NCBI GenBank assembly: GCA_004764695.1
Contig: SMSO01000031.1
Span: 1,526,436-1,590,435 of the forward strand
Source of the DNA: Schizochytrium sp. TIO01
Taxonomy: Eukaryota > Protista > Bigyra: Labyrinthulomycetes
Reading direction: 5' to 3'
DNA length: 64,000 nt
The position numbers were made by a program, and so were the translations under genes. The number at the start of each line of letters is the position of its first letter. The first letter of the stretch is position 1. Of this stretch, positions 1 through 64,000 are shown in pieces. The notes under the pieces were generated by a model. The model was given only the letters and a program-made list of their open reading frames with translations, did no database searches and was not told the origin of the DNA.

Positions 1-127
1 TCCGAGAGAGAGAGGTTGAGTCAAGAAGTTCAAGATAACTATTGAGCGAGATCTCAATGAGAAACATTTAAAAAAAAAGGGTCAAGTGAACGGGAAGGGT
101 TTTATGGGTTTCTGATTAATGTGTTGC

Positions 128-523
128 TCAGGCAAGCGGGTTGTACAGCTTGAAGTGGAGGTCGAGCTCGGGAACGTAGTTCACCTCGCCAGCGACGACG
201 TTGAACCAGATGGGGCCATCCTGGCCCTTGGGGCAGACACCGACGGTGCGGGAGTCGAGCTCAGAGGGGACCATGACCGGGTTCTCGAAGGTACCCTGGC
301 CCTTCTCCATCTGGACGGGCTGACGGTTGAAGTACTCGCGGCCCTCGGCGAAGGCCTTGAGCTCCTCACGCTCACGGCCGGTAGCCTGCTCGGCATCATC
401 AGCGATGTAGCCGGGCTTGCCACCAGGGCCCTGGGAGAGAGGGGGCTGCTTGTAGCCAGCAAGGGTGCGGACCTGCATGCGGGCGCCCATGCGCATGGTG
501 TTGGAGCTTGCCAAGCGGAGCAT
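128..523 (-). CDS. COX5B: Cytochrome c oxidase subunit 5B (mitochondrial precursor)
   Basis: First ATG at 523 gives MLRLASSNTMRMGARMQVRTLA, an Arg-rich presequence with no acidic residues. COX5B motifs follow: DDAEQATGREREEL, GTFENPVMVPS, RTVGVC, PIWF, HFKL. 131 aa. Confidence 0.9.
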   Translation of the reverse strand: MLRLASSNTMRMGARMQVRTLAGYKQPPLSQGPGGKPGYIADDAEQATGREREELKAFAEGREYFNRQPVQMEKGQGTFENPVMVPSELDSRTVGVCPKGQDGPIWFNVVAGEVNYVPELDLHFKLYNPLA

Positions 524-2012
524 TTTGTTAAAAGTTGGGAGGATATACACCTAAAAAACGGACGAAGACTGTATTTTCAATAATTTCACATTTTGTATTC
601 ATCAACACATTGTTAGTAAACCACCCGAGATCATCTCAATTAAAAAATATATATATACATTTTCGATTCCACTCCATCAACCTTCCCCCCAGCAGCAGTG
701 CATCCCAGAATGAGACCTAAAGATGACCAAAGACTCAAGAATCTTCTGTAGCAGCACAAGCAGACCAACTTGGAACACGAATCTATCGTTCTCACTATCC
801 AGTCGAAAGACCACGCAACAATCATCCTCTGACATACAACCCCAGTCAATTAGGGCAAGCCACCTTTTGACCAGTACATACATCTGAATCATGCATAATA
901 ATCGTAATAGATAGCCAGCGAACACGCACGAATTCCATCACTTCAACCGCCTACAAGAGCTTTTCAGGCTCACAAAGGCAGAGAATAAGATCATCACGAG
1001 AGGTAATTCTTGCAGCGCCGGAGTCTTCGATGCATCTGGTTGCAGTGAGTCCTCGCACGCAATCTATATCAATACAAAAAATGTATGTCGATATCATTGC
1101 TAATGGATAGTGATAATAGTAATAATACACAAAGTCTCGCCTGCTTATTCCTACTATCAAAAAAATTCATGGATTGCCCACAAGTGGCCACTTCGGGCCT
1201 CGCGAAGGCACAGAGACCGGCGTAGACGAAACCCAGGCCTCACCAAAGCTCCTGATAGTCTCAATTGCGGCTGGAGTCCGGATAGAGCGCCAGGGAGACG
1301 CTGGGCAGCTTCCATAGCAGCCATGAGGCACCAAGGCCACTAGTAGCGAAGCGTCCGGCGCCTCATGAGCGGCCTGCAGCTCATGGCAGCGGGTGCGGCG
1401 CAGTATGCGAGTTGAAGGAAGGGAGGTCGATAATGGAGGCCCTCGCGCAACACGCAGCGAGCGCGAGGGCGAAGGCCTGCGAGCGAACGTACGGCGGACG
1501 TGAGCGAAAACGGAGTTTAGCTGCTAAGCAGGTGCCAGCTAGTGCAGTCAAACTGAGGCCGCAGAAATCAGCCTCAGTGACGTCTCCTCACGGTGCAGAA
1601 AACTTTCTCCCAGTGGCGGAAGGTTTGGTGGCCCCTCCCATTCCCACTGGTCCTTAAAACCATGGAGTACTCCCTCTCGGCTAAATATATACCCAAACAA
1701 AATGGGCAATCTCTGCTACATTTTACCGAGAGGGACACCACTCGGAACAACCTTCAGGGAATAGGGGCGTTAGGGTGCCCTAGTGGAAAGATTTTGCATT
1801 GAAATGTTCGTTTGACTCACTCACTCTCAATCGTCCACGAAGCCATCAATGGATCTCTGATCAATCCGCGCGTAACCCGCCAGTGGCCGCACTCCGGCCC
1901 AGTTTTAGCAGCCGTATCTCAGCTGCCCATCTGCCAGCTCTCCGCCTGCTCCACCATGGTCAACCTTCTCCCGCAATTGCAGCGCTGAGGATTTATCCGC
2001 GATTTGACTTCG

Positions 2013-2071
2013 TTATCATATCATTCATATCATTTCATTTCATATCATTTCATTTCATTTCATTTCATTTC
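2013..2071. repeat. (TTTCA/TATCA)n pentanucleotide microsatellite
   Basis: Read directly from the sequence. Confidence 0.85.
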
Positions 2072-3511
2072 AGAAGGAACGGCACTTCTAGCAGACTCAT
2101 AGCTACCCCTACCGCTACTACTACTTACCCTCTGGCTAGCGGCCATTTGCTGCTACTGCTATGGTTTACCTTAGTAGAGGGCTATTACACTAGAGCAAGG
2201 TGTCCAACTGGGGGGCTAGCTGGGCGTAGGTAAGTGCTAGAGGATCCGGCTTAGAGCGATGGATTAGGTAGAGGTAGTAGGTGGTAGGTAGTAGTATTGC
2301 GTAGGTGATGGGTAAGCAAAGATAAGGTTGATGATGGAAAGTTTAGAAGTTTGATGGAACGTTCGTACGTCCAAAATAGGATACAATAAATAAATAAATA
2401 ACTTCAATAAATAAATAAATAACTTCAAATAAATAAATAACTTTAAATAAATAAACAAAACTTTTGTTTTATACTGAAGAATTGAAGTAAATAAATATGC
2501 CAATGGATGATGAATAAACTGGAGTAACCACCGCCAAGACTAACGACAAGGCATGCTGGGCCAAGCCGAGGACTCCGGAGTTGTAAGAGCATCGCGGCTT
2601 GCAAGCCGTTTCCTCAAGAGCGACCAGGCTCACCCACTGCCTCTCTAAGTTTTTGTCGCCCTCCAGGAAACGAACAGAGTCACTGCGGATTGTCATACGA
2701 CGATGGTGCAACGGCGGCGTTCGGTGTGCGCTAGCTCGGGGCTAGGTGACTCCTAGCATGGCTGAGCTCATGGGTAACTTGAGAACCACGGAGTTACGGT
2801 AAAGCGAAGTACCGTAGCGAAAGCCTATACAGTGGGTCATGGAGTTGATAAGATGGGCCACAGAAGAGGCGGAAGATCTGTGGGGAAATATCATCATCGC
2901 CTGGAGATTAGTAGTCCTGGCGGGATGAGAAGAGTAGAGGGCAGGGTTGGTGATAGTTCGACAAAGAAGCTTGGAAAGGAGATGGGTCCTCTGACAAGGA
3001 AACTTTGCGTTGCTGGTGTGCTGAAAAGTACGGAATACAGGATACGGGACGAGGACTTTGGCTGGACTTATTAGGTAAGTGTGTCTTGCATTTATTGAGT
3101 GTGTATCTTTGAATCTCTGGATTAAGCAAACGAAATCTACTTTCAGACTTGACATAGGGGATAGCGAGTTTTGCTGCACTTACCATTATAGTAACGTTGT
3201 CTTTGTCTTGATTGTGTTGAAAAAATTTGCAAATGCAATTTGCTTTCGGTTTCTACTGACTGTAGCAAAAGAGAGATCAGAAAAAAAAATTAAAAAAATA
3301 TAAATATATATAAATATATATATTGTAGATGTGAAGATGTCGCTTCATTGCCCACAACGATAGTACAACTCGCCCACTTCCCCCTCTTCCCCTTCCCAAA
3401 AAACAAGAAAAGAAAAGACAAATGAAAAAAAAAAAAAAAAAGCTGGATTTAATGATGCAGTTAGCAAGAATAATTGTTTGGGGTTTTGGTACCACGCATC
3501 AGTTTGATAAA

Positions 3512-6500
3512 CTATAAAATGGCAATGCGCTGAGCACGGTGGCGACCATTATGATTTTTCTTATTTCTGGGAGAAGGCGTGTCTGCAGCCCTCGCTGCTT
3601 CTCCATCTTGCCCTGGTGCCTCAACCTCCGCCGCTGACGATGATTTGACATCTGCGGATGATGGTACCGATGTAGATTGGTCTGGTGAAGTCACATGAGA
3701 CAATGGTGTTGAAGGAGGTTCATCTCCACGTTCGGCAGCATCAACAAAACGTTGATGACAATCAACACAAGCGTCAAAATTGTTGCACACCAAGCAGCGC
3801 CAACGCGATTTGGTGATTTGGCGCTCACAAAAATCACAAAAGAACTCGAGAGGCCCAGCTGGGGTGAAATCTCGCCCACGCTGGACCTTCTGTGAGGTTG
3901 AGAGGCCTAGCACCGGTGAATCCACCGTTCCATGGAACTCCTCTAGAAGATGGGGCAAACATTCCACGCAATAGTAAGGTTTGTCGCTCGTCGTGAGGCG
4001 CGTGCGGAGCTGCTCAATGGTTTCTGTGGCGCCCGCGCCTTTGGCCAGGACATCAACGTTGAGTCCTAGACGATGCAAGCATTTGAAGTGATAACCCCTA
4101 TCACAGCCGTCACAAAGGATAGTTGAATCGTCCATGTTACCCACCATCGAGCAGGCACGGCAACGAAACCTTTCATCAATATAGGCAGGTTCCGGCAGCT
4201 TTTTTGCAGCTTCTAAAGCAAGAGCACTAGCTTTACCTTGAAGCTGTGCTTCTTGCAGCTTTGCATGAGCCTTCGAAGCAACACTGAGAGTTGTTCGCGC
4301 ACGCTTTGTAGGCTTACTATTTTGTAACAAAGAGCTACCACTACTGCTCGTACGTTTCTGAAGCAACGACGCAGCAGCATTTGCCCGAGCACGCGATGAA
4401 GGGCTGGCACGTCCATCGCTACCACTAACCTCGCCCTGCGATGAAACCAGTGCCATCAATGAGTTGCTCCCTACAGAGGCCGCACTACCGCGGTTCGCAG
4501 AGGCCCGGCCACGTTGGCGTGCGGTACGACGAGTGCATGTTTCCAAATGGTTTGCAAAACGAGTTACGCCTACTTTGAGATTACAAAGCTGACACACACA
4601 TACTTGCTTGGATGTATCTGAGTCCACATTGAGATGTACATCGCGGTATGAAAGCACATCAGGTGCATCCTCATCATACCAACAGTATCTAGTTTTCCAC
4701 CGCCGATGTCGCTCAATATAGCTTTCAAAAGGTTGAGTGGGTTCAGGTGAGATTACGCTTGTTTCAATACCTCCATCTTGCCACTGCGGGGGAGCCAATC
4801 CAACCCGCTTAAGTGATGGCGCGGAAGCAGCGCCATTGCTAGTTGCTTTCCTCTTTGTTTTTTGTGAAATTTTACTGTCACGTGTTAATTCCTTCTTCAA
4901 GCTCTCTTTCGGATTGTTTTCTTGTTTCACTTCTTTCTGCTTCTGATGATCTTCGGGGGCGTTGAGCTTCAAAAATCTTTCCTGTTTTGTCGGGTCAACA
5001 AAAGATGACATCGAAGTCAGAGGCACCGGCATACTTGCTGCGCCACCTTGTGAGGCTTGTTTTGAGGTTAAGCCATTTGTCTTTGGCGCATAGTCAGTGA
5101 TGTTAGGTATAGCTGCGTTCCCCATCACCCCAGCTTGTCCACTAAATCCAACTACGGTGTGATTTTGATCAGGGGCCTCATTGCTTATCTTTGAGGCAGA
5201 ACGCTTTTTTGGTGCTGGCGTAACGCGAGGTGCCGGGATTACAGTCGCCGCATACACTGGCGCTGATTGTGTGGTTTTCTTTTTGGAATTGGTAGAAGAT
5301 CGTGCTTTGGATCCGTTACTGCCGCCACTGGTTCTGGGTTGTAGCGGCTGAGGACGAGGAAATGACTGCAACATTGTTGTAGGACCAATTGGTACCGATC
5401 GAATGTCGATCGGCTGAGCCAGAGGCAATGGGAACAGGCGCCGAGGATACTACATTAAGCGTAGACATAGGCAAAGGTCTCGGGGCCTTGGTTGGAGAAG
5501 GTGTTGTCTGTGGAGCCTTCTTTGACTTTGACCCTGAGGTAGCCCTCTTTGGTCCTTTTGGCGCAGTTGCTACAGCACTGTTCACTGAGGACGCAGGTAA
5601 TGCTACCATTCGCGGCTGCATAGACCCGAACGTTTGTCTCGCGTCAAGCGAAACAGGCGCAGGGTAATGATGCATAAAAGCAATTGGGTGAGCCATAGGT
5701 TGAGGGTGCACTCCGTAGTGCCCATAGAAATGGTTTGTCATAAAACTTGAATGATACGGCTGGGGTTGTTGTTGCTGCTGCTTCGCTGGCGAAGCCTTTG
5801 TGGCCTTTTTTGGTGCCTTGGCCTTTGTCGTTTTTGGTTGTGCTGGCTGTTTTGGCTGTTGTTGCAGTTTTGCTTGGTGCTGAGGCTGCTGCCGCGGAAG
5901 CGGCTGTGGAAGTGGCTGTGGAAGTGATTGTGGAAGTGGTTGTGGAAGTGGCTGAGGTTGCTGCTTTGGTTGGGATTGTGGCTTTGGTTGCGGTTGTGGC
6001 TTTGGTTGCGGTTGTGGCTTTGCCTGCTGGTGAGGCTTTGGTTGGGGTTGCGGCCTTGGTTGGGGTTGTGGCTTTGACTGCTGTAGTGGCTGTGTCTGCT
6101 GTTGTTGCTTTGATTGGGGTTGTGGCTTTGACTGCTGTACTGGCTGTGTCTGCTGCTGTTGCTTTGATTGGGGTTGTTGCTTTGGTTGGGGTTGCAGCTT
6201 TGCCTGTTGGTGAGGCTTTGAAGGGGGTTGTAAATTTAACTGCTGTTGTTGCTTTAATTGGGGTTGTTGCTTTGTCTGTTGGTGAGGCTTTGAAGGGGGT
6301 TGAAGCTTCGGCTGTGTTGGCTGATTTGGTGGAACGTGCTGTTTTGATTGCGCTTGTGGTTCTGGATGTAACTTTGGCTGAGGTTGTGACCTTTGTTGTG
6401 GTTGGGGTTGTAACTTTGGCTGAGGTTGAGGTTGCAGTTGTGGTGATGACTTCGCTTGCTGCTGTTGTTGCTTTTGCTGGTTCTGCTTTTGATTCTTGTG

Positions 6501-6571
6501 TTGTTGTTGCTTCTGCTGCTGTTGTTGCTTTTGCTGTTGCTGCTGCAAGATGTACTGCATTTGCTGGTTCT

Positions 6572-6603
<32 letters not shown>

Positions 6604-7076
6604 ATTTGCATTTGCATTTGCTGTTGGAATTGCTGTTGAATCTGCTGCTGCATCTGTTGCTGGAGTTGTTGTTTCATTTGTTGTTGAACCTGCTGTTGCA
6701 TCTGCTGCTGTCCTGGATTCGGCTGGGCTTGTATTCGCTCATGCAGCATGGCTGCTAAAGACGACGCATCAAACTGGGGCACCATTTGCAATTGTCTAAT
6801 ATGGCCCTGACTTTGATTGATGCTCTGGTTCTGTAGCAAAGCCTGGCCCTGGCCCTGACCCTGGAATTGGGTTTGACCTTGGGCTTGAACTGGGCCGTGG
6901 AGGCCCTGATCCTGCAGAAGCGGAGACGACTGCTGCGGTGTCCGATGTTGCGTCCATGCTGAGGCCAGTGCAGGGATTCCACGCAAACTGAACGCCTGTA
7001 GACTTGCCAGAGCAGATGCCGCCGCGGGAGACCCAGAGTCCGAAGACGGACTGCCCGAGGGCCCCTCCCCGCGCAT
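3512..7076 (-). CDS. Gln/Pro-rich chromatin protein with Sgf11-type zinc finger, PHD finger and ZZ zinc finger; split across two overlapping frames
   Basis: ORF 5316..7076 (ATG start, polyQ/QP repeats) overlaps ORF 3512..5428 (non-ATG start) in a +1 frame. The downstream ORF has CQLCNLKVGVTRFANHLETC (Sgf11/ATXN7L3-type finger), CRAC...ILCDGCDRGYHFKC...YYCVEC (PHD) and FCDFCERQITKSRWRCLVCNNFDACVDCH (ZZ). A 1-nt indel near 5430 or a 40-nt intron (5414-5453) would join them. Confidence 0.75.
5740..6710 (-). repeat. Coding low-complexity CAA/CAG polyglutamine and QPQ tandem repeats
   Basis: Long (CAA/CAG)n runs and duplicated units such as LQPPSKPHQQ x2, QSKQQQQTQP(V/L)QQSKPQP x2 and repeated PQPL units in the minus-strand ORF. 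Confidence 0.9.
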
Positions 7077-7420
7077 GCTCGCGCTAGGAACTGCCGCGAG
7101 GGCGGAGCGAAAGAACGAAGGACCTTCTTCTGCTGAGCGATGGTTATTTCATTTTTATGTTTTCTTTTTCTTTTTATTCATAAAAAATATTTCATTTCTC
7201 GTCATTCGTTTGTTCTCTGTCTTTTTTCTTTTCTTCTCTTTCATTCCTTTTCATTCCTTGTCTTCTTTACCATGTTCTTCCTCATTCTTCTTCTGCTTCT
7301 TCTGAATTCCCATTCTCATTTTTAAAGTTTCCTTTGTTTTCTTTCTTCAAGATTTTCAAGAACGGATGCTCTGTGCTTCACCCTTCCAATTGGGAGCATT
7401 GTGAGTGCGAGAAGCTCGTC

Positions 7421-8095
7421 AAGAAGGTATTTAGTTGAGCTCATCGCTTGATAAAGGCTTGGAGCTTGAAGATACTATACAGATTCACTCACTTGATTAT
7501 TTCTTCATGATCCCCAAGGGTTGAGAAGTAAATCACTTGTAAGGATTAAGTCTGATTCGTCTGGCTTTCCTTTATCTGATTTGGGAGAAGTGATTTAGTA
7601 GACTTCGAAACAACAGTCCATTAGAAGGTAGTCTGGTTTGCCATGACCTGAAACAGAAAGCAGAGCTCGTGATCTATCGAAGAAGCTTAAACATGACAAC
7701 GTAGTCAAGCTGCTCAAGCTAAACTTTATTTGCTGACTGTGTGAGGAATCAGAGGTCACTTGAAAACTGTCTAGGGTAAAATCAAATCGCACGGTATCGC
7801 GCATTGACACCTGAAGATTTCAAATATCACTCAATTCAGCTATGAATCCTCACGAGTCTCTCTTTGGTGGTATGAAGCACTCTTATCGTTATGGGGAATT
7901 TTAGTTCGTCTATGGTTTTGAAGATCGACGACTGCGACATCATTGAGCTCTTTACCTACAGCAGTCCTATGCTGAAAACTCCGAAACGTTGTTTGGGCTT
8001 GGATTCTTCAAAGAGCTCGAGAAATGACCCAATCCCTATTCCAGACACTGGCAATTAGAAAATCCACTGTGAGAGAATCTTGTCCATACGAATAG
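7421..8095 (+). pseudogene. Probable decayed Ser/Thr protein kinase (Polo-like) pseudogene
   Basis: Colinear fragments broken by stops and frameshifts: RRYLVEL/LDKG (~7422-7460), AELVIYR/KLKHDNVVKLLK (~7660-7718), RSLENC...RYRALTPEDFKYHSIQL (~7752-7842), MGNFSSSMVLKIDD (7891-7932), AREMTQSLFQT (~8014-8047). The order matches kinase subdomains I, III-IV, V-VIa, VIb-VII and XI. Identified by eye only. Confidence 0.4.
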
Positions 8096-9044
8096 GGTGA
8101 TTTCGGGAAACAGGGGAAGCAATTCTCCAATTTGTAGATGAAAGCTGGGCCTTTGAAATTAGACCTTTGCCACTAGTTACCACAACTTCTTTCGTTTTTA
8201 CTGGAAATCGTTGTACTTCACTTGAAACTCCTCTTAGGTAATGAATGATCAGGATTGGATGCACCAGTGCCAGCCTAATTAGGTCACACGAATTTAGTAG
8301 TACCAACTCATTCGTTTAATCTGATACAAATGATAATTTTTCCCTCTGTTGCCTATCAACCTCACTACTTTTCTATATCTTCTTTGGAGTTGGTGTTTTC
8401 AAGAGCGCCCCATTATGGCACCATGTCTACTTACGCCACAGTGCCCTCAGAATTTCAACTCTCTCTCATCTTGACAGTTTTGGATTAGCATTCCAGTCGT
8501 TCTCAAGACGCCCATCATGCATAAAGTGGAATTTCGCCTCTCCAAGAAGAAAGTAGATTTCCTTTGCACATGGATGATAACGGAGCTCTAAAGATGCAAA
8601 AACTCTCGTCACTCCTTCGCATGAATGACATAAGTTCCTAGCGAAGTAGCAAATCGTCGTGCCCGAGCGTTAGGCCTTTTAGCGCACATTAGTCCTCTTT
8701 CCTTCAGTTAATCCTCATTGTGTTCTTAGACTCACTCTAATTCCTTTAGAACACGACCAGCGAAGATAAGCAGGCTTTAACCCATGGGTTGATGCTATGT
8801 ACAATATATGCAGTGATTTGTTAACAGAGCATATGAGTAGAAGCTACATAGCTATCCCAGTAAGAGTGTGAGGTGGCGGCAACGTTGGCGGAAGATGAAG
8901 GAATATCTGAAGAGTTCGAGTTGAGGGGCCCTGCAGAGCGCGAACTTGGTGAAGAAGGCCAACAAAAGAGGCTGAGATCAGAACATACCAGATCACCAGA
9001 AATCAGAAGTCGTGGCAAAAAAGTCGTAGCTAGGTTTTTAGAAA

Positions 9045-9674
9045 ATGGCAATGTGGGTAGCAAGCAGTGGTTCAAGGAGTACCGGAAAGCTCAAGCGTAT
9101 CTTGGCGCTCGTATCGCTTGTCGTATTGGTGCTGGTGGCGTTGAATGTGGATGCTGTCAAGGCTGAGGAAATTGATGCCGTTAATGTGGGCAGTGATCAA
9201 ATTTCGGACGATGATGAAGGAATCCAGGTTGACGATGATGCTGAAGAACACCAAATTGGAGAACCTGCTGCAGAAGCCGACGCCGATGAACAGCAGCAGG
9301 AGGTTAGCGCAGCCGAGGTTGAGAGACTTCAGAAACTATTTGCAAAGCTCTCACCTGAGTGCAATGAAGAGGTGAAGCTTGCCTACACGGAAGGCAAGGA
9401 GGTTTCTGACGAATGCAAACAGGAGGTCCAGATGATCATGCAGCAAGAAGCAACCCAGCAGGGCAAGCCCAAGAAGCCCCGCTCGGACCTCCCTGACCCC
9501 ACTGGTACCATTGTTGGCTTTGCTGTTCTTCTTGTCGCCGGCCTGGTAGCTTGGGGAGTCTACGCTCAGAAGAACATTATCTCTAAGATGCCTGAGTCCA
9601 AGCCCAAGAAGATCAGCAAGCAGAAGCAGCAGAAGCTGCGCATGAAGGAGCAGCGCAACGCTGGAATCCAGTAA
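9045..9674 (+). CDS. Uncharacterised type I membrane protein (signal peptide, acidic luminal region, one TM, basic tail)
   Basis: 209 aa with coding-like codon bias. Hydrophobic N-terminal segment ILALVSLVVLVLVALNVDAVKA, acidic region, two Cys motifs (LSPECNEEV, VSDECKQEV), TM IVGFAVLLVAGLVAWGVYA, Lys-rich C-terminal tail. Confidence 0.8.
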   Translation: MAMWVASSGSRSTGKLKRILALVSLVVLVLVALNVDAVKAEEIDAVNVGSDQISDDDEGIQVDDDAEEHQIGEPAAEADADEQQQEVSAAEVERLQKLFAKLSPECNEEVKLAYTEGKEVSDECKQEVQMIMQQEATQQGKPKKPRSDLPDPTGTIVGFAVLLVAGLVAWGVYAQKNIISKMPESKPKKISKQKQQKLRMKEQRNAGIQ

Positions 9675-11191
9675 ATATGCACTCCTAGGCTGCGCACGCT
9701 GTTCTGCTCTTTCATTCCTTGCCCTGTCCTGCCTTTGCTTTATCATGCTAAACGTTGCCCCGTCTCTGTCTCTGTGAGTTATACGGAAAGGAGCATTAAT
9801 AGCGCGAACATCACATCACAGCAATAGAATTTCTTATTGATTTTTGCGAAGGGTCGTGCAGGGCATAGAGACAACACATACCAGTAAGCCTTTAGAGGTT
9901 CTCTCACCTATTAAGGTAGCGTGTGCTCTTTGATGCGAATACCAAAAGGTTTTCCTCATTCTTGACACTGTCACTTATATTAGCCTGAGTAGGATATTTC
10001 TCATATACACTTTCACCATTTTTATATAAACTAATAAGATCATTAGAAAGATGGAATGTAAACGAAGTTCCTCATAATTTGTGATTCTAGTACCTCTTTT
10101 AATAAAGCAATTCCCCGTAAACAAACTTACATTTGCTCATCTTAGGAAAGTTTCCTTTGTCAAATCAGTCAAAGTCGATTTTTTTTTTTTTTAAATCTCA
10201 ATCTCAATCCAAATCCGATTTTGTTCGATATTTCCTATCCTAAATTTGATAACTCTCTAATGAATACAAACTGGAGCGATTTCGGCAATGCCATGGGTTT
10301 AAGAAACAATATTCTTTAGAGAAGCAAGACTGTTTACAAATGGGCGTATAATTCCTAACTTTGGCAAGATACCTCTTCTACTATGTCCTCGTAGATCACG
10401 TTGTATTGATCTAAACATTCTCCACCAAAGCAGCTATTCCATTAAACCTCCCTCCCTGGCATTTGCTGTGAGGCGCCACATTTGGCTGTTCTATCTACTG
10501 CCAAGCAGGCAACCTTTTCTTTTCAAAGAAAATTACTATAAAGGAATGCTGTTCAAGAGTAGGTAGGGTATCCACGGGGAAATGCCTGCGACAATTTTGA
10601 TAGTGGCACGATATTCACATCATACTGCAAAGAGATGCATAGGATCTTCAACGACAGCACCCGATTTAATCTTTGTCTAGCGATTCTTTCTTTGTTTCTT
10701 TCTTTTTTTCAATTTTAAAAATAAAACATAACAAATAAAGTTAATTGCTATGATAACGTCGTGTATTAAAACAGCTCTAGTGGTACATACAGAGTACTAT
10801 AGTAGTCTAAGTGCTGAAAAGAAAGGCAAACGGAGTCTTTATACCTCGAAAATAGCCAAAGAGAGTTGATTTTTCCCTTGCAGACCGTTTGATTTTCTCA
10901 AACAAATCCCTCTGCGCGCTTTGTTTGACGCAAACCAAGGGTGCTCGCGTTCCCTGCGCAGTCGCCCTCCCCGCTCAGCAGCTTCGGCGCAGCTACGAAC
11001 AATAAGTCGCGGAGGTTGCGACCGGGCAGTGCTCTCTTTGCTGCGAAAGCAAAGTAGCCTCTGCCAGATAGGGATACTACATAAATTCAACCCCAGAACC
11101 TGAGATTCGCGCTCCTGAAAACAAGTTCAGGTCACGCGCGTTCTATTTTTAAGGGGCCCCTCGAGTGAAATCTCTTGTGCAAAACACCGCC

Positions 11192-14100
11192 ATGGCGTAC
11201 CTGCTAGAATGCGATGGAGAGTCTGCTGTGAAGATTGCGATTTCCACAGCTTCAAGAACCATTGGTGGTCAACAAGATGAACTCGACGAAGTCCGTCGAG
11301 ACATTTTGGGCACTTCAGAAGGTCATAAAAGACGTCAAGAACAACACCAGCACGGGAAAGAAACCGTTGAAGGGTCTGAAGAGGTTCTTGGTCCTGACGA
11401 AAAACCACAATGGGAATATGAAAGTCCCGGGGAGAATGGCCAAAGCTATTTTGGACCCTTGCCGACTCGCAATAGAGCCGAGGGACAAACCCCTAAGATT
11501 CTCTACAATGCTGCAAACTGGCAACTGCTTGAAAAGGCAACCCAAGAGGCAGAGGTGATCTTAAAACGCGTGAAAGACTACCTTGGAGTAGATTCACAAA
11601 TCCCGCTCACGGCCTTGCAAGCTTTTGCTGCCGCTACCCCTCCTGAGTTCTTTCGAGCGCTCATCAACCGAATCAATCATGATGGGGTTAAAGTTTCCTT
11701 CAAAATGTTGGTCGGGTTTCTCAGGGTGGAGCTCCTGCTTCGTTTCTACCGTATATCTGCAGAGGATTTCAGACGTTTTCGCCGATATCATCAGGATACC
11801 CCAGACAGGTTCCATCACCAAATGTTCTGTAGTGAAATGGACAGTCTTCAGGATGACACAAGTCTTCTGCAACCCCAAAATCTAGAGGCGAATGACTCTA
11901 ATGAAAATCTTCTCTCCGCCATGGCTCGCATGCAGATGGACTCAAGTGAACACTGGCGTAAATTATTCTTTGTCCGGAATTGCACCTGGACGGTTCTTGA
12001 CTACGACATTGTTCCGGCATTGCCCAATTCACAAAAGAGCCGTGTTGAAGGCTCAAAACTGAAACAGCAACACGAGTTTGATCGAGCACACCTGGTGACA
12101 AGCGCAGCCTCCCAACTTATATTGTGTGGCAACTTAATTCCACCCAGCTCTTCCGGAGATGTAATGGCCTCAATAGAAAGTGTTTTGGCGTCTCTAGGCG
12201 AGGGAAGTGAGACATCAACCTCTGATTGCAACTCGCTAGAGCCGTTATCACATGGCTCTGAGCCTCGGGCTTTCCCAGTCACCTTCATCGACCACAGTTT
12301 TTTTGATTTTCTACGGGAGACGGAGCCTAATCTCACACCTCACGTTCTTATGAAGCAACTGGCCTCACAAAAGATAAAGGTCATTGGTACTATTGGTGAC
12401 ACTGGCAAAGCTTTTCCCTTTGAGGAGTCAGACAGTTTTCCTGTAAGTGCCACACTGCAAGAAAACAAACCTGTGATTGCATCACATGGTCAAGCCGCAT
12501 CTTTCCAAGCTTACGACTCTAACTCAACGCAATCAGCATATTTGGTTCGACTTAAGCAGCATGGCACGAGACGACTTTATACATCGTTACCTCTATTTCA
12601 AACAAATGACTGGGTCTTTGAGGCAAACGGTGTTCACATGAACAGTCCTTCCATCCCACGACTGCCCCATCAATCACCCATGGATAGTCTATCTCACACA
12701 GTGGACTCCGACGAGGAGAGATGGGACCGTATGCTTGCAGAGGTCAGAGAGCGCGTGTACATTATGGCCAGCTCTAAAGGCTCGGAAGACTGGCAACTTG
12801 CCGAGAAGTTCCGTGCCACAGAGCTGGTAACGTTTGCAATTATTAATTGTTTGAAAGCAGACTTTTTGAGTGATCCGAATCTTCAAGATTTGCACATTTG
12901 TGCCAAAAAGGCAGCATGTCTGCATTCAACAGTTGAGGTAGGTACCGACAGCAGGTTGGTAGAGAAGGTGAACAACAACAAGAGCACTGGGGAGGAGCCT
13001 TTGCATGACTCCATAGATGAAGCCACTGCTCCGCAGGTTGTCTCTAAAAGCACCAAAGCAGCACCGAGTTACTGGACCGACCGAGGGAGCCTTTGGACAA
13101 AGGCCAAGCTAATTGACGAAGCAAATCGACTTAACATTGTGCCTGCTGATGATTTCGACAAACTTACAAAGAAGCAGCTAGCGGTCATTCTTGCAACTTA
13201 CTACAAAGACCATGAGGATGCCATGAGTGACAAAGAGTCACCAAGCACCACAACCGAAGCAATGGGATCGAAGAAACGAGCGCGATCGTCGCGCGCAGCA
13301 TTAGAACAGTATTCCGAAAGGCGCACAAGGAAGCAAGCCCGAACTCAAACGGATGAAGAATTAGATCAAGGCGTCGATATTACCGAAGGCTCCAATGAAC
13401 AGGGTGGTGTCACAAAGCCTGGAGCAAATAACGAGGAGTTTCTCCCTGATTCTTTACAGGGTCGTCAGAAGTCCTTCCTTCGTCATCTTGTCCCTTGCTG
13501 GTTCCCTGAAAAGCGGGATATAAAAGGTGACTTTCAGAGCGACTCTTTTGATATGGGTAGACTTGTTAACTTTCTGCAGCAATGCCAAAGTTATCCAAAG
13601 TATCATTGCCATGCAGTGCATGATGGTGGTTTGATGATTCGCCGTGACGTTAAGTTCATGGCAAGCTCAGTCGACAAAATCGCAATTCTCTCTCGGGAAG
13701 TTTCTTCAGATGATTCACCAACCCATTTTGTTGTGCCCATCCATGTTCATGATGTGATAAACGAAAAAGCATTAAAATCTATTAAGGCCAGCGCTCAGAA
13801 ATATGGCGCTGTTTCTGAGACAAGGGCTGAGGAATCCTCTTTTGAAAACCTTATCAGCAACCCCCAGACACGAACTCAAATATTGCATCAGGCATCTCTA
13901 CTAGATGTAGACTACAGTATGCTTATGTTGACTGCAGGTGGTACAATACAGCAAGTTGTTCTCGTAGAGGTTCCCACGTCGACTCGCCTGTCCTGGCTGG
14001 ATCTCTTGCGTAGACTGCAAGTCGAGTACATGAATTTTGCCTATGAAGAGGATAATAGTCCTCATGAAGAACGTTCGTGTCCACCTTTGGTCCAGAGGTC

Positions 14101-15082
14101 AGGGGTATTGGCTAGTTCTCCCATCTACGGGTATGCAAGAGACCACTACACTATAGACCAACAACTGCAGCTCTGGCTCGCGCACCAAGCAGATGTCATT
14201 AAAAATGGCACACCACCCCCATGTCAGACGTTTTTGCCGCTTATTGCCCACGCCTGGAACAAAGTTATTGGGGGTGCTGATGAGACACGCAAGTCTCTTG
14301 TCATCAGCCGATCATATTCGCACTTGGCAGGAAAGGATTCTCATCGCTGGATAATAACGTTGGGATATATCATATACAATGCCTATCGTATATATCAGTT
14401 GCAGAACGTACCTTCTCATGCTGGGCCTACTCCACATGTTGGAAATCCGGTAAGCACCTTTGATGGTTTCCTGGATGAACTTCATGAATCGCTCAATGAA
14501 GCCGGGCTTCACCATTTGTTTCCAGAGCTGCGAAAAGACATTGACGGGGTAGTTCCGTCTATTCCAGCCAGTGTGAATGAGGCAATAGATTCGCTTCGGG
14601 TTGGAGAATCAGAAGTCCTGGATACTAGTTCTGACAAAGCTGTGCAGACATTACCAGGAGTTCCAGTACCCCCTGAAGTACAGAACGACCCTGGTACAGA
14701 GGTAGCTTTGCCTGGCGGGTCCACCAGCGACGAGGTGGTGGCTCCAGGGGGGCGCAAGTATAAAAAGATTCTTGAATACAACTCTAATTCGGCACTTCGA
14801 CAGATGCGCCTCGATAAATCACTTAAACATCACCGCCTTCAGTGGACTGCCTCGAGTAAAGGTGGCACAGCTCAACGAAGATGTATTCTGTGTTGTAAGG
14901 ACTGCCGACAGCATAAACCGCACAAGGATCGCAACCCGCGTGTTACGAGTTTCTACTGCTCAGTTTGCAAAGTAAGCTTGTGTCGAAAAGTCTGTTTCGA
15001 TGAATTTCACCGTTTAGAGAAACTGACTATTCTCCCATGCCAAGGGGGGCCTGCAGCGACCTCCAAGCAGAGCGCCCCGTAA
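11192..15082 (+). CDS. piggyBac-like (DDD) transposase-derived protein with internal YqaJ/lambda-exonuclease-like domain and C-terminal Cys-rich zinc ribbon
   Basis: Intact ORF of about 1296 aa from ATG 11192. piggyBac-like motifs in order: WTVLDYD (D1), TFIDHSFF (D2), KIKVIGTI, AWNKVIGGAD (cf. YNxxMGGVD, D3), WIITLGYIIYNAYRIY (cf. NAYILY). C-terminal RRCILC...TSFYCSVCKVSLC...CFDEFH matches the piggyBac Cys-rich domain pattern. Confidence 0.7.
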   Translation: MAYLLECDGESAVKIAISTASRTIGGQQDELDEVRRDILGTSEGHKRRQEQHQHGKETVEGSEEVLGPDEKPQWEYESPGENGQSYFGPLPTRNRAEGQTPKILYNAANWQLLEKATQEAEVILKRVKDYLGVDSQIPLTALQAFAAATPPEFFRALINRINHDGVKVSFKMLVGFLRVELLLRFYRISAEDFRRFRRYHQDTPDRFHHQMFCSEMDSLQDDTSLLQPQNLEANDSNENLLSAMARMQMDSSEHWRKLFFVRNCTWTVLDYDIVPALPNSQKSRVEGSKLKQQHEFDRAHLVTSAASQLILCGNLIPPSSSGDVMASIESVLASLGEGSETSTSDCNSLEPLSHGSEPRAFPVTFIDHSFFDFLRETEPNLTPHVLMKQLASQKIKVIGTIGDTGKAFPFEESDSFPVSATLQENKPVIASHGQAASFQAYDSNSTQSAYLVRLKQHGTRRLYTSLPLFQTNDWVFEANGVHMNSPSIPRLPHQSPMDSLSHTVDSDEERWDRMLAEVRERVYIMASSKGSEDWQLAEKFRATELVTFAIINCLKADFLSDPNLQDLHICAKKAACLHSTVEVGTDSRLVEKVNNNKSTGEEPLHDSIDEATAPQVVSKSTKAAPSYWTDRGSLWTKAKLIDEANRLNIVPADDFDKLTKKQLAVILATYYKDHEDAMSDKESPSTTTEAMGSKKRARSSRAALEQYSERRTRKQARTQTDEELDQGVDITEGSNEQGGVTKPGANNEEFLPDSLQGRQKSFLRHLVPCWFPEKRDIKGDFQSDSFDMGRLVNFLQQCQSYPKYHCHAVHDGGLMIRRDVKFMASSVDKIAILSREVSSDDSPTHFVVPIHVHDVINEKALKSIKASAQKYGAVSETRAEESSFENLISNPQTRTQILHQASLLDVDYSMLMLTAGGTIQQVVLVEVPTSTRLSWLDLLRRLQVEYMNFAYEEDNSPHEERSCPPLVQRSGVLASSPIYGYARDHYTIDQQLQLWLAHQADVIKNGTPPPCQTFLPLIAHAWNKVIGGADETRKSLVISRSYSHLAGKDSHRWIITLGYIIYNAYRIYQLQNVPSHAGPTPHVGNPVSTFDGFLDELHESLNEAGLHHLFPELRKDIDGVVPSIPASVNEAIDSLRVGESEVLDTSSDKAVQTLPGVPVPPEVQNDPGTEVALPGGSTSDEVVAPGGRKYKKILEYNSNSALRQMRLDKSLKHHRLQWTASSKGGTAQRRCILCCKDCRQHKPHKDRNPRVTSFYCSVCKVSLCRKVCFDEFHRLEKLTILPCQGGPAATSKQSAP

Positions 15083-15529
15083 TTATTTCCGCAATAAGGC
15101 CGGTCCCACTTTCACTTAATAGATGGCCTTTCTTCTCATTAAAAGTAACGTTCTATAAAGACACTACCATGGTTGGTAGATCCAGTAATGATGATTCCTT
15201 CTCTCGAATGTCCAGAACCTTTTCCGAATAGTATTAACCCAAGCTAAACCAGTACTAATTTTTCCAAAATAATTGACCGTGTTCTATATTAATTTGATCT
15301 TCTGTTTTCCTCTGCACACCACATCGGAAATTGTAGTAATATCTTTTGAAAGAAGAAAACGGACGAATCAAGGAATAAAATTTAAAATTTGTTATAGACG
15401 TACAGCTAGAAATTGTACAACAACAACAATAACAACAGAAATGATCACCTACTTGAATTCCACCCCTTCTACACTTGTTTAAGTAATAAAAATAGACAAT
15501 GTCGAATTGCACGTATTCTCTTCAAGGGT

Positions 15530-17326
15530 CTAAGCCTGCTCGGCGGTCAATGCTGCAAGCTCCTCTTGAGCGACTTTCTCACGGCGACTGGAATGACGCG
15601 TGGTTGAACTTGGTTCACGAATGTAGCGCTGCAGGAATGTCAACAGAATTGGTGAGAAGAGCGTCACAAAGGTGATGATGAACCACATGAACTGTGGATG
15701 GCTCTCGCGTACAGGAGGGCATTCTGCAAGCAAGTCTTGGCAAGACTCGCCAGCTGCTATAAGCGATTGTGGGCAGTATTTGCAAGTTGCATCACATTGG
15801 CCAGCGTAGGGAGCGGCACACTCAAGGCAAAAGGTACTTGCACAAGTTGCGGCACCTGCCTTGATCCATTCTTGGCAGTGGGTCGCACCAGGAGTGCAGA
15901 GTGGTGTAAAAGGACAGTAATGTTGCAGAAGATAACCGGACATGTACCCGGCAGGAAGTTTTGACAAAAAGAGTGGAGCATTCGCCAATGCCATGAATAC
16001 AGCCTCCTTCCCTTCTGGTGCCACAGACACCTGGTAATCAAGGAAACGTGGACTCCAAAGCGCCTCGCCGAGTGAAAGCTGCAGAACAAACATCATGGCT
16101 GCCCATAAGCCATTTGAGAAACTAAGGTAGAGTGCACTAAGTGCAGAGATGTAAGCACCCACGACAATTACATTAAAAGCATCCATGTGGGCCGTAGATG
16201 CAGTCAAAAGAGGAACCACGCTTATGATCACAACAGGATTAATTGCAAAAATCATGCCTTTGTTTACAGCATCGCCGTGAATGCGCACCAAATATTTAGG
16301 TAAGGTAGCATCCAAGTGACGAAACACACTGCGCAAATTCACCATGATGAGAGAGAATGAAAAAAAACGAAGGAATGACTTATCGCGGAAGAGCGTGACA
16401 ATTCCATGCAAACTGCTCTCGGAGTTGCCATGCTCAGACGAAGATCCCTTGCGAAGCTGAGGACTGTGTAGCCCGAAAGTGGAAAGAACAACACCGAGTA
16501 CACTAGCTAGCGCACAAGAGAGCATGATCATCCTGTTGCCAGTCATGAATGATGGGGTCCAAGGCGATGGCTTCCATGCGATGCCAAAGTAATCAATTAA
16601 AATACCAGTAAACACACCACCTGCATTCATCATGACATAGAACATGCCAAAGGCAAAACCCCTGGTTTCATCATTTGTAAGCCGTCTGACAGCAACAGCC
16701 ATCACCGGGATACCAAGGGCGTCCGACAGTGGAAGCAAGATATACAGGTTTAACTTGATGATGGAAAGTGACGTAGTCATTGCCATAGAAATTCTCGACA
16801 AGACTGCGAGAGCGAAACCAAGCTGCAAGCTTGACCGTACTCCCAGCATGTCTACATATTTACCCAGAATCATTCCATAAATGGATATGGCAGCACCATA
16901 TATGCCGTACATGGTGCCAGCATCTTTATCGTTCAAGTGAAACTCCTCTGTGAGAAATATGGTCACGAGCTGGCTCACGGTGAAGTAGCCAAATGCGTTC
17001 AGCAGCTTGCAGATAAGCACTACAAGAAGCTCGGGAGATTCACGCTGCAATTTTTTCAAATTGTACCACACGGAAGCAGATTTTGTGGTGCTGTGCTCAG
17101 GTTTCGGATAGTGCTTTCGTGAGTTGTTGCGCAACATATCCTCCACCTCGGCAGCCGCAGCGTTTGCATCCTCCCTAGAAGTGTGGAAACCACCCAGGGT
17201 GCGAGGACGACGCATCCTAGGCAAAGAACTTGACGATAGAGTGCCCTCGCGAGCGCCAAACAGCGCCCTAACCGAGAGCCTGGCAAAACTTGCGTTGCCA
17301 AACTGCACAGCTAATCGGGATGGCAA
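15530..17326 (-). CDS. Major facilitator superfamily transporter (POT/PTR-like); true start uncertain
   Basis: About 12 hydrophobic segments. MFS motif A-like GKYVDMLGVRSSL, RGFAFGMFYVMMNAGG, HLDATLPKYLVR, SLGEALWSPR, APEGKEAVFMALANAPLFLSKLP. Confidence 0.85.
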   Translation of the reverse strand: MPSRLAVQFGNASFARLSVRALFGAREGTLSSSSLPRMRRPRTLGGFHTSREDANAAAAEVEDMLRNNSRKHYPKPEHSTTKSASVWYNLKKLQRESPELLVVLICKLLNAFGYFTVSQLVTIFLTEEFHLNDKDAGTMYGIYGAAISIYGMILGKYVDMLGVRSSLQLGFALAVLSRISMAMTTSLSIIKLNLYILLPLSDALGIPVMAVAVRRLTNDETRGFAFGMFYVMMNAGGVFTGILIDYFGIAWKPSPWTPSFMTGNRMIMLSCALASVLGVVLSTFGLHSPQLRKGSSSEHGNSESSLHGIVTLFRDKSFLRFFSFSLIMVNLRSVFRHLDATLPKYLVRIHGDAVNKGMIFAINPVVIISVVPLLTASTAHMDAFNVIVVGAYISALSALYLSFSNGLWAAMMFVLQLSLGEALWSPRFLDYQVSVAPEGKEAVFMALANAPLFLSKLPAGYMSGYLLQHYCPFTPLCTPGATHCQEWIKAGAATCASTFCLECAAPYAGQCDATCKYCPQSLIAAGESCQDLLAECPPVRESHPQFMWFIITFVTLFSPILLTFLQRYIREPSSTTRHSSRREKVAQEELAALTAEQA

Positions 17327-18170
17327 AGTCCCAACGGGGAGTGTAATCGGGTCATTAATAAATTAGACCTATTTGATATAACACACAATTTATAAGTCTT
17401 TTAGTCAACGGCTCCTGAGGCGTTCAAGCTTTTTTTAATGAACCATTGAGTATCTACCTACCTACTGGGGAGGGAGGGACCAGAGAGTAGCCACTTCGAG
17501 ATTGAATACAAAAAGTAGGCCTATATAGTTTTAAACACGTACGGGGTAGGAGCCACATAGCGTGCCAGCATTATTCGTTCTGTGGAAGCAGCTCTAGAAC
17601 TTAAGGTTGGTTTGTTCTTTCTGGGTGCAGAGGGTCCATCGTTACATTTTTGTTACCGATGTCTACATCAAGAGAGCGCTGCCACGTCGAGTCGAAATCA
17701 AATACTCTTGTTTTCCTTTGTAACCTTGAATATGATCTTCCGGATTTCCTATAACTTTAGATAGTGTCCGCACTGTAATTTTTGGAAATTATTTTTCCAG
17801 TTCTGCTTTAGTGCACTTCACATTATCATTTAGGGACTTGAAGTTGTTATTAACAACGTGCTTTGCTAACCTGCAAACAAGCACAAGGGCAAGAGCTTAG
17901 CCACTCGGGTGTTGCTTGAAGAGCTGAAAAGAGTTCGCGTTCAATATTTGTACCGAAAAGAGCGAGAGACGAGCGCCGTTGCGAGCCAAGAAGGAGAGTG
18001 CCGCGGGCAGGGTTCATGCCGTTCGTGAGGTGGCCAACGAAAGCATTCGTGCAATACTGCGCACTCGTACGAGTCTAAGTTGCGCCTCAAAACTCTGTGT
18101 TAGAAAAATTTGCAATTTTTAGATAAGGTGGACTCTCCGGCCATCGCGAAGGATACCTAGGTTGAGGCTG

Positions 18171-21100
18171 ATGGGGAGAGAGGGGGATGGGGCAGCATCG
18201 CATGAGTCATCAAAGCCGTACGAAGAAGCGAGGGAGGCTCTTATTAGACGAATGGCAACAATTGATGGGGAGCATAGCCTGCAAGAATTTGTAGCATTAC
18301 TCACAAGCGCCCAGGGGGTGGGGGCGCTAGTACATAATGCTAGATCACGAGGTCCTCCCCTTCGAGTTGTTTTATACCTTCGATCTTTGCAAGATGGCGC
18401 TGCAATCTCGCCAAGAAACTTAGGAGATAGCATCAATGTTCCACAGTTAGTTATTTCACAAAAAACGGCATGGCTCCCCTGCAGAAATTCAAAGCAGCAA
18501 GACCTTACGTGTATTTCTCTGGCTGATATCAAGGGTATTGTTGTTGGACGCCACACAAAAGATTTTCAGCGTACAGGCCGATACTTACGAGGAATTGGTG
18601 AGCCGCTCCTTGATATGGAGGATCTAGATTCAAGGTGTTTCTCTATAATCATATCCAAGACAACAGTGGACAGTAAAGATGTAGATAATAATACTACATC
18701 TATGGATATTGAGATCCCATTGAGTCAAGGGGGACCAGCACGGAGGGATCGTCTTGTGCTGGGACTTTCAACCTACGTCGGGGTAGACATTCTCAGAGAG
18801 CCCCCAGAGTATTTGACCTCATCAATGCACAAACCAGGATTCACGGAGCATCTTCACCGAATTATGTATGGAAGACTCATGACTGTTTTCCTTGCTACTT
18901 GTATATTTGCTTCTGTAACAATCATGGCGTGTTTATCCCCACTTCTTGAAGTTGATCCTGATCTAATGGTGCAATATGCCTCTGAGGTAGAAATAGCGAA
19001 TTCCTTAAACACATGCATTCGTTGGGTGTTTACATTCGAAGCAATTTCAAAAATTGTCAGCTTTGAAAGCATTACTTTCTATTTGCGGGATCCGTGGAAT
19101 GCGCTAGATTTTGTGGTTGTGGTTGGTGACTGGCTAAGCGATGCCGTTGCCCTTTTGTCAGTGTCCTCAAGTGGCGACGGGGTGAGCTTTACAGCACTCC
19201 GTGCGTTGCGCGCACTCAGAGTGTTACGAACCTTTAAAATGCTTGAAGGCATTCGCGAGATCGTGGATACCTTTATCCGGACATTAGTTGCTGTAGTGCA
19301 AGGTATCATGATCTATTTCTACTTTGTCGGAATTTTTGCGGTGTGTGCTTTCGAATTCTGGCAGTCATCATTAAATGCAAAGTGCATGTTGCCGAGCGGG
19401 GCAGCAATTGTCCCAGCTCTATACTGTCGACTAGACTTTGCAGATAATTCAACATGTCCAGCCCCGGCAACATGTCAAGGCATAAGTACAGTTTCCAAGG
19501 GTCAGGGCTTCCATGATTTTGGAAACGCCCTAACAACCATGTACAGCATGTCGGTTCGGGCAGGAATTGGGTCATACGTTCACAATCTCCTCTCTGTATC
19601 ACCTTCACCAGTCGCTTCGTTTTTTACAATAGCATTTTTTATAATATTCAGCCTATTTGTCAGCGGCATGGTGTTTGCGACCTTTATTGCTATCATTCGC
19701 CACACTTTTGCCACAACAAGAAGACATGCGATTGAACGAAGACGTCGATTAACAGTAACTCGGCAGCGGCAGTCTGCGATTGTTGCCCCTGCTGATATGA
19801 CAAGAAGAAGGACGCGAGCAAGCCAAGCTTTTCAGTCCTTGCGAGATTTGCCCAAACAACACCTAAAGCGACGTCCACCTCTTATACCCTTGGCTGGAGC
19901 AATTGTGGACTCTCCTTTTTTCGAGGGATTCGTGAGCTTCGTTATTCTCCTAAATTGTGTCTCGTTCGCATTTGGATATTACGGACAACCTACTGCGGAG
20001 GCTGATGTTCTTGATACTATTGAAATTAGTTTCACATGTATATTTGCAGGGGAATTGATAATAAAAGTTCTTGGACTCGGCGGGTTTCGAGCATACTGTG
20101 CTAGCCCATGGAATGTCTTTGATTTTATTATTGTGGTCAGCTCTCTTGTTGGTGTTTTTGCCGAATCATTTGTGAATCTCTCCTTGCTTCGGTTGCTACG
20201 GCTGCTACGTGTTGTTAGACTTTTGCGACGGAATCCAGATATTGTGCGAATTCTTTCGGCTCTTCTCAGTTCATTCCCTCAATTAGGCAATCTAGTTCTT
20301 TTTTGTGGTTTAGTGTTTAGTGTCTTTGCAATCATGGGGATGCAGCTTTACGGAGCTAAACTAGGCTTGCCTTCTGAGGAAGAACTCGTAAATAGTACAT
20401 TTGCGGCGGTGTATCGTCCACCACGAGCAAACTTTGATACCTTTCCTAACGCATTACTAAGCCTCTTTCAAATGATGACGGGAGGTGCACAGTGGGCAAT
20501 CTACTACAATATTCTTGCTAGTAGCATGGCTACCTCAGCCCCGTTCTTTTTCCTTACTTTTGGCGTGTTTTCAACCTTTATCATTCTTAATTTCATGGTC
20601 GTGATCATCATGAGCAATTTCGCCCTCTCAGCAGAAGCTCTTCGCAAACTTCGTGCTGACAGAGAAGATGTGGCGTTACGCGCGATTTCTCTACGAGAGA
20701 AACAACAAGCAAAGAGCTTACATAATATAAAAGCAGCTGAAAAGGTTTGGATCAATAGTCCACTTCAGGACGATGACATTTCTGAGAAAATAGAAAACAA
20801 GAATGTTTTTGGCGAAGCACTGGATCATCAAAATTCAAAAGGATGTTGGGATACTCTTATTGCACGATGGGTACCTGAGACGCGTCGAGACTTTGCGCTG
20901 CTCTTACTCCCGCCCGAATCCGTGTTTCGACTGAAGATGCAAATGTTCAGTGAGCACGTTATTCTGCAGGGAACAGTGCTGTTTGCAGTAGCTGCAAGTA
21001 GTGTTCTCCTGACTCTCGAGGCACCTGAGACGCAAGATTCACTTGGAAGCTCAATGTTAAAGATGATTGCTGCTATGGATATTGTTTTCCTCGTGGTATT

Positions 21101-23552
21101 TACGCTGGAGTTTCTCGTGAAGATAATTGCACATGGTTTATTCATTCCCAGAGAGGCTTACCTACGTAGCGGGTGGAATTGGCTTGATTTCGTCGTTCTC
21201 ATTGTAAGTTTCGTAAGCCTCGGTGGCGGAGCAGGGAACACAGGTAAAATGCTACGAATTGGCCGTATTTTACGGCCTTTGCGTATGATTAATCGTAATG
21301 AGGGTCTCAAGGTTATTGTGGATGCTGTATTGCGCGCAGTGCAGCCAGTTTCCTACACAGCAGCATTGCTGCTGGTTTACTTTTTTACATTTGGCATGGT
21401 TGGAATGGATAGTTATATGGGTCTCTTTTGGCGATGTAATGATAGTAGTGTTGCTGGACGCGGGCAATGCATTGGTCATTATATTGATTCGTCGTCCGGT
21501 ATGCTTCGTCCACGAGTTTGGTCGAATCCTGCATTTAGTTTTGATTCTATTGGTGATGCGTTTTCAGTTCTTGTTGAAACAGTATCCCTAAAGGCATGGC
21601 CTGAAAAGCTATATGTACTCATGGATACTACAGAGCTAGGAGTTCAACCGTCTCGTGATGCTTCGCCAGGGAATTCTCTATATCTTGTTGTGTTTATTTA
21701 CTTTGGCAGCTTTTTTATGATGAAGTTGTTTGTTGGTGTAATCGTTGGCACGTTTCGCAAGTTTTCTGGTACTCTTTTGTTGACCCCAGATCAACTTGAA
21801 TGGCTCGAAATGAAGCGGGTCATGGCGCATATTTCTCCTCGTCTGAGTGCTCCTCCACAGGGCTTGCGGAAACGTTGTTTTGATGCGTACATAAGCAACC
21901 GTCTTCAGCGGATGACAGCAGCATATGTCTTATTGCATTTAGTATATGTGTTTGCATGGGAGAGTGCGTCTCCTGGCAATGTCACTTCTGTTGAAAGGGT
22001 TGGTCATGGGATTTTACTGACAGTGGCAATCTTACTTCAAGGCGCCCAAGTATGGGGAGCTGGGCTGGTCAATGTATACACGCGCCGAGCATACAATATC
22101 CGCACACGGCGTTTATATCGACGCTTGCACAAGTCCAAATCATTCACAGCACTGATGCTTCTGGCTTGTGTAATCTTACCTCCTTGCACCAACATTTCTA
22201 TTCGCTTACTTGTCGCCATTAAGGCTCTCAACTTTAGTCATTTACTAAAGATTGTTAGTGCGATGTCTCCAACCATGGAAAACGTCTTGAACGTTCTCTG
22301 GAGCTGTCTTGTTCCTATGTTAAATGTCACCTTGGTGTTTTTTATGGTGATATTTGTCTATGCTATTTTAGGAATGCAACTTTTCGCAGAAGTGCGTAGT
22401 GGTGAGGTAATGGGGGTGAGTGCTAGCTTTGCAAATTTCCCCAAGGCTTTATTGACAATGTTTGAAATCACCGCAGGGGACAACTGGATTACAATTATGC
22501 GTGAGTGTGGAATAGCCGAACCTAAATGCACGAGTGGCGAGGACTGCGGATCCTATGTTGGCTCTCGAGTGTTTTTCTATTCCTTTTTTTTCATTTGCTT
22601 TGGAGCTTTTCTAAACTTATACGCCGCGACGATTATTGACGCATATGAATCTAAGCTCAAATCGCACACTATAAGATGGGACTTTACGGAAGCCCAGCTT
22701 GATAAATTTCAAGAGGTCTGGGGCCAAGTTGATCCCCGTTCTACTGGGCGTATCTCCACAAAACTTTTTCGTACTCTGTTTTTTGACCTTGGTGTTCCAT
22801 TTGTTTATGGGAAAAATGAGGAGTTCAGCGAGAGAGATAAAATTGTGCAATATAATCAAGCACGGCTCGAAATCTTTGATGCCGAAATTGTGGCTTCAGG
22901 TTTTCCCTGTGCTTTGCCAAATGGGCAAGTTGCAGAGGCTCACGATAATGAGTCTTCAGTGAGTTTTTTTGAGGTTCTTCGCGTTGTAGTTTTGATAAAT
23001 GTAGACAAGGAGAGTCTCTCAACACTTGAAAGGGTAGAACGGTGCCGCAAAGAGCGCCTGATTTTGGGCATGTTGGCTGCTATGTCGATTCAATCATGGT
23101 ATCGCGGTGTGATGCACCGCCGTATCTTGCGTGCTATGGTGCACGCGAGCCAATCTCAAGCTGGTGCTAACGATGATAATATCCGTCAATCCTATGCGGT
23201 TCTATACAGCAAGGAACTTTCCATCCATCACCCAGTAATTGGTGTTTTGCGGAGTCGGCGACCATCTCAACATGACGAGGTTAATGTTTTAGCGGTTCGA
23301 ACACTTATGAACACGGATACTACGAGCCCGATGCCAGGATCCGGAAGGGCTGGCTCCGCACGCATGTCACTGGATGCTTTAATAGAGGAGCAAGAGACAC
23401 AACAGCAACTTTCGAACATTCCACGTCGCCATTCTTTGCAAATCGAAGCTCTTTTTGCACATCGTGCTACGTATGAATCGAGCCAAGATTTAAATCTTAC
23501 TGCAGAGGAAGTCAAGGCTACTTTCGCAAAGACTAAGCCTGGTACATTCTAA
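18171..23552 (+). CDS. Four-domain voltage-gated cation channel alpha subunit (Cav/Nav superfamily) with N-terminal PH-like domain, EF-hand-like region and IQ motif
   Basis: Intronless, about 1793 aa from ATG 18171. S3 motifs PWNALDFVVV, PWNVFDFIIV, GWNWLDFVVL. S4 segments LRALRALRVLRTFK, LRLLRLLRVVRLLRR, LRIGRILRPLRMINR. Four pore loops. FQEVWGQVDPRSTGRI (EF-hand-like) and IQSWYRGVMHRR (IQ). Confidence 0.93.
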   Translation: MGREGDGAASHESSKPYEEAREALIRRMATIDGEHSLQEFVALLTSAQGVGALVHNARSRGPPLRVVLYLRSLQDGAAISPRNLGDSINVPQLVISQKTAWLPCRNSKQQDLTCISLADIKGIVVGRHTKDFQRTGRYLRGIGEPLLDMEDLDSRCFSIIISKTTVDSKDVDNNTTSMDIEIPLSQGGPARRDRLVLGLSTYVGVDILREPPEYLTSSMHKPGFTEHLHRIMYGRLMTVFLATCIFASVTIMACLSPLLEVDPDLMVQYASEVEIANSLNTCIRWVFTFEAISKIVSFESITFYLRDPWNALDFVVVVGDWLSDAVALLSVSSSGDGVSFTALRALRALRVLRTFKMLEGIREIVDTFIRTLVAVVQGIMIYFYFVGIFAVCAFEFWQSSLNAKCMLPSGAAIVPALYCRLDFADNSTCPAPATCQGISTVSKGQGFHDFGNALTTMYSMSVRAGIGSYVHNLLSVSPSPVASFFTIAFFIIFSLFVSGMVFATFIAIIRHTFATTRRHAIERRRRLTVTRQRQSAIVAPADMTRRRTRASQAFQSLRDLPKQHLKRRPPLIPLAGAIVDSPFFEGFVSFVILLNCVSFAFGYYGQPTAEADVLDTIEISFTCIFAGELIIKVLGLGGFRAYCASPWNVFDFIIVVSSLVGVFAESFVNLSLLRLLRLLRVVRLLRRNPDIVRILSALLSSFPQLGNLVLFCGLVFSVFAIMGMQLYGAKLGLPSEEELVNSTFAAVYRPPRANFDTFPNALLSLFQMMTGGAQWAIYYNILASSMATSAPFFFLTFGVFSTFIILNFMVVIIMSNFALSAEALRKLRADREDVALRAISLREKQQAKSLHNIKAAEKVWINSPLQDDDISEKIENKNVFGEALDHQNSKGCWDTLIARWVPETRRDFALLLLPPESVFRLKMQMFSEHVILQGTVLFAVAASSVLLTLEAPETQDSLGSSMLKMIAAMDIVFLVVFTLEFLVKIIAHGLFIPREAYLRSGWNWLDFVVLIVSFVSLGGGAGNTGKMLRIGRILRPLRMINRNEGLKVIVDAVLRAVQPVSYTAALLLVYFFTFGMVGMDSYMGLFWRCNDSSVAGRGQCIGHYIDSSSGMLRPRVWSNPAFSFDSIGDAFSVLVETVSLKAWPEKLYVLMDTTELGVQPSRDASPGNSLYLVVFIYFGSFFMMKLFVGVIVGTFRKFSGTLLLTPDQLEWLEMKRVMAHISPRLSAPPQGLRKRCFDAYISNRLQRMTAAYVLLHLVYVFAWESASPGNVTSVERVGHGILLTVAILLQGAQVWGAGLVNVYTRRAYNIRTRRLYRRLHKSKSFTALMLLACVILPPCTNISIRLLVAIKALNFSHLLKIVSAMSPTMENVLNVLWSCLVPMLNVTLVFFMVIFVYAILGMQLFAEVRSGEVMGVSASFANFPKALLTMFEITAGDNWITIMRECGIAEPKCTSGEDCGSYVGSRVFFYSFFFICFGAFLNLYAATIIDAYESKLKSHTIRWDFTEAQLDKFQEVWGQVDPRSTGRISTKLFRTLFFDLGVPFVYGKNEEFSERDKIVQYNQARLEIFDAEIVASGFPCALPNGQVAEAHDNESSVSFFEVLRVVVLINVDKESLSTLERVERCRKERLILGMLAAMSIQSWYRGVMHRRILRAMVHASQSQAGANDDNIRQSYAVLYSKELSIHHPVIGVLRSRRPSQHDEVNVLAVRTLMNTDTTSPMPGSGRAGSARMSLDALIEEQETQQQLSNIPRRHSLQIEALFAHRATYESSQDLNLTAEEVKATFAKTKPGTF

Positions 23553-24293
23553 TTTCCACAAACAAAGTGAGTTTACATTGTAGCTTTTTAAAGGTTATAG
23601 TTTCATACTTGGTCTTCTTTTGTACGTCAGTAATTTTACATTATTTGACTCAAACAGAATTTACCTCACTTCTCGAAGGGAGATTTTACTGTTCACAGTG
23701 TCGTGATCTATTAAATGATTAAAACGCGACGTTAAAGATGATTGTAAAATTCCTGTTCAATAGAATCGACTCTCCTTCCCCAGAGTTAATCCAGACTGGA
23801 TGGTTTCTTGAATACTTATGGCAATTCGACTATCATAAGCGACTCCAATCGAACAAGTAAAAGTACATAATATATAGATACAAAGTTCTAAGTATAGCTG
23901 TTGATCCCAAATTGTTCAAGCCACGCCTTGTTTAATTATCAAAGAAGCAGCGAAGATTGCACGTAACCAAGAGCGCGCAAAACTTTGAGAACTTCTAGCA
24001 CTTCTAGAACTAAGAACTTTCGGAACACATACTACTAAGCCATGGAAATAAATTGATCGAAAAACTGAATGTGAAAAGGAGAAGATCAACATCACTCGAT
24101 CGATCAATCGATCAATCGATCAATCAATCAATCAATCACACGATCGATCGGTCTTCGACGCTGCGCCTTTAAGTGGGCTAGTCCTCCGACTTAGGAAACA
24201 GGAAAGCGAGCGAGCGCCTGCGTGAGCGACCGCCTCGCTTTCCGTGTCTTCCTCTCCAGCGCTCCTCTCTTCTCTTCTTGTCGCGGCGTCGGC

Positions 24294-27113
24294 ATGGCGG
24301 GTCCCCCGTCATCCTCCGCCAGCTACGTCACTCCTCGTGGTCCTCCGCGCCCCGTTACTCAAAATTCCCCAGTCGACGCCTCCAACCGTCCCTCTAGTGT
24401 CCCCATGACCTCTCGAGCCCCCTCGCGTCCTCCAACATCCACTGGCGCCGCTACACCAATGTCAGCCTCGAATCGCACCATGGCTTCGTCAGCATCAACA
24501 GCAGCGACTTCGTCAGTCACGTCTCCGGTAGGCTCTGCTTCTGGAGGCCTCAACGGTGAACTTGTCGAATACATGCGGCAGCAAGGCTTCGTTCACGCTG
24601 CCCAAACACTGCTGCAGGAGCTCAGCGGCGACGTATCCGCGTCCAACGGCGGCTTTCCGAACAACAACAATAGTAACAACAAGAATATCCAAAACAACGG
24701 CATTCAAAACGGAAACAACAACAACAACAGCAGCAGCTTCAACTACGCTGGTCCGAATGGAGTCAGTGGCAATAGCAGCAACAGCCCGACCAGATCAGGT
24801 TCGCAGCGACTTGCTTCATATGAGCAGAGTTATAGTGCTCTTCGGGAATGGGTTTTGCAGTCTCTTGACAGATTTCGAGACGAGATGTGGCCGGTGTTAT
24901 GGGTAGTCTTCGCGCATTCTGCGTTGAACTTGGTTCTCTCAACAGGTAGTCGAGATGCCATTGCATTTGTGGAAAGGTTCCGGCAGGACCACGAGATCAA
25001 TCACCTGGACGAGATCGTGGAGCTGAGCTCCCTTACATCTGCTTCGCAGGTGCAGTCAAGCGGTTTGGCTCAAAGGTTGCAGCAGAACCGCTTCGAGATT
25101 CGCATGTCGCAGTACGCGTGCGAGCTGCTTCTTGGGTTTGCCATTGAGCATAACCTTCTGCTCGTGCTGTCCATCATCAATGAGCGCACTGAGATCAAAA
25201 TGGTCGAGCAACAGGAGCACATATCTTGTATGGGCGGAGCCGTATCTGGCGTTCGTGAGATGGATGCCAACGCTGCGATGGCCTTGAGTGGTACCAGGGC
25301 TACGCCAGCTAACAACCTCCAGAATGTTAAGGTCAACTGGGGGGTGCCAAAGTCCTTCCAGGCTTTGCTCCCAGGCGCTACAGGAGCTCTTGCGGCACTT
25401 GCGCAGTTCCCAACAACACCGCAGGATTACAAACCCAACGGAGAACAGGCTGCCAAGGACCCGGAGGAGAAAAATAAGGAAAAAACTGAGACACAGAAAC
25501 TTGAGGAGGACCCTCACGCGCCGCAGTATAAAGCAGCCAGACTCACAAAGCTCGATAGGCACAACCTCACGCTCCGCAAAGAAGAGGCCCAACGCAAGAA
25601 AGAAGCGAGCCAGAACAACAATGCGGACAAAGGCAAGGGAATTACGAGGCAAGTTGATGCCACAAATCACACACCAGGACCTGATGCAGAGGTTACTGGC
25701 AACAAATTTGTGGAACACATTGAACAGCAAATCCTGCATGAACTACTTCTTAGCATCGCGTCAGGTCCAGAGGACATTGCAGAAAAGACACTAGCGCAGA
25801 AAGTTACGGAGAGAGCAGACGCTCTTGTGTGTGCTGTGGGTATGCCAGAGGACCTAAGTAAGCCAAGCGCATCGCACAAGACTGGACATGTGCCTGTATC
25901 TCCAACGATGACCTTGGGGTGGCCGTCGATCGCACTGCAGACGTTCTTCAATGCTCACGATTCTCTTATTTGTGCTGAAGCGGCACACGAACAGAAATTA
26001 TTTGCAGCTGGCTTTGACGATAGTGTTGTGCGCGTTTGGTACTACCCGACGCCGTCATCAACTTCTTCGACCACGGGTGAGGATGAATCCGACACGGAGC
26101 CCATCAGTGAGGACCTGTACGGGCACTCAGGACCGGTGTATGCATGCAGCTTTAGCCCAGACGGATCAACACTACTCTCGGCATCTGCTGACGGCACTGT
26201 GCGGCTGTGGATGCGGTTTCCAGACCTTGTGGATGAATTGAACACTGAGGACGAAGGTATTGCGACGACCAAAAAGCGTTCGCGAAATGGACAAGGCGCA
26301 TGGCGAAATATTTTCGCATACAAACATCATCCGGATGCTCCTGTGTGGGATGTGCGTTTCTCTCCTGCCGGGTATTACTTTGTCAGTGCATCGCATGATG
26401 GAGTGGCTCGCCTCTGGAGCGTCGAGTCACCAAAGCCTTTGCGCTTATTCACAGGCCATCTTGCCGATGTTGATTGTGTCCAATGGCACCCAAACTGCCT
26501 CTATGTAGCCACTGGGTCCACTGATAAAACTGTGCGCACATGGAACGTGTCAACTGGTGAGTGCACGCGAGTTATGTGCGGTCACACGGCTGGCATCACC
26601 ACGCTGGCGTTTGCGTCGAGCGGTCGGTACCTTGTCTCCGGAGGCCAGGACAAGCGCGTAATTGTCTGGGATTTTGCTGCTGCAGATCGTATTATGGTTC
26701 TTGATGGTCACACTGCACCCGTATATTCTGTCACTGTTTCTCCAGATATGGCTTTCATTGCGAGTGGATCTGCTGATGGTGCAGTGCGCGTGTGGGATGC
26801 TCACCACATTTGGGGCCGGGCGTCTCTTCCTTACTTCAAGGCAATTCATGGTCTTGACAAACACAGCAAGTCTTTCATTCCTCAAGACACGATGGACTCC
26901 AAGCGCAAGACGGCTGGATCGAGTAGTTCCAGCAATAATGCTGCAGCTGGTGGCTTGGCTCCATCGAGCGAGCTTCACCCTCCCAAATATGTTCGCGAAC
27001 CGCCGAGTTGCCGTTCGTTTCCTACCAAATACACACCTGTGCATTATGTTGCTTTTGTGAATGAACGGCTTTGTCTCGCAGCTGGATCCTTCTCCCTCCC
27101 AGTCCTGGAGTAG
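24294..27113 (+). CDS. TAF5: Transcription initiation factor TFIID/SAGA subunit 5
   Basis: ATG at 24294 (MAGPPSSS). LisH-like LVEYMRQQGFVHAAQTLLQE; NTD2 YEQSYSALREWVLQSLDRFRDEMWPVLWVVFAH; TAF5-type WD40 repeats (GHSGPVY, PVWDVRFSPAGYYFVSASHD, GHLADVDCVQWHPNCLYVATGSTDKTVR); C-terminal FPTKYTPV. Confidence 0.93.
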   Translation: MAGPPSSSASYVTPRGPPRPVTQNSPVDASNRPSSVPMTSRAPSRPPTSTGAATPMSASNRTMASSASTAATSSVTSPVGSASGGLNGELVEYMRQQGFVHAAQTLLQELSGDVSASNGGFPNNNNSNNKNIQNNGIQNGNNNNNSSSFNYAGPNGVSGNSSNSPTRSGSQRLASYEQSYSALREWVLQSLDRFRDEMWPVLWVVFAHSALNLVLSTGSRDAIAFVERFRQDHEINHLDEIVELSSLTSASQVQSSGLAQRLQQNRFEIRMSQYACELLLGFAIEHNLLLVLSIINERTEIKMVEQQEHISCMGGAVSGVREMDANAAMALSGTRATPANNLQNVKVNWGVPKSFQALLPGATGALAALAQFPTTPQDYKPNGEQAAKDPEEKNKEKTETQKLEEDPHAPQYKAARLTKLDRHNLTLRKEEAQRKKEASQNNNADKGKGITRQVDATNHTPGPDAEVTGNKFVEHIEQQILHELLLSIASGPEDIAEKTLAQKVTERADALVCAVGMPEDLSKPSASHKTGHVPVSPTMTLGWPSIALQTFFNAHDSLICAEAAHEQKLFAAGFDDSVVRVWYYPTPSSTSSTTGEDESDTEPISEDLYGHSGPVYACSFSPDGSTLLSASADGTVRLWMRFPDLVDELNTEDEGIATTKKRSRNGQGAWRNIFAYKHHPDAPVWDVRFSPAGYYFVSASHDGVARLWSVESPKPLRLFTGHLADVDCVQWHPNCLYVATGSTDKTVRTWNVSTGECTRVMCGHTAGITTLAFASSGRYLVSGGQDKRVIVWDFAAADRIMVLDGHTAPVYSVTVSPDMAFIASGSADGAVRVWDAHHIWGRASLPYFKAIHGLDKHSKSFIPQDTMDSKRKTAGSSSSSNNAAAGGLAPSSELHPPKYVREPPSCRSFPTKYTPVHYVAFVNERLCLAAGSFSLPVLE

Positions 27114-27990
27114 GTGGGTTTTCTTCCATTCTTTTTTCATCATCTTCACCTTCATGTTCCTTTGGACGTAGAATTTCATTGCAAGAAGAAGTTGGCTATT
27201 CACATATTTGCATAGGCGCGAACCCAATTCTTATTTTTTAATCATGATGACTCGAAATGTCTTTCGAGCACTTTATACACTTCTTTAACGGCTGGTAGAA
27301 TAGAAATTTTAACATAACCGCTGCTACAACATCACCTATCACTTTTGTAGCGCACATGACTCTTTTCCTACCATTAGAGCACACCACAGAGAGACTGGGT
27401 TACCTTCTCGGTTTCGATCTCGCTTTGTTGCATTTTAAACACAAGAAAGAATATGAAGGAAACGAGGAGAAATGACCTCGTCACTCTTATGAAAGCAGCA
27501 ACACCTGTATTGTTTGCTGTTGCGTTGCAACAACTAACCATTTATATTTCTATAAAAATAACCTATAATGGCAGCCCACCAAATATGGAGAGCTGCAACA
27601 ACAATCTACATTCTTCAACCATAAAGAAAGTTACGTATCTGGTTTTTGTTTTTTTCTTATTCGAATTTTCTTGTTCCAAAAAAAGCCAAGTGATCAAATG
27701 GTACGATTTTAAATTTTCATTCTAGAGGATGAATTTCCAAGCATGTTAATGATTTCTTGCTTGCAAACTAATAGATCGGGTTAAGTTGTCTTCTTCGATT
27801 ATTTGATGTGCCCAACCTGAGAAAGCTTCTTTTCTACGATATTTCTTCATAAAATCCAAAATGGAAAAGGTCAAACCAGCAGGTGAGGAACATAGAAATT
27901 GCGAGCACAACAGCTTGGTCTTGTGGTACGCAAGGAAGTTTAAGTTTTGGTAAAATTGAGAATATTGCGGCAGCAAAGAAAACATAGGTT

Positions 27991-30180
27991 TTACACCAGT
28001 TTAGGGTTGTTCTGTTTGAAGGTTTCGAAACGCTTCCAGAGTTCGGAAGTTGGGATAATGATGCCATCGAGGACTGTGTCAGTATTCCCCTTTTCGTATT
28101 CGTCAAGCTTGCCCACAAGGATGCGATGAGCATGAGCAAATGCCTTACGAATCTTGGGGATATTGTAGGAGGAGCTACCGAGGTCCTGCTCAAGGTCCTC
28201 GGGGTTCTCCAAAGAGAGAATACCGGGACGGCGGCCCTCAGGTGATACATCTTTAGTTCTGTACATACCGCCGTCACGTAGGCTAATGGCGACCTTGGCG
28301 TAGTTGAAACGTTGACCATATAAATCAAGGAATTCTAGCAAAAGCGTACCAAGATCCTCAAGATCTTCGACACGATCGTCAGAACGTGTCTTTGTGAAGA
28401 GCAAACGCCGACGAAATTGCTGGAGCATACTAACAATCATACATAGACACAGATGGGACCCAATACCACCCCTGTATGTCTCATTGATGTCACGTTGCGC
28501 CAGAAAGTACTTTACAGTGAGCACTAATGGACGCAACGCGGGCATTTCCTGAATCAGCTTGCGAATCATGCGGCCTGTTTCGATACCTCCAGGCTGGTCA
28601 AAACTAATGTCAACTTGAGAAGGACTATCCTTCAAGTACATTTTGATGATAGGCACACGGGCGGTGGAGATTGTTTCAATAGAACGAACCATGTCACGTG
28701 ATTTCAGTGCCTTGGAGAGTTTAAAGATGGCATTTGTTGGGGCATGGAAGAGAGTCATATCCACATCACTGTTCGGGATGCAAAGGTCGTTAGCAAAACT
28801 GCCAAAAATACCAATGTCAGAACCAGGAAAGAGTTCTGATGTAAGTTCACGCAACGTGTCTACGTCGTTTTGACGTGCACTTGTCTCAAATGTAGTGGTG
28901 TCAATCAATTTAATGAATCGCAAGATTTCATTGTGTAGCTGAAGGAGACCAGGCACCCGCTGATTACGTAAAGGGGTCCTACCCAGCTTAACAAGCATCC
29001 AAGGGACTTTGGGGCGAGACTTATCTTCATCCGCTGCATCGTCGCTTTGTCCAGCGGCATTTTTACCTGGGGTCTTGTTGCCTTCACGTCGTGGATCAAA
29101 CTCTTCTACGGAAAGGAAGTTCTCCGAGAGTTTGGTTGGTGTAAGTTCGTCAGCAGCCGCCCCATCGGCCGCATTCTTGCTCGCTGCCACCTTACGCGGA
29201 GTGGTGTGACCTCGTAACATGCTGCGGATGTTCTTGCCTACATCCGATGTGACTTGCTCAGGCTCAAACTCTTCATAGTCGAAAGTCTTCTGGAACATGG
29301 GCTGCTTCATGGTACGCTCAGGGAGAAGATCTGCCTCATTATCTTGGTCTTCGTCCTCATCCTCCTGTTCTTGCTGAATGATATCCTCCACAACTGTCAC
29401 ATTATCACCATGATCTTCATCCTCGTCGCCACTCTCTTCTGCGGTAGCGCCTCCTCCTGAGGACAGTCGAAAGTACTTCAAGCGAACGATAGCAAGATCA
29501 TGTTCGAGCTGCTCCATTCGTTTAAGGCGTTTCGCACGACCTTTCGTGGTTCCCTCATCAAGAATACGTTTCTGGTTGGCGATATGCTCCAGGAGTTTCT
29601 CATGGAGCTGGAGGTAGTATATCCTCACAGACTTCTTACCTCGAATCAGGGATCCAGACTCGAAGGCCTTGTTATTGTCAAATTCCTTCAGCCACTCTGG
29701 CATGTTCTTTGAAAGATCCTGGCCAGCTTCAATGATTTCAGCACTACTTGCCGGGGCATTTTGGCGCGCCGTTTTTAAGAGCTGCGAAAACTTTTCAATC
29801 TCCGCATTGATGTTATCATCAGATGTATCTGCATCTGAAGATCTCTGTTTCTCAAGTCTCTCGAGCACAGCTTCATAGTACTGCATTGCTGTCATAGCTT
29901 TTCCTTTATGGAATCCTTTTAGCTCCACGATGCTCGCCTCTTCGCTCTTAGCACCATCACATTCTTCGCCTTTATCCACCTCTTTTTTTGCACTCTTCTT
30001 TGCGGTCTGTTTGCTGCCCGCCTGTTTGCCATCATCTTCCCAGTCCGGTCGAGGCCTCTTTGAGCTTGGTGTTTTAGCCTGGTGTTGTTGTTGCTGCTGC
30101 TCGTTGGAGTTCACGCTAGCGCCATCTGCGTCGCCTTCGTCGGCGTGTGTCGCCTCCAAGTCTTTGCTCTTTGAGGGCAT
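27991..30180 (-). CDS. TRF4: Non-canonical poly(A) RNA polymerase, Trf4/PAPD5 family (TRAMP complex)
   Basis: LHNEILRF; nucleotidyltransferase motif FGSFANDLCIPNSDVDM; ARVPIIK, VDISF, LRPLVLTVKYFLAQRDINETYRGGIGS; PAP-associated LGTLLLEFLDLYG...LSLENPED...DLGSSSY. Long charged N-terminal extension. Confidence 0.9.
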   Translation of the reverse strand: MPSKSKDLEATHADEGDADGASVNSNEQQQQQHQAKTPSSKRPRPDWEDDGKQAGSKQTAKKSAKKEVDKGEECDGAKSEEASIVELKGFHKGKAMTAMQYYEAVLERLEKQRSSDADTSDDNINAEIEKFSQLLKTARQNAPASSAEIIEAGQDLSKNMPEWLKEFDNNKAFESGSLIRGKKSVRIYYLQLHEKLLEHIANQKRILDEGTTKGRAKRLKRMEQLEHDLAIVRLKYFRLSSGGGATAEESGDEDEDHGDNVTVVEDIIQQEQEDEDEDQDNEADLLPERTMKQPMFQKTFDYEEFEPEQVTSDVGKNIRSMLRGHTTPRKVAASKNAADGAAADELTPTKLSENFLSVEEFDPRREGNKTPGKNAAGQSDDAADEDKSRPKVPWMLVKLGRTPLRNQRVPGLLQLHNEILRFIKLIDTTTFETSARQNDVDTLRELTSELFPGSDIGIFGSFANDLCIPNSDVDMTLFHAPTNAIFKLSKALKSRDMVRSIETISTARVPIIKMYLKDSPSQVDISFDQPGGIETGRMIRKLIQEMPALRPLVLTVKYFLAQRDINETYRGGIGSHLCLCMIVSMLQQFRRRLLFTKTRSDDRVEDLEDLGTLLLEFLDLYGQRFNYAKVAISLRDGGMYRTKDVSPEGRRPGILSLENPEDLEQDLGSSSYNIPKIRKAFAHAHRILVGKLDEYEKGNTDTVLDGIIIPTSELWKRFETFKQNNPKLV

Positions 30181-31355
30181 CTCACCTTCAAAACGAGCCT
30201 GTCAGCCTTGAAGTCACCAGAATGTAATATCCTGGCTGAGCAGGTTCTAATTGACTGCCTGCTGCGCTTGGAGCTCTATCCGCAACGCCGCAAGAGCCTG
30301 CGTGCTGTTCCGCTTTGCCAGCGTCTGATTTCATTGTCAAAGCAGAAGACCGCCACTCATTCATTTATTTATTTCGTTTTATTTTTCCTTCTCTTAGACT
30401 ACCTAGTTAATACTCTACCAGTACCTCTACCTCTCATCTTCTGCCAGAACGAATAGAACATCAAAATTGGAGGGGAAGAACCTTCGTGGTCAATGAGCTC
30501 ATGACAGTCTTTGCTCCCTTTGACAAATTACCCTGGGAGGCAGTTGGTCATGAGAGTCAATTGTCAACTCAATATAGATAGATGCTCGCTTGAATTAGAT
30601 GTGCAAGGTTAGGTTTTGCAATACAATCATCAGAGTGAGATTTGTTTTTGGTGATGCAGTTCAAGCTTTCGGAATGCCATTTAGACTCACGATTCTGTAA
30701 TAGAAACTTTTTTGAAATGATGTGCTAAATGCATTTGGGTTAGTCATCAAGCTCAAACACGCCTTTCGAATAACTTTCGTAGCATTCCTAGGTACTCTTG
30801 ATTTCTTCTACTCACAAGTACGTTTATTTGGGAATTTCACCAGTAGACGCATGGTTTTTTAATGTTTCTGCTCGGAAATGAATAAACATGTTCTTGGGCA
30901 GTACAATAGTTTTGCAAATATGAAACAAGATAAACAGATCAGAGTCTGGTTGTCTGTGCACGTTTTCAAGCCAAATCTAATTGAATAATGGAAAATATAG
31001 TGTTAAAGATTGGGGTAGATGAGTGAGTGTAGGCATAAAAGTGAGGGCAACAGATAATTTGGATGAAATGTTCTCCGTGCAATGATACAACCAAATGCTC
31101 TTTCAAGGATTGTGTTAATACATTGTGAAATGAAAAAGAGACAAGCAATTGCAAATACAAATAAAGAGCAATGATAATGATATGGAGAGTATGTATATAT
31201 GTACGATCGCTAATGGCAACATGCAAGCACCAGTTGCGAGAAAAACTTTGCGGAGTTGTGTATGTGTGACAGGTATTCAATAATGCACGCAGATGTAGGA
31301 CATGGGTTTGCATGAAAAAAAAAGGGGTACAATTAGAGCTGATGTGTTGTGTGTT

Positions 31356-32375
31356 CTACTCTGGAGAGGACAGGGCATGCTGGTGCACAGCCTGCTGACC
31401 AGTAAAGTGGCTCTCATGATGGTGATGTTGGTCGCACTGCATGTCGTCATCAGTTTCTTCAGCGGAACTGAGAAAGTTATCCTCGGGCGCTGGTTCGGCA
31501 TCGGCAAAGTTGTTGTTTGTTTGTACATCGCAGCGCTTAGAGCGTGCGTGAGGCATCTGGTAAGAGGCAATATCGAGGGCATGAACGCCATCGCGGGTAA
31601 TTTGGTTCCAACGAAGATTTAGAAGACACAAAGCAGAGTTACAGGCAACTGCAGCAGCCAGAGCTTGAGCTCCTTGATCATGGATCATGTTAGCTTCTAA
31701 ATTGAGCGAAGCGAGGGTTGCATTATATTTCAAGGCCTCTGCTAGCGCGCTAGCACCCAGAGGGCCAATGCGATTATGCTGCAGCTCCAAGCTGCCAAGT
31801 GTTTGGTTCGTTGCAAGCGCACGGGCAACTGCGATAGCACCCTTATCGGTGATATGATTGACAGAGAGGTCAAGGGAGTGCAGACCATGGTTGTTGGCGA
31901 GACCCTGGGCGAGAATCTCTACGCAAGGGTCCTCAAAGCAATTTGCGCTAAGAACAAGGTGCTTTAATGACGAGTTTCGGGCAAGCGCACTGCTCAGTGC
32001 CGTGGCGCCCTGTTGAGTAATTTGGTTGTCCTCGAGAGACAGCGATTGTAATGTTGTATTATAGGTGAGCATTCTTGCTATGCTGCTTACACCTGCGTCC
32101 TTGATCAGGTTAAAACCGAGACAAAGAGATACGAGCGATGTTTGCGCAGCCAAAGTTTGTGCAAGGGCGATAGCTCCTTGGTCGCTAATCATGTTTGAGG
32201 TCAAATCAAGCTCACGAAGATGCTCATGGAATCTTCTAAGGAGGTCGCATAATTTTCTCCTGACAAGGTCATCACCGAGCCACTCTTGTGATTCTATCAA
32301 CCTTTTCAGATCAAGAGTTTCTGCACCTTCCTCGAGTGGCCTCTGCACGAGCACTTTGAAGGTTTCCAGGTCCAT
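31356..32375 (-). CDS. Ribonuclease-inhibitor-like (RNI/NLRC3-like) leucine-rich repeat protein
   Basis: ATG at 32375 (MDLETFK). About eight 28-aa LRRs of type LxxLxLxxNxIxDxGAxALAxAL, followed by an acidic/His-rich tail. Confidence 0.88.
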   Translation of the reverse strand: MDLETFKVLVQRPLEEGAETLDLKRLIESQEWLGDDLVRRKLCDLLRRFHEHLRELDLTSNMISDQGAIALAQTLAAQTSLVSLCLGFNLIKDAGVSSIARMLTYNTTLQSLSLEDNQITQQGATALSSALARNSSLKHLVLSANCFEDPCVEILAQGLANNHGLHSLDLSVNHITDKGAIAVARALATNQTLGSLELQHNRIGPLGASALAEALKYNATLASLNLEANMIHDQGAQALAAAVACNSALCLLNLRWNQITRDGVHALDIASYQMPHARSKRCDVQTNNNFADAEPAPEDNFLSSAEETDDDMQCDQHHHHESHFTGQQAVHQHALSSPE

Positions 32376-33678
32376 GGTATACCCTAGATGGACAGCAGCC
32401 GCCTTACACGAAAATCTTATCAGCAGTAGAACGAGCAAAAGGTCCACACAATACAATACAACACAACCACGACAATAACAATAACTTGCTTCACCTTGTT
32501 CTGTTAATTGTTCTTTATCTTTTCCCCGTCACCTCCAGGTATGATTGTCGTTACTTCTTTGAATTCCAGTTCTGGATGCTTTGGCCCTGTCGTCTCCTCT
32601 AGACTCCTCTTTTTGTTGTCTTGGTACTTCAAGTGGATATGTATGTACCTATTCTACTACCTGGCTACTCGCAAAACCCCTAAAAAACAAAAACAAATCA
32701 AACAAAAATATACAATCAACTGAAGAACCAATGAGCTCTTCTACCGTCGTGCTGTAGTCCAGAGTAGTTCTAAAGCCTACCTTCTCTCCCTCCCTCCCTC
32801 CCTCCCTCCTTCCCTCCCTCTAGCCAGTTGGTTGGTGAGTTCGCAAGCTAGGCAAATAGAGGGCCTCAGGAAAGAGGCGAAGAGAAGACCAATTGAAGAG
32901 TTGATGAGAGATACAGAAAAGAAAAGAGAAAGAAAAGAGAAACTCAAAGACGAAGAGAACGAAAGAGACGAAATCGAAGAGAATCGCCACTTCGCTGGCC
33001 TCGGGCACCCCGACAGCAGACCTCGAGGAGCAAAGCCACCCCTGGAAAAGCCTCAGGCAACGCAAGCTGGGCCCTCGCGGCTTTGCCTGCAACAGTTCCC
33101 TTACAGCGAGAGCTTTAAGGTTCTCGAGGTACAAGGGACTGACTAGAAGAGAGAGATCAGAGGGCCAATTTTCGAACGATTACCGATGTCGATCCGCACG
33201 CCGCCGTGCTTTTAGACCGCCTCTCCACCTCAGCGGAGGACTCCACGCGTTGTTGCCTCTCGTCGCCTCGCCTCTTCCCAGCGAGTGTCCAGTCCCAGCG
33301 CACAGGAGCGGAGTTGAGTGGATTCTGCAAACAGCGATGAGCCATGCGCTGCTCGGGACCGGCTCCGTGAGGATCCTCAAACCTGACAAGGCTCCTTCCA
33401 CGCCCAGAGCGGAGAAGCAGGCGTCGGCAGCAGCAGCGGCGGCGAGGTGCTAGAGGGTTTCCCAGGGCGGGGCTCCGTCCGGGCTTCGCTGGGCGGCCTG
33501 GAGCGTGGCGTGGGCGGCTGCGCGCTCGCGGGACCGGCTGGATCGTGAATTCGAACTCTGTTTTTGTCGATCTCTTTAGCGCTCTTTTCATTCATTTCAA
33601 CGAAGCTACTCTTAGCGTATACCCTAACGGTCCCTACACAGCGAGTGAGCGGTGCTTTATTTAAAAAAAAAAAATGAT

Positions 33679-33960
33679 AAAACAAACAACTTTCGAATCA
33701 TTGAAGAAGAACTGAAATGGAATGGAATGGAATGGTTAAAGAGGGCTCTTTAACCATTATACCAACGATGATGTGGGGAAAAGGGAGAAATGATGGTTTG
33801 GAAAACCATAAAACAAACACTCTTCGAATCATTGAAGAAGAACTGAAATGGAATGAAATGAATGAAATGACATGGTTCAAGAGCCCTCTTTAACCATTAC
33901 GCCAACGATGATGCGGAAACAAGAAAGAAATGATAGTTTGGAAAACCACAAAACAAACAT
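33679..33960. repeat. Tandem duplication of a ~130-140 bp unit containing a central palindrome
   Basis: The unit AAAACAAACA..TTCGAATCATTGAAGAAGAACTGAAATGGAATG..ATGGTT(A/C)AAGAG-NN-CTCTTTAACCATTA..CCAACGATGATG..AAATGAT.GTTTGGAAAACCA occurs twice, starting at ~33679 and ~33809. Confidence 0.9.
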
Positions 33961-34284
33961 TTTTTGAAAAGTAAGTCAAAAGGAAAAAGGAAAAAGGAAA
34001 AAGTGCGCAATAAATTTGAAAAGCACGTACTCTTAGAGTATACAGCATACGGGTTACTAAAAGCGCGAGCAGTGGCCGATAGCAGTATCGGTACTACTAC
34101 TACTACTACTAGTAGTACTGCTAGTTGGGTCTTAGTGGTACGGCTACCACTGCTAGAGGGAGGCCCTTCTATGCTTTTCCCTAGGCATCATGGTGGTGTG
34201 ATTGATTTGGTTGTTATCGTGCACGGTGCGGTTTATAAAAGGGTTGCGCAGATAAAGAGGCTCTGCCTTCTTGTCCTTCGTGTC

Positions 34285-34332
34285 CTTGTTCTTATTCTTG
34301 TTCTTGTTCTTGTTCTTGTTCTTGTTCTTGTT
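34285..34332. repeat. (GTTCTT)n hexanucleotide microsatellite
   Basis: Read directly from the sequence. Confidence 0.9.
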
Positions 34333-34591
34333 GCCAAAGAAAGAGGCTCTGGCGCTCACATGGATCGCATTTGGATGAATGAATTCATGTCATATTCATT
34401 TCAAGTCGAACTTCTTCTCCTCATATTTCTTCCTTGCTTGAATGATTGAACGAATGATTGATTGATCAACAGCCTCTGAAGAAGTTTGAGGGAAGAGAAC
34501 CGTTCTTCTTCAAGTTTGCGCACGAATCGACTGAGTGAATGATGATATTGCGTGCTAACAAAGAAACATAGAAAAAAGGAATCGATCGAAG

Positions 34592-34656
34592 GTATGTATG
34601 TATGTATGTATGTATGTATGTATGTATGTATGTATGTATGTATGTATATATGTATG
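34592..34656. repeat. (TATG)n tetranucleotide microsatellite
   Basis: Read directly from the sequence. Confidence 0.95.
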
Positions 34657-37192
34657 TGCGTACTCAGGAACCTGCAAATGCGAGTCTTCTCCACTAAATT
34701 CGAGTTCGCAGCGGTGAGCGATTGATTGTTTTGGCGCGAGCAGAGGGAGAAACTTTGGTTTGTTCACTCGCTCTAAACGGATCGTGAGTGAATCTTCTTT
34801 GCATCTCCACTGAGAGTTCTTTCATTCATTGATTCTTTCATTGATTCATTCTTTCTTTCTTTTTTTTTTGTTTCTTTCTTTCTTTCTCTCTTTCCTCTTT
34901 GAGGTCAAAGGACTCAGTCCTATTAGTAAGGAGTAGATACTGCTACAGAGCCTCATTCCTCTATTTCTTCCTTTATTGACTATTAACGAATGAGAAGGAT
35001 CATTACTCCTCTTATCATTGTTGTCTCAAATTAAGATAAAAGTTACTATTTATTTATTATGATTATTGTAAAATTAACGAAAGGTCACAAGTATTATTCA
35101 TTTTCGCGTAGCCTGTAGAACTATATCGTAGCCTTATTCAGGTCGCCAATCTTCGGACGATAAATCGCTCTGAGTCGATATTACTCATTCTTCATGCGGC
35201 TAAAATGCATGCCATTCGACTTCAAGTTTTAGAAACCTTCAACAAATAACAACAACAAGTGAAGATATATTGGGGCAAGAAATCGTAGAGGTCCTTAGTG
35301 CAGGTAGGAGTGCATAGGCCCCAGCTACCTGTTACTCACTCCTAGCAGTTATCGCTAGCTTCCCGCTGAAAAAAAGGCCGACCTCTCCCTGCTAGAGTTT
35401 TAGGTTAGGGGGCTCTTATCGTGCGCACGAAAGACCCGCACAGAGGTGTCCTGTATCAGCGCACAGCCAGCCTCCAAAGCCAAGGCGGTACAGGGGTTTT
35501 CGCGCATTGTGTATTTGCGCTGTGGATAGGCCATAGTAGGGTTTTTCTGTGAAAGTGAAGTATAGGCCCCTCAAAAACAGGGAGCTTGGCCCAGAGGTGG
35601 CGCGGGCAATACGGGACGCGAGAGCCGGCGTGAACGGATCATAAGGTAACAGAGAGAGAGAGAGAAAGGAAAGGAAAACCTCGAGAATGCCGCTCGCGAG
35701 CTGGCGCAGGCCTGGGAGGCGGCTGCGGCAGCGCACGGGCGGGGCAGGAGGCCGGCAGGGAGGGCCTGGGGAGGAGGAGGCAGCGCCTGCGCACCTGCAT
35801 CGAGGCAGACCCGACTGCCTGCAGGAGAAGGAGAAGGCGGCGTACAGCGACGAGGGACGACCGCGGCCGCACATGTGAGGCCTCGAATCTGACCAGCTGC
35901 GGGAAACAAAATGCCTCTGCCGCCACTGGGAGAAAGGCGGCGTCCAGAGTCACGCCAGCATCCCAGTGGAGTCTCAGGGGAGCGCCACTCGAATATTCCA
36001 TTTTGCCTCGCTAATCCTAAGGTTATTAACTTCGTTTTTATTGTTAGGCGGGTAGAATGGAGGAATGCAAGCCCACAGTAGGGCAGAGCCGCACAGATTC
36101 ATTCAGAAAGTGGGTACGAGCGTGGCGCAGTGGCGTAGGAGGCAGTGGGGAAAGGGGGTAAGAGAGGGCCCGCAGCAGAGAGGAGGGTTCCCAGTGGAGG
36201 GGGCCTCGCGTCTCGAATCTCGCCTCCCTCCTTAGACTGAGTAAAGTTGAATTACCCGCCGTCGCTGCCGCCGCCGCCGCCGCCGCTCGCTCGCCGCCCG
36301 CTCGCGTGGGCGAACCGTGCCGCACCCCGTGCGTCCGAGACCCTCGCCTGTTGCCAGAGGCAGCCCGCCACCGCAGCTCCGCCTCGCCGTGCCGCGGTAC
36401 CGGTCATCGGCCTGTGGAGCCCTGTTCTTGCGCTTCTTTGCTTTTTCTTGGTGTACTTTTTTCTTTACTTTTGCTTTTTCTGCTTCTTCTTCTCTGTGCG
36501 CGGTTCGTGTATCGCGGCAGAGCTTAAGGTTGCGTGGATCTCTGCTGCAGTGGAAAAGACGCAGACTGCAGGTGTAGCTCGTGGAGGAGGCGATAGCTGG
36601 CTTGGTTCTGCAGTGCTTTCTTTGGTTTTTCCCATTGCGTTTGCTGCTTTAACCTGCTGTGATTAATCGCTGTGCATTGCCTTGCAGTGCGTTGCAGTGC
36701 ATTACATTCTAGCGGCAGTTCTCGCCGTAGAAATTTAGATCATTGTTTGCAGGAAGATCTCCGTGGTGCGCAGTCTGCGGAAGAAAAAGTTGGGCCTGTT
36801 GAGCTCCGTGTGCATATAAAAGGATCAAGTCGTTCGAGAGCAACCTTTTGTGATTACTTGACGTTTGGAGCGGAAAGTCATTTCTGCTTACGCCAGTTGA
36901 TTGTGTTGCTGGCTGCCTATCTGGCTTGCTGGCTGGCTGTCTGTCTGTCTGCCTGTCTGCCTGTCTGTGCGTCAGCTTATGAGCCAGGGAGACCTTCAGA
37001 GCTGCCACCGCACAACGTTGTCCAGGAGGAGTCGAAGGTTAACGCGAAAGAAGACCTGTTGCAGTAGTAGTTGCAGGAAGTGATTGATTGGATTTGGTTG
37101 TGGTCATCGCTTTAACTTGGGGTTCTTCTGTCTTACCCCTCTGATTTCTACTCGTCAATTCGTGCTTCGATCTCGATCTCAGCCGGATTGCC

Positions 37193-38062
37193 ATGAAGTT
37201 CCTCGATGTGGCACGCCTAAATCAGGTGACTTCGTTTCTTCAGAGCTGTTCGCTCGGTGACAGGAGACTGCAAGGCCGCGTGGAGTCGTACTCTTGCAAG
37301 GCCGTTGGCGAGGACAAGCGCCTCGGTAAGCTGCTCGAGCAACAATATGTCGCAGAGCTGGCAGCAAATGATCAGCCTGATCTTGAGGGCTTTGCACCCT
37401 TGGGCACCGACCTCACTGCACTTGGTAAGCTCAGTGACCCACAGACAAGGAGGCTCCTCGTGTATTTGATTTGCACTATGAACGCCACCTTCCCAGACTA
37501 TGACTTTAGTGCCCTCAAACCGGATCAATTCCGTGGTGAGAACCTTGGCCGTGTCGTGAACCTGGTCAATAGTTATCTCAGCGAATTCGTGGACAAACAA
37601 AGCCCACGTTTTCTTGAGGAGCTGTGGAGTGCCATCGACGCCGAAATTGTTCTGCGCGGTGCAGAGGTGTACACATATGTCCCCAACATGGAGGATGATC
37701 CATTCAGCCTGCCTGGAACTCTTTGGTCCTTCAATTTCTTCTTTTATAACCGCGAAGAGAAGAAGGTCCTCTTTTTCACATGCTGCTGCACGCTCCAAGG
37801 CCGCATTGGAGGTGGTAGTGGTGACCTCTATGGAACAGATGATGGGGCTTCTGATGTCATGAGTGATGTTGGCGATCCAGACGACGTCGGCGCTGATGAC
37901 TTCGATGACGGACCAAGGCAAGTAGCTACAGATGCACATACCGGATCATTCAACAGCTCTCGCTACGGCACAAATGGAGCCGCTGCCCATGACGATGACG
38001 ATGACGAGGAGGACTTTGACCTCGACACCTTATCTGTACTCAACGATGATGACGGTATCTGA
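37193..38062 (+). CDS. MAF1: Repressor of RNA polymerase III transcription MAF1
   Basis: MKFLD start, GRVESYSCKAVGEDKRL (box A), RRLLVYLICTMNATFPDYDFS (box B), LWSAIDAEI...VYTYVP...DPF...LWSFNFFFYNR...KVLFF (box C), acidic tail. Confidence 0.96.
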   Translation: MKFLDVARLNQVTSFLQSCSLGDRRLQGRVESYSCKAVGEDKRLGKLLEQQYVAELAANDQPDLEGFAPLGTDLTALGKLSDPQTRRLLVYLICTMNATFPDYDFSALKPDQFRGENLGRVVNLVNSYLSEFVDKQSPRFLEELWSAIDAEIVLRGAEVYTYVPNMEDDPFSLPGTLWSFNFFFYNREEKKVLFFTCCCTLQGRIGGGSGDLYGTDDGASDVMSDVGDPDDVGADDFDDGPRQVATDAHTGSFNSSRYGTNGAAAHDDDDDEEDFDLDTLSVLNDDDGI

Positions 38063-40139
38063 TTGCAAAAGTTGTTTACCCACACTCCCTCACCCAGTAC
38101 GCTCAGCCTTGATCCCAAGGCTTGGTCAATGATTCAGCATACGCAACAAGAACAAACAAACCTGCAAGGAAAATATCCCACACGCGCGCGCATATACGAG
38201 CATACACTCAAACTATCATAAAAGAGTGCATTGAATAATTCATGTGCCTCCTTGTCTTTCTTTTATGCATAATTTTATGTATGCATCCTTTGGCTGTCAT
38301 GCTCGAGACCGAGCATTTGATGTTGAAGGAAAGAGTGTACGCTTGCACATATACGTCTCTGAAATCATACGATACTTTTGACACGGACTCCCCAGGTGCC
38401 TATAGCCCTCTCCTTCTCGGGGCGCACGTAGTTTTTTTTCTTCTTATTTCCCCAGACTTTTCTACGTGTCGGAAGACTCTCACGCCCATGCATGTATAAC
38501 ACGTCATGATGACTGTGTAACCTCTCTTTCTGAAAAGGGATCTATTTTCCCAGACATCTTATGTATGCATAATTGCGAGGTCGCCGAGAAAACTTGTACA
38601 CAACACATCATGCGAACGCATTCTTTTGCTTTATCGTTTCTCTTTCTCCCTTAGAGTGCTACCCCGCCTGCTTTGATTTGTCTTTAATTGTAGCCTCAGT
38701 GGCAGGAAGCCTTTTATTCTTCCATCACCGCCTCAAGTTATGAGATTGGACAGGGAAAGTAGTTTTGGTAAACCAGGAATAAAGCATCCAGAAAGACGAT
38801 CGCATGTCAGGCCACGAACGATGTCCCGCTCATGCTCGGCGGTCCTTGGCACCTGCTCGTGTACCTCACTCTACCCCTTCGTGTATGATTTCACTACTTT
38901 CTTTGTCGTTTTTTTATGTATTCACAAATCAAACAAACAATCAAACCACAAAAGTGTTCGCCTCAACTTTGATGATGGCCCTTTTCTCTAAATAGAGAGA
39001 GGCGCATGTCTGCGTCTTGCTACCTCCCCCTCCCCCCCTCCCCTCCTCCCCTTCTATTCCCATTGGTAGGTTGAGCTACTTCCTCATCTCTTTCGAAGAT
39101 GTTGAACTAGTTTCAACCAACTAGTTCTGTTGTATCCTTACTGCCGCTCTAGGTCAGCATTTTGCACTCTGCTCTTATAGGATGGAACAAGCTTCCTACT
39201 ACTCGCAGCCATCGAGCTACCCTTCCCAAATCTAACGTACCGTTGTGAGCACCCAGTTTAAATCGCGCTGGCACTTGAACATAGCTTTCGAACAAAGCTT
39301 GTGCTAACTGTATGCTTGCATGTGCGACCTGTGCAAAGAGCAAATCGTGACTGCAATATGTCCTAGCAGATATTTCCACACCATTCTAATCAACAGCAAA
39401 CATTCATCAGTCCTGTTATTGTAGCTACATTTAGCTAGAAAGTCTTTACATTTTTTGGTTTATGTTGGCTTAAATTTGGCCTTTTCCACTGTGTATTTTC
39501 TTCTTTAGACCTTCTCCAGGTTTTGCCATTAGCATGAGTGACCCAAGGGAGGTTTCTAATGATTGACGAAGCCTCTTATCTTCATGGTGTCTGCAAGCTT
39601 ATGAGCGAAATACTTCCTGTTCATTTCATAATTTCTTTCTATTAAACAGAGGAGGAGGCCTAATAGTTTCATGTCATGTACATAATAATTAAATTTTAGT
39701 TCGATTCATTCAATCAGGTTGCTTAATCGCAAGGCAAGGAGAGCTTTGTATTACAATGAGATTATATTTACAAGCAAGACAATGCCATGCAGAGCCTTGG
39801 GAAGGCAGGGAACAGGAATTTGAAATGGAAGAACTTTGTTTAATTACTCATAATCAAACATGAAAAGACAATGAAGGGGGGAAACGTGTGTGCGTGTTCT
39901 TCTGTGAAATTTATATAAAACCAGAGTAATGGACTACAGTGAGGCAGCAAAACCACGATGCGAAGCCAGGACCTTTCGAGTGTGCATAACTCCATGCACA
40001 AATAAATTGAATACGTCAATGGTGGAAGGGCCAGCCGCAGAATAAGAGATGTACTAAAAGAAGGACAAGGTAACGCGATGGTGTGGAGAATATGGTTTAC
40101 AGCTCCCCGTTTGGATAGGATTGTAGAAACTAACCCGAT

Positions 40140-41582
40140 TTACTTTGCCTCGCTAGCAATAGATTCGAGTGAGACAGTAAGCTTCTTGCCAAGTTCTGCG
40201 GCAACCGCTTCCCAGATATCACCAGAGACAGATTGGCTCTCTAGTTGAGTCTTTACTGCGTCACGAGCAGCATCAAATGCAGGTCCTGACACACCGACTT
40301 TAACACAGCTGTCACGAAGTGCGGCAACCTTGTCAAAACCAGTAAAAATGCGTTGAGGGCCGTCGCCGGTTGTTGTAGCACCAGCAGCAGCACGCACATC
40401 AGTTCCTCCAAGGAAGAGCTGGTTTCCGCTCTTCTCCGTAGAGTGCGGGCCAACGCAACATCCCTCAATAGCTTCGAAGGAGTCCCAGTCCCATGCGACC
40501 TTATCCTCACAGCAAGAGTAAAACTTACGGGTGTCGTGAAACACGGGGGGCTTACTGTGGTATCTGCAGGCGTGGTCGTTGTTTTCTGACTCCGCGTACC
40601 ACTTTTGGCAGCCAAAGTGCTCGCAGCGGACCTTCCCAGCACGGTCATCTGCATCAACACCTGCTCCGGCGTTCTTCTCGCGTTGCTCTGCAGCGAGCTT
40701 GGCATTGGCAGCAGCAAGAGCTGCAGCGAGAGAAGACCTCTTTGCTGGCGCTGCGCTTGCCTCCTTCGCCGTGGTTGGGCTATCCTTTTTGGCATCGGTG
40801 TCAGGGGTTTCCTCAGTCGGGGTGAAGTTAAGTGCCTCCATGGACTTGCTCACGCCGTTCTTCAAGAAAAGCTCCTCTCCGGACTCCATAAAGCTCTGGA
40901 CCGGTGCGTCAAAGGGCACTACAAAGACATCACCAGGGTTCTTTTCACCGGTCTCGCTGGATTTATTGAACTTGACAAAGTGAACTTCATCCTCGTTAAG
41001 CTCCGTGTCCGGGTGCTTTTTGTTATAAGCCTCAACAAAAGTGTTGATAAGTCTTTGTGCAGGTCCGGTACGCCAAGACTTGGGCAGGGTGAGCTTAATC
41101 GTCATCTTTTCCTCATCCTATGAATTCCCCAATGTACAATGAGCAATAGTATGCAACCCGCGATTGCCATGCACGTTCATAATGATCACGAATAAATTTT
41201 CATTAGTCCAGAAAACGTTAGTCTCACCTTTCTTGTTCCTTTTGGCAACTTTGCCCGACCCTTCGCAGTTGAAGTCACCCTGCGCAGCTCATTAGGTTGA
41301 TAAGTTGCTTGCATGCAATGTAGTGCCGTGGCCATTTTCCAGACTCTTGGGACCTTGTGTCATTGCTTTCAAGTACGTGCGATACGAAGCGAGCAAGTAG
41401 CCTTTGTGTTTGGACGCTTGTATATTCATTCATTCATTCTTTCGTGTGTTCTTTCACCATGTGCACATCCGAAGAATGCCTTTCGCTGCTTTTCCTCCTC
41501 CTTCCCGCTCACATGCCAGTGTCCCCATTGTCAGCCGTTCACTTACCTCGAGAGTATCCTCGTAGTGGAGGAAGACCTTCAT
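40140..41582 (-). CDS. Single-CHORD-domain protein with N-terminal putative ubiquitin-like domain (2 exons)
   Basis: Exon 1 is 41582-41547 (MKVFLHYEDTLE), followed by GTAAGT. Intron 41546-41118 ends in TAG. Exon 2 is 41117-40140 in frame (DEEKMTIKLTLPKSW...). CHORD motif CEHFGCQKWY...NDHACRYHSKPPVFHDTRKFYSCC...WDWDSFEAIEGCCVGPH. Confidence 0.87.
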
Positions 41583-42584
41583 CGTGTCGGCTGTGCTGCG
41601 TCCGTTTGCTTTCTCGATCAATGCTTCGTTTATTACTTTGTTTGTTCTTTGTTTTTCTTTCCATTTGACTTTCTTCCCTCCCACAGCAAAACTTGTATCT
41701 ATTTCTATCCCTTATTCTCGCATCTCCTACATATTTCATTGTTTCAAACTCAGTAGATCTATCTAATAAACCCATATTTCGTTCTTTTCGTTCTACTCAA
41801 TACCGGATAAAGTAGGACTTCTACTTTTATCCGACACTGAGTTTATACCACAATACAAAATACACGAAATTTGTCATTCTGTAACTCGGAGAATCGGGGT
41901 AACTTTGCCTGCTGCCTGACTGCCAAGGGCACTCTTAGGAGAAACTGGTAGGAATGTATAGGCCATGACTAAGGGAAACTATTAAGAGAAACGGAGCGGA
42001 GAGAGGCGAGGAGGAGAGGACTTGGCTGCTTTCATTCACGGCTCAGACCTCCGCCGCTCAAGCGAAGGCCCCTTTTCTCTCTGCGCTGCAGACCCGGTGC
42101 GTGGATTCTAGACCCCCAACCATACCCTCGTCCCATACGCTGCAGCCTTGCGTTCCTCGCGGACCTCACAGTGATCCATTCGTCCATGTGCGAGTTTGTA
42201 GATGATATGATGCACAACTATGAACCTATACTGAGCGAGTCCTTCTCCCGTGGCGTGTGAGGGCTCTAGACGGATGCTGGAGGTGTGTGTCGTACGCAAT
42301 GCGTGGATTGGTTCATAGATTGCGAGGACTCTGTTTAGAGCCGGGGTGGCCCTGGAAATGCCTTTTCAGAAAACTAACGAAGATGCCTTGGATGATGCTT
42401 TCTTGTATGTGCGGATGTACTGATTTCTTTGATCGTGCGCATATCTCTTTGTAAACCTGCTCGGTGTTTGTTTACGTCTATGTGCGTGTACTTTCATGGC
42501 GATTCTTCATGTTCTGCGGTGTATGGAATTTGGATATGTAAATACACAGATTGTCCCGTCAAAACTATATTCAAGTTAGATAAA

Positions 42585-43377
42585 ATGAGCCTCTTCACTG
42601 CTGCTCGCTCGGCCGCCATGGCCATTCGCGCCCCTGGCCAGGTTCGCAACATGGGTGGCGTTGTGCCCAAGCCCAAGGGTCAGCACCTCTTTGGACTGGC
42701 GGTAAGTTAATCAAGAGAGAGTGAGAGTATCCCTCATGATCGTTTCAATCGCCGTATCGCAGCAGGGTATTTCTTGCTTGTGGATGCATCTCGCTTGAGT
42801 CAATGATCCATATGAATGCTGTACTGCAATGATCCCAGTGTTCACCTCTGCTATTGTTGTCTTTTCAAAATTTTCTTGATAATTTATATAGTCTAGAGGG
42901 GGGTCTTTGCTCAATCAAAGTCAGCCCGTTTTGCATGTACTGGCAGAGGGTTGCTGAGGGCGAGAGATTGAGAGAGAGGTCCATCACAAAGGACTTTGCG
43001 GCCTTTATATAGATGTGTCTATGTTTGAGGATGGTGTATCGTTTCTGTAGAGCCAAGTGACTAACAAACTGGTATGATCATCATTCTATGATTCTGTGTG
43101 TGGTGTTTAGCCTGGTGAGAAGACCAACCAGGGCTGGGAGAGCATCTACTACTGGGGTATGGGCATCTGCTTTGCCACTGCTGCTGTCGGCCTTGCCTAC
43201 AAGCCAAACACCAAGATCCAGGACTGGGCTCGCGATGAGGCTCTTGTCCGCGAGGTTCTCGCCGAAGAGGGCGAGGAAATCGAGATCGGCCGCAACTACT
43301 CCCAGGAGAAGTACGGTCACAACTGGTCAAAATCTGAGCACGGTGCTAAGCCCACCCGTGGCTTTAGCGACGAGTAA
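42585..43377 (+). CDS. NDUFB11: NADH:ubiquinone oxidoreductase ESSS subunit (complex I), 2 exons
   Basis: Exon 1 is 42585-42701 (MSLFTAARSAAMAIRAPGQVRNMGG...HLFGLA, presequence-like), followed by GTAAGT. Intron 42702-43110 has a CTAAC branch site and TTAG acceptor. Exon 2 is 43111-43377 (PGEKTNQGWESIYYWGMGICFATAAVGLAYKPNTKIQDWARDEALVRE), the ESSS signature. 127 aa. Confidence 0.88.
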
Positions 43378-44689
43378 ATTTCTCGCACGCCTCTCCTTCA
43401 TCCACAGCCCAGTCATTTTCCGAATTCTGGTGCTCTGAAGAGCGCCCTTTTACACAGCAAAGAAATCGTCTTCCCTACCCTTCACAACGACATATACTCA
43501 CGAGAACAATAAACTTAAAAAGCCAACCTTGCACTTTTAGCTAAATACCTTTTCTCCACTTGATTTTTGGTCCCTTCTCTTTTGATGTTGAAGCTTTCAG
43601 CGCGAGCGCAATATAGATATACAGATGCCTTTTTTCTTTTCTTTTTTGAGAAGTTAACAGCATTTGTCAAAAGCAAAACCTATTTAGGGGACCTTACCAA
43701 CCAACAAACAAACATTTGCATTCTTGTATTTTTTATATATTTTTTTAATGTAACCATCGGGTACACGTATCGATGAGTAACCAGATGCTGCCTGTGAGTG
43801 TAATAGTTGATAGATATATGAGTTGTCGTGGTTCAAATATAAGGAGACACGCATCTCGAACTTTTGGACTTGGCTGGTAGACGATAAGATGAGTATTCTC
43901 TTCAAAAAGAAATAGCTAAACACTGGTAAACTCGTTCAGCTACGAATTCGTGGGTTGCTATGTTGAGATGTTGATTTGGCCTTTCGCAATAGAAGTGTGC
44001 GGCTTTGTAATTTAGGATAAAGATTCAAATGCAAATGCAAATAAAACAAAGAAAAAAGAAAGTTGCAATGAAGATAGCAGATGCAGATCCCAATACGATT
44101 TAAAGCCAACGAACAAACTAAGACCACAATGACTAAGCATTCTCATTGAGAGTCTCCATACTCGAAATATTAGATAGACATATTGCTTCAATTGTCAATA
44201 TTGAATACATTCGCAGGCAAGAACCTAAGCTGCCACAAGCTTACCTCCTTCGTTTTCAAACTTGCAGTCCTAAGTGAGGATCAGATGATACTTTGTTTGT
44301 CCAAAATCATCATCAAAGGAAAGAATGAAAAATAAAAATAAAATGACTAATAAGAGGGAAAAATATCAAATCGTTTGCCACTCGCCACAAAGCTGCAATT
44401 CACTCGCCGCGCACGCCAGTGAAGTCTTATTGCGGGAGGACTGCAATCGACATCAGTGTAGGGTACTCGATCTGCGGAGATCGAGCTAGGACCTGGCCTC
44501 GTATCTCTAGGGCTGTGCAAGATCAGCTGGTATAGGTTTTTTCTCTGTGCCAATCATTGGTTGTGCGAATCGAAACGAACTCTTGCGCCAGCGAGAGAGC
44601 TTGACGTTGTGCATTCGACTTGCGGTCAGCTGTCTTCTTCTAGAGGTCTCGGTTTCTAGTGTTTTGTATCAGTTTCTCAAACAAGAACC

Positions 44690-45328
44690 ATGGATCGTCA
44701 AAATCGAGCAGGCAATAAATTTGGCGGCGGTGGCGTGCTGTCGGGAGAGCGGGATAAGCTCAACCGCAAGGAGCGCTTGAGGCGCCTTGCGATGGAAACC
44801 ATTGACCTCAATAAGGATCCGTATTTTCTGCGTAACCACTTTGGCACGTACGAGTGCAAGCTTTGTTTATCGCTTCACACCACCGAAGGCAACTATCTCG
44901 CTCATACTCAAGGTCGCAGGCACCAGACAAACTTGGCGAGGCGTGCTGCACGTGAAAAGAAGGACACGGGGCCGGCTGAACGGCCGGAGAAAGTTGAGAT
45001 CAAGAAGACCATCAAAATTGGCCGACCTGGATACAAGGTAACTAAGTTAATCAAACCAGATACTAATGCCCGCGGACTGAGCTTTGAGTTAGTTTATCCT
45101 GAAATTGTTGACGGTCTTCGGCCACGCCACCGCATTATGTCTGCGTTCGAGCAGAAGATTGGACCTAAGGACCCAGCATTCCAATACCTTTTATTCGCTG
45201 CAGAACCTTATGAAACAGTTGGTTTTCGGATCCCGAACAAGGCTCTAGACAAGGGCAGTTTTGACTCCTCATGGAATGCAGAGGGGAAAATCTTTACCCT
45301 CACGTTCTACTACGAGATCGATGCGTAG
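44690..45328 (+). CDS. SF3A2: Splicing factor 3A subunit 2 (SF3a66/Prp11)
   Basis: MDRQNRAGNKFGGGG, RKERLRRLAMETIDLNKDPYFLRNHFGTYECKLCLSLHTTEGNYLAHTQGRRHQTNL, KIGRPGYKVTK, RPRHRIMSAFEQK, QYLLFAAEPYETVGFRIPN. Confidence 0.97.
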   Translation: MDRQNRAGNKFGGGGVLSGERDKLNRKERLRRLAMETIDLNKDPYFLRNHFGTYECKLCLSLHTTEGNYLAHTQGRRHQTNLARRAAREKKDTGPAERPEKVEIKKTIKIGRPGYKVTKLIKPDTNARGLSFELVYPEIVDGLRPRHRIMSAFEQKIGPKDPAFQYLLFAAEPYETVGFRIPNKALDKGSFDSSWNAEGKIFTLTFYYEIDA

Positions 45329-48300
45329 GAAGTCTTTGTTATGTGGGCTACAGCGTGAAATTAGCCAGAGGAAACACAATTAAGCAACTTCTGCATTGTA
45401 AGCTATGACCTGGTTGCGTAGCAATACGACTGCTCCAAAACTTATTTCTTTGTGGTTGAACGAGGAATTCACGATGGTTTTCCTCCTTAGAGCCAACTTT
45501 GCATGTTGGGGACTTCACGCCAACAGCTAGCTTTGAGGCACTCGTTAGTCTGCTTCTACTACAGTAGACCATCTCATACGCGTCTCAACATTGAGAGAGC
45601 TGTGACCTTTGCCCTTGCAATTTTTCTGATGATAGATATATATATCTATTTAGTGAGGTGAGGACTCTAGTTGGGACTATCTCTACAAAAATCGAGTCGC
45701 GGGTTTTTGATGGATTTCTTTTTTTCCTGGTTTTGTTGTTCGCTGTGTGCTTTGGCAAGCCAATTCAAGGGACTCATCCCTCCTTTTTGAGTTCGTTTGC
45801 GACCAAATGCAGTCCAGCAGCGAAATAAACCACTTTGGTGGTCTAGAGTAAAAAAAAATCATGCAAGTGCTTGGAAGGCTGCAAAGTTGAGGGTAAACAA
45901 ACAATTTTTACAACTCACTGATTGTATAGACAACTGATGCGAAGCTACTGGACCACCCAACTTGCATTGTGGTGAGAAGGAAAACCTATTGTTATTCGTA
46001 TAACTCTAGCACATTGAGTTGAGATGCTCATTTAGGCGGTCCTGATGTCTCAATATCAACTCGACCGTGATCATCAACTCTCGTTGGCGGGACAGTGAGC
46101 TTCTTTTCTCCCCATTTCAGAAGCTGGCCAAGTGCTGCTTCGCTTCAAAAGAGCACCATCATCATCCATGTTGTATTAAATAAACAAAATAAATAAATAA
46201 TATCTGAAAACTCGCACCACGAGTTTTTACTTATTCTTCTGCAAGCGCACTTTTTTAGAATGAAAAGAAGACTACCTAAAAGGACAGCTTCTCTGAGCAC
46301 CACACACACCCTCCAGAAGACCCCCGCTCGGAGCTTCTTCGAGTTCCCTGGGTCTGTCACAGCTCGCGAGCGAGCATGTTCGCGCGAGCTGATGCAGCAG
46401 CAGCAGCAGTGGGAGCAGTGGCAGCAGATAGCTCGAAGTAGCTACGACCATTGCTTGTTTTCGTAGATACGCATTAGGCTGAAGTCTTCTTGGGTTCATC
46501 GAGTGGTGTAGTTTCTCGCACCCAATTGTAGTAGCAGCGCAGGTGACCATCCCCGTCAAACGCGAACAGACATGGCGAAACTTGAAGGGCATTGCAATAG
46601 CAAGTAGAAAGCAAGCTGTGCAAACCGCCTCCCATACCTCGGCGCGTATAAAGCAGAAGGATGAATGGGTCCACGATTGATGAATAAATGAAAACGGGAT
46701 TTGATGAATGGGCGCTACTAAGCATAGACCTCTTTCCTCAGACGTGAAGGCAACCAATCTAAGCCTTCATTTGCTTTGACGTGACGAAAGCGAGAACAGC
46801 AGTTTGCTGTCATCCAGATACCGGTTGGTCGTGCTGGTTGTTGATGATCACTAGAAGGTGTGCCCGAGTTGATTGTTAGATTTTTAACATTGAGAAAATA
46901 TTTGCACGTGCAGCCTTCCTGACATGCGTTCAGATGATTGAGGCAAGTGCCAATCAGCTCAGTGGTTGGCGGGTTTTGCAGAAATTCGCAGAAAGGAGCC
47001 TCACCAATTTTGGGCTTTCCTTCTTGTTGGAATCAACTTCGCAACAAAAGGGTGAAGGTTTCAACTTCTTGGTGGTCCATTGAATATGTATTTCTCGCAC
47101 GGGATAATACTCACCCAGACGAGAAGCCACTGTTCAACTACTTCTCGACACGGAAGGATTATCTCGTGGTGATCATGTACTTACGATGGGTGATAACTGA
47201 GTGTTGACTCTTCATGGTGTGTAGCTTGGACAGCTCAAGAGTGAAGGGTGAGTCGATTTGAAGTCAATCGAAGATCCATTCCTCCATCCATTCCTGCGTT
47301 CACAAGTTTTTATAGTTCTGCGTGTGTGTTTTTTTTTTTAAAGCTAGCATCAAAGGCACTTTTGAGCTTTCTTCAAATGGCGAGAGGGCATTTGAAGTTC
47401 ACAGAATCGTGGCTGGGATCTTGATCATCTCGAGAGACAATCAATCGTCATGCCGAAAAGGCAACATTTTCATTAAATTATATTCACAATCAACTGAGAG
47501 ACCACGTGTTGAAGGTGTGAGAAGAAAAAGTGGGCTCAGACAGGACACACACACATACCTTAATTCCCCGTCACTGATAATTTAACAATACTACCCAAAC
47601 GCTAAACTTTACTTCTCATTGTTTACCCGTGTGATACCTAAATGTCCGCCACTGCGTAAATTGAAGTGATTGCCTTGAAGATTTTACACTCCATTCCCCG
47701 CAGCTTCTCCCTTCGTCCACTGCGTTAATTGATGGGTTCGAATCATCCTCTGTAATCATGGGTATTCTGAAAATAAATTTTCATTTCTCCTCATAGCACA
47801 CTGGATACTCTCCCTCTGTGAAGTCTTCAGTGGTTAGGAGGGTGACTTCGGAGCTCAATATTCAGGTTGGAGGAACTCCGTTGAGAGGAAGAAAGAAAGA
47901 GCCTTTCCGAAAGAGAGGAGGGAAGGAAGAAAAGGGAGAAAAGGAAACAAAGAAAGAAAGAAAGAAAGAAAGAGAAGAGAAAGGGTGAATAATCGATCGA
48001 TCGATCACTCTCGCACTTTCAAGTTCTAGCTTTTACATTAGCTGCCCTTATAGCGGGCTGTTCTTAAGTTAAAACAAACTTCTGTACAGCTATAACACTT
48101 ATTTTAAAAATAAAAATAAAAACTTAAAAAAAAAACTAACTTCGAAATGAATAGAGAAGTTAAGATTAATAGATTATCTTAACTGCCTCCGTTTCTGGTT
48201 TTGGTTTTGGTTCTTCTTAGGAGCATGGAAAACTACCCCATCAGCTCACATTACACGACTCAACACCGACCTGAGGTTTTGGGATTATCAAAGCACGTTT

Positions 48301-50567
48301 GGACAGGGCTGTCCTTGGATTTCTTTTGCTGATTTCAATTGCCGGCACTCGAGGCGATTGATCGATTGGCTTATCGATCGATCACCGAAGAATTAAGTAA
48401 TCCTCTCACTCAATCTATCAACTCTCATTGCCAAAGAATCGACAAATACACATAAACATCATCAATCTCACAAAGGTAGTTTTTCATGACATCTCCATCT
48501 TGAAAAGCGATAAAGCTCTCGCTTGACTTTGCGTGAAGGCACACCGAGCGGGGCTTATCGAGGGAGGGAGTAGATCGAGGTTTCCGACGTTCTTCTCGCT
48601 CGATCGACCGACCTGGCATGATTTTACAGAGTTCTTGGTGCATGGATTATGATCAGGTTTGTAGTGATCATCGTTGACGCCTGAATAAGCAGTCAACCAA
48701 TCAGTGCAACCATAGACAGCTGTGATCAAGAGCTTGAGCCTGTAATGAATGCCTCGACTGACAGCCATCCTGCCGACCCATAAGAACAACAACGACAGCT
48801 GTGATGACAACGACGATGGTGAACGATAAATGCCACCTAGCTTCAGACAAATGTCCAAAAGAATCGCAGAGAACCCAAAGGAGGTACCTGAGTGAGTGAG
48901 TGAGTGCAACACAGACTACCACCCCCCCTGCCTCCTACGGAACACTAGGTCCTACATAGGCTTTCCAACTGACTTCTCTCTTCTTTCGATTCCCTTCAAA
49001 GTTTCTTTCATGACAATCGATTTTCTTATGAATATTGTTTCCAATGACAATGACAATGACAATGAAAATGAAAATGAATTCTAAGGCCTTTCTAAGCAGC
49101 TCTACGTCTTCTTGAGCTAACAAGCGAAGAATGAGTTATGAATTAACAACAAAGAAACAAAGAAACAAAGGGATCAATCAATCGACGAAAGTGGAGAACA
49201 TCGAAACACATCATACTATGCTAAGAGTAGATCGAACTGACGAACCTCCTCAACTGAAAAGAACAGGCACAGCAAAAAGAACAAAAAAAATAAACTTAGA
49301 GATGAGATCGATCTATCTACAATTAAATAAACCAGTGCCACTCAACAACCACGGCTCATCGCTGCGATGGATAGGTCCGTCAAGGGAGGGATCAGCGAAC
49401 GAAGACGTCGAAGAGACCATTTACTAATCTTCTCTACAGAGTCAGCAGGTATATACAGTGGAGTAGACAGCCAGGTGCCCAGAACAGTTTCTGTCCAGGA
49501 GAACTGATTGTGATTGATATCAATCAATCAATCAATTAATCAATCAATCAATTAATCACTCTCTCACTCACTCACTGACTGACTCTTAGGTACTCCTATT
49601 TGATAGACTATGCACCTGTGAGCAGGACTGCAGAATAAGAGTCACTCGCTCGCGGGGTATCGAGTAGATAGGGGTTTGGCTAGGAGTAGTAGGTAGGTTC
49701 TTAGTATGGGGAGATAAAGGGAAAGTGAAAAGGCGGATATAAGTTGTTTATTTGTTTATTTATTTATTTATCATTCATGGCTCATAATAGGATGGAGGGA
49801 AAACATCCTTCCTTCGCTCGCTTTGTTGCCTTCGCTCACTCTGTTTCTTTCGCGCCTCACTTGACAAGCAAACTCTTATCATCCCCTCTCCTTCTGAATG
49901 AATGAGCGAATGAGCGAATGAGTGAATGAATGAATGAAAAGGTAATTAATTAATTAAATAATGGTTAGTTTTTATTAAAAGGAGATATATGAGTGAAGAA
50001 GAAGTGAGTCTTTAGAAATAAAAATTGATTTTTCAATTCGATTGAATGATCGAAAAGCTTGACTCCTCAATCCGTCAACTCACTCGAGGCCGTCTCGTCG
50101 CCGCTTGCGTCCCGTCGCTGGCGCGTGGATACCTGGCGGGTGCCTGCGTGGACAGACAGCTGTTGCTTGAGGGGACAGGAGTGCGAGCGATTCGTAGTTG
50201 TCTCCGGGGAAGATCGAAGAAGAGGACGCGGAGCCCATTAGGTCCTGGCTAATTCTGTCTTTTGGTCTCTGAGGATCGATTTAGTGACTCGTTCGTTCGT
50301 TCGTTCGTTCGTCTGCTCGCTCGTCGGTTTGGGCTGGCGCCAGAGACCTGCTTGCCTGCCTGCCTACCTGGGTGTAAGCCTCGCGAGACGTTAGAGTCGT
50401 GGAGAGCGCGCCTGGGAAGAGGTCGCTGAGGAAGGCGCAGGAGGAGAGACAAGGACCTGTCTTCTTGACTCGTTCTTTCCTCTTTCTTTCTTCTTTCTTA
50501 CGTTCTTTTTTTTACTTTCTTTTTACTTTCTTTTTCTTTCTTTTCGTGCGATTGCGGAAAGAATACC

Positions 50568-52395
50568 ATGGGCGCGTGTAAGTTGCTGGTGCTGGTGATG
50601 GCGATGGCGATTGTGCTACGCGCTATCAGAGTCGATGAGTGAATGAAAGCTTAGGGTGTGATGGCTAACTGGTTGATTTTTATGATGTTTAATTCACTTC
50701 TTCCTGGGTCGGGATGGGCGATACGCGGATGATTGATTTCTTTTTCTTTCTTATGGTTTCCTTCTGGTTAAAACAACTCTTGTTCTGTCGTTGTGGGCTT
50801 GTTCTGTCGTTCACTGGTTCTTGTGATGCTGTGGCGATGGTCGCTGTTGGCTGGCTGGGCTAATTCTCTTTGCATTCACTCCCCTCGCCGTCACAACTAC
50901 TTACTCTTATGATGTCCTCTGTCTGTTTTTATTTTTCTGTTTTTTTAATTCGCGCGTGCCGTTCAATATGGTTCGCTTGTCACTTATGGTGTGTACACTT
51001 ATTATGCGGAAATCGACCTGGCATGCATGGTGAAATGATGGTTGGAATGGCAACGCGACTTCGTAACCTTATGCTTGCTCCTCTTTTGTTTACGGGTTGT
51101 GGAAATTGCGGACACGTATGGCCGACCAAATGGTGCTCATATGTCTTCCATCATCTACTTATTGTTGTAATTTATTCCTGCTGACGATAACGGTGATGAC
51201 GATGGATTAATTTAATTCATGCTCGTTGCTATGCACAGGCGGATCAAACCTGAGCGAGGCGGAGTTCCAAGAGAAGAAGCGTGACCAGGAGATTGCACGC
51301 CAAAATGCTCGCGACCGCACCAAGGACAAAAACCGGATCAAGCTTCTCCTCCTCGGAGCTGGTGAGAGTGGCAAGAGTACCATTTTCAAACAGATGAAGC
51401 TTTTGTACGGTCAAAATAAGGGCTTTACCGACTCAGAACTTTCGAAAGCAGCCTTAACAATCTACTCCAACGTCATTTCTGACTTCCAGGAGGTCCTCAC
51501 TCGCTGCGCAGAATACGGTCCGTATGATCCTGATCTGAAAAAGTCAGCCGAAGCTATCCTCCTCTTGCCGTACGAGGCACCAACCGCTTACATTGACTCC
51601 TCCATCGCATCTATGATGAAGGAGCTCTGGGAGGACGAAGGTGTCCAGCAGACATGGAGCGCACGTTCCAATTTTCAGGTTCAAGATGCCCTTGCAAACT
51701 ACATGGCCAAAATTCAAGAGATTGGTGAAGAGGACTATGTCCCTACTACACAGGACGTCTTGCTTACCCGCGTGCGTACATCTGGTATTGTAGAGGACCA
51801 CTTTCTTATTGAAGGCGTGGAGTTTGTAATGTTCGACGTTGGTGGCCAGCGTAATGAGCGCCGAAAGTGGATTCACTGCTTCGAAGATGTCACTGCGGTC
51901 ATCTTTGTTGCCGCCATCAACGAGTATGATCAGGTTCTGTACGAAGACAACAAGGTCAATCGTATGGATGAGGCTGTGATTCTGTTTGAGGAGATTTGCA
52001 ACTCAAAATGGTTCACGCATACTTCAATGATCCTATTCCTCAACAAAGCTGATCTTTTCCGCGAGAAGCTCGTTACCAGTCCGTTTCGTGTTGACGATGG
52101 CCCTGAGACTCGCTTTGTAGACTTCCAGGGTCCATTTGTAGAGCCTGGTACATCCAGTGCAATTATTGGAACACCCGAGTACGAGTCTTGCTACGAGGCC
52201 GCAGCCGACTATTGCCTGGAGCTCTTTGTTTCTCGTAAGAAGAACCCGAACAAGCGTGTTTACCATCATATCACCACAGCCACGAACTCCCGCAATATTT
52301 CAACGGTGTTTGATGCGTGTCGTGATATCATCCTCAAGACCAACCTCATGGCTGGTGGCTTCTTTGATTCCAACGATAAGGGTAATGTTCTCTAA
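50568..52395 (+). CDS. Heterotrimeric G protein alpha subunit, paralog 1 (2 exons)
   Basis: Micro-exon 50568-50577 (ATG GGC GCG T) followed by GTAAGT. Intron 50578-51238 ends in CAG. Exon 2 is 51239-52395, giving MGACGSNLSEAEF... Motifs GAGESGKST, RVRTSGI, DVGGQRNERRKW, LFLNKADLF, TTATN. 388 aa. Confidence 0.95.
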
Positions 52396-54231
52396 ATTGA
52401 GAACATATTGCTCCGCCGTCCTGTGCCACACATCTCCTTTTCTCCTAGATCTACTCTCTCTCTCTCTCTCTCTCTGTTGTGGCCCCCCATCCATTTTTTT
52501 GATTTCCTAAGCGAGGCAAGACGTGCACCGTTGAGCATTCTCAATGCTGTCCATCGTGCTCTCTTCTCTCCTAGCTGTGAGACGAGAGTACTCTCAAGCC
52601 TCCGGTGATAATATGCATCCTTATACAACATTGTTCCTCACACAGGTTGCAAATCGATGAGCCTGCTGTGCTGAGCGTTAGCCCTACTTTGGCTGCGTGT
52701 TTAGGTCCCGAACTTTCTTCTCTTTCGAAGCAAAAACATAAAAGAGAGTAACGAGACGATAGGAGTGTGGAACTGCTGGCGTAGGAGTGAAGAAAGAGGT
52801 ACAGACTATCCTTTGTACACCTTCAAAATGCCGTCGGTACTTTGTAGGCACCCTCTGACTTTGTTCTGCAGAATCACCCTTTGTTGTTTTTGTTGTTGTT
52901 GTGGCAGCTGTTGGTGTTTAGGTACTGCCGTCAAGAAGATGCTGAAGGCACCCTTTTGCTCGGTGGCAGGCAGCTGACCTATCAAGCTTTTTAGCGATTC
53001 ACCTCGTTTCTCGCGTTTTAGCTTCCCATCTCTTGTTTTTTTTTCTCTCTTTCCTCCCTCTTTTCATTCTTAGATATTTCCCATCTATTTCTGCCTTTTG
53101 TTCGGTCATAACCTACTTCGTTACAAGGTCGTGTGAATCACAAAGGCAAGATCAACTTTTGTCCGTAGCCAGAAATCCCTTCTAAGAGGAAAAGTTTTGT
53201 TTTACATGATAACTATATCACTTCAATCACCCATCTATCTACCCTACTGATGTATCTGCAGAAGTTCTTGCTACCAAAGTCTTGACTAGAGCTTGTATAG
53301 TCCTTCTATCTACAAATAATTATCCAAAACCGAGATTGTGTTTGAGACTATGCTCTTGCTCGTAAAAACTCGGATCAACATTTCGATGAAGACACGACAT
53401 TTGTCTATTTTGTTCAAGTCAAAAAGTCGATAGAATTTAACTGTAAAGCACGCTACATGGTGCATATCTACTTTGGAAACTCAGATTGTCGCTTTAAAAC
53501 TTACACAAGTTTGGGTTGAAATATGAGTCAAAATACGAAATAAAACGGGTAAAATTTCGACGCCTCTCCAAAATGTTGTACATATTCCCTTCTAAAAGAG
53601 ACAAAGATAATTATGCGCAAACTTTGAGCCTTATTATTGAGAAGAAAAAAAATCGCTCGCGCACCCCCAAATGCTAGTGTTACCAATCAAATACATTGGT
53701 GACTCTATTATCATAGGCTAAACGAACATATTTGTGATGTTACATTCTAAGGCTGCAGCCGAAGTAAATTCTGAAATTTAATTCTAGAGTAGCTCCTCAA
53801 GATTTAATTGTGCTTGAAATCAATTCTGCAGTGGTTGCATATGGAGTTTTGAGCTTGGCGCTTTAGTTTAAGTTCAACAGACAAACTGACATTTGGAAGA
53901 TGACATACGAATGAACGTCAATGTACGAAAGATAGAAAACACAAAAACAAGATGAATATTTAGTTTTTACAACCCTACCGGCCAGAATTAATGCACGCTG
54001 CTTGATATTGTTCACATGGGGAAATCAGCGCCACTGGAAATTTGAGGCAGAGCACATGATAAAAACTATTCAGGTAGAAAAGAAGAAGAAGAAGAAGAAG
54101 AAGAGGGGATAGAGGAAACATGAGCGAAGGTACGCGGCGCAACACAGAGCGAAGCAGAACTCCTACAGCTTGCTACGCACACTGTTAGACGGGAAAAGGT
54201 TTACAAATAGATGAATAGAAAGCTCTTTCTG

Positions 54232-55458
54232 TCATACAAAGCATTGACTTTGGACGAGTGCTTGAGTAATGATGGCATCATGGAGAACCCTGAGAATGTA
54301 CTGCATAGGTGTTGTATCTGTAGCATCGGTGACGTGAATATGTATATCTCTGTGTACTGGACCAGAATTTCCCGCTTCACGGTATAAGCCCTTAAGGTAC
54401 CGTGTAGTTGCGCGATAGACATGTTCAAACTCTGTGGTGCCATCTATAGCTGATGGAGTACCAGGCTCTGCAACTGGGCCATTGTAGTTTTGGTTTCGAG
54501 CGTCTGGTCCTGTTTCAATTTTGAAGGGGGTGTATTGAAGTTTTTCCCTAAAAAGATCACGTTTGTTGAGGAAGAGAATAATGATGGAGTTGTGAAACCA
54601 CTTTGACTCGCAAATCTCGCTGAAAAGTCGCAGAGATTCTTCTTGACGATTCACATGATGATCTTCTTGTAACGTTTGATCATATTCCGATATTGCGGCA
54701 ACAAACAGAACTGCAGTGACTTGATCAAAGCAATGAATCCATTTCTTGCGTTCACTGCGCTGGCCACCAACATCAATAATTACAAATTTGGCACCCTTCA
54801 CATCAAAAGTGGTTTCTGTGATTCCCCTCGTGCGCTGACGCACAAAAATCATATCTTGATTACTTGGGAGATAGTCTGGTTGGGCGATGCGATCAATATG
54901 ATTTAGAAACCACGAAAGCGCATCCTGTAGCTGGTATTTTGATCTTCGTGTCCAAAAGCTCTGCACACCAGGATCTTTCCAGACTTGTTTGAAAGCATGA
55001 CCAAGTTTCTCATCAATCTTCGCTTTGTCGTCGACAGAGAGGATTTTCTGTACTAGGGTTTGGTCTAAAGATGTATTGTTTGATTTGCACTGTCGAAGAA
55101 GCTGCTTGGTGGACTGAATAGTAAATTTGTAGATCAATTTGATTGCATCTTCCCGCTCCTCATCGGAAAATCCAAGCCGGTCAGGCCCATACATTATTTT
55201 CATTTGATTAAGAAGGGTTGTCTTGCCAGATTCCCCAGAGCCTAGCAAGAGAATTTTGATAGATGGCTCTTTGTGAAACGACCTGTGTATATTTGCCCAT
55301 TGAAATAAAAGCATCATTAGTTTCCCCTTGTTTTTCTTTGTTTGTATTGGTAATTGGGAGCAAAGTATCTTCACTTACATTCTCATGCTTTGCTCAATCT
55401 CCAGGTTTCGCTTATATTCGAGCTTCCGAGCATGTACTTGGCTTGAGCACGCCCCCAT
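54232..55458 (-). CDS. Heterotrimeric G protein alpha subunit, paralog 2 (divergent; 2 exons)
   Basis: Exon 1 is 55458-55379 (MGACSSQVHARKLEYKRNLEIEQSMR+AT), followed by GTAAGT. The 96-nt intron 55378-55283 has a CTAAT branch site and CAG acceptor. Exon 2 is 55282-54232. Motifs GSGESGKTT, RQRTRGI, DVGGQRSERKKW, LNKRDLF, TDATD. 376 aa. Confidence 0.92.
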
Positions 55459-57942
55459 CGTCTCGAGCTGCCTGGTGTCTTAGTTCTTGTTATTGAGATA
55501 GGTTCTATATATAGCTTTCGGCACGTGCAGAGAATGAGCTGTCGCAGCACGTGCAGCACGTTTGTTTTGTTGTTCGCCAGATAGAGCTGTTTGGTGGGAG
55601 CCCGGCCTTAACTGATCTTCGCAGAGATGAAGCGCTCTGCGATACTGCTGCTCCCGTGGTTCCTTCGTCTGTTGCGTGGTCGGTTGGCTTCGTGGGCAGA
55701 TGGACAGAAGGATGACCTCTCTAGTCGACCGACTCGAAGCTAGTGTTCTTTGTGATAGAAACTTGTGCTGGATCCAGAAAAGGTACTAGGGAAGGCCCCA
55801 GGAGCCTTGGCCTGTTGCGGGGCGGGCGAGGGGCCGTACCGACGTTCCTGAGCCAGTGGGCAACCTCTCCTACTTTGGCGACTTCTACTGCTGCGCCGCC
55901 GGGTCCACGGAATTGTTAACTTATATGTGATGATTCCCAATCTTCAATTTCCGAAGTTCTTTCTTTTGTCAGTATTGCATTTCTTCCTCTTCTCCCTCTT
56001 CCATGCCATTCTTATAGTTTAGAGTGATTAGAGCCCTAGTTGAAACCATGGTGTAACTTCGATATCATCTAAAAATAATATTGCTTGCTTAGTCTGCAGC
56101 TAGAGATTCCTAACGTTTCTTTATGAATAGAATAATAGTTTGAAAGGCGGTCGCAACAAATAAACTAGTCTTTGGAGCCTCCTATGTTGACACGAGTCTG
56201 GGCTTACGAGTACAGAAGCAAGAGAATTCGTGAGGACAAGGTTGTCTGCTCCAGCAGTTTTGTGACGAGCGCAGCGCCTCACTGGATTGTCCTCGTTTTT
56301 GACGAGGACTAACTCATGATTTCGATTGCTTCAGTGAGCCTGGGGCCAGAGGGGTGTGCGCCAATGCCACCTTTGATCAACAACTCGAAGGTTTTCTTCT
56401 TCTTCAATTTAATCGCATTACTCAAGCTGTTGAGAAGAATAACTGGGATGCTATTGGGCTAAGATAGCTTCACGCAGCTTGAAACATTCTTGCTAGGCTA
56501 TTCAGCATGGGGATTCGCCGTCGAAGACTTTTCGAATGGCAGTGCGTAGGTTAGGTACCTTCCTTTTTGGTTAAAACTATGCTTACCAAAAGAATAGCAC
56601 TAAAACTAGTAATAAATTAAATCAAATTTTTGTGATAATGAAGTTTACTCACCCTCCCGACATCGCAAATTGCAGGCCTCTTGCCAAAAAAGAGAGCGCG
56701 TACTAAGTCGCTGCACAACACATCCCCCCTCACGCCACTGCGGCGACCACAAAGCCCGCCTGATTGAAATGGTTTATTTACAGTTATCTCGTGATCCACA
56801 GAAAGGCCGTGCACGTGCGGCACCTTTAGAGGCTCCGTAAGAAGGAATAATGCGTGGTAGTGCTTATGCAGTAGTGCAAGGGCGAATCTTAAAAGGCTGA
56901 TTAGGTACTAGTTACGTATAATAATAGAAAGAAAGAAAAGCGGACTTCCTGGTGTACCTACCTAGGAGTGAAGGCAATCCTTCCTTAAAGTATGTGTAAT
57001 AGATAAGTCCTAAACCCGGAAAGGGTTACGGAGGGCACACTCAAGAGTATTACCTCGTAAAACTGAGAAGATCAGTTTGTATGATAAGTAGAGTAAGGAT
57101 AAGTCTATGTTGCCTTGTTGTGCGCGTGTCGTCAGACTCTCACTAGTTCACTAGTTTGTAGAGCTCATACTTAGTAATCCTCACACTTTTTGCCCACTAG
57201 TTAAAATCTGAGAAAAGAAAAACTGATGGAATAGCTGTCACGAATTTTCAATATTCTCGTAAAAAGAAGAAGTTGAGAAGTTCCTTTGTGTCACTTTCTG
57301 AAGCGAGACAGATTCACCAAAGATTCGCAAAGACTGTTTGCCAGAAGGTTCATGAGACAGTTCTACCATGTTCCGATTAATAGGCTTCAAATTAATGATT
57401 TGAAAGAAAGGGACTACTCGAAATGAATTGTGAATGGTTGAGGCAAAGAAGGTCAATCCTCAGCGACAACAAGAACGGGGATAAGAATAGTAATGAGATG
57501 AAAACAAAAACAAAAAAGGAAAACGAATTATGCTGTCGATAAGATCACGAGTTTTACACGGGTGTAGGCGAAAAAAAAAGAGAGCGAGAATGGTGTGAGA
57601 GGAAGAAGAGTAGGATGCAAGGCCCCACCTCGGGCATATTACGTGAATGAAATGAACTTGCAGAGAACTGGTTGCAACACAATTTGGGGTTCTTGTTTAC
57701 TTCGAAGTCGTTGAGAAAGAGAGAAACACAGGAGTAGTATTAGCGCAACAACAGGTTTAAATGGGATCAGGCATAGGGTCTGTATGGAATTGTGTATATG
57801 AACGAGCAACCATAGCGGATAACGATAAAGCGAGGAGGGAGTTTAACAGAGTCATCGCTGTGTAAGAATGTGTAGGTGTATATGTGAAAATTTGAATGTG
57901 ATGTGTGAGGCGCAAAATCAAAGGACAAAGGGTGTGTGGGGT

Positions 57943-59376
57943 TTACATGAATCCATTGTCCATGAGGTTGCTACGGAGCACGATATCCTTGGCGCTCTCC
58001 ATAACGACCTTGACCTGATCAGTATCTGTTGCTGCAGTGACCTTGACGTAAATCTCGCGTTGTCCCTTAGGAGAGTTGCTGCCGGCACGCTTGTATAGAT
58101 CAATGAGGTAACGGGTTGTTGCTTCGTAAACCTCCTCAAATTCAGGAGTTCCTTCCATGGAGGACGGCGAACCCGGGATGGCCTCTGGGCCATCGTAGTC
58201 AACATTCCGGGCCTCGGGGCCATCAACCACCTTGAAGGGTACAAACTGAAGCTTCTCGCGGAAGATATCCCGTTTGTTGAGGAAGAGAATCATAGACTTG
58301 TCACGGAACCACTTGGACTCGCACATTTCCTTGAAAAGGTTGACGGACTCATCTTGACGGTTGACAGCCTGATCCTCGTAAAGGACCTGATCGTACTCGG
58401 AAATGGCGGCGACAAAGATGACAGCGGTTACGTTATCAAAGCAGTGGATCCATTTCTTTCTCTCGTTACGCTGGCCACCAACATCGAACATGGCAATACG
58501 GACACCACCGATGTTGTACTCTGCTTCCACAATACCGGAGGTACGCACGCGGGCACGGAGAAGATCCTGGTTGGAAGGGAGATAGCTAGGGGCAGCAATG
58601 CGGTCAATGTTGTCCATGTACCATGCAAGAGCATCCTGGACCTGAAAAGAAGAACGCATTCTCCAGGTCTCCTGCACACCGTTGTCGGCCCACATGCTCT
58701 TGAGCTTCTCGCCAACGGTTTTGTCGATGGTGGTGCTGTCATCCATACCCATGATTTCGTCCGCAAGGTCGACGTCATCGGCGGCGGTGTTGCTCTCGCA
58801 GTTCGCAAGAAGGATCTTAAAGTTGCTCATGATGTTGGTGTACACGACCTTGACACCTGCCTGAAGCTCGGCAGGGGTAAATCCATGTTGCTCGGAGAAG
58901 AGAATCTTCATTTGCTTAAAAAGAGTGGACTTACCGGACTCACCAGCACCGAGCAAGAGGAACTTGAGTTTGTTAGCCTCTGCGACCTGCCTATAGATTT
59001 AATCCCGCCACACAAGATCACCGTCGTATGCAAATAGACCATCCACCACCGAACAAAAAGATCAGCACGTTAAACATTAAAATGCACATTACAAGATTGA
59101 GGCGCTCCCGTTAGTTTCCCTTTCCCGATTCTAGCTAGCCAAATTTTGACCCATGAGACAAGATGACTCCTGTCTGCATGAGCTGGTCAAGACACTAAGG
59201 AATCACACTCGATCAGGCTGATGATCATGTTCGTCTTCCCATTATTGTCTTTGGCCAAGCAAACTAACTCCAAGTTCATTTTTAACTTACTGTGCGCGGC
59301 CCTGGGCCTCAAGTTGACGGTTGCGGGCGGCCTCGGCCTGCTCCTCAGCGGACATGCTGCTTCCACAGGCTCCCAT
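57943..59376 (-). CDS. Heterotrimeric G protein alpha subunit, paralog 3 (2 exons)
   Basis: Exon 1 is 59376-59291 (MGACGSSMSAEEQAEAARNRQLEAQGRA+CA), followed by GTAAGT. Intron 59290-58991 ends in TAG. Exon 2 is 58990-57943 (QVAEANKLKFLLLGAGESGKST...RVRTSGI...DVGGQRNERKKW...NKRD...TAATD...MDNGFM). 377 aa with strong codon bias. Confidence 0.95.
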
Positions 59377-59817
59377 GGTGTTTGCTAGTTAAGTCTCAAA
59401 CTGTAGACTGTACAGAACTTCACAAAACCTTGTTTTTGTTGCTGTTAACTTCTCCTACTGTTGTGTGGTAGAAGAAGCTTGTGCGTAACCTTTGTTACGA
59501 CGGAGTCCTCTTGATCTTCCGCGCTTCACGAAAGAACGTCGTTCCCTTGGAGCCCGTCGTTCACACGGTCGTGGTTCGCGCTCTTCAGCTGGTTGCCGTG
59601 AACCGTATGTGTCTAGGCGGACAACAACCTCGCAGCTGATGCTGGCGAGATGTCGCTGCTGCCACCGCCGCTGCTGCTGCTGCTTCCGGCCGACCGTATC
59701 GAAAGGTGAGATCGAGTGCGTGCGGGTTTGCGTGCTTCGCGAGCGTCCTCTCCGGCGCGATCTCGCGGGCGTGGCGGAAGCGAAGGCGAAGGGTTCTGCT
59801 GGCGGAGAGGGAGGAAA

Positions 59818-59973
59818 TAGAGAGAAAGAAGAGAAAACAGAAAAACAGAAAACAGAGAAAAGGAAGCGAAAGAAAGAAAGAAACAAAGTAACAAACAAAG
59901 AGAAAGAGAGAGAGAAAGCGAAAGAAAGAGAAAGAAAGAGAAAGAGAGAGAGAAAGCGAAAGAAAGAGAAAGA

Positions 59974-60025
<52 letters not shown>

Positions 60026-60028
60026 AAG
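59818..60028. repeat. Purine-rich (GA/GAAA)n low-complexity tract upstream of G-alpha 3 (pyrimidine tract on its sense strand)
   Basis: Read directly; includes a pure (GA)n run near 59981-60023. Confidence 0.9.
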
Positions 60029-60623
60029 GAGGTACTTTTGTTTATTCTTCTCATATTTCTATTTAATCAATTCATTTATTTATGTTAAAAAAACAAAACA
60101 AACATTTTTATATAAGAAAAGCTTTATCTACAAAATGAATGAAGCCAAAACCACGGAGGCCTCAAGGTCGAAGAAAGCCGCCAGGTTTGGAGCAGAGCAA
60201 GTAAGGACGACCCATATGAAGTGCAGGCACGCTGGTACGCAGAGCGTCTGTGTTAGTAAGTTGCTCCGTGAGCGAATGGGAGAGAGGGAGCTGATGAACT
60301 TGAAGATTGGGAAGGCGTGCCTGCGCGCGCGCAAAATGGACTCGGAAGTCTGACTCTCTTTTTTCCTTTTTTTCTTCTACACGTCATGTTTTTATTTTTA
60401 ATCTATTTTCATTTTTAATTCATTTTCAATTATATATTTCTTCCATTGCATTGCATGATGTTCTAAGTGTAAAAGAAAAGAAAAGAAAAGAAGAGAAGAG
60501 AGGAGACAACGTTGTGTGTTTTTCCTTTTGCGCTATAAAATCATGGCAAGCGCTAGGAGCCTCTTAGCAAAATAGTTACCGCTCATTACAAATTGCAAAG
60601 TGAGAAGAGAATATGAATGAAAA

Positions 60624-60731
60624 CATTCATTCATTCATTCATTCATTCATTCATTCATTCATTCATTCATTCATTCATTCATTCATTCATTCATTCATTC
60701 ATTCATTCATTCATTCATGCATTCATTCATT
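60624..60731. repeat. (CATT)n tetranucleotide microsatellite
   Basis: About 100 bp of near-perfect CATT repeats. Confidence 0.95.
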
Positions 60732-63700
60732 CGCTCATCTTCTTTCATTTCGAGCGAAGAAGAGCTTTAGCCACCGTCGTTTCCGTCGGCGGCGCTGGTT
60801 TCTTCGTGACCTCGTGGTCAGCAGAGCCTCCAGACGAAGCAGCGAGGACGTAGGCACAGAGAGGAAGGACCGAGGTCATCGTTTGCTTATAGGGGCATTT
60901 CTGCTATTTCTGTTGCTGTAAAATTTGTACTACAGCGCATGAAAGAGTGAAAGAGAGGAAGAAACAAAGAAGCCAAAAAGGGCATATGAACCTTCAATAG
61001 ATAGTGAAGAAGAGGATCGATCGAAATGTCAACGCTTTTGGTACCCCGCTAAGACCTGCGTATGTAGACACCTAAGCCAAGCAGACCAGTGATGAAAACC
61101 ACTGTTGAAATACACAAATAATTATCGAAAAATCAAAGCCAAAGCCAAAAAGGCGCTTTGAGAGGTGACTTCTTCTTAACCCATCCCAAAGTTTCTTCAA
61201 GAAGCATGGGGGCAGAACTAGTAGGCATATCAAACTACCTTTGCACAAACCGATCCCTAATTTCTCGACAGTGCTTAGGTAAGCCAAAGAAGCTTGGAAT
61301 GGGCGGCGATGATAAGTACACAAGTCTGCAGCTTTGGGAAGGGAAGTAAGAAGAAAGCAACTAATGGTTTTTATGAGTATTTATTTTTAACTTCATAAAA
61401 CACCCGTTCTTCCAGGCCTCTATCACCTACATAAACTGTTCTCTAGGACTGTAAGATCATATTTCTCATCCCCGGAGTGAAGGAAACGAAGGTGAGTCAA
61501 CAGCATTTACTATAATAGGTAAACAGAAATATACACATACTTCAACAAGTTTATTATATTACTTAAATTTTATAAATAATAGAATTGCTTTATATAAAGC
61601 TGGGGCTGATTTCAAAAGGATCTTGAACGAAGCGCTCTTTTGCTGAGGAAGACGAGGAGGTAGGTACACAACAATACTTACTGCCTTACAGATCGAGGAG
61701 TGAATTTGCTGTAGTGCAGTAAGGAGTGCTAGCTAGCCCCACGATTCAGAGCAGCGGCTGAGTGCCTACGTTGGTGCGAGGCTGTCGATGAAGATGCAAA
61801 ATGTGGCAAGTGCTCAAGTTGACTTTGCTTTTGGTAAGTTCACTGAGAAGCAGTAGTGCTGCTAAGTGCAGTCTTGTGGCTCTATAACATCTTTCATTTT
61901 AAAATGATATATTTGTTTCTTGATTTTTATAAAACTTAAGAAATTAAATGAAGAAAGTTAGAAAAGTCATTACGTGTAAATTGATTAATTAAAATGAAAA
62001 GCATAATAAAAGCGAATGATGAAAAAAACATCGTGAAGGAAAGGAGAAGTGAAGAAATCGCTACGATGGTACCTGGCACTCTATACAGCTGAGGACTTTG
62101 CAAACGCGAGATCAACCACAAACCAATTGCAACGTTACTTGCAAGGCAAGTTGATAAATACATCAGCAGCTTATAAGAGCTTCGATTAGCTGAGATTTTG
62201 GGAAGCTACGAGTCAACGAATCAGGTAACCCAAAAGCTGGGCAATCTAAAGGTTTGGTTCGTATAGCTGTCGTGTCGTATTCACGGCACGTATCATCTAC
62301 GATTTGATAACGAAGACAGGAAAAAACAAATGAGTTTAACACACATTAGGATAAAGCATTTTGAAGCACTGCAAAGATGCTGCACTGCTCGACTCTTATT
62401 TTGTGCAGTTTGCTTTATAGACTCACTTGTAGGTTAACAACGAAGGTGCATGCTCAATGCAGATGAATACGCGAGCTGTTTGCTTTTGAGAATGCATGGA
62501 ATGATAGCTACCACAGGCTAGTGGTCCTAGTACCTAGTAGGAAATGATGATTCTCATGACCTAACTCTGCGAGTTGAGTTCATGCAAGATCCTTAAAATG
62601 GATTTTGATGGCGTCGTAAAGCTGACGAGATAGCCTTTTGCAAAGAACTGCAAAACTATGTCACAGATCTCGTAAAACAAAAGCGAGTAATACAGCTTCG
62701 GAAACCTCTGCAAACTCTGGTGTTCTCAAGCAGTCAGTTCTTGCATCATTTTCCAATTCGGCAGTGCCAAGTTGGCTCGGAGTTCACAACTATGACGCTG
62801 TTTCTTTGAACGGTGCGAATCGCATAAATCGCAACAACAGCAATAATCACAACCACAACAACAACGCCAGCAGGGTCCCCTCCAGCCCTCACGGCCGTTC
62901 GTCGTGCAAGGGCCGCGCACTTGCTTTCCTTCGCCCGCCACCCAAGTTCAAGGCTTTGTCCATTTATGCACGCGGCCCATCGGCAGCGCTAAGAACTGCT
63001 AAATTGTGTACACATCCTCACACGATGGCGACGGATTATACAAGAAATTCCATGTATGTACTCACTCCTGAAGCATTTATTTTTCAGACTTAAAATTAAA
63101 AATACTTGTTACTCATTGAAAAGAAAGAAAGAAAAGAAAGAAAAGAAGAAGTTAAAATTACCAAAAGCTCTACGTAGCTAGTACTACTATCTCATTAGGC
63201 ACCTCGGTAATGAAGTGCGTACACAAGTTTATTCATTCAAGCGTCATTATCCTAATAAGTCATTCACTCATTCATCCATTCTCTCATCATTCATCATTTC
63301 CATACCTACACTCTCACTCGCTCACCCAAACTACCTACGTTCGATCTGTAAAATATGATATACCCATCTACCTACCAGACAGGACTCGCTGCTGGTGTTC
63401 TAGCAGTTTGCCTACAGCGCCATGCATGAGTAGTAGTAGAGTAGTAAAGAAAGTAAACGGAAGGCACACTCTTATTTCCTGGTGTCGCATGCGTCCCGTC
63501 CCTCTTGTTTGCTTGCTTGCTCTCCATTTCGAGTTGTTTTGCAGCGATTAGGCTTCATGGTTTGTTGTGCAATTATATTCTACGAAGGCAGAGGTGCCAA
63601 CCAGGAGTCCTATGGAGGTCGCTTGAGTTCTAGTACAATTGGGTGGTAGTAGAGAGACAGAACATCTGCTTAGTTTCCAGGTTTGTACAAACAAGGGAAT

Positions 63701-64000
63701 TGGAGCTTCGAATACTACTACATCTCCCGTGGATGCAGTATCTATAAACGTGGCGATTAATGATGAGGTTCGTGAACTCTCAGATGTCATGACGCTGGCT
63801 CAGGCTGGCAAGATATTTCGAAAAAGCCACTGTAGCAGGCCGTATCCAATGGTGTGAATTAAAACCCTGGAGCTTCAGTGATCTTTTCCTTAAGTTGTGC
63901 AGTAATTCTGGAGTGCATGATGAGCAAGTGCAGCATAAGCCGTCTGTCAAACCTTCAGCAGGCAAAAGAGCTAGATGAATGGAGGTGCAAACTTGTGATT

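Follow-up and report, generated by a model that had tools for sequence, protein, structure and literature searches.

A piggyBac-derived protein with a predicted exonuclease nested in its transposase core, likely domesticated, in Schizochytrium sp. TIO01

How can a protein carry the second and third catalytic aspartates of a piggyBac transposase hundreds of residues apart, and does the gene that encodes it belong to a mobile element or to its host? The question is raised by an open reading frame of Schizochytrium sp. TIO01 (GCA_004764695.1, SMSO01000031.1), located in the 64,000-nt stretch of DNA analysed here, which we call the window and whose numbering is used for all coordinates. An earlier sequence-only reading had proposed that a YqaJ/lambda-exonuclease-like domain sits inside the transposase core, and the motifs it quoted are all present where it placed them, in one stop-free frame. 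The long D2-D3 gap it pointed to is also real: by alignment the spacing is 663 aa, compared with about 104 in piggyBat. The start codon lies in a gccATGG context, and RNA-like contigs span the frame without joints, indicating a single exon. The parts of the locus are as follows.

11192..15082, plus strand: single-exon open reading frame of 1296 aa, stop-free, for a piggyBac-derived protein with a nested exonuclease fold
11489..12631, plus strand: predicted helical domain of the piggyBac N-terminus, beta-rich piggyBac insertion domain and the RNase H strands that carry D270 and D367, aa 100-480, approximate at its end (model, profile)
11999..12001, plus strand: D270, putative first catalytic Asp, LDDDK in the family and LDYDI here (motif, profile)
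12290..12292, plus strand: D367, putative second catalytic Asp, IDRGY in the family and IDHSF here (motif, profile)
12665..14182, plus strand: predicted inserted lambda-exonuclease/YqaJ fold, aa 492-997 (model, profile)
13088..13231, plus strand: SAP-like helical motif within the exonuclease, aa 633-680 (SAP matches of relatives, family profile, model helices)
13232..13456, plus strand: predicted disordered linker with a basic stretch that may act as a nuclear localization signal, aa 681-755 (pLDDT below 50 at model residues 581-645; sequence)
14207..14515, plus strand: predicted return to the piggyBac core, helix of D1030 (putative third catalytic Asp, codon at nt 14279) and the next helices, aa 1006-1108 (model, profile)
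14873..15019, plus strand: C-terminal cysteine-rich zinc finger of the piggyBac CRD type (15/15 family-conserved columns kept)
10860..15272, entered as plus strand, the contigs themselves being strandless: approximate extent of RNA-like contigs from three studies (contig ends)

The contigs of these three studies, assigned to RNA by an automated guess and none of them from a data set recorded as RNA, start at 10860, 10877 and 11018 and end at 15233, 15263 and 15272, which hints weakly at a transcription unit; those of a fourth run, X12, continue past both ends. The GC content of the frame (0.48, and 0.45 at third codon positions) is inside the range of neighbouring genes and does not discriminate.

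Taken alone, the window protein has a single Pfam match, to zf-Tnp_2 (E 9e-4, below the cut-off), and no PDB match under E 1, so the motifs by themselves are weak. It has no PF09588 match (the best relative reaches 17.2 bits, below the gathering score of 22), nor does it match Pfam SAP, for which matches are present in relatives. Folding from the single sequence was useless (pLDDT 37), searching the PDB with a narrow alignment (A4) was of no help, and a cluster-atlas search with the middle region reached YqaJ clusters at just 0.77-0.80, a lead only. The family profile (A3) matches piggyBat over three colinear segments (profile positions 31-225, 663-722 and 822-890; E 1.1e-10), and between the first two it matches the R354 exonuclease (468-514, E 0.0013) and SAP domain structures (342-418), in keeping with the exonuclease resemblance claimed for the middle region. 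Through this profile D270, D367 and D1030 align with the piggyBat motifs, the flanking residues being degenerate, and the zinc finger expected at the C-terminus matches the piggyBat CRD. One relative, P0036, matches DDE_Tnp_1_7 at E 2.4e-10.

An AlphaFold model built with an alignment of relatives (pLDDT 79, pTM 0.76; model numbering plus 99 gives that of the frame) contains a complete piggyBac core around the exonuclease. It matches piggyBac 6x67 with Z 22.2, residues 117-517 of 6x67 aligning over aa 114-1108, and piggyBat 9c0f with Z 18.5. Lambda exonuclease 1avq is matched with Z 12.9 over 199 residues, its residues 2-226 falling on aa 492-997, and LHK-Exo and mimivirus R354 with Z 11.6 and 10.9; a viral fold list for this region consists mostly of YqaJ entries. 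In the model the matches to the piggyBac core flank a complete lambda-exonuclease fold, and about 510 aa of exonuclease with its SAP-like motif stand ahead of the D3 helix. Family profile and model together support a predicted piggyBac DDD core into which a YqaJ/lambda-exonuclease fold has been inserted, rather than fused to one end, as had been proposed. One of the proposed exonuclease motifs needs correction: FDMG does not represent the G-xxx-N-E motif, whose aligned position is slightly upstream (aa 779-784). The SAP-like motif had escaped the sequence-only reading.

The predicted nested exonuclease is a trait shared by a family. A search at E<=0.001 gathered 107 proteins, the window protein included, which lifts the motifs far above chance, and the relatives that were aligned include proteins of diatoms, Hondaea and Plasmodiophora. 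Five exonuclease residues (R, E, D, E, K) are kept in 25/29 of these, and together with DDD in 19/29, while the D2-D3 spacing is 481-834 in every non-truncated row. Using key residues taken from the available portions of PMC3118119 and PMC3239189, with lambda exonuclease numbering assigned by motif, we found the equivalents of the 5'-phosphate pocket (R28, T33, S35, S117, Q157) in 25-28 of 29 relatives and those of W, E85, D119, E129 and K131 kept by the family as well; the pocket fits an enzyme acting on a free end, as far as the available part of PMC3239189 describes it. That the family is mobile is indicated by locus L002, where a relative lies between 10-bp perfect inverted repeats that start with CC and end with GG, with subterminal repeats and ATAT on both sides, the duplication being observed at this one locus. 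An intact relative matches a 56-member eukaryotic cluster at 0.98, and word-seeded protein searches returned the window protein's own cluster or one extra relative and no shorter one.

Repbase has subgroups named piggyBacA and piggyBacX, and a literature search under these names gave unrelated papers only. The papers searched, as distinct from Repbase entries, gave no description of a piggyBac with a nested exonuclease.

In contrast to most of the aligned relatives, the window copy is eroded in both active sites. In its exonuclease the R28 equivalent is E538, the S35 equivalent is also replaced, the E85 equivalent is D784 (S783 in an alternative register), and E129 and K131 have become H851 and H853 in VVPIHVH; the D119 equivalent is kept as D828. 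With the 5'-phosphate arginine and the E-x-K residues replaced, the exonuclease of this copy is probably dead. In the transposase part the aspartates D270, D367 and D1030 remain, as do the W-N-K helix and the entire zinc finger, yet the near-invariant neighbours of D1 and D2 are changed (DDDK to DYDI, DRGY to DHSF). Family-conserved columns are retained at 10/30 in the D1-D2 region, the lowest of any domain in this copy, and at 29/46 in the exonuclease; in the 12 relatives covering the D1-D2 region 24-30 of 30-36 columns are retained, and in the 5'-truncated P0004 18/30. Of the 30 rows, only the window copy combines a retained DDD triad with a lost exonuclease.

The tree (28 rows, quick LG+G4, unrooted, built from family rows apart from classical piggyBacs) places the window protein, with no close partner, among the 16 members of a group supported at 99, its exact position made unsure by long branches; its terminal branch is 1.45 vs a median of 1.07. 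Four other long relatives have lost both active sites, which suggests that family members have been tamed repeatedly.

Is this copy itself mobile? The best inverted match between the two flanks of the frame was equalled in 28-92 of 100 shuffles, and the window has neither CC...GG ends with a duplication nor a TTAA duplication around the frame. Of the AT-rich inverted pairs, the best (10521/15331) did not rise above shuffles. The 64-kb window holds no second copy of the frame, which lies between a gene for a 209-aa membrane protein and an MFS gene. In the DNA data sets X6, X15 and X16 its depth equals that of its flanks at the same locus, long contigs extend from it into the MFS gene, and no joint skips it, copy number being judged here from contig depth over this one locus. 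Run X7 was considered as an empty site, having no listed contig over 10457-15110, and was rejected as 0.88 of the words are present. The proposal of a composite element that couples two enzymes consequently holds, as a prediction, for the family and fails for the window copy, which has no terminal repeats or duplication, single-copy depth and replaced exonuclease residues.

Within-species differences, of which 40 of 101 are listed, indicate purifying selection on the protein. At 26 sites, a small sample from this list, there are 14 silent and 12 replacement changes (pN/pS 0.25-0.36; p 0.0005-0.008), and the sole listed indel within the open reading frame is of 3 nt and in frame, with 8 non-triplet indels in the flanks. 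In the collections searched, from which sister species may be absent, no orthologue from another species was found nearer than transposases of about 25-30% identity; this weakens the case for domestication, to which long-term conservation at a syntenic site would belong.

We consider it likely that the frame is a domesticated, non-mobile descendant of a piggyBac-type family predicted to carry an exonuclease between D2 and D3. In the ancestral element the DDD core would have cut and pasted like piggyBac, and the tethered exonuclease may have gripped the 5'-phosphorylated donor ends after excision and resected them. Such resection would block the seamless re-ligation of piggyBac and lead to homology-directed gap filling, which would restore the donor copy and give a net gain of copies. 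For the window copy, with its exonuclease probably dead and its transposase site eroded, a host role in binding nuclear DNA is most likely, built on the zinc finger, the SAP-like motif and the transposase scaffold; the protein may bind or poison related transposases or serve as a chromatin factor. Retention of all three aspartates is unusual in a protein that has no catalytic function.

These aspartates raise the question whether the host kept a live DDD endonuclease resembling PiggyMac or TPB2, which cuts or rearranges its DNA at specific sites, and dropped the exonuclease only. Retention of all three by chance has a probability of about 0.07 (our own multiplication of the retention rates 10/30 and 13/21), the W-N-K helix and zinc finger are intact, and the model assembles a complete core; the altered D1 and D2 flanks and the poor retention of the D1-D2 region weigh against such an enzyme, and we regard it as unlikely. 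A broader proposal is that an undescribed protist piggyBac lineage has a built-in 5'-to-3' exonuclease that gives copy-gaining transposition, and that a host tamed one member with its exonuclease switched off (E-x-K to H-x-H) and DDD working, making a PiggyMac-like DNA-rearranging enzyme outside ciliates; taken as a whole it is quite unlikely. That the frame is instead a fossil transposon with decayed ends, open by luck and with no host role, would agree with the failure to find an orthologue, the long terminal branch and the erosion of both active sites. However, a 3.9-kb stop-free frame has survived the loss of two thirds of the D1-D2 conserved columns and of all end repeats, pN/pS is low, and the non-triplet indels among the differences listed fall outside the frame only, which makes a fossil very unlikely. 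An autonomous element that still moves by cryptic ends is highly improbable: the frame is full length, DDD and zinc finger are kept and L002 shows relatives to be mobile elements, but no inverted repeat exceeds chance, CC...GG ends with a duplication are missing, and the three DNA data sets give single-copy depth, the same flanks and no joint skipping the frame.

A separate alternative concerns the mechanism of the family only, and its probability is conditional on the family and judged apart from the readings above. In Tn7, TnsA works beside TnsB, pairing a PD-(D/E)XK nuclease with a DDE transposase, and the exonuclease studied here would be tethered right beside the DDD site; rather than resect the flanks of the donor site, it could therefore act at the ends of the transposon and cut or trim the non-transferred strand there. 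This is possible, though doubtful, as the family has retained the pocket for the 5'-phosphate seen in processive exonucleases that load at ends, and it also has the piggyBac insertion domain and a palindromic 4-bp duplication. These features fit ordinary piggyBac hairpin chemistry, for which no second nuclease is needed.

With piggyBac and piggyBat the window protein shares the motif order D1, D2, GT, D3 helix, CRD, and L002 shares the CC...GG ends and the 4-bp palindromic duplication of piggyBac; in contrast, the roughly 100 residues between D2 and D3 are found neither in the window copy nor in its non-truncated relatives, the duplication is ATAT at L002 and TTAA in piggyBac, and the window copy has no such ends. 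The available text of PMC5381638 describes domesticated piggyBacs (PGBD1-5, KOBUTA, PiggyMac, TPB2) that, like the window copy, are single copy, without terminal repeats, under purifying selection and eroded in the catalytic region, some with unconserved triads; it also reports that KOBUTA inactivates Uribo by forming heterodimers, and the extra domains it names include no nuclease. The window copy differs in coming from a lineage predicted to bear an exonuclease and in having no cross-species orthologue in the collections searched. The whole fold of lambda exonuclease, LHK-Exo and R354 is shared, but here it lies within a transposase and is divided by the SAP-like motif and linker. ISL2EU and KolobokE, in the accessible portions of PMC4482050, PMC4122938 and PMC9587614, are eukaryotic DNA transposons with a YqaJ/lambda-type nuclease whose role PMC4482050 states to be unknown. 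ISL2EU has its nuclease in a second reading frame beside a THAP-DDE protein, whereas the window has one frame, no THAP match and a piggyBac fold; in KolobokE the nuclease comes after the transposase domain, whereas here it lies upstream of the D3 helix in a piggyBac core.

The window copy was probably domesticated independently, its two active sites eroding in different ways. For the family, the ATAT duplication at L002 hints at a different target preference, and a piggyBac core appears to accommodate 500 inserted residues beside its active site, a point of interest for transposase engineering. As the predicted nuclease lies in the best-studied and most used transposase scaffold, its role would be testable by single point mutants.

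Our data on the ORF bear out a sequence-only reading that had proposed a YqaJ/lambda-exonuclease-like domain nested inside the DDD core of a piggyBac-like transposase, and all the motifs quoted in that reading were found at their positions. The ORF and its neighbours are as follows.

11192-15082, + strand: the ORF, stop-free, 1296 residues
9045-9674: upstream neighbour, a membrane-type ORF of 209 aa
15530-17326: downstream neighbour, an MFS transporter gene convergent with the ORF

Queried alone, the window protein gave zf-Tnp_2 as its sole domain match, below threshold, and matched the piggyBat C-terminus only at chance level (E 3). A profile of the family matched piggyBat (E 1.1e-10) in three colinear pieces: the first runs from the N-terminal helices to D1, D2 and the GT motif, the second, 438 profile positions later, is the D3 helix, and the third is the zinc finger. 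In the gap that separates pieces one and two, the profile matches LHK exonuclease, mimivirus R354 and SAP domains. We modelled aa 100-1285 with AlphaFold from 63 sequences (mean pLDDT 79.4, pTM 0.76) and found that the flanking parts do assemble a piggyBac core (6x67, Z 22.2, 358 residues, rmsd 3.6; aa 114-1108 on chain 117-517), piggyBac also ranking first in Foldseek, and that the middle region does match the lambda exonuclease fold, aa 492-997 aligning with residues 2-226 of the chain (Z 12.9 over 199 residues, rmsd 3.4), with the list of viral folds filled by YqaJ proteins. The model also seems to retain the beta-rich insertion domain of piggyBac (strands at about aa 396-478). The exonuclease comes after this domain and encloses both the SAP-like motif and a linker that is basic and disordered. 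The nested architecture is thus well supported as real, and as a piggyBac variant rather than a separate kind of system. The available parts of the piggyBac, YqaJ and lambda-exonuclease transposon literature (including PMC4122938, PMC4455052, PMC9587614, PMC5381638 and PMC4482050) yielded no description of a piggyBac with a nested exonuclease; in the portions covering other elements, YqaJ lies in a second ORF in ISL2EU and downstream of the transposase in KolobokE (PMC4122938, PMC9587614, PMC4482050).

When 1.84 billion representatives were searched exhaustively, 107 proteins came back at E<=0.001, the top match being the window protein itself and 31 of the others having at least 700 aa. Full-length aligned relatives are 15-26% identical to the window protein and share the motif order LDDDK, IDRGY, GT motif, WFLARxF, SAP-like segment, G-xx-N-E, GLL...SPDG, LEIKT, YRxQxxHH, WNKxxGxVD and Cys/His finger. 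DDE_Tnp_1_7 scored above cut-off in one relative, YqaJ weakly in one and SAP in several. The organisms among 30 relatives checked include Skeletonema dohrnii, S. menzelii, Thalassiosira oceanica, Hondaea fermentalgiana and Plasmodiophora brassicae, and an Atlas cluster of 56 eukaryotic proteins matches the family. Repbase subgroups include piggyBacA and piggyBacX, and the family may already be catalogued under one of these names. One relative of 2180 aa (P0066) joins an N-terminal haem peroxidase domain (PF00141, E 4.6e-16) to a family member, which may reflect a gene-calling fusion or an insertion.

With lambda exonuclease residue numbers assigned by motif match, the three aspartates together with the exonuclease R, E, D, E and K are all kept in 19 of 29 aligned long relatives (two belong to one 90% cluster), and the five exonuclease residues in 25. 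Both sets are lost in four long rows with open frames (P0010, P0035, P0068 and P0071), which may be independent domestications; P0035 and P0071, which lie apart from each other on the tree, are each accompanied by another member of the same length. The window protein retains D270, D367 and D1030. Its 5'-phosphate Arg position is E538, its E85 equivalent is D784 or S783, and E-x-K is replaced by H851-x-H853 (13742-13750) beside the kept D828, where the histidines may form a new metal site. In the available text on lambda exonuclease, Asp119 and Glu129 bind the metal, Arg28 binds the 5'-phosphate and Lys131 is proposed to be the base (PMC3118119, PMC3239189). Since a Lys-to-Ala mutant of LHK-Exo is described there as keeping about 15% of its activity (PMC3239189), it is the joint loss of residues, not of the lysine alone, that argues for a dead exonuclease. 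Of the family-conserved columns, the window protein keeps all in the zinc finger (15/15) and the smallest share around D1-D2 (10/30, against 24-30 of 30-36 in intact relatives covering this region); the insertion domain keeps 9/17, the exonuclease 9/16 and 29/46, and the D3 region 13/21.

The family bears marks of mobility; the window copy is probably immobile. Metagenomes scanned with a narrower alignment of the family gave 197 pattern matches, which came down to four loci. One of these, L002 (116-3941), is the single locus with a 10-bp perfect inverted repeat, CCTTAGTGCA...TGCACTAAGG, at its ends, ATAT on each side and subterminal repeats; it is internally deleted and frameshifted, and its exonuclease and D3 region are missing. 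The subterminal repeats are of GGACCCA type, and the stretch of about 800 bp upstream of the L002 ORF looks unrelated. Another, L001, has an intact frame of 1248 codons and, near its right end, a 31-nt inverted pair (4984-5068) resembling the L002 subterminal pair; its contig holds no left end. Around the window ORF, flank-to-flank inverted matches of lengths 10-20 did not exceed dinucleotide shuffles, and the window holds no CC...GG end bounded by a duplication and, within its 64 kb, no second copy. The stretch was found in 20 runs from 12 studies, and contigs of eight runs were compared with the window. In three DNA data sets (X6, X15 and X16) the ORF is covered to the same depth as its flanks, contigs reach from it into the MFS gene, and no joint skips it.

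The window also carries three genes for G-protein alpha subunits, of mixed orientation and all inside 8 kb (51226-58956), and genes for an ion channel, a TAF5-like WD40 protein and a Cid1-type polymerase. This gene content marks the host as a eukaryote poor in introns. At 3512-7076 two minus-strand ORFs overlap, one with Sgf11, PHD and ZZ fingers, the other strongly skewed and without a match in a Pfam search; they are possibly one gene.

Among the differences listed (40 of 101 from DNA runs, including the three data sets above, and all 30 from RNA-like runs), at least 26 sites differ within the ORF, 14 silent and 12 replacement, giving a pN/pS of 0.25, or 0.36 when transitions are taken to be six-fold favoured (p 0.0005-0.008). 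None of these differences makes a stop, and the listed indels comprise one 3-nt in-frame insertion in the ORF versus eight non-triplet indels outside coding frames. Contigs of three RNA-like runs begin between 10860 and 11018 and end between 15233 and 15272, skipping nothing in between, where DNA runs continue past; a fourth RNA-like run passes through both of these ends. This is a weak hint that the ORF is transcribed and unspliced, the RNA nature of the runs being a guess. Protein searches, including that of 1.84 billion representatives, found no orthologue closer than the family transposases, which disfavours a long-standing domestication.

In the family, excision and integration would proceed as in ordinary piggyBac, with a 4-bp palindrome as target; the nested exonuclease would resect the 5'-phosphorylated donor ends, and repair of the break from the sister copy would restore the element at the donor site. 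The conserved 5'-phosphate pocket supports such action on a free end. By analogy, the exonuclease might instead act on the non-transferred strand, a role for which TnsA of Tn7 is a precedent. As for the window copy, a live DDD nuclease is an improbable reading that keeps its place because the triad is kept. The locus is likely a domesticated family member with a dead exonuclease, and its product would be a DNA-binding protein retained by the host, lacking exonuclease activity and probably also inactive as a transposase.
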